A stretch of DNA of 64,000 bases from Podarcis erhardii (taxonomy: Eukaryota): assembly GCA_964252035.1 (NCBI GenBank), contig OZ176201.1; one strand, written 5' to 3'. This document shows positions 1 to 64,000 of the stretch, piece after piece (within the stretch, counting starts at the first letter, position 1; every line of letters starts with the position of its first letter). A program made the translations under genes and the position numbers. The notes under the pieces are model-generated. The model was not told the origin of the DNA. It saw nothing but the letters and a program-made list of their open reading frames with translations, and searched no databases.

Positions 1-201
1 GAGTGGTCAGACCATATTGAGGGGGGCGGAGGCGGGTTGCCTGCCTGAGAAGCTGCCCCGTTCATGTCCCCGATGGGCCCAACGACGAGGCCTCATCCCA
101 GCCCAAGCTGCCCCTCCGGCTTTCTGTGCTGCGAGTGCGATACCGTCACGGTGTGTTATGTGACAGAGCTGTCTTTTTCTGCATCTTTTCCTCTGCTTCA
201 G

Positions 202-234
202 TGTCCCACAAGGTGGTACTGGAAACTGGTTCCT
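202..234 (+). CDS. CAMSAP3: CAMSAP3 33-nt microexon (CPTRWYWKLVP)
   Basis: ctgcttcag|TGTCCC...GTTCCT|gtaagt, phase 0-0. The peptide matches the insert recalled from the long human CAMSAP3 isoform. Confidence 0.9.
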
Positions 235-3200
235 GTAAGTGGGTGGCTTTACTTATTATCTCCCTGCTGCTTTTGGCTCCTGCGCTGCATGCCAGGGGGA
301 CCCAGAGCAAAGGATGCTGGGGATTTAGGACCTTGGAGCAGAGATACCTGAGTGTGTGTGTGTGTGTTTCAGTGAGGGGACGACATTGCCCTGCTCCCTG
401 TGGGATGGGCACCTGCCTGAACTTTGGGGAGACTTTGAGGGCAGAGGGGACCCTGTCCCGGGAGGAGGAGGAGGAGGAGGAGGAGGCGTGTTCCCACATG
501 AGAAACCAGCTGCTGGGATGCTGGTATATCCCAGCATCCTTTGTTCTCATCTCCCTTCCCTCCGCAACCCGCTCCTGCTTTGCTCTCTCTTAGCTCCGCG
601 TGTTGGGGCACATGAGGGTTGGGTTCTGGCGGTGGCGGTGGGTGCTTAACGGATCTCTTCTTCCTGCCCTGAATAACGCAACCTCCTTGGGGTTACAGGT
701 GCCCTGGGGTCTAACGGACAGGCAAGAGGGACTGCCTCAGAGATCAACCGAGAAGCCCCGGTTTTCATTTGTGCAGAGGGGTTAAGAGACAGCCAGAGCA
801 GGGCAGCTCATGCCTGGAGCTGCCAAGTAGGAACAGCATGCTAGTTACACGACATTCCTTTATTCCCCCCTTCTGTGTTGCCTTCTGTCCCCCTCCCCCC
901 CCTGCCATTTGCTTGCTGCCCAGCTGTACTCAGTGCAGCCGAGAGTGCGGACTAGTCCGAACTTAGGCCTGGATGCTACATTGCGTTTAGTGTTCAGGAG
1001 TGTGGGGTGCTCCGGAAGGGAGAGAGGGCTCTCTTGGGAGCCCCAGGTGCATGCTGGGGAGGCTTTAATCACCCCAGGCAGAAAGCTAGGCCTTGGCTAG
1101 GCCTTCCCTGCAACCCCCTACCCCAACCCTGTTCCCCAGCCTTGCAAGGCAGCAGCAGCAGCCCTTTCCTCCTCTCTCCTCCCTCCTTGCGGGTGCATTG
1201 ATCAGGCTCTCTCTTTTCTTTGCTATTGCATCCAGCATGCCATCGCTTTTTGTTTGAAGGAGTCGGGGAATAAGCCTCCTGTGGTAATGTATCCGTCGGC
1301 GCGTGCCTCCCACCGCCCGCCTGCACCACCTTGCCATCCACCCGGGTTGCTGTTTTCTAGGACTTTGGGCCGTTCCTGCTGCAATGGGCCTGGGCCGCCT
1401 TTCTCCCCTGCCCCACAAGCTACCAACTTGCCTGGGGCTTGGAGAGGCGAGCTTCCCCCTCTGCTGTGGACATTTTCCAGGGTCCTCCTCCCTCCACATT
1501 CAGAGCAACGTGGGCTCCCCCCAATGCACACAAGAGACCTGCCGTTTGCCCTCAGTTCTTGGGAGTAGCCTCATCTCGTTGCTCACCCTCCAAACACAAT
1601 CAGCCCCTTGCCTTTCCAGAGCCTGCAGAAATCCGGGGTTGCATTTCTTGTTTTTGTTAGACACTCTGGTTTTTGTTCTATTTTAGGACGTTTAGTGTGG
1701 GGGCGTCCACTGACTTTTCTCTCTAGAGCTGTAAGGTGTCAGGATGGGAAAGATGTGGGTGCAGCCAACAGCACAAACCCTCTCATTACCACCACTGCCC
1801 ACCAAAACTCCTGCTGTGTTGAGAGGTGACCTGTTTTGGCCTCTGGGGCCAGGTGACCACCTCCTCCCTTGGTTCCTTTGGTCTCTTCTCCTGGGCTGGC
1901 TGGTGGGGGGGGGGAGGGAAGGCTTGCTCCATTAATTCCTGGCTTCAGCAGTGGTGGAGGAAGGGGTAGAGCATCTGTCAAGCTGGTCTCCAGAGCTTGC
2001 TGTCTACGGCCAACTCTTTCCCGCCCCCAGGGACATGGCCCTTTCCCTCTGAAACCTCCCTCCAGCTCATTGCAGCAGGAATGGAGGTGCCCCATTTGCC
2101 TCTCTCTTTTTTTTCTCCCCACCCTTTTTTATTTTTTGCTGGCCTGCTGGGTGTCTGTGCCTGTCTGTCTGTCTGTCTGTGCACCCCTTCCCCCCTCCCT
2201 TTGCCCTGTGCAATGTCTGCGCACGGCCTGCCCTGCTCTGTGTGTGTCTCTGGTGTGGGGGCTGCCTTTTGTTGTCTTGTCTGCTGTGTCCTGGGGTGAG
2301 GACAAGCATGTTTCCTTGGAGTGGGAAATGCAGTTATTTAGCAGGACTGACTTGCTGGCTCCTCTGTCTTCTCTCCTGCCCAGGGCAGATCCCCTCCCCC
2401 AATTTAGCATCCCCCCACAGCCATTGTGGCGCTGCAGCCCACTGGGCCTAGCACTAGGCCAGAACCTCCCCTTGGAACATTTGTGTGGTGGGGAGAGTGA
2501 GGGGAGCTGGCAGCTGGTCCTTGGGGTCACCCAGAGCTGTTACAGAAGGGAGAGTGTCTCCTTTTCTCCTCCTATGCTGGCTGCTTCCTCTTCACTTCCC
2601 TCCTGCTTTTCTCCTCCTTGGCTGACACAGAGGGACCTGTGCCTTCGAGGGACTCGCTTGCACCCCCCCACCCCTGCTTTATATCCTTTGCCTCCCTCCC
2701 AGCATGCACTTTGCTCTTGGTATTGGGGCAGGGTGGGGGAAGTGTCATATTTTGTGCACACACATTCTTGGGGTGGGAAAGAGGGAGTTAATCGTGGCTG
2801 GTTCTTCCCTCCCTGGGTATTCCCAGGAAGAATTTCATGAGGGTCTCCTGCATGGTGGTGAAGTTGAGGGTGGGATGGAGGAGCTTGGGGTGTGAGGCCC
2901 TGGACCGAGAGGAGGCAGGGGGTGCATTCTTCAGGCTTTTTCAAGTGTCCCTCATGTGGGGACCGGCTCCTTTCGTCACTGTGTTGACTTCCTCCTGCGT
3001 TTCTGCCCTGCACAGATCCGCTATCGGAAGGACAAGGCGCTGCCCAAGCAGACTCCCTGCTTCCCTGCCATCACTGGCATGAAGGACCTGGCCAGCGGGG
3101 GCGCCATTGCTGCCACCATCCACTACTACTGCCCCCAGATTGTGCGCCTCGAGGGTGAGTCGGTGCTCTGGGTCCTGGGTGGAGGGATGGGACGGCTGCT

Positions 3201-6200
3201 CAGAGCTTGCAGCCATTGTGTGCACATCGCTTCCACTCGCACATGTGCTTGTGCACACGCATGCACCCCGCATGCTGATGGCTATTGTGTGCTTCCCTTG
3301 CCCGGTAGACGTGTGCCTGAAGGAGACCATGTCGGTGGCAGACAGCCTGTACAACCTGCAGCTGATCCAGGGCTTCTCTGCGGACTATTTGGGTGGCTCC
3401 TGCTTCCTCTCCTTGGAGGACCTGCTGTACATGCCGCCTATGCTGAGGGTGAGTGCTGGGACTGGGCAGGAGGTGGGGCAGTCCTCCAGCCCCTCTGTAC
3501 CTCTAGAGATGAAAACATGGCTGTCCTGGCTGCAGTAAGGGAAGCCCTGCAGAGCTTCGGGGGCAGAGGAGCTGCTTGGAAGGAGCCCTGGCAAGGCTGA
3601 AGGCCTTGCTCCATTCCCTGTGTGGCTGCTCATGTGGAGCAAGTGGGGATTAGTGTTTGGTCTGAGCGTCCAGCCTGCCTTGGCCCTAATGAGTCTTGGC
3701 TGGGGCCTCCGGCTGCACTAATTGGAGGCTGATCGTGCAAGAACAATGAGGCCCTTCTGCAGTGGGTGGCAGGGCAGTGCTGGGGATTGCGGTGGGTCGG
3801 GAGAGAGACGTTTTAGGCACCAGGAAGAGTTCTTCTCAGGAGTGCTACCTGCAGATGGAGATGGTGGAGCAGAGACTAGGTCCTCTCCTCCCCCTTGTTC
3901 TCTGGACCCAACTCTGGCTAAGTGAGAGGAATGAAGGCTGCTTCCTCCACAGACTATTTGGCTAACTCATTGCCTTTCGTCCCCAGATAAACGTTGGGGT
4001 GTTCCTGGCAGAGTTGTTCCTGTGCTTTGAGGTGCTTAAGCCTGACTTTGTGCACCCAAAGGAGCTGCCTGGACTTCAAGGTAAGAAGGTGGCAGGTGTG
4101 CTTGTATGTCTGTGGCACCCAGGAAGCTGCCCAGGTTCACGGGCTCACACTGCTTCGGTTTGCTCCTTGTTGCATGTAAACTGCCTGCTCATGGCTCCCT
4201 GGGGTTTCAGGCCCAGACCCTTCCCCCCGACCTACCTGAAGATGCTAAGGATGCTGGAGTCTAAGGTATGGCTTCCCTCATTGGCTTCCCTCATGGCTTC
4301 CCTCCCTACCTTAGTGGTAGCAGTTGGCTTGAGGAGCAACTAACTCAGGATAGCAGTGAGGCAGTCCATTCCCAGCCTGCAGAGCTGTGCTGTTTTTGGT
4401 GTGTAGTATTACAAGATACTTGTCGGTACATTCATTATGGGCAGACCCTTTATTTGGTATACTATGTGCTGATAATTTCCATTGTGCTGAGCAGGCAGAA
4501 AAACCCAAACTACCTCCCCCAACTCCCGAATAACAACACCCACCCCCAATTAATAATTGTAGCATATATGGCAAAAATATTTTTTTGTATACTTGTGAAC
4601 GTGAGAATTATGATTTTTGAAGTATATGGAATGCTGGTGGGATAATTAGAGTAGAGGAGGGAGCAGTCGACATGGGGAGAGAAAGGAAGAAGTGCAGAAC
4701 ATCTTAATTGCAGCTGTATCTAATTGTTTCTGAAGACATTATTACTAGTTGCATGCTTTCCAGACATTTTGCAAATCTGGGGCCCACACGCCTGCTTTTT
4801 CTTAATTTTGAAAACGAAAAGCTTCTCTTAAAGCTTTTGGAAATTTGTCTTCCACAAGTTATCTGTTACAGTTCGTACAATATTTTGAACTAGATAATTG
4901 GCGATCAGGTCCTCCCTTCCTTTTAACGGGGAGATGGAAAGAGGGTATAGCATATGCCTCCCATATTACGTGGTATAAACCAAAGGTGGCTGGTCTGTTT
5001 GTTTCACACCTTATAGTCACTTTGATCTGATTAATTGAACAAATATATTCTGTCTGTGGAGCATCAATGCATCCTGTTGCAGGATTTAAATTGTGCTTGC
5101 CTTGGCTTTACCTTGACCAGCGTTCACGGCTTTTCCAAATACTTGTTAAAACCTTGGCCCTTCCTGGAAAGTTTGCATTTTGATGTTGCGAATGCTTTTC
5201 TGGTCTTCCTGTAAGAAAAGATACCTTTAATTCCCATTGTGCTTTCTGTACATCATGTGGTAAATTGGATGCCTGGAAAATAAAGAAAAGTAAAGGCTGT
5301 GCTATAAAGCCTGTCTGTGCACACAGGTATCTGATAGCAGCCTATCACTGTCACACTCCCCCCGCCGCCCTAAATCAGTTGTCCCACTGAGTAAGTGGAG
5401 CAGAGGCATGGGCTGCTGGGAGCTGGCATGCTCTAGCCCTGGAACAATGGCCTCCTGTGTGAGCCGAGATGGGAGCAGGTTCCTCTCCTGCCCTTTGGTA
5501 CATGTGGTTGGCATTCCCACCCTTTCCTGACCTTCTAGTGACTTAATCCTCAGCGTGAGCTCTCTGCTCCCTTCCCCTCTCGGCTTGTTCAGTAAAGTGG
5601 CTGTTCTCTTCCAGATTCCCCTGGGCTGAATGACTCCCTGACGCCCAACAGTGGGAACAACAGCAGGTAAGGGAGCCTCTGCTACTCTCACCACCGCCAC
5701 TTTGAGCCTGAAACCAGGCTTGCCCTCTCTTGCCCATGTTGGGAGTCAGATTTGGATGCTGTGCTTTGCAAGGAAGGTATCTGTGGGCTGCGCTCTCTGG
5801 TGTCTCATTCCAGAGCTAGGATTTTGTAAATGGATGATGATGTAGGAGCATGAGAAATTGCCTTCTGCTGAACCAGACCCCATTGACCCATCTCTCTCAA
5901 TGTTGTCTAAACCAGGGTTTCCCAAACTTGGATCTCCAGCTGTTTTGGAACTACAACTCCCATCATCCCTAGCTATCAGAATCTGGTCAGGAATGATGGG
6001 AACTGTAGTTCCAGACAGGGAGCCTCTCCCAGCCCTACCTAGAGATGCCAGGGACTGTCTTCTTGAGGGCACCAGTTCCCTACCTTTTCACCCACCAAGA
6101 GGACGGTCCCTGCATTCTGCCATGTCAGCTCCAGTTCCAGCTTATAAAACGAAGCTGCTTTAGCCTGAGTGTGTTGCTGTCAACTAGCTTCCCTGTCTGG

Positions 6201-9200
6201 CAGCATGGCTAGCCAGTCTCCCGTGTATGAATCAAAGCTGTTGGGAAGCCTTAGACGGGAGTCATGTCCAGACTGCTACCTGCAAGTCCACAAGCCATGA
6301 TGTTGCTGGCGGAGGACTCCAGGCAAGGAGCCCGTCGCTCTGAAAATGTTGCTGGACTCCAAACAGCAACAACCAATATGGCTGCTGGTCAGGAATGATG
6401 GGAGTTGTACGCTGCAGGTGGCTTAACTGTGCCCTTCCCAGTAGTGCTCAAAAACTGTGAATCCCTTTAGGAATAGCTAAATACTGTCTCTTCAAAGGGG
6501 CAATGTTGCTATTGCAGCTGGCAGAGGTCTGGGAGAGTCCTTGAGGTCCTTCACGATTTCTGTGCTGTTGACATAAGAGTCTTGATTTCCTAAAAAAAAC
6601 CTCCACTCAGCAACTTGCTCTTCAGATGTGTTAGTACTGTACTCCAAAGTGCCACAGCTTGACTTTCCCCCTCTCTGCTTGCCTAGGGGGCCTCTCCACA
6701 TATTAATATTAGACAGTCTTTGGGGAAACGTGATCTGGAAGGAGTTATTCCTGCAATCAGGGTGGGGAGAGCTCCTTATGTTTTTTGTGGTGGCTCAGTG
6801 CCTCCTTATGTTTCAGGAGTCTTGGGCCTTCCTTTGCTCTGGGGAGAAAACTGCGTCCCTGGCACTGTCAGTGTGCGAGTCTGGTGCTCCCTTCCCCTGA
6901 TCAGCTGTAGCTGCTGATCAGGGGAGTCTTTGTGGTTTACCTGGATTGAGTTGCACTGGTGGAGTAAAGGGGAGAGCACTCTTGGCCAGAGCAGCTGCTC
7001 TCCCTTTGCTCCAGGCCAGCAGAAATTGTAGTTCTTCTTGCAGGGCAGGTGGGTGGGTGGGTGGGGGTGTGACTGGGCAAGCTTCTGATCTTTAAGGTAG
7101 GCACAGCTTTCCTCCCATGTGCAAGTTATGGGAATGCCTTTAGGCAGCAAATTAAAGGAACTTGTTCCTGCAAGTCTGTTCACTTCATTTGCCAAACGAA
7201 TGAGCGGAATCAACACTTAGCAGTGCCTACATGTTCCACGTATAATGTAATGCAGTGATTCTAGTGTTGTGCAAATTCCTTCTTGGGTTTCTATCACCCC
7301 TCCCCTTTAAAAAAACAAACGCAACAACCCACACCAAACTAGTCCTATTTCCTCAAAGGACTAGCTTTCAGCACCCAGTTTCCCTCTGCTGACTTCGCTT
7401 GTGTGAGTGCAGTCTGTGTTGGTGCTGCCAGAGGATTGTGGCTGGAGGCCTAACCAGTGTGCAGCAGCATCTGCTTCTCTCTGTGTGACAACAAGTTTTG
7501 TAGCAATGTTCTTAATCTGATCTCATCTCTTATCCCCCCCAGTAGCTCCCCAGTTTTCAGCTTCCGCCACCCACTGCTGCCTGGAGGGCAGGCACAGTCT
7601 CCGCTCTGTGGTTCTTTAGGTAAGGTGCTGCTGCTTTGTCTAGTCTCTCCCACCCCCCACCAATACAAACCACATACAAGCTGTGGGGGAAGAAAATGAG
7701 TCCTTCAGTTCTGTTGGGGGTAAAAGGTTAATCAAAACACATGCAAGTCTCTTGGAGGTCCTTCTTAAGGCGTCACGATCATGACTGTCGGCATCCGCAG
7801 GGGCTTGTTTCTGTGGTTTCCAAAGCTCTTGGTCCTGGATAGCTGTTCAGCTTTACCCAGCAGCTGCTGCACATTTCTCAAGAGCAACAGAGCCATAGTA
7901 TGCCTGCCTTAGATGGCACAATTTTAAGATGCTTTGGTAAAGGCGCAGTATGCTAGATTCATTGCATGAATAAGGGTGAGCTCTGTTGAACCTCCTATAA
8001 GGCAATAAGGGCTGTAACCCTGTGCAACCAGAGAGGGGAAAGCTCTTCCCTTCTGGATGCTTTGAATCTCCTAACTCCCATCAGGCCCAGCTGGCATGGC
8101 CCAAGGCCAAGGACGATGGGAGTTGTAGTCCAATTATATCTGGAGGGCTGCAGGTTCCTGGTTTACACCTGGAACACAGGGGAACTTTGTTTGTGAATAG
8201 GCATGCACAAAATTGTTCTGTGTAAACTGGCCTATCATGGGAAAAGATCATTCTGAGAAGGCAGGTTTTAATCTACATCTCACCTCAAGAGATGGCCCTA
8301 GACAGCCTGAGATATATCTGACGTCATCGGAGTTTGTGCTGCTGACGTCGTGCCCTCGTGGGCCTTTGGTTTCCTTTCAAACACATGCTTTGTGAAGGAT
8401 CCTTGTCAAAGTAGAGCGGTTCTCCTTTTGTGTGCTTACTCCTCCTTATTTTGACATGGAGGATACTGTCCCCCAAGGACAGCCTGGGCCAACTTGGAGC
8501 CCTCCAGAAGTTTTGGGTTGTCACTCCCATCAGCCAGAGCAAGCATGGACAATGGTCAGGGAGGGATGGGGGCTGGAGTCTGAAGCATCTGGCAGGCTGC
8601 TTGGATTCCTCCCACCCCTTGAGTTGAGGGCCTTGACTCCTGCCACCAAGTCTCTAGGACAGCCCCGCGGTATCTTCTTGTTCCTCTGCTTTCTTGTTCC
8701 TCTGATTTGGGTCCTTTTTGTGTCCTTAGGCTCCCTGCATCACTCCACATCCATGTCCCATGTTGAGGGTTTTGGTAAACCATGGAGCAAGAAGCAGCTC
8801 AGGTGAGGAGCACGGGGGGTGGATTTCATATGGCCAGAGGAGGGGACAATTTCCCAGACCTCTGCTTATCCACCGACTTGGGATACAGAGTTGTGAGAAG
8901 CAGTACCAGCAGGTTGTGAGTGGAAGGTGGGCTTGGAATGTCCCAGCATGTCCGTCCTTCTTTTGCTCCTAATCTTATCGTTTTGCTCTGCTTCCCTAGC
9001 CACCCGTTGTCGCAGGCGGTCTCCTTCAGCATCCCCTTTGGCTTGGACAGCGATGTGGACATTGTGATGGGGAACCCGGTGGGCATGCTGCGCTCTGTCA
9101 GCTCAGACAGCCTGGCCCCTGCCCTCTATTCCTCCTTGCCTCGCTCACCGCGCCCACGGTCCACTGACGTGGTTGAGGCCCCCAATGGCTTAGTGACAAC

Positions 9201-12200
9201 ACCGCTCCACGGGGCTGGACCAAAGGCCCAGGAGGGGCTGGCCCTGGAAAACGGGCTGAGCGACGGCTACCCCGACCTGCCTACCATCGAGGAGGCCCTG
9301 CAGATCATCCACAGCAGCGAGCGCCTGCTCCCTGAGGGAGCGCCCGATGGCTTTTACCTGCACTCTCCGGAGCCACCGAAAACTTCTGTGCCAGAAAAGG
9401 CACCCATGGCTACTGTTTACCGCTGCCACAATGGCCCCCCCAATGGGACCGAGCCAGCCCAGGACGGCAGCCTAGACTCAGACGCAGAGGAGCCCACGCG
9501 GGCCCCTGGCGGCCCAGATGACTCCACCTCATGCGTCAGTTCGCTGAGCTCGCAGCCCGACAGCACAGCTTCGTCTGCCTCTGGTGTGCGCATGACCAGC
9601 TTCGCGGAGCGCAAGAAGAAGCTGGCAGCGACAGACAGCAAGTCCAGTGGGATCAGCTCCGAGGGCTCTGAAGTTGGGCCTGTCCCACCAGACGAGAGCC
9701 CCGCCCAGAGCCCCGCCCTCAGCTCAGAGATGAGCCAGCTGGGGGCGCGGCTGGAGGAGAAGCGCCGGGCCATTGAGGCTCAGAAGAAGCGCATTGAGGC
9801 CATCTTCACCCGGCACCGCCAGCGCCTGGGCAAGAGTGCCTTCCTGCAGCTACAGAAGGCCCCCGATGCCCAAGGCCAGTCGGAGGATGGCCGGCTCGCT
9901 CTCGAGGAGCGGCTTGCCCAGCTGGAGGCTGAGGAAGAGGCCGGAAGTCCTCGGGCCCGCCTAGACAACAAGCAGGTGACCTTTTCCCCGGAAATCACCA
10001 AGGGCGGAGCGTTGGACGAGAACCTGGGCGACTACAACCGGGCGGTGGCCAAGTTGAACACCGCCCTGAGCTCCCTGCAGCTGGACATGCAGCGTCTGAG
10101 CGATCAGCAGCAGCGCCTCCTGCTGGATAAGAAGCCTAGTGTGCAGGCCTGGGTGATCCCAGCCCCAAGGACCGGCCGTGAGGGGGCTCCTCCCCGCTCC
10201 TCCCTGGAGCTGTCCTCCCCATCGCCGTCGCCCTCCCCTTCCCGCAAGTCCCGCTCCCCTCAGCCCACCCCTAAGAAGTCTCCTGCCCCAGCTCCGCCCA
10301 AGAGCCCCCGGCACGCCCGGCCAGTGGAGCTGAAGTTGCCCCCCCTCACACGGGTCCTGACACCTCCCCACAACGTGGACACCCTCCCGCACCTCCGCAA
10401 GTTTTCCCCCAGCCAGGTGCCCATGCAGACCCGCTCCTCCATCCATTTTGCCGAGGACGAGGAGCTGCCCGTGCCGGAGGCCCAGGGGAACTTGCGGCCT
10501 GTGGCCTCGGTGCCCCCCCAGGGGGGCAATGGCCGTGTCTCGGGGGATGGCACCAGTGACGTCTCCTCGCCCAGCGACCGGCGCAGCAGCCTGATTGAAA
10601 TCCCCTTGTCCAGCCTGAAGGGGGAGGAGGAAGACGACGATGCAGATGGCGACGACTCGCTGGAGGGATCCATCACCGAGGCCCTGGACTCCGAGCCGGC
10701 CCGGGCTGGCATGGGCTTCTACTTCAAGGTAAGTGCTTGAAGCGGAGATTGCTAACACTCATGACTGGCATTCTGCACTTTCTATAGAAGAGCTTTTGGA
10801 GCATGGCCAAGAAGCAGCTGGGTATGGCTCGGCCCTTGGAGCCAGCCAGGGCTAGGCTGGGCTTCAGGTGGCTGTGCTGCTTCGCTTTTTCTTGGCTGGC
10901 TCAAGGTAACAGGAGTAGGCGGCCTGCAGTGGGACAGGGATTCCAAGGGGCCCCTTTTGACTGGCAGGAGTGTATGCAGAATGTGCAGGTGGAGTTGCTC
11001 AAGCCAAGTGCTTGAACAAAGACACTGTGTGTGTGTGTGTGTGCAACTTAAAACGGACATCTCCTTTCTGAGATCCTTGTGGGTCAGGGAAGATCTTTTT
11101 TCAGACGTGTTTTTCTACTGCGCCAGCTTAAATCACACCAGCTGCTGCTGCTCTCTAGTGGTGATGCAGATCTCTGCAGCATCTTGGACTGGCCCAAAGA
11201 TAGGACCGTAAGCATGAGCTCTAAAAGCAGAGCTCAGCCTCAAATGAAGAGAGGATGGAGTGTGGATCATGGACAGAATGACCTCTGCCAGGTTGACTTG
11301 GGATTTGCAGTGGGAGTTTGAGGTCGCAGTTCCTGAGCTTTCTGCCAGTTTTGGACCTCATTCTGAGGCTCGATAATCCTGGGACCTTCAGGCATCAATA
11401 AATCACATGAAGTTTTTTCCTTCTCTCTATCACCTACCCTTGGGATTCTGATCCTATCTGTAGGTGCTAGGAAGCCCATTTTGGGCAAGCCCTAGCCATA
11501 GCTGGCAGGATCACACAGGATACATGGAGTGGCATTTCCAGAGGGGTTGAGAGCAGTTGGCTCCAGTCCAGAGGAAGGTAGAGAAAGAACCTAAGAGCTC
11601 TGCTGGATCCAACCAATCTAGTTCAGCATCCAGTTGTCATTGTAGCCAACCATAAGGACAGGCCTGGCTGCTGTGTGACTCCTGTCCTGAAAGTGAAAAG
11701 TGACCCTGCATCTTAGAGGACTCACCCACCCTTTCTCTCTACTGACTCGCTGCGTTTGTTCAGGATGAGGCGAAGGCTGAGGAGGAAATGGCGCAGAAGC
11801 GCGCAAGCTTCCTAGAGAGGCAGCAGCGACGCACTGAGGAGGCGAAGCGCAGGAAGCAATGGCAGGAGGCGGAGAAGGAGAAGAAAGAGGAGGAGGCAAG
11901 GTGAGGTTGGGATGGGGGAAGCCCTCTCATTCTTGGCCCTCTTTGTAGGCATGGCCATGGTAGGTGCTTCTGCTGTGGTGGGAGGCCTTGTGCTTCCAGT
12001 ATTCCACCCCCCTCCCCAGTAGCTCTATTTGGTTTCTCCAGTTCCCATGCTACACCAGCACTTACAAAAATCGAGTCACTCAAGTAATGTTTTATACATC
12101 TATAACTACTGCTTCATTTGTTTTGTATTGGTTCTGATGCACTGGGATTTCCCATTGTGTGGAAATGGCTCTCATGTCACAGTGGGGCCTTTGTGTGAAT

Positions 12201-15200
12201 GGGGTCCTTTTCACTCAATCTTCCATGGCAAAAGGGGCAAGATTCAGGGCCTGGCCATTCAGAATGAGGGTATAATATGCAGATTCGTTGCACTATTCCA
12301 AGGACAGTGTCTGGATCTTTCTTGGAGCAAAATGTGCCCACCTTATGTAGAGCCAACGAACTCTGACTGATTGGAGTGCCATCTTCAAGGACTTTCTCCT
12401 GTACAAACCCTACTGCCTAGAATGAGATTTGTGTGTGAGCAAGATTGTCTAGTGCAAAATAAGTTCTTGCTGGCCCTCAACTCGTAGATTTTCTTCTAAG
12501 CTGGCATTAGAAGTGTGTGTGAGTAAAGGAAATAACCTGGCAAAGTGTTGCTTGCACCTTCCCCCAGCAGGGCTCACTGCTTGTGGTATGGAGGGCAGAG
12601 GAATCGCTGCAACCTCTGGCAGATGCTTATGAGCCAACCACCATTTTGACATTCCCGCATTGACCTGATGAACCATTGTCTTGGGACATTATGGGAATAA
12701 TTTGCAGGGGATTCTAGAGCAGTATATTCTAGAGCAGGAATAGCCAATGTGGTTCCCTCCAGGTACTGCTGAACTACAAGCCCCCACCTTGTTCTAGGGC
12801 ATGGGTAGGCAAACTAAGGCCTGGGGGCCAGATCAGCGAGTTTTTACATGAGTAGAATGTATGCTTTTATTTAAAATGCGTCTCTGGGTTATTTGCGCGG
12901 CATAGGAATTCGTTCATTTTTTTTTTCCAAAATATAGTCCGCCCCCCCACAAAGTCTGAGGGACAGTGGACCAGCCCCCTGCTGAAAAAGTTTGCTGACC
13001 CGTTTTAGGGAATGTTCTTGGTTTGCACAAAGGCCATCAGTTGTGCCTACTGGACCTGGCTGTTACGATCCATGAGCTGAGAATGCAACCACCTCCCATT
13101 GTTGCTTCATATTGCAAGAGAAGAGGGGTAGTTCTGGGAAGCGTGTCTGTGGATACCATACCCCCGCTCCCATTAAGGAACCATGGAGGGGGTTTCAGAA
13201 TGCAGATGAAAAACTAATTCATTTTACCTAACTAAAGGCAGAATTCATTTGATGAGTCCTATCAGCGGAAGCCCTGCGTAAGGACTTTCATTTGCACAGC
13301 AGGGTTTCCCCCCCTGCGCCCCCTAAAACTGGAGAGGAGAGATCAGCCCACTTGGTGGGCTGCAGTGCATTTTAGTATGATGTTGAATCCTTCTTCCTAT
13401 AACTACAAAATGCCCGGTGGATTTTGGGTTAATAGCAGATTCTGTGCCTGGTGGGCTTGTAGTCACTTTTAACCTCTGGCTGTATTCTTGACTGTGCTTC
13501 TCCAGACAACGGCAGGCAGATGAGCAGCCCCGGCAAGAGGAGGAAGTGGTGGGGCCGAGGCGCGGTGACTTCACCCGCCTGGAATACCAGCGGCGCCATC
13601 AGCTCAAGCTCATGGAGGACCTGGACAAGGTGCTGCGGCAGAAGCCCACCACTGTGCGCGCCCTCAAGAAGGGGCGGCCCAAGACCGTCTTCTGTGATGA
13701 CTCTGCCCTCGCGCGCAGCCCCGTGAAAGGCCTCCTTGGTAAGAGCTGTGGCTAGTTGGGAAAGAAGCTGGGCATGCTCTGCAGGGCGGCGGAAAACCTG
13801 TAAACGCAGCTGCCATGTGTCATGGTGGCGCTAAAATGCAAAGGGATCGTGGTTCAGGAAAGGGACAGCTGTGGCCATGTAAACTTTGCCCCCAACTCCT
13901 GATCATGTGCCTGCCTATTCCTAGGCTCCAAGCTCAGCAAGGTGTATTCCCAGTCGACTCTCTCGCTTTCTACGGTGGCCAATGATCCTGGCAACTCACT
14001 CTCCATCAAGAGGTCTTCTCGGTGAGTTTGTAGTACTTCTACTTAGCCTTGTTACTCTTAACGCATTAAGAGGGCACAGGGGAGATGCAGAAACCCTGGC
14101 AGTGTGCTCTAGGGTGGGTGGGATTTGGATTGGCCTTCTAGCTAGTAGCAGGCCCGAGGGAAATGGGTTTGTGCTGCACTTGCAGAAGTTAAGGGTGAGC
14201 ACTTCTGTTTTGCAGAGCTGCGTCTCCTTCTGGGCCAATGTCCCCCAGCCGGTTGCTGTCCAACCAGAACCGGGAGCGTGACTGGGAGAACGCATCGACC
14301 GCCTCCTCGCCAGCCTCCATTCCAGAGTACACAGGTAAACCTCTTGCTTTCTCAGCCCTCCCTTCCAGAAAATTCCAGCTTTCCTTCTGTGATTCTACAG
14401 AGGGAGCTCTGCTAGATCGCCTTCTCCAAATGCACTGGCCAAGTGTCTTGATCTGGTGCCTGCTCTGCAAGGGCATCAAGAGACCTCCAGTTCCTTTGCC
14501 TTGTGAAGCATCTTCTGCTTGTCTTGCCAGGGCTGCCTTCCTTAGGGAACCTCGTGAGCCTGACTTCTCTGCTGAACTCTTCTTCTCTCTGCAGGGCCCA
14601 AGCTGTACAAGGAGCCCAGTGCCAAGTCCAATAAGTACATTATTCACAATGCACTGTCTCACTGCTGCCTTGCTGGCAAAGTCAATGAACCCCAGAAAAA
14701 TCGCATCCTGGAGGTAAGCTGAGGGGGCAATTACACGGGGTGGGATGGCAGGTTGTTAAATGGCTGTGGGCTGGGCAAGGTGCATCCTTCGCCCTCGTCT
14801 TGCTGAACTGTGCACATCATGTAGATGTCCTCCTCTGATCTCTGTGAATTTGGAAGAACATCATGTTGGCTCCAGCTTCTGACTCTGCATGGGCTTTGTA
14901 GCTATGGACGTTTGCCTCTGCATAATACAGCATGGCCTCAACTTCCGCTGTTAGAATATAGCAGCATAAAAGCATCACACTGGCTGCACCACTGAGAGAT
15001 GTTAATCATAGAACCCCATGTGCAAAGGTGTTTGGTCACCTTCATTGGCTGTGAGCCTAGTGGCGGTTGAACCGTACTGGCAGAAGTCTCCCTTTTCTCA
15101 GTGGAGATGAAGAAAATCATGTGTGACATGTGCTGGCTCAGTCAGTTTCACAAGAACTTAGAACTGTACGTTGTTTGTTGTTCATTCTGCAGACATTTCT

Positions 15201-15586
15201 AATGTTGGAATGTTGTATGTGCCTCAACTTGATTCTTACTCCTGTTTTACATGCATCTTCCTCCCTGCCCCCCTCCATTTTAGGAAGTGGAGAAGAGCAA
15301 AGCCAATCACTTCCTCATCCTGTTCCGTGATTCGAGCTGCCAGTTCCGGGCGCTGTACACCCTGTCGCCAGAGACGGAGGAACTGACGCGCCTGGCAGGG
15401 TACGGGCCGCGCACCATCACTCTGGCCATGATCGAGGGCATCTACAAGTACAGCTCTGACCGTAAGCGCTTCACGCAGATTCCCAGCAAGACCATGTCCA
15501 TGAGTGTGGATGCCTTCACCATCCAAGGACACCTCTGGCAGACCAAGAAGCCAGGCACCCCCAAGAAGCCAGGCACACCAAAATAG
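202..15586 (+). CDS. CAMSAP3: Calmodulin-regulated spectrin-associated protein 3 (microtubule minus-end binding), 5'-partial, 15 coding exons in window
   Basis: Exons, all AG/GT-flanked with continuous frame: 202-234, 1236-1283, 3016-3154, 3309-3448, 3987-4080, 5615-5666, 7543-7619, 8730-8802, 9000-10728, 11764-11900, 13506-13738, 13925-14021, 14216-14334, 14595-14713, 15284-15586 (TAG). Total 3393 nt = 1130 aa plus stop. Contains CH-domain peptides (IRYRKD...DLASGGAIAATIHYYCPQ, SVADSLYNLQL), coiled coils (LEEKRRAIEAQKKRIEAIF; YNRAVAKLNTALSSLQ), LTPPHNVDTLPHLRKFSPSQVP and a CKK domain (KLYKEPSAKSNK...NHFLILFRDSSCQFRALY), matching recalled human CAMSAP3. Upstream exons lie outside the window. 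Confidence 0.96.
461..485. repeat. (GGA)n microsatellite
   Basis: About 8 GGA units in the intron after the 33-nt microexon. Confidence 0.9.
1236..1283 (+). CDS. CAMSAP3: CAMSAP3 48-nt microexon (HAIAFCLKESGNKPPV)
   Basis: ttgcatccag|CATGCC...CCTGTG|gtaatg, phase 0-0. Matches the recalled human insert HAIAFCLKESGSKPPM. Confidence 0.88.
12800..13002. mobile_element. hAT-type MITE
   Basis: Ends CATGGGTAGGCAAACT...AAGTTTGCTGACCCG. 8-bp TSD TTCTAGGG / TTTTAGGG (7 of 8 match). Confidence 0.8.
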
Positions 15587-17050
15587 CCAGACCTTTCCAA
15601 CCTCAATCCGTCTACTGCTTTTCTCTGCCTGGACTTTAGAGCTGCTACTTGTTAGGTTGCTGGCCCAAGTTGGATACATGGAACCCTACCAAAATGTGTG
15701 GCTTGCATAGATGGGTCTGTTAAGCAGGGGGTTACATCTTGTACTGGACCAGCGTTATCTCTGGCTGGATCAGAGCCACACAGGAGTCTTGTGCATAGTT
15801 CTGATGCCTGTTCTAAGACTACTTTTTTTTTGGGGGGGGGGTTGTTGACAGATGCTCTGGAAACTGCCAAATCCCATGATAATCTAGAGGCTCAGAGTTG
15901 CCATAGTGACACTGCCCTACATGCGGCCTGTGTGCGCTCGTCTGGGCTCCTGCATGCTCTGTCTGCCTCCAGCCACCACCTGAATGTTGGTCCACCACCA
16001 CAGCAATGAAGGGTCTCTCTTTCTGACTCCTGCTTGCCTGGGGAACGGGGCCCAGGCCTTCTTTGGTTCTGTCTGGGGTTTCTTGTTTCCCTGGGTGCCC
16101 CTGTTTATATTTATACATACTTATACATATATATATATATAGATATATATATATATCTTGGAGCTATTTAATGATTTTTCAATTATTTGTATATAAAAAG
16201 GAACAAATTGCATTTGGAACAGTGGGGCAGGGTGAATTTGTATATGGAGATAGGCATGTGGGGGGAGGGTAGCACAGAACAAGGTGTGTGTGTGTGGATG
16301 GATGTTTCCTCCTTTGGCGTTTTGTCTTTCTTCCTTCCCCGCTTCCCCTTTGGGCTTTTTTTTCCTGCTCCCTTGTTCACAAGGGCTATTTGGTGTAGGG
16401 ATGGGCAAGGGCTGTTTACATGTAATAACCTTTTAGCAGGCATTTTGGGGGATGGCAGGGAGCCTGTGAATTTGGCAAGCTTCAGCTGGCCATTCTCATT
16501 CAAAATATTTGGAAGCTGGGAGTTGCTGTAGTCACAGAGCAGGCCTCTGTGGATCCTGAACTGAGCTGCCAAATGGAAAAAGCAAACTCCTACCTGCTCT
16601 AGGAAGAGAGCAGGCTCCAGCCTCTTCTTTCCTTCCTTCCTTCCCAGTTTAGAGCTGCACCTCCGGGCTGTAGCAGGCAGTGAATGTAGGCTGTTCCTTC
16701 AGTTGTCCTCCCCAAGAGCCAGAGGAGGCCTGGGCACTGAGGGGCTTCTACCCTCTCTCTTTTCTTTCTCTTCTCCCCCACCCCCTACCCGGCCCGCTTG
16801 CTGTTTGGGTCTTTTCCTCCGCCTCCTGCTCTTTTGGGGTAGCAGTTGCTCTCGAGGCAGTGCAGGAGGGAGCTGGGGAAAGCCAATCCTGTTCAGCTTG
16901 GGGTTCTGTCTTGTTCAACTTTATACCAGGTCTCTCGTGGCTGCTTGTTGATGACCGAATGTCATGTAGGTGTTTGGGGATACAGTATAGTGCAGGGTTG
17001 GTGTTAAAAAAAATTAAAAGGGCAGGTGGGAACTTTGTCCCTGGCTGCTT

Positions 17051-17127
17051 AATAAAGTAACTTAAATGAACTCTTTGCTGGTCATTACTTGGTGTACTTC
17101 CATCCCACACAGAGTGGGGTGAATAAA
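17051..17127 (+). terminator. Candidate CAMSAP3 polyadenylation signals
   Basis: AATAAA at 17051-17056 and 17122-17127; the second is followed by a GT/T-rich tract. Implies a 3'UTR of about 1.5 kb. Confidence 0.55.
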
Positions 17128-17883
17128 AGATACTGGAGGCAGATTGTGTCTCTGGTTTTGAAAGCCTGCCTTTCCTTTCTCTCTATAATAGGCTTTATGT
17201 TGCAAGTGTCTGCCTTCAGCCTTAGCCTGTGCCCATTACTCAGCTGTTTTGGATAGCAGCGCAGAGGCACAGGCAAGCTAAGAGTCTAGCCATTTTAAAG
17301 CTTTTTTTGTCAGATGTTTGTGCACTTGCTCCATGTTTAATGCAGGGTTAGAACTACTGGGGTGTGACCAGCTGCTGTTTCCTTGTTTGGGTTTAATTAA
17401 GCGTGGCTTCCTTGAAAGCAGTGAAGGTTTGGTAGGTGTTCAGCTGGTTGGTAGAAGGAAGTAAGGTCATTCTCCCTGTTCCACCCCAGCTATTTGTTGG
17501 ACTTGCCCCCATGAGCATGACCAAGCAGGACAGGAATATACTTAAGAACAGGACTTGGGAGAAACTGCTATAGCAGGAAAAACAAATTATATATTGGCAT
17601 TCACGGAAGGTATGTGGTAACAACCTCATCACTACTGCTTAACCCCCTTTCCTTAATGCTCATTGTTCCTAAACACCAAGAGCTTATTCACAAGTCTGTT
17701 TTAAGCTGCCAGGATCTTATGAAGTAACTGTTGCCACAACAGTTAAGCTAGTGAGAGAGGATGAATTCTTATCAGCAGCACAGTTAAGGAAATTCCATTA
17801 GGAAGGTGGGGGTTAGGTTAAGCACTCCATTGTATTGAACATGGAACTGAAAGCAGTGTTTGACATAAATTGAAGAAGCCCCT

Positions 17884-17889
17884 TTTATT
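17884..17889 (-). terminator. Candidate XAB2 polyadenylation signal
   Basis: TTTATT on + (AATAAA on -), about 420 nt after the XAB2 stop codon. Confidence 0.5.
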
Positions 17890-18007
17890 ACACTTTTTAA
17901 GCTTAGGAGAGTTAGAGTTTCAGTAATGAAAAGTATGCCAAACTAGCAGCTGGCAGGGCAGGTTACTTATTCATGTATACAGCAGCCGGCATTGTTGCCC
18001 ACCTTTT

Positions 18008-18145
18008 CTCATAGAGCTGCAAGGGACCCTGAGGATCATCCAGTCCAACCCCTTGCAATGTACAAATTTGTAGCTGTCCCTTATGGGGATTGAAACTGCA
18101 ACCATGGTGTTGACAACACCATGCTCTAACCAATTGAGCTAGTTT
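18008..18145 (-). mobile_element. SINE with tRNA-Ile-like head and CR1-like tail, in the XAB2 3'UTR
   Basis: Minus strand reads TAGCTCAATTGGTTAGAGCATGGTGTTGTCAACACCATGGTTGCAGTTTCAATCCCC, then CATTGCAAGGGGTTGGACTGGATGATCCTCAGGGTCCCTTGCAGCTCTATGA. Confidence 0.75.
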
Positions 18146-18311
18146 CCCATACAGACCTACACCAGACATTTGATAAAAAGATTTTATAAATAGCAACATG
18201 ACAGAATAGAAAAGGATACTATCAAGGAAAACAAACAAATTACACCAAGCCCAGCTTATACAGATACACTTGTAGCCCTAGTTCAAAAGCAGTTCATCCA
18301 TCTGCAGCCGC

Positions 18312-20512
18312 TCAATCATCCTTAAGGCCTCCAAACACAGCGGAAGGAACACTCTTCTGCTCCAGCTGCACCTCTGTAGGAGAGAAGATTTGGGATAATC
18401 AATATAGAGCAAGAACAGTCAGATGTCAGGCTTAGAGAAATGACTTTGCTGGGTTGAACCTCAGCATTTTAGCAACCATTGCTGATTTGTGCCAGAACTA
18501 AGCTGAACTCTCTTTTTTACATAAAAATATACTCTTAGTTTTGCCAAAAGTATCTTCAGCAATCCCCCTTTTTCGTGTGTGGAGACTTTTTAGAGACTTG
18601 GCAGATCAGAAACCCTTGCCTACTTTGTGCCTATTCGCTTCAAAAACTAGACCATACAGCACTGTCTCTTACTTACCATCAGGCTCATTATCCTCACTCT
18701 CATCTCCATCATCCAAATCAATGTCTATCTCATCAGGATTAGCCTGTTTGGAGAGTTCAGCCAGCTCGCTGCGGGAAGCATCACTCCTAGAAATGAGGAA
18801 CAAGAAACCGGTGAATCGTACAGGAGCCAGCACAGCATTATTCACACAGTGACTGCCCCATGCCTATACTGCAGGAAACAGGTCCATCCTGAGAAGATCA
18901 AGCTGGCTTTACAGGTTCACATGTCTCTTCTCCACTGCAGGCTGCAACTGAAAGCCACTAGATAAGCTACACCAACTATTAGAACCTGCAGCGTTGACTC
19001 AACTCTACGGCTTCACTATCCGCATGACCATAAATGCATTTGGCTTCACTGTAACAACCATCAAGGCAAAACAGAACAAAAATGCATAGTGAAGGGGCCA
19101 CTGGAGATCAAGACATAAGTCACACCATTGCTACACTCCTCCCTCTACCCTAATCTGCAAACTCTTAATCATGTTTTGTGTTAGTTTCAGGCTTTAGTCT
19201 AATGTCAAGATCTTAGACTTCTCACCATAACGTTTAGCAGACAAGACTCCAGGATCACGTCACTTAACGAAAAGCCCAGCTTGGGTATGACAGTGTGTGC
19301 CTGCCACTACCCAAAGGAGCCACAAGTTTAATCATGATAAGAACTAGATTTCCACTACCTATCCAAATTGAGTGCATATGGACACATACAGAATTTTAAC
19401 ACAGCAGATGGACAAACTGAGCAGTTGTTTAAAAATGTCTCTTCCCCCACCCAACAACCACAAAAAAACCTTTGAAGTAGTGGAGACAGTAGACACAAGG
19501 CGGTTTCTGTGGCCCTGGCTATACTTTTGTACCTCTTCTACTACCCAAATTCCAGGGGGAAATATTTTTAAGACCTCTAACCAGAACATACATGCATTAA
19601 GATAAAAAGTAATGTACACTGCACATTAAATAGATTCTGTTTACTGCCTAGTTTCTCATGGCAAGAACACTGCATGTTTTCCCATTTCCAGCAGCAGCCA
19701 CCTTGTGCGGCCATCCCTACTTCTTCAACTCTCCAAGCTTATGACAAACAGCTTGGTTCTTGCCCAACCTGAAATATGACCCCTGGTGTATTCCATGCTG
19801 GGTGGTGACCTACAGCAAAGAGGTTAAGCAAGTCTCCCTGGCTTGCAGTACACTCACCTGACAAACAGGATCTTCTCCTTAGCTTGGGGCTGATCTCGCT
19901 CCGCTTCAGCTGCCAACTGCTCCGCCCGCTGCTCTAACAGTTTCATGTCATCCATGCCACTCTGCCCAGGTGCCAGGTCAGACACTGAAACAAAAAGACA
20001 AGCAGAAGGGAAGGGCAGAGGAAGGGTTAAAACAGAACAGGAGATGTAGCAGCAGACACCCCTCTCTGCCAGGACCTGTGCAGGGGGCAGGGGCTGAGAC
20101 CTACCCGTGCCCGTGGCATTGCTGTACACCTTCAGCATTTGAGAGGCCATGAAGTTGACTTGTGTGTTGTAGGTTGCTTGCACGCTTCGTTTAATGCGAA
20201 GCATCTCCCGGATAGTGTCTTCGTTCCCATGCCGGATCTCAAATTCCTTCCATGTCTGCCAGAAATTGGCAGTAGTCTGGCAGGAGAAGAAAAAGTGTTT
20301 TGAGGGGTGGGGTGGGAAAGAAGGCAGTCACTGCGCAGTTCAACAGATCAAGCAGAACTTCTCCTTCCTGCTTCACTAGTCTTTCCCCTGAGCTCTGCTA
20401 TGGGAAAAGCAACATGGAGGTGTGTCTGTGTACAGAGATGAGTTGTTCCTGTGCAGTGTATCTTCTGCACCAGAAATTAAAACCCTTGCATCTTTGCGAT
20501 AAGTAAGTTGTT

Positions 20513-20560
<48 letters not shown>

Positions 20561-23500
20561 CAACTAATGATGCCGATAGAGTTATCCTTGAATATAATGG
20601 AGAGCTAGCTTTTCTCACCTTCCCACACTAGGTCCTAAAAAGCCTTGCTCAGGCAGATGTATGACTAGTTCTTTAGTGTGTGGGAGAAATCACAGAACTG
20701 TAGAGTTGGAAGGGTCCCCAAGGGTCAACTAGTCCAACCTCCTGCAACGCAGGAATCGCAGCTAAAGAACCCCTGAGAGATGGCCATCCAACTTAAGTAG
20801 AAACTTCTCACAAAGGAGAGCCCACCAGGTGACTTACTCGGGGATCACACATCTGCGAACAGTAGGAATAGATGGCCCGAGCTCGGTCTATTTCGCCCAG
20901 CTTGCACTCCATGTCGGCAAAACGCAGGCACATCTCCCGAGCGTGTTCATCTGTCAGCACCTGCAATGGGGATACGTGTTAAAATTGCACCCTAACCGTC
21001 AATGTTTCTAAAATGGCTAGCAAGTTAAAAACAAAAGCACCCAAACACATATTGCAAACTGAAAGGGACGCAATAAGAGCACAGCAGCAGAAAAAGACAC
21101 AAGTTGAATTGATGTTAGCAGTCATGTTGCAAAATGACAAAGATTCGTGTGGACACCAAGTGAGCCTCCCCGAGGGCAGCCTTCCAAAAGCTGAGGATAG
21201 CAATCAAAGGGCCTGGCTCACTCTCAGCCCTGTTTCTGAAGTGGACCTCAGGGCACAAGCAGGTATCTCTGGGAAGTGGTCCCAAGCTGTATAGGGCTTT
21301 ATAAAAAGGTAGCACTCAACACTTTGTCCTGTGCTGAATAATAGCAAAACAGCATATTGCACAATATCCTCATAGTTGTAATAGTGATTACAGAAGCTGT
21401 ATTTGTATTTACCCCATATCATATAAGGGAACACAATCCTATTCAGCCATTACCTAGCAGACTAGTTCCTCTCTAGGCGAGAGCAAGAGACTCATCCTGG
21501 AGTTTTAAACACAGCATTATTTATTTGGAAAGAAGGAACTAACCTCAATAGCCTTCTCGTAGATGCTACGTGTGTGTGTGACCCCATAGATTTCTGCTGC
21601 TCTCTTGATGTAGATATTGTACATGTCATACTGCTCTGAAGGTTGCACAGCCTGAGTGGCCCTCTCATACACTGCCATGGCATGGCGTGCCAGCCCATAT
21701 TCTTCCTCCAGTTTGGCATACAGCAGGTAGATAGCTGTGAACAGAGAAGAAATTAAAGCAAAACTATATTCCTCCCCCACCCCCAATCTTTGGGTCAACT
21801 CTTCTCACCAAGACATTTTGGCCCTGTATGGACTATGTTAGTGACACTCCAGATACCATAGGAAAAGTTTTAAATAAGCACTGCCCCAAGGGAGAATTAT
21901 TCAGATTGCCCTCTGACACTGAAGAGGATGTGACAGATGTTCTCTCCATCTCAATGACTCCTGCTGGACAGGAACTTATCAGGCCTCAATACAGACTGGC
22001 TACCCAAGGGGGCACCCTTCAGATGTTTTGAACTACAACTCCCATGATCCCAGACTACTGGCTAAGCCAGCCCAGTTGAGGCAGATGGGAACTGCAATCC
22101 ACAACCTCTGGAGAACACCACGATGGCAACCACTGGGTTATGGATGCAGATGCCCTGTGGCTCGCATTGGGAGCAAGTCCTCTAGCTTTGGCCTTGCTGT
22201 TTCCTGTATCTCAGCTTCTGTTGCCCAGGAAAACAGGACTGGGCTTTCCCCATTATCTGTCAGCTCCCACCCACCTATCTTGACCCACCCCCAGGCTTTT
22301 ACTAGCTCTGCTCCCTTGCAACAGAGCACAGTTCTGCTTACTTTTAGCATATTTCTGGGGGCAGCCATCTAGAGCCTGTTCAAAGAGGTCCCGTGCACGC
22401 TCCAACTTCTTGCCACCATAGCGGTCGGTGAATTTGGTAAGATAGGTGTTCCAAATGTCATACACGTTTGGCCACTTGAACAATGAGATGCCCCTCTCAT
22501 ACGCCTGCCGGAGAGAAGGAATGGTAAGAAAAAGACAGCAAAAGCCTTCTTCTTGTTGGTATACTCTTGCCTATATGAAAACCACCATACTGAGTCAGGT
22601 GATTGTGGTCTACGCAGTCCAGTACTATCTGCTCTGGCTGACACCAGCAACCCAATATCTCCAAAACAGATAAATCTTTTCCAAGCTTTGCTACCTGTGC
22701 TCTTTAATCTGGAGATGCCAAGGAATGAATCATGGGACCCATTAGCTGAATCCTACCCTCCATGCTAATCTTTCCAAAGGTTACAGAGATGTAGGATCTG
22801 CAGAGTTCCGCTCTGCTACCTAAGAAGTACACCACACACTGTAGATATTTTGAGCCCAAGGTCCTCTCTCTCAAGCTCCACAGCTTGCAGCAGGCAGCTT
22901 TTACGATTCAATGGCTCCCAAACCAACCAGATGTGCAACTTCCCACTCCCACAGCGGCTATGAGAGCAGACAGAGGTATTGATACGGCCAACTCACCTTG
23001 AAGCTCTCTTCAAAGTAGCTGTGCTCTTCCAGGAAGAGGCCATAGTTAATGATGATTTGTGGGGTGGCAATGCGCAGGTCCAGAATGCGGTCATACACGG
23101 CTTTAGTAGACTAGGAGCGGTGACATAAAGAAACTTCAATATTAGGCTGAACCACAAAGAGACAGCCGAGTTACAGAGACAGCTTGGGGCCCTCAGTCAC
23201 TGTCCCTTACCCAGCTATGCCCAGAGATATAGAGGGAGGAGATCAGGAGGGAGGAAACAAGTCCCTGTTAATGCAGAGCTGGCAGGGCTGCTGCCCACAG
23301 CTGCTCAAGGCAAGCGGTAAACAAGGCTCCCTATTACCGTCAAAGGGAATCAGTAGGCCCCAGTTGGATTGTCAGAAAAGATGGGAGCAAGAACTGTAGT
23401 GCTTCTCACGTAGTGTACTACTTCACATGTAGTGTACTACTGCTGTGTGCTTCACATAGTGTTTTATTTATCGATTAAATCTGTCAACTACTTTATCTTG

Positions 23501-26500
23501 TCCAAGGCAATCCACAGCGACTTGCAACCAAACAGACAATAAACCTCACATAGATACATTAAAACCAAGAGAAAAGGGAAATGCATTAAAAATATCCCAG
23601 CCGCTTCTAAAAGGCTAGCTAGAAATAATTATGAATAAAAGGGGGAAACATTGAAGGCAGGAAAGAAGTCAGGAGAGCACAGATAAATATGCTGAAAGAA
23701 GCTATGGGTACCAAAACCCACTCAGTTTCTTGAAGTAGAGACTTCGCTTCAGGGAGCAGGAAGTCAGGGGCTTGAGTTGTGCAAGGCTGCTCTGCTACTG
23801 ACTTACAACAGCTCCATGTAACAGAGCCAGTTCTCTGGGCCCTAATGTTACTCTCTAGACAGGTACAGGAAGCAGTTGATGGAGCATGACAGCCCCCCTC
23901 TCCGTGCCTCAGCATCATACTATTTCAAAGCCAAAGCCATGGTGAAAGGGGAGGAGAGGAGGGTACAGTCTCCAGAATAGCTTAAAGATGACTAGGAAAC
24001 AGTGAGGGTCTGTCGTTTTGGGTGGTTCAGAAGATCTCCAAGTATAGCATTAGCTAGCAAACCAAGAAGTCCACGGAATACCTAACCACTGATTTTGTGC
24101 CACTCAAAAGCCAAGGAATGCCAATTCAAAAACCAACTCATTTGTGCCTAGCTAAAGCTTTTTTTAAAAAAGAAGACGACTGTTTTGGGAGGGCTGCTGA
24201 AGTGGCAAAAAGTCATTCACTTTCTGCACAGCTTGTCCCAGTGGTTAATCCTTTTGCCTGCTAAACTGGAGCCGGGTTTCTAATTTGTCTTTAGTCTAAT
24301 TCCCAGATGTTGACCCTTATTCTGTCTCTCCCTGCTAGCTCTAGGAGACATTTACTGCCCACAGTACTTGCTTCCTTGGATACTTCTCAGACACTTCTGG
24401 ACAGAAGGCGATTAAAGCTGATTGAATAATACTTAAAACAGCCAGAGAGAAGTGCCATGATAGGAAAGAAGAACAGAAACCCAAAGCTAATGCTTTTCGT
24501 GTCTGGATGAGGCAGGCTTCTATGGCTGCTCCAGACAGGAAAAGTTGGCGCTTGCCCTTTCCACAACTCCAGAAGGCTCTGGCAGACAATGGAGGCCAGG
24601 AAAGGCCACTTACCTTGAAGGTGCCAAGACTTTCTTCCAGGTCAGCCAACATTGACCAAACCTTGAGGGACTTGTAGACACGGTTCTGCACAGGTTCTGA
24701 GGAATCAAAATACTCTGCTTTCTTAGCTGGGATGGCTGTGGCTTTCTGAAGGAACAAGAGAAAAGAGATGCCGGTGAACGTAAGAGAAGCCTATGGAAGT
24801 CTAGCAGCACACCCTGATGATTAAGGGTAGAATTCACATAGCACTAAGTGGGGTATGCACATGGGGAACAAGGCCGGCTCAAGCAAGAAGATGTCCCCCG
24901 TTCTCCCCGTGTGCCCTCTAAACCTGTTCTGAGGATCCTCTAACTTCCAGAGCAGATTTTCTTTTGGGGTGTGTGTGTGTGTGCGTGCAGAGGAATCCTG
25001 TTGTGGGAACAGACCTCGCTTTGCGCTTGCAACAACTTAGTTGAATCCCACCCTTAGAATGTATCTCTCTCGCTCTTTAGATATAAATTATCTCTGCAGA
25101 CAGGAAACTGCGTGGCCTCACATTGTTAGAAATACAAAAGCTTAGAAATCTTGGTTTCCTGCTTTCTCATTTAGCCACAGTGCACCATTCAGCTAATAAT
25201 GCTGCTTCCCTGTGATTCAACCACTAGAGCTCCAACTCCATTCAGGGAGATGTGGACAGAAGAAATGAGTCTTCTTTTTGATTGCATGACTATACGCCCT
25301 TAACTCCGAAGTAATCCTCTGGGAACCCAAAAAGCAACACTTCTGGATTATCAGATGCCTGCCGCCCTGTTTCTGCTCACCCGCAGGATGCGCAGCGCTT
25401 GGTCATAGTTCTCGTGCCGCAACTCCATCTCGCCATATTCGCACCACACGCTGGCCAGCTCATCCACTTGCTTGAAGTTGACCTTGGTAGCCTTTTCAAA
25501 AATGGTTCTGGCCTGGGAACAAGTAAGGTAGGCAAGGTGAGGGGGAAAGCAGGGCCAGAAAGAGCCCCCAGTTTCAGCACCTCCTCTCCTTGGACTAGGC
25601 TATGTGGTGGGGCAGGTCATCTGAGTAATGCTGCATCACCAAGGATGGTGGCTTCCCGGAGTTTGGGTTAGGTTGATTGAATATAAGACTCGCTCACCAC
25701 AACGAAAATCCCTGAATCAATTTACAAGAAGAATGAAACACAGTAACAAAAATGCACGGAGTTAAGCCTGAGGCAGCTGTGGTGAAGGGCATTTGCAACA
25801 CAGAACGCGAGTCTCTGTTGTGCTTCTGGGCAGCAGCTAGGAAAGTAAGGCAGGAAACATTTTGAAAGGCAAGGACAGAGCAGCGTCAGCCTCCCAAACC
25901 CATGCATCACTCACGTCTTCGATCTGTCCATTGACCTCGTAGAATTTGGCAAAAGAAACCCAGAGCGTATGTGTCTTTCCGGTGGCTTTAAAGGGGTCAA
26001 CAGTCTGCACCGCTTCTGTGTATGTGTTGATGATCTGGAGGAAGCAGGGAGAGAGGTAGAGGAAAAGAAAAGATTGAGCTCTGGCAGGTTCCTAGGTTTC
26101 TTCCTTCCTGTACGGTTTGGTGGCTGTAGCTGCGAAGCACAACACAGAGGAAGTGAGAAGTGCCAACTAGTACAATCCCAATGAAGTTTTTATTCTGGAA
26201 AACAGCCTGCTTCTCAGCAGATCTAGAAGGTCACTAGATGGTGGGAGAAGTGGCTCTCCATTTCCAGCTCAGCCCTGCCTTCCAGGCAGCAGTTTAATTA
26301 GACCGGCATGAGTACCCGTCTATGAATGCCCTTCTGAGCAAATGTGGAAACTCCAATGTGCTGAGCACACATTAGTAGACAGAAGCTTTTTGAAACTTTA
26401 TGAAATTTGCTTGGGGTGGAGGGAGCCCCAGTGGACGAAATGCTGTGTCAACTTCCATCAGTGACACGACCAACGTTGGGTGGCAGCAACTCCTTGGAGG

Positions 26501-29500
26501 GTATTCAGATTCAGCTCCATACCCAAAACTTCGCCATTCATCACTGATGCTGCAACCAAGTGTTTAATAGAAGGGGAACATGCTAGCCTGAAAGTTCAGC
26601 AGCTCCCTCGTTCCCAGCGCTGGGTCTGCTCATGCGATCCCTACTGTGGGGATTTCCTTACCTCGCGAGGTTTGCCTTCATACAGCTTCACCCGCTTGTG
26701 CCACTCGTGGACATTGTGAGGATTCTGGCGCAAGAGGACACTGTTAAGAAGCAAGGGCCGGCGTGTAATCAGCTGCTCAAAGCGAGCCAGGCGCAGCTCC
26801 AGGTCCACGTCATCTGTTTCCCCAGGGGGGCAAAAGAGCAGGAATGAGAGATGGTGCAGGAAGGCAGCTACTTGCAGCTGAAATCCCCCCCCCTATTTTC
26901 TCACCTACACATTCCATACCTATAGCTATGCCCTGGGTTCCTTTGGGAGGAAGAGCAGGATTTTATATGAGAATCTATATATCTATATATTCCTCAAGTT
27001 CCAAAGGATGTCCACAAAATGCAAGGATACGAATTAAGAATTGCTGGGTCCACATCCAATGGCCAAAGAAAAGGGAAGCTCTTTTAACATAAGGCTTTAT
27101 CAATGATGCAACCCCAGGGAGAAACGTCCATCACAACTTGAAAAAGTTTAGGGAGAACTGAGACATCCTCAGGAGTCTCAGCAACTCTGGCATGCATTCT
27201 CCTAGATGCAGTCTGGAGAAGAATTTCTTCTCTTCCGAAAGGGAAGGAGCAGCAGCACCTGCTTCCTACCACCTGCGCTGCTCTTACCCTCCTCCTCACG
27301 TCCCATCTCAGAGCTGGTCTCCATCTTGGCAGCGATCATGCTCTCCTCAAATTGGGCGTAGCTGTCGAACACCTGAGTGAAATCCCGCACTGTCATCACA
27401 GTCTGTATGGCTTCTTCGTAGACATCGCGAGCCTAAGACAGAGAGGGTGAAGGGATTACTGTTTCAGTCTGCAAAGCAATGCCTGTGGTCTCTGTTCCCA
27501 CGACCAGCTACCAAGCAGCTTCGACTTCTCTAATGGTTTTCATGGGAAATGCTCTTAAGAAAGCACAGATCACCACTCAAGACGTAACCACTTATATGGA
27601 ACTCAAGGCTTTTTCTTATTGTGGGAGGAAATGGTGGGCCAAGAGGAACTGCCTCTGGGATGAAAATGATCTACAAAGAGGTTATTTGGAACAGGCAACA
27701 TAAACTTCCCATGCCAAGAAAGAGCAGGTACCCGCAACTCAGTCCAAAATGACAACTGCATTCTAACAGCTTTCAGAGCTCAACCCTATATTTAACTGGG
27801 ATATTCAGGCCGGGGGAAATCATACACTAGGTTGCCTATCAAATCCAAAGTCTATTGGCTAAATCAGTAGTTTTCAACCTGGGGTGCCTTGAATGATGGT
27901 CAGGGTACCGCGGGCAACACTGGCCTCTATCTCTCTTTCCTTCCCTCCCTCCTGATGCCCTCTTGTGTCTCTGCCTCCCAAAGGCTTGCACAGCTGTTTG
28001 TTGCAGCAGTCCTTGCTACAAACTCCTCAGGTGAATGGTGCCTCTGGGGCTAGCCAGGGGTTGCTTCCCAGGCCCCTGTGGGGCAGTTTGAGGAGGCATC
28101 TCTCTTGGGGGGGGGAGCAACTCAGAGACCAGGGGCGGCAGCTGCAGCTGCCCAGGGGAGAGGAGAGGAGAGGAGGCTGAGGGAACACTCCACAAGGGAG
28201 GGTGTTCGAAAAAGGGTGAGAGGCTGCCACATCTGCAGGCAAGGGGTGACATCTGGGCTCCTGAGCCCCACAGGGGTGCTGCGGAAAGAATGCAGTTGGT
28301 CAAGGGAGCCGTGGACTCAAAAAGGTTGAAAACCTCTGGGCTAAATGCCTTTGCCTTTGATTCTAATTTGAGGAGGAATCAAGTTACAGGATCACCCAGA
28401 AGTTTAAACCTGAACAACTGAGGGCTTGTTCAGATGTCCCAAAGGAGGAAACACGTTATTGAGTACTAATTCTCAGTCTCCTCCAGCTGTCCATACGTCA
28501 CATTTTTTTCACCGGTTTGCTGACCTCGGTACCAATTAAAAAAGCAAACAAACAATGATTTCTAAAAATCTACTCGGCATGACATTAAGACATGAAAATC
28601 CTGCTCGTTATGTACAGTCACCCCAGAAAGCACTAGGATTCTTCTTTGTTTTCCCTAGTGACTTTTCACAAACTTGGAACACTTCATGTATTATGAGACA
28701 CTATGAATTCTTCTGATGGGGAGAGAGCAGAACAGAAATAATATAATAAAAGAAGAAAATCATAGGAGATACTCCCACTATCCTTTGTCCCTCCTCTATG
28801 CTAGGTAACTTTCCTCTACTGCCAATCTTCCAGATTCTTCCATTTCCATTTTTGTTTGGTGGCTTGTAAGGATTTCTGTTGATTATTTTGCTGACTGTTC
28901 CTTATCTGATCCCTACAAGCTCAGTAAACACCTTATTTAAAAGAGTGAATTAGGAGAAGAGTGGAGATAGACAATAGCTCTTTTTAAGTGAGTTCAAAGT
29001 GATCTAAAAGAGGCTTCCCTTCCGGTGAAAAAGGTTTTCAGAACAATAGAAACACCTATAGTCTACTTAGTAGGGGTACATGTGGGTATTTACCATTACT
29101 AGCAGACTTTTGTTCAAACTGTCTTCAGCCCTTCATAAAAATTAATGTCTGTCTCCAACCCAAGATTTTCACCAAATAAAGGTGAGGTCTTGCTCAGACC
29201 AGATGAATAAGGAATTTAAGAGGAAATAGCTGAAAGACTTGAACGTTACACTCTGTGCCATTTTGAAGTTCCCCCTGGGATTGGGATATGACTCCAGCCA
29301 AGTCCCTGCATCACAGCACAAATCCTCAGGCCAAGGTGACTACCTTCTCAAAATGCCCACTGCGGATGTAGTAGTCTGCCAAGGAACACCACAGCTTGCC
29401 CAGCTGGTCGGTGAAGCGAGTCAGGCCGCCCCGGATTATGGCCCCCACATTGAGCGACTTCACCTTGTCCGGATTCTGCGAGATGAGGTCACAGAGCTCG

Positions 29501-32500
29501 TGCCACAGCTGCAACGGAGAGGACAAGGTGTCAGAGAGATCTTGGCAACGCTGAGAGGCAGGAAAAGCATCAAGTGTACAGGTTGTTCTGCAGCAGGCAT
29601 CTTTGGATGAAGGAGAAGAGAGATCCTCCACATAATTTTGGAGGGCTGACTGCCAGCTACCATGAGCCTCACTTGATAGTTGGATTTCCCCTCCTTGGAG
29701 ATGAAGCGTTCATCATTCACCACAGCGGCAAGGCGGACAGCAGCCTCATCCAGGCGGTCAATGGAGCGCAGGTACTCAATATATTCCTCAGCATTCTCTG
29801 GGCTCAGCTGCAATATAAAAACACGTACAGCTCAGAATCCACCAGAATGCTGACAAGACCAAAACAGTGGCAGCAGAAGAGCTAATGTAGATTAACTGCA
29901 GCACTGCTAGAAGTGCCAACTCAAGGTTAACTAAGAATACAAGGAGTAGCTTACAACCCTTTGTGCATAGTGTGTTATAGCTATTTAAGATTTGTTGGGG
30001 GGAACAAGTGTGATTTCTTTTAGGCAACATGACAAAATTTTCACTTATTCCAAAATTAAAATAAAAAAACAGCAGATTAAACAGACTACTATCTACAGAT
30101 TTAGAGCAGACAACATTTTGTAAAGAGGTGTCCTAGTTCAGGAGTCCTAAGCAAAGGGTTTCAGACCCAGAACCCCTCTTGATGTCCATCTGCAATGCAG
30201 GATCTACTTAAGAGTTGGCATATGTTCATTTATCCTCGCTGTAGGGTGATCAGATGCAACAAAAAGTACAAGCGCCTTGCATCTTTACCAGATGTATATA
30301 AGAGGGAGTTGTAAAAGATGGAATTAGTCATGTAGGGCTGCAAAAAACCTGTCCCTGCTGAAACTTCCTGTTCTGCGAAACTACTGAAGGTTAAGGGATT
30401 GTGGCTTCCTTTGCATCTGGCGTCTTGGTTTCTTTAAAAATAACAGAAAAAAGAAAATTATTGTGCGCCACTGATGTAATTTACAACAAGAGTCTGCATC
30501 TCAACTCCCAGCTGAAGGCCAGTTCTTGGGTTAACACAATGAAATGTGCATTAGTATTTCTGGAAAATCTCCCTGATCTAATCTAGAGAGGTATCCAATT
30601 AAATAACACTTTTGTCCAATACTCTCCCTTTGAGAAGGGATTTCTCTGCCGAAAAAGCAATTTTATTGTTCTCTGTCATAAATGAAATCAATCAAATATT
30701 TTGGTGCTATTGAAGAATTTATTCCACAGCCTTCTGATCTCTCTGTACCCTCTCTAGCCACTTCCAAACTCTAGGAGTACCCAAGTCAAATACAGTATAG
30801 TAGTCCAGTAGAAGTTTTACAAGGGCTATGCACAAGATTAAAAGCAGGACAAGAATTCATTCAGTGCTAATAATGAAAAGGAGCCTAAAAGAGAAGAAAC
30901 CCATTTAGGCACTCATTGCTCAAGGAAGACAACACCTTCTTTACAAAGATTACGCAGATGGCTCAGAGGTGGAAGAATTTGGTAAGACAAATTAGTTGGG
31001 GACATGTAGGCTCCCTTACCTTCAGGTACCTGCGGTAGACCCGTACAGCTGTCTCGGGTAATGGATACAGGCGCACAAACTTCAGGTAGAGTGGCCAGAT
31101 ACGATGGTGCTGTGTGATGGGCAGGGCCCGGAGGGCTCGGTCAAAGGTCCTACGGGTGCGGGTGATCCGACACTGGTCCATAAGAAACTGGCAGTAATCT
31201 AGCCATATCCGAGGCATCTACAATCAGACAGATAATAAGAAAATAGCAACTCCCTTTGGGGATCCGACCAAAGGTTAACACTGTCCCACAGCCTGCTTCT
31301 AATAGTGGCTACACATATGTGACTAGGAAGTTCACAAGTGGGCTACGACAAACAACAGTGGCTTGCATCTAGCATGCAGCAGTCAAGCAAGTCACTGCCC
31401 CTGAATACAGCTGTTCCATTTTTAGAAATTCTGCTTAATGGACTTCACCAATTTATCTATTTCTTTATTCAAAAAGCCAACGAACTTACTTGCAAACTCC
31501 ACACTTTGTAATACTAGGGTTGCCATACGTCTGGAATTTCCCGGACATAGCCAGGATTTGGCCGTCCGAAACAGTGTCCAACAACTTTTGTGTGTTTCTT
31601 TTTTGCTTATCCTAAACCTATTGCAATCAATTACCGTTTTTTCCCGTGTATAAGACTAGGTTTCCCCCAAAAAAATAATGTCCAAAATTTGGGGGCATCT
31701 TATACACAGATAGATCTCTAATTTCACTAGGAGACTCAAGTGCTAGTGTTTTGAATAAAAAATTCTCTACAGAATGGCTCATCAGTTTACAAACCCTTCA
31801 GGGATTTTCGTTAAGGCTTTCTTCTTAAGGAAGGAGCTCCCCTGTTATTTTTATCATTTCCTTCCCATTGCTATGTGGCATCTACAACAGTTTCTGAGAC
31901 AAACTCACAGATTTAGGCTAAAGACTGTTGTTTTTAAGAGAGTTGAAAGTGGTACACTAGAGCCATTATTGAACTCTACATATGCACACATCTGAGAAAC
32001 AGTTCTGGAATCAAAACATATGTGAGGCCTTCACATAGATATTGTCATAACCCAGCCAGAATAGCAGCCATTATGATTGACTCACTTTTCCCAGGTGTTA
32101 CCAGCCCTCTAAGCATATCACCAACCACTGTACCTTGTGCATGAAGACAAGGGCACGCTCATGACAGTTGTTCACTTCTTCATAGCTGGGATCCGTTACA
32201 CACTTGCTCTTTACCTGCTTCCGTCGCTGCTTGAGATAATTATACCATAGCTTGTAGCTGCAAAACACAAAGGGGGCAGCTATTAACATTAAAGTAAAAT
32301 ATTTTGCCATGTTACTTCCAGCTCTCATTACAAGGGGAGTTGGATGATCATAGTGCCTTGCTCCTGAAATAAACCAGGGAAACATCAACAGGGACAGCAA
32401 GGAGTTCCATCTGTTGAGGGTATTCCTGTCTGCTTTCAGAAGAGACCAGAAAACAGACCATAAGAAATTCCCCTCAGCTCTGGAGAAGTTAAGAGTTAGT

Positions 32501-33783
32501 CTTTCATTTACATTTTTTTATACAACAATGCCTTATGAAAATCTGGATTGAAAAAGGTTACCCTACTATCTTCATGCAGTTTGCTAAAGAACTTTACATA
32601 AAAGAGACACAAGTGCATACCTGCCTGGCAATTCCTTAAGAGCTCTCTCATAGATCAGATTCAATATATGCTTAGGAGCATTTTGCTTGAACTCAATGTA
32701 GCGGATCCAGCACTTGACAGAGAAGGGGTTGCGCAATATTTCTTCTTCATATTGCAAGTCTTCCTCTTCCTGTGTAGGGGTGAGGAGCAAGGCGATATAA
32801 ATTTAGAGAGAGGATGTACTATTATATTTTTTTGTGCAGCACTGTTATAACTTAGGCACCCCAATGCTATCTTCAGGCGTTTGAAAAATGCTACCTAATT
32901 TTACATGTGAAAAATGAACCAAAAGATCATCACTTCATATTTTACTGCAGCCACAAATTCACTAAGTAATCTTTAGCAAGTCTCTGGCCCCAGCTCTAAG
33001 CTCAAATATTTTTTTTTGGGGGGGGGGGTTGTACAATCTTACCTTACAGGACTACTGTAAGTTAGTAACGACCAAAGCAAATATTATAGAGCAGCATTTC
33101 TCAATCTTGGGTCCCAAATACTGCTGAACCACAAGTCCCATCATCCCTGACCACTGGTCCTGCTAGCTAGAAATAACAGGACTTGTAGTCCAACAACATC
33201 TGGGAACCCAAAGTTGTGAAAGGCTGTTACAAAGAATCATACAACAGCTGTCACTCTAAGCCTCTTCCTTTTTAAATGTCTACTTAAAATAACATAGAGT
33301 GACATCATGATAAGCACCCCACTTTAACATCATAGGCTGGCAGAAGCAGTATGATGATGTCATATCACAATCATTTTTGGTATTAAATGTTACAAGAAGA
33401 AGTGAGTCAAAGGGCACAAAGAGACAGCGGTTCTCTCGTGTAACAACACTTGGCCTGGCCATGAAATAGCATACGGTACACGGGACATTTTGAACACTTA
33501 AAATTCGCTGCACGAATGCAAAGTATAATTATTGTGCAAGGCGACTCGCCATTAGCAGGATTACATCGCTTTTCCTTGACTTGGTTCAATCTTGAGGGGA
33601 AAGAACTCTGCACATGTTCGAAGGAAGCCTCGCCTTTTATTTATTTATTAAGTTCTGTGGACGAAAGGGAGGCTCGGCCTAGGCAGGACCCGTCCGAGCA
33701 TTTCACCCCCCGACACCTTCCCACCGGGGCCTACTCACGAAAAAGAGCTCCCGCTTCCCCAACACCGTCTCCAGCTCCGGCAT
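18312..33783 (-). CDS. XAB2: Pre-mRNA-splicing factor SYF1 / XPA-binding protein 2 (HAT/TPR repeats), complete, 19 coding exons, 852 aa
   Basis: Exons in transcript order: 33739-33783 ([18 protein letters not shown]), 32621-32769, 32134-32257, 31020-31217, 29673-29807, 29344-29508, 27288-27432, 26662-26813, 25915-26034, 25381-25512, 24614-24745, 22997-23110, 22342-22504, 21544-21734, 20838-20960, 20105-20276, 19858-19984, 18677-18786, 18312-18373 (TGA). Sum 2559 nt, all phases compatible. Peptides such as [49 protein letters not shown] and [12 protein letters not shown] match recalled human XAB2. Confidence 0.97.
20518..20559. repeat. (TAA)14 microsatellite
   Basis: Perfect trinucleotide run in XAB2 intron 15. 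Confidence 0.95.
20688..20829 (-). mobile_element. CR1 LINE 3' fragment
   Basis: Antisense CR1 terminus: AATCACAGAACTGTAGAGTTGGAAGGG...GTCCAACC...GATGGCCATCCAAC. Confidence 0.7.
27865..28338. mobile_element. hAT-superfamily non-autonomous DNA transposon, 474 bp
   Basis: TIRs CAGTAGTTTTCAACCT / AGGTTGAAAACCTCTG (14 of 16 match). Perfect 8-bp TSD GGCTAAAT at 27857-27864 and 28339-28346. Confidence 0.9.
31634..31710. mobile_element. Short Tc2/mariner-like MITE remnant
   Basis: TA-CCGTTTTTTCCCGTGTATAAGAC...CATCTTATACACAGA-TA, a partial inverted repeat flanked by TA. Confidence 0.4.
33092..33226. mobile_element. Short hairpin-type hAT MITE in XAB2 intron 1
   Basis: CAGCATTTCTCAATCTTGGGTCCC...GGGAACCCAAAGTTGTGAAAGGCTG. 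TSD TTATAGAG / TTACAAAG (6 of 8 match). Confidence 0.7.
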
Positions 33784-34060
33784 CTTGGACTCTTCCCACC
33801 CCGAGCGAGCAAGCGAGGCGCACGGCAATGACGCAAAAGCGAAGCTGCGGTTCAGAGCTCGGGCTCTCTCCTCCGCTTGCGTCACTTGGCCAGCAACAGT
33901 CCTATTGGTCATCCGACAGGGAGGGCGTTTCCTTTCCGTCTTCAGGCCGCCATGTTGCTTGCGGGCGCCATCTTCGGAAGACTTTAGGGGCGTGGCATAT
34001 GCGAAAGCGGGCGGGACCAAAGGGTGGGCGGGGCCTGTTCAGCATCGGCCAAGCGTCGCC
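33784..34060. promoter_or_regulatory. Bidirectional CpG-rich promoter between XAB2 and PET100
   Basis: 277 bp between the divergent ATGs, with CpG-rich DNA from about 33660 to 34570. Motifs: TGACGCAA 33829-33836 and its inverse TTGCGTCA 33877-33884; ATTGG (reverse CCAAT) 33904-33908; YY1-like CCGCCATGTT 33947-33956 and CGCCATCTT 33966-33974; GC box GGGCGGGGC 34026-34034. Confidence 0.85.
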
Positions 34061-36367
34061 ATGGGGGTGAAGCTGGAGGTGTTCCGGGTCTGTGGCGCGC
34101 GGGGTCCTCCGGGGGTGGGGATGGGGATTTCTCTTTCGCAGACAGAGTCTTGTGCAGCTCCCCCGGGGCAAAAACCTCCTCTGGTGACTCGCCCCGGCAG
34201 GCTCTCTTTTCGCTCTTGGGGGCTCGCTGGCCAACATACGAGTTTAAGATAAGATCCTCCCGCCTTGGAGCCCTTCACTTGCCTCGGAGAGCTTCGCTTT
34301 TATGGCTTAAAATATATAACTGGAAGGGCAGGCAGCTCGATCTTATTTTCAAAGCAATAGATGTAGTTTTGAATATCTGTTAGGTTTCATACATGCATAA
34401 TGTTGGGAAGCACGTAGGAAAGAGCAGGTTGCGCTTACTCGCGGGTATCTGCAGGGAAATGCCGTCTGTCCTCCCCGAAGAGCAGGTCGGGGTGGTTACA
34501 ATTCCAATGCGGAAACTGGTGAAATGCACTCCTCGTTAGTGTGCCCGAGGTGCCGCTGCGCCCTGCGTCTTCCTTCGCCCTAGAAGCACAGCCCTTGATG
34601 TTGTCAGTGATCCTTTCCTTCTCTCCCTCCGCATCCTGCTGCCCAGTAACTTGGCCTGCAACCTAGATGTGTTTCTCTTCCTTTATGCCATTTCTCCTTT
34701 CTACTGTTACTTCTGCCATATGATGGTCGTCCTCCTGACCTTTTAGCAAGGGATGAGAGGAAGCTTCTGCCGTCAAGGGCCAGATTGGGCAAAATCTAAT
34801 AAAACCCTGCAAAGTGTCCCAATGCACCTGTATTACCACCTGACTTCCTATCTCCTTTCTCTTGCAGATGATGCTGTATTTATCTTTTCCTGTTGCTATG
34901 TTCTGGATTTCAAATCAGGCAGATTATTTTGAAGAATATGTTATCAAGCGGAAGGTCAGTTTTGTCATGTAATTAGAATGGGAAGAACAGGGTGGACTAA
35001 TGAAATCATTTCCAAACCTTTCCTGTGAGGTTTTATCTGGTTGTTTTTTTAAATTCTCATGCTGATTTTACCTCTGGAATTGGAAAAGAAAAACCCAGGC
35101 TTCCTTTTATTGCATTTTACTCAACAGCCATTTCCTGGGAGCCTGGCTTCTACAAGCAAGTACTGTATGCAAAAGCTGGCATTGCACACAGTGCATCTAG
35201 TTGCTTCTGGTCTGCTGTTTAGCAGGAGTCATTGGTCTGTAAATAAACAAAATTAATAATAATAATAATAATAATAAGTGGAACCTGCAGCAAAATGTTG
35301 CAGCATATATTCTCTCCTAAAAGGAGGCTTCCTGTTCAGGGTTCTAGTCAGCCATTCCCTCCAAGGAAGGCTTTTCACTTCTCTCCTCTTCCTTTTTATT
35401 TTTCAGCTCTCAGTCTATATTCTATGAGCATTCTTAACCCTGGGCTATTGGAGGGCGTTACCTCTTTCAGTTTTAGTTTTAAAGACCCCCCCCCCCCATT
35501 TCTGACACTATCAGGGTTACCCCAAGCATTCCAATGCTGTTCCTTGGTGGTCCCATTTGGGTTATGCTACTGTCTGTGCTTGATACCTGAACTATTAGGA
35601 GAATAAACAAGATTTTTTTCAACTGTGTTAAGAGGCCAGGACTTATCTCTTTCTTTCCTAGGTAAATGTTCTTCTTAGGCATGAGATTCTTAATCTCAGG
35701 GTCTTAGGTTTGAGCCCCAGGTTGGACAAAAGATCTCTACATTGCAGGGGGTTGGACTAGATGACTCTAGTGTTCCCTTCCAACTCTACAATTCTGATTC
35801 TATCCCCAGTGTCAGTCTCTTGAAAATTAGGAAGACTTTTCAGTTCTCGTAGAATTCTGGTTTGTTCGCTCACTCGAGCTGGCTGTATTTTCCCTGCCCT
35901 CTTGGTGTTTTTGACAAATTTGCCTGCTTTCTGCTTGTACGGCAGTGGAAATTTAGGTGGCATGGTTTTAATCTGTTTCAATATAAAAGCAGGACTTACC
36001 AATAATATGATTCCCTTTTTAATCCTTTTCCTTCAGAGAGAGATATACCCACCTGAAGATAATTACCAGGTAAATATGCCTCAACAATGAATACTGCATG
36101 TCTAATCCAGGAGTGGGGGACCTGTGACCTTCCAGATGTTAGCCTGCCGCTCCCATCTTTCCTGACCATTGGCCATGCTGGCTAGGACTGATGGGCACTG
36201 GGATTCCAACTGGAGGGCCACAAGTAGTCCACCCCCGGTCTAAGCGAACAGATCATTTATGATGAAATTGACACTTCTGTCTTCTTCAGAGAAAAGAACT
36301 GGAAGACTTCAAAGAGAGAATGAGGAAGGAACATGAGAAGCGGATGCTGCAGTCAGCTAAGGAATAA
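34061..36367 (+). CDS. PET100: Cytochrome c oxidase assembly chaperone PET100, 4 exons, 74 aa
   Basis: Exons 34061-34087, 34868-34954, 36037-36069, 36290-36367 (TAA), all phase 0 with AG/GT ends. Protein: MGVKLEVFRMMLYLSFPVAMFWISNQADYFEEYVIKRKREIYPPEDNYQRKELEDFKERMRKEHEKRMLQSAKE, closely matching recalled human MGVKLEIFRMIIYLTFPVAMFWVSNQAEWFE. Confidence 0.95.
35679..35803 (+). mobile_element. 5'-truncated SINE with tRNA-Lys(CTT)-like head and CR1-like tail
   Basis: GCATGAGATTCTTAATCTCAGGGTCTTAGGTTTGAGCCCCAGGTTGG resembles the 3' two-thirds of tRNA-Lys-CTT. It is followed by CATTGCAGGGGGTTGGACTAGATGA...CCCTTCCAACTCTACAATTCTGATTCTAT. Confidence 0.75.
36108..36237. mobile_element. Short hairpin-type hAT MITE in PET100 intron 3
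   Basis: TSD GTCTAATC / GTCTAAGC (7 of 8 match); internal CTCCCATC...GATGGG inverted core. Confidence 0.75.
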
Positions 36368-36448
36368 TGACGTAGCATCATCCTCTTTCTCCCCAGGGTT
36401 TGATGCACTCTCAAGAAAGTTGTCATCACAAATCTCCTACTTTAACTT

Positions 36449-36454
36449 AATAAA
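36449..36454 (+). terminator. Candidate PET100 polyadenylation signal
   Basis: AATAAA about 80 nt after the stop codon, followed by T-rich sequence. Further AATAAA copies near 36673 and 36862. Confidence 0.6.
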
Positions 36455-37614
36455 TGCCCTCTAAAACACTTTTTGTACTAAGAGATGAAGGGAATTGCAA
36501 TGCAGTTTCACTTTGCATTCCTGAATAATGGTTCTGTGCATGCCTCCATGGCCGTCAACGGAAAATGGGAAGAGGATATAGGCTCCTTCCTTCGTGTTCT
36601 TCTGGCTCTTGCTGGGTGAAGCTGCTGAACCCTGTCTGCAAGTTTGGCAGCTGTCTTAGGAGAGTCACTTTGAATAAAAAGTTCTTTATAGAAAGACTGA
36701 ATCTCTGTATGTCTTTCAAGAAAGGTATCTGGGTGTCTTCAGAGATGCAAGTTATATTTCACTTGTCCTTGGACTGAAGATCTGTTTTATCCAGGTGGGT
36801 CCTTCTGCACTGCTTTCTTCTCTCATTGCTCTGGTTTGCACATCACATTAAACCATATTAAAATAAACTATTGTTTAGTGTGAATGGGCTGCTAAAAGCA
36901 TGGGTGCAAGACAGATGGCTGAACAGGCCTTTGATTTGCTGGAATATATCCTGCAGTTTTATGAAGACGGGAGAAAAGTAGTTTGGTGCTGCAGGTGAAC
37001 AGCCTGCCGTGATCTCTCTTTTACATTTTGTCAAACTTCTTGTGACTTCTGAAAACTAAAAGTACAATCCACCCGCCGCCCCCCCCCCCAAGAACTCTAA
37101 TTCTGGCAGTCCCATTGTGTAATCACCCAGTGCACTGAAAGCTTGATAGTTCAATATTCAAAATCCAACGTACTTTCACAGTGTTCTGTTCTTGCTGGGC
37201 ATGGCCCTGTTCCATAAATGACTACCCATTTTACACTCTGTTCCGATAAACCTTTTTTAATTGCATTTATACATTTGAGGCAGCACTTGCCTCAGTGTCC
37301 AAGGGAACGCTGCTAGGCATGTTAAGAGGGATAGAAGTAGAGGAATCTGATGTGTATGTGGGGAGGGGGACTTTGTGGGTAGTACTGCTTGCATCCTATG
37401 GGGAAGCAGTGCCAGGGCTTAGTGGATTTGAGAAACAAGGTGTGTGCTTGTGTCTTGGGTAGTAGGACTTGACAAATATCTCATGCAAGGACATTGAAAG
37501 AACCTCGTTATCAAAAATATTTGTAGATTACATCCCTACTGCTGGGTGGAGGAAATGTGAGGTTAAAGCAAAGCATGGTAGATTTGGGAGAGGGGCTCTT
37601 GCAGATCTGTGCCT

Positions 37615-59198
<21,584 letters not shown>

Positions 59199-59358
59199 TG
59201 TGAAACACCCCTCCTGTAAGTACTGCTCAAAATAGGTTCCTTCCCCCAGCGAAAAAGCTGTTTATCCCCTTGAGTTGGTGGTACAGGACCTGCCGGCGCT
59301 GTGCACTTTCCCTGCCCTCTGGCCACTCTGACAGTCCTGATGCCCGCTGCTCTTAGTG

Positions 59359-59365
59359 ATTTATA
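59359..59365 (-). promoter_or_regulatory. TATA-like box upstream of the PCP2 first coding exon
   Basis: TATAAAT on the minus strand about 160 nt upstream of the ATG at 59198, with no intervening ATG. Confidence 0.45.
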
Positions 59366-61034
59366 CAGAACTACAGCAGCAAGCACCCCCTCGCCGGCTC
59401 AGTGCCACCCTCTCCCCCGCACAGCCTCACTCTCTCCACACAGGAGATCAAAATCCATATTTTAATAAACACAGGCGTCCAATCTGCTCCCTCCATCGGA
59501 TCCCCGTAATCTGCATAAAGATTATCCTGGATAATTGTCTCAAAAGAGCCAACACACACTTTGTTAGTGAGTGTGTGTGTGCTTATATGTTCCCATGTGT
59601 GTACATGCACATGTGTTGCACCACAAGGAAACTGAGGAAAGCACATGCCTTTCCTTCTCGCCACTTCATTTGTTTTGATCTGGCGTCATCCAGGCTGCTA
59701 GCACAGTCCTTGTTTCTCTTGCCCTAATCAAGCCACGATCCGACTTCTCGTGAGGTCCACTTTCAAGTCAGACATACTACACCTTTGAAATGATACGACA
59801 CTACTCATTTCAGGGCCTGGTAGCTGAGTCAGCTACAGGCCTTAGTCCTTGGCCAGCCACTGTGAATTCTGGCTCAAGCTGACTCACAGCCCTCTGGGGT
59901 GATGTGGGAGGTAAGACTTGGCCCAGTCAAGAATGCACTGCTACACATATGTGTGAACACCCTTCCTAGAGATATAAAAGGCCATTGCCGAGTCTTACAC
60001 TAATAAATGCTTGGCACAATAGTGACAGGTAGTGGCAGTGACTGGCCTGTACTAAGTAAGTAGCAATAAAGTGAATTAATCTCTAATTTGTTACTTCATT
60101 AACAGTTATCTGAGCATGGAATTTCCTTTCTTGCGCTCTTAGCTCACTCATATATTTAGCCCCACACATTAGAAATGAGGGAATTATTCTGACAGTGTTC
60201 TGCCACACCCCTATAGAAGTAAAAGGGTAATAGGAAACAGCCAATGTTCTCTTAGGTAAGCAGGATCTTTCAATCCTGTCTTTATACTTTCCTTTCTCAT
60301 AGTGGGACACGGGTATAAAATTGAACCACGTAGTGGATTTGGTGAGCCCTTATTTCTGGCCCATGGAATAAAAGCTGAAATATATGAGTTGTGGCCAAGA
60401 AGCTTGTGTTCTGGATGTGCTTGCTGCACGAAGCATATAAGTGTTTAAATTGTGGGAAGCCCTTTCTTGTGTAGAAGTTAAAGTTGGAAGATTGATGGTA
60501 GATGGGGATTGTCTGCAGCAGCTGTAAAGTTCTTAAGGGAAAAGGTGGGCTTTCATAGCAAAAAAGTATATGGGGGAAAGGGCTGGGAAAGTTGTTAGTC
60601 ATGAACTATTTACAGATGAGGGCTGGTGGAGAAAGCAGGTACACAGGCCAGCCCAGTCCACTGAGCCTAAATACATCTGCAGTATGAGGAAGAGCAGCTG
60701 AGTGTCAAAGGTTGACCTGGTCCAGCTGGTGCAGTTGGCCAGCTGTTGAGTTCAACAGGTGGCAAATGGATCTTTTGAAACACAGGGATGCCAAGGGATT
60801 TGTACAGCTTTGCAAGAGCAACTGTGGCCCTAACTTCTGCCTCCAGATTAAAGCAGAGCCATATTGTTACTCTAGGCAACTTGCCCAGCAAATGTTGGCA
60901 GCAGGGTCCAGAATAGGGTGCACAGGACTAGTAAGGTGAGTAGAAATTGACCCTGATGGTAAATACCAACAAACAGGGTAGCCTGATGAAGGACAGAGGA
61001 GAGACTTGGGGGCCGGGTCATGTCACTCACTCAC

Positions 61035-61558
61035 TGAATGAGGCATCTTGGTATTCTTGGTGCTGGTGTAGCGGGTGCTGGCATCATAGTCACCAAGAAA
61101 GGCACTAGGCAAGGCTTGGTATTGGCGGCCAGGCATGGACAGAGCCCTGAGAGAGCACAGGAAGAACTTCCGTGGACGCTTAACACTTCCAAGACTCTTC
61201 TTCTTCACCACCTACAAAAATGTCCAAGTCAAAGGATCAGATGGGGAAACATATGAGGGATATGCTGGTTTCCTTATCCGCTGCCCTCCTCCCCATACTT
61301 GCCAGTTTCTTTCCAAACCGATCGGCTTTCTCAGCCATTTGGATTCTCTGGTGATTGTCACACAGGTTGGCCAGGAATGGGCTTCTCAAGGCTTATGCTT
61401 TATGTTCCCCAAAAGGCCACTGAGACCAATTGTAAGCTTTTTCTCCAAATATATCCCAAGTTCAGCAGTAACCTCTTATATGAAAAACTCCCTACCTGGG
61501 CAGACATGTTCCCACTTTGATGATACGATGTTGCAGTGATGGTCTGGGATGCAATATG
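61035..61558 (-). CDS. Two unassigned candidate coding exons (61496-61558 and 61035-61211)
   Basis: Exon A: gtctaattatgtttctctctcag|63 nt|gtaggg. Exon B: gacatttttgtag|177 nt|gtgagt. Both lengths are multiples of 3 and open in the same frame: HIASQTITATSYHQSGNMSAQ|VVKKKSLGSVKRPRKFFLCSLRALSMPGRQYQALPSAFLGDYDASTRYTSTKNTKMPHS. The other two frames of exon B contain early stops. No homolog recognised. Confidence 0.45.
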
Positions 61559-62934
61559 CTGAGAGAGAAACATAATTAGACAATGTAGGCAGCAAGACAG
61601 GCCCCAACGAAAGTGTTGCTCTACCTCAGGACAAGAGCCTCCTGGACAGTCTGGGTCATCCCCATGGAGCTTGCTGAATTTTTTGTTTAGAAATATATAG
61701 TGTTAATTCAGATCAGTATAGCCGTATAGATCTTGATGTTTCATTTCAGGACATCATAACTGTATATAAATTAACTGGATAGTTATCAGGGCCTTTTCTG
61801 TGGTGGCATCTGTGAAAACACTTGCACAATCTTTTCACAGCATCCTGTGTTTGACATATCCTCTCTAGGACTGCTGGCTTTGAGAAAAACCATTAAAAAA
61901 ATCCAGTGAGCTTTTGGGTGATTTTATGGCACTGCATTTTAATAACAAGTTTATCTTCTGGTGTTGTTTTTAATGTTACTTAATGTTGTTGTCGTTTCAT
62001 CTTATTGTTTAATATATTTCTAATACCTTCTGCTGTTGTTTTGTTGTCACCCTGGGAGGGTGAACACCCAGGGGTTGCCAACTTTTTTGAACTTCAGGAC
62101 ACATTTATAATTTTGATAAAGGGATGTGGGTAGCAGTTGCAAAATAGCTGCCATGCAGCGTGTGGCATATTACAAAGTGGCTATTGTTGGGCATGACACA
62201 TCACAAAATGTCTGTCACATCTAAAAGAGCAGGAGGAGAGACACAACCAAAAATGGTGCAGAGGAGACTAATTAAAAAATGTTTGTAACATGGGTATGTA
62301 AACAGCCAAGCATATTCCAGAAACCTCCTTCACCACCAAAAAAAGTGAGTTTGTACTGAATTACCTAGACACTAGGGAGACTGAAGTACTTTGCCATGGT
62401 TTTTATACTTGATGTTCAACAAGCACTGTCAAATCACAGATCACATTTGTCGCAATGGACTGAAATCAGAGATCCAGCGCATCCCATGCCACAGATTTTT
62501 CAGTTCTTACTATTTTCTCATCTGCTCCAAACCACAATCAAATCTGAGTCCACACCTACAAATTTTATATGTCTATAGGTTTTTCGGGGGGGGGGGTGTC
62601 TCATGGCTGCACACCACAGATTTGGGTTGGTGCTAAAGAGCAACGTATCTGTAATTTAAATTTTTTAAAAGTTCATTGAGACGCATGTGTTCTGTGCCTG
62701 ATGCTGCTTTGGGGCATATCTTGTGTAAAGATCATGCTTGTGAAAGAGAAGTTTTCATGTGAAGCTATACTGCATGAATAGACTTCAGGTAAATTCAGGG
62801 CAGAGGGGGCACAGGGCTGCCTTCATTCTACTGAACACCCCCACCCCCCCACACCCTGGTCAACTGGTGAAAACGAAGGAGAAATCCTGAACCCAGTAAC
62901 ATACCACTTTCACAAGGAAGAAGAACAAAAATAT

Positions 62935-63315
62935 GGGGAAGGGCCATAGCTCACTGGCAGGCATCTACTTTGAGTGCAGCGGGAAGCGGGTGGTGCTAAA
63001 TAGGTACCGCTCCGGTGGGAAGGTAAACGGCGTTGTGCTGCTCTGGTTCACCAGAAGCGGCTTAGTCATGCTGGCCACATGACCCGGAAGCTGTACGCCG
63101 GCTCCCTCGGCCAATAAAGCAAGATGAGCGTCGCAACCCCAGAGTCGGTCACGACTGGACCTAATGGTCAGGGGTCCCTTTACCTTTTTACTTTGACTGC
63201 AGAAGGTCTCGGGTTCATTCCCTGGCACCTCCAGGTAAGGGATGGGAATGTCCTCAGTGTGAAACCACAGCCAAACAGCATAGTAGACAATACTGAGCCA
63301 AATATACCAATGGCT
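62935..63315 (+). mobile_element. tRNA-derived SINE (Squam3-like) split by the Sauria SINE insertion
   Basis: A-box-like GGGCCATAGCTCACTGGCAG before the insert; CAGAAGGTCTCGGGTTCATTCCCTGGCACCTCCAGGTA...GTAGACAATACTGAGC after it. Family name from recall. Confidence 0.65.
62974..63188 (+). mobile_element. Internally deleted Sauria SINE nested in another tRNA-derived SINE
   Basis: Short head GGGAAGCGGGTGGTGC joined directly to TAAATAGGTACCGC... and the intact 3' half. 8-bp TSD TACTTTGA at 62966-62973 and 63189-63196. Confidence 0.85.
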
Positions 63316-64000
63316 GGAGCTGGTACAAGGCAACTTCTAACAGTCCTGAGTGAGGCATGCCCCAGAGATTCCAGCGACCCTTTTAAAGAAAAAGTGACCA
63401 TTGGGGGGCAAGCAAGCACTCAGGCTATGTGGAGGCAAGCCAGTGGGTGGGAATCCACCCTGCCATCTCCAGCACCCCCTTTCTAAAATGTGAACAAACA
63501 ACTGTCCGCTCTGGAACAGGAGAAGCAGCTTCAGTGATGGCAGCCAAGTGAAGGGGGTCCCCCCTTTCCCCTGGCACTGCCTCAAGCGTAAACAAAGAAC
63601 TAAACCCCCTTCTTCAGGGTTGTTGGTTTTTTTTAAGTCCCTTCAGGCAGGCCCAAAACAACACTTTGGGCAAATGCTCAGTACTGCAGCTGCTGGCATG
63701 AGGTGGGCCTCACAAGTTCTGACATCGTCCCCTCAAACCTCTATGTACCACGGTCACCATGGCTTGCTTACCAAAGCCTAGTGGTGCCTCTTCTCCAAGT
63801 GAAGTCTCTGTTGCATCGAGACAAGAGGGGAGGCATCCAATCACAGCCACGACCCACTATTCCCGGCATCCAATCAAAACTGAGTATTGCAAATGGGCGT
63901 GCTCAGGCCCACTCTAGGCCTAGCCAAAGAGACATACACCAAAGAGAATTGAAGTAGGCACTGCAGTAGGGCTTGGTGGGGGCACTGGTGCCCATGGGCA

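Follow-up and report, generated by a model that had tools for sequence, protein, structure and literature searches.

Exons A and B upstream of PCP2 in Podarcis erhardii: very probable distal alternative first coding exons with a basic N-terminal peptide

Alternative N-termini of PCP2 in mouse, turtles and squamates

The mouse Pcp2/L7 gene uses alternative 5' exons, 1A and 1B, and has a retina-specific variant, Ret-PCP2 (PMC3939015), which agrees with the alternative first exons and the retinal variant that the earlier note on this DNA gives for the mouse. Exon 1B of the mouse gene is said to bring a second GoLoco motif (PMC3939015). Two mutually exclusive N-termini are found in turtles and in other squamates, namely isoforms X1/X3 versus X2 in Pelodiscus sinensis, X1/X2 versus X3 in Pogona vitticeps and X1/X2 versus X3 in Hemicordylus capensis. 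One form is basic and follows the pattern MSAQ/RRPR...LCSLRAL...YQxLP...FLxD...RY, the other is acidic, and both are joined to the same exon 2. Our literature search found no paper on a basic PCP2 N-terminus in non-mammals.

We analyzed a stretch of 64,000 nucleotides from P. erhardii (hereafter, the window), in which two small exons, A and B, lie upstream of PCP2 (L7/GPSM4) on the same strand (Table 1). These exons are very probably distal alternative first coding exons of PCP2, joined to each other and then in phase 0 to exon 2, with the proximal first exon skipped. The locus is similar to mouse Pcp2/L7 in that alternative 5' exons of the same gene alter the N-terminus before the conserved GoLoco core, and similar to the turtles and the other squamates in having both a basic and an acidic form placed onto exon 2. 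Unlike mouse exon 1B, exon B of the window gave no GoLoco match in Pfam, and no similarity between placental PCP2 peptides and exon B could be detected. In placentals, the acidic MDQEEK... form resembles the reptile proximal exon.

Table 1. Coordinates of PCP2 features in the window
Feature	Position	Strand	Details
Candidate upstream 5' exon	62905..62964	minus	donor GTG/gtatgt; ORF piece MPASELWPFPIFLFFFLVKV; matched by RefSeq X1 N-terminal extensions
Exon A	61496..61558	minus	63 nt, last 12 nt coding; A-B joint found in 4 runs
Exon A, 5'UTR	61508-61558	minus	
Exon A, start codon	61505-61507	minus	A at -3
Exon A, CDS	61496-61507	minus	12 nt, encodes MSAQ
Intron between exons A and B	61212..61495	minus	284 nt, GT..AG; spliced out in contigs of 4 runs
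Exon B	61035..61211	minus	177 nt, 59 codons; very probably codes for the basic N-terminus of PCP2
Proximal alternative first exon of PCP2	59082..59391	minus	CDS 59082-59198; contig 17 of run X3; homologous to Pelodiscus isoform X2 (P0014)
PCP2 exon 2	50801..50924	minus	first GoLoco motif; putative phase-0 splice target of exon B
PCP2 exon 3	49057..49220	minus	second GoLoco motif

The PCP2 gene and its transcripts in the window

Exon A is flanked in the window sequence by the acceptor tctctctcag/CAT and the donor CAG/gtaggg, and exon B by the acceptor tttttgtag/GTG and the donor TCA/gtgagt. Both exons are of phase 0-0 and share a common frame; no stop occurs among the 59 codons of exon B, and none occurs in frame from the ATG of exon A through exon B into exon 2. 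The prediction of the two exons from raw sequence in the earlier note proved base-accurate in its coordinates, splice motifs, ATG and translation. A Pfam search of exons A and B matched no family, and an Rfam search over window positions 56000-64000 gave no match.

A search of sequencing runs with an 801-base query gave eleven small runs (X1-X11) from four related organisms, each holding a small share of the query. These runs were only guessed to be RNA, and the spliced contigs argue in favor of this. The contigs of X1, X2, X3 and X7, one run per organism, were placed on window positions 58100-64000. The A-B joint, at 61209->61494 or equally at 61211/61496 with a minus-strand GT..AG intron, was found at the predicted sites in one contig in each of the four runs, and thus in all four organisms. 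The exon-B pieces of the contigs in X1, X2 and X7 (61035-61209) had an edge exactly at the predicted donor, 61035. The contigs of X1 and X2 also carried G>A at 61102, the A-to-V change that is present in the P. muralis, Lacerta and Zootoca proteins. Contigs X2-9 (696 nt) and X7-25 (686 nt) contained 453 and 444 letters 3' of exon B, respectively, none of which could be placed on 58100-61034, and these transcripts therefore skip the proximal PCP2 exon 1. The proximal exon itself was covered by the X3 contig, in which 299 further letters were spliced on downstream at 59082. The proximal exon and exons A and B were mutually exclusive in the contigs seen, and three of the four runs held A-B contigs without any exon-1 contig, although contigs indicate presence only and do not rank the two forms.

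A transposable-element origin of exon B, a possibility raised in the earlier note, was rejected. Exons A and B are single-copy within the 64-kb window, and they were covered by one contig per run, as against a far greater depth on the short interspersed element (SINE) at 62997-63187. This element and another at 49380-49750 are Sauria-type SINE copies on the minus strand (ggtaaagggacccctgaccattaggtcc...). The contig depth on the former reached about 274,000 in the four runs, with hundreds of variant contigs, which indicates that this repeat is expressed and very abundant in the lizards concerned. A second high-copy repeat lies in PCP2 intron 1 at 58100-58296, with a depth of 111-1176 in the four runs and loose ends that read ...ACTACAACTCCCATCATCCC....

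The same N-terminus was examined in protein databases. A HMMER search with the 59-residue exon-B peptide against 1.84 billion proteins gave seven real matches, all of them reptile PCP2 proteins or read-through models. Three of the seven fuse the peptide straight to the first GoLoco exon (Laticauda, P0003; Chrysemys, P0006; Pelodiscus isoform X1, P0007), and the other four are read-through models. A word-index protein search with exon B alone yielded no candidate among eligible proteins of 32-103 aa, a length limit that makes this outcome uninformative. In further word searches, annotated PCP2 isoforms with this N-terminus came up for Ahaetulla, Liasis, Pantherophis, Crotalus, Pogona, Hemicordylus, Platysternon and Carettochelys, and the homologues start with MSAQ, MSTQ or MSGASQ. 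One of these proteins is misnamed, the Platysternon megacephalum "40S ribosomal protein S12" (P0038) being a PCP2 long isoform; similarly, "Purkinje cell protein 2 homolog" has been clipped to "cell 2 homolog" in the product name of the Podarcis lilfordi protein. Among the 120 of 153 matches that were listed, none was a PCP2 of a bird or crocodilian. The chicken assembly is reported to lack PCP2, a GC-rich gene (PMC6792250), and the lack of a bird PCP2 among the matches listed fits this absence.

The five lacertid PCP2 proteins, from Podarcis lilfordi (CAI5766290.1, P0152), Podarcis muralis (XP_028573090.1, P0157), Podarcis raffonei (XP_053232255.1, P0149), Lacerta agilis (XP_032995544.1, P0153) and Zootoca vivipara (XP_034960682.1, P0156), all read MSAQ, then VVKKKSLG...MPHS, then GoLoco exon 2. 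In this comparison the database proteins took the place of a spliced model, and the exons of the window were searched one by one. No residue of the P. lilfordi protein differed from the window (100% identity) in exon B (61211-61035), in exon 2 (50924-50802) or in exon 3 (to 49057); its residues 5-63 correspond to exon B and residues 64-104 to exon 2, directly after the exon-B peptide. The lacertid annotation thus has the same exon chain as the window (exon A with MSAQ, the 59-residue exon B, and GoLoco exons 2 and 3), with no difference of substance. To judge from the sequences of the annotated orthologues, B is joined to exon 2 in these proteins, and the RefSeq models of lacertids, Pogona, Hemicordylus, snakes and turtles all make this join directly. 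There are strong grounds, in these orthologous proteins and in the contigs that skip 58100-61034, for expecting the same B-to-exon-2 junction in the genome of P. erhardii.

These data bear out the earlier note where it proposed a long PCP2 isoform that starts at the exon A ATG and passes from B into exon 2 by phase 0, since the Podarcis, Lacerta and Zootoca proteins match this form and the contigs skip exon 1. The same note had described the exons as orphan or unrecognized, which does not hold: the annotated PCP2 models of lacertids, other squamates and turtles already include both, and one of these proteins is the one identical to the window. It had also described the basic peptide as an addition to the N-terminus of PCP2, and the peptide instead replaces the acidic N-terminus from exon 1. 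In the proposed mechanism, transcription would start upstream of exon A, A would be spliced to B with the proximal first exon skipped, exon B would join exon 2 (at 50924) in phase 0, and translation would begin at the exon A ATG (61507). The product would carry a 63-residue basic, disordered N-terminus (MSAQ plus 59 residues) before two GoLoco motifs, in the place of the 39-residue acidic N-terminus from the proximal exon.

The GoLoco core of the gene was identified by Pfam (PF02188; curated cut-off, 25.1 bits) at 40.7 bits in exon 2 and 44 bits in exon 3, and the P. lilfordi protein scored 75.5 bits in two stretches. The low-complexity acidic stretch of the proximal exon differs in length among lizards, the N-terminus being 39 residues long here and shorter or longer elsewhere, and a contig of organism C has a 12-nt in-frame insertion (GCTGCCTCTGGC, plus strand) at 59106 in its Ala/Pro/Glu-rich repeat. 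A candidate third alternative first coding exon at 55828-55905 (minus), which would join exon 2, is an 88% match to P. muralis isoform X1 (XP_077780478.1, P0051). At the 3' side, the alternative C-terminal exon of Zootoca isoform X2 is present at 47176-47217 (minus), with an in-frame stop, and a distal last exon at 37618-37806 (minus, ending ...STSS and a stop) matches the long PCP2 isoforms of Hemicordylus (75%) and of Pogona (70%) at their C-termini; the 160-aa lacertid models end in ...ATKK and not in this exon. With the distal last exon included, PCP2 therefore covers about 24 kb or more, from 61558 to at least 37618. This span contains a (GAT)n microsatellite of about 15 units in intron 1 (56500-56545, minus) and a run of N at 45919-46080.

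Some RefSeq X1 models extend the ORF further upstream, through exon A and into repeat-derived exons that are specific to the species. The extension reads MPAIELWP... in L. agilis and P. raffonei, corresponding to window positions 62964-62905, and MGLSIKSWLK in Zootoca. In tblastn, the window segment was 80% identical to residues 1-20 of P. raffonei X1 (P0155) and 70% identical to residues 1-20 of L. agilis X1 (P0039). It sits in tRNA-like, SINE-derived sequence and adjoins the SINE-like repeat of high copy number at 62997-63187. None of the contigs placed from the four runs showed a junction to this candidate exon, and the Zootoca exon had no match within 61559-64000. Because the extensions disagree between species and the window copy is repeat-derived, they are read as 5'UTR or upstream ORFs, and are probably annotation artifacts of a 5'UTR exon.

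Conservation and motifs of the basic N-terminus

A 1.6-kb contig of a different lizard (L001; Logan SRR31508491) served as a reference for the window. Exon B was 88% identical to this reference, with no gaps, and the identity was 47.5% with 60 gap columns in the intron between A and B and 43.5% with 18 gap columns in the downstream intron; the flanking introns were 44-57% identical, with indels. The last 14 nt of exon A, from the ATG to the donor, were identical at 14 of 14 positions without gaps, and the rest of the exon was 57% identical and contained a 5-nt frame-breaking indel. The low identity and the indel before the ATG indicate that exon A upstream of the ATG is 5'UTR and that translation starts from MSAQ, the start that nearly all homologues share. 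Frame-breaking indels in close relatives had been singled out in the earlier note, and exon B was indel-free against L001. Exon B is under coding constraint, with a dN/dS of about 0.46 (8 synonymous and 13 non-synonymous differences in 59 codons).

The identity of the exon-B peptide was 65-100% among squamates. A profile of the N-terminus built from squamates and turtles only was scored on the N-terminal parts of all collected PCP2 proteins. Isoform X3 of the salamander Pleurodeles waltl scored 28.8 bits (best of 1000 shuffles, 6.6), followed by the marsupials wombat (23.5; shuffles, 9.6), Sminthopsis (22.5; 7.5) and Dromiciops (20.8; 8.2), and by platypus (10.4; 5.1). None of the placental N-termini among the matches listed scored against the profile. 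The conserved skeleton reads RP(R)..L(C)xLRAL..Y.xLP..[FC]LxD..[RQ]Y, and residues P17, Y35, P39, D45 and Y52 are invariant in a 17-row alignment from which platypus was left out. The acidic MTTVE... form on the same exon 2 is also kept in salamander, turtles and squamates. On these sequence comparisons, the basic N-terminus is older than the split of the amniotes, and placentals seem to lack it.

The RALSMP site, a 14-3-3 mode-1 pattern (R-x-x-pS-x-P), was shared by the window and every squamate seen. The turtle peptides differ from the window, with an identity of only 48% over the exon-B peptide and with A or T for the serine of this site, which reads RALTLT, RVLALP or RTLALW, the proline being T or W in two of these. 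The site is RALSHL or HAISRL in marsupials and LSALYH in salamander. The serine and proline are not conserved in turtles, marsupials and salamander, so that the sequences give no support to a 14-3-3 site common to all species. The polybasic stretch, a putative membrane-targeting or nuclear-localization cluster, keeps its basic character, with KKK..KRPRK in the window, KRSRPGGPRRPRG in the turtles and, in the marsupials, RPRGRGLRG. In its core, however, Lacerta agilis and some snakes have KCPQK where the window has KRPRK, and the proline alone is invariant. Exon B was also considered as a cryptic GoLoco motif and this was rejected, only the FF of KFFLCSL being similar and LL or FL standing there in other species. 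An AlphaFold2 model of the 160-aa long isoform, made with the 17-row alignment, had a mean pLDDT of 55, a pTM of 0.14 and two short helices, and showed no fold, as expected for PCP2; the 63-residue basic N-terminus is predicted to be disordered.

Competing readings and the meaning of two N-termini

Three other readings of exons A and B were weighed against the direct join to exon 2. The exons might also, or mainly, be spliced to the acceptor at 59213 inside the proximal exon, giving a tripartite N-terminus of basic peptide, EGCFT, MTTVEAK... and exon 2. The 15 nt at 59213-59199 that encode EGCFT are indeed open and in frame with the exon-1 ATG, and in two ab initio models, a hypothetical protein of Lerista edwardsae (P0043), where the join follows ...MPHS, and one of Varanus (P0044), exon B continues into the exon-1 region. 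The X1 contig, moreover, ends 3 nt past exon B, as unitigs do at a branch, and this end could reflect alternative downstream junctions. Against these points stand the roughly 450 nt past exon B in X2-9 and X7-25, which bypass exon 1, the direct join in the RefSeq models, and the status of P0043 as an unnamed model, and we consider this splicing improbable. The alternative in the earlier note, in which A and B belong to a small gene of their own that lies upstream of PCP2 and ends in an exon with an acceptor near 60810 or 60530, is hardly credible: the AG acceptor-like sites are the only point in its favor, none of the four runs had any contig depth over 59479-60857 although A and B were covered, and each homologous protein found was PCP2.

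It is also conceivable that A and B are transcribed as 5'UTR exons only and that the MSAQ-basic peptide contributes nothing to protein function. No Pfam domain is known in the peptide, which is predicted to be disordered, and the dN/dS against L001 is only moderately low for 59 codons. Such a reading does not readily account for a frame that stays open from the ATG into exon 2, for an ATG context fully identical to L001 next to a 5'UTR with 57% identity and an indel, for an indel-free exon B, or for a peptide that is recognizable from salamander to marsupials with five invariant residues, and we regard it as very unlikely. The direct join of exons A and B to exon 2 is thus retained as by far the best explanation of the locus.

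Since exons A and B are already in public PCP2 models, the gain for gene discovery is little. The PCP2 model of the window has at least two alternative first coding exons, distal basic and proximal acidic, and the two N-terminal forms most likely arise from two promoters; the two N-termini may differ in function. To our knowledge, placentals are the only animals in which the function of PCP2 has been studied. The one point of mild novelty concerns the age of the basic N-terminus, which is an old tetrapod feature and was not seen in placentals. We suggest, tentatively and with somewhat more doubt than belief, that the exon-B peptide is of ancient origin and serves tetrapods at large as an alternative N-terminus of PCP2, with examples in salamander, turtles, squamates, marsupials and, weakly, in platypus. 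On this view, functional work on mouse L7/Pcp2 has missed the peptide, which could not be detected in the placental proteins seen, and it gives the GoLoco protein a distinct localization or regulation. If this is true, its effect in cells where the distal promoter is active may come, for example, from phosphorylation by basophilic kinases or from a basic signal for targeting.
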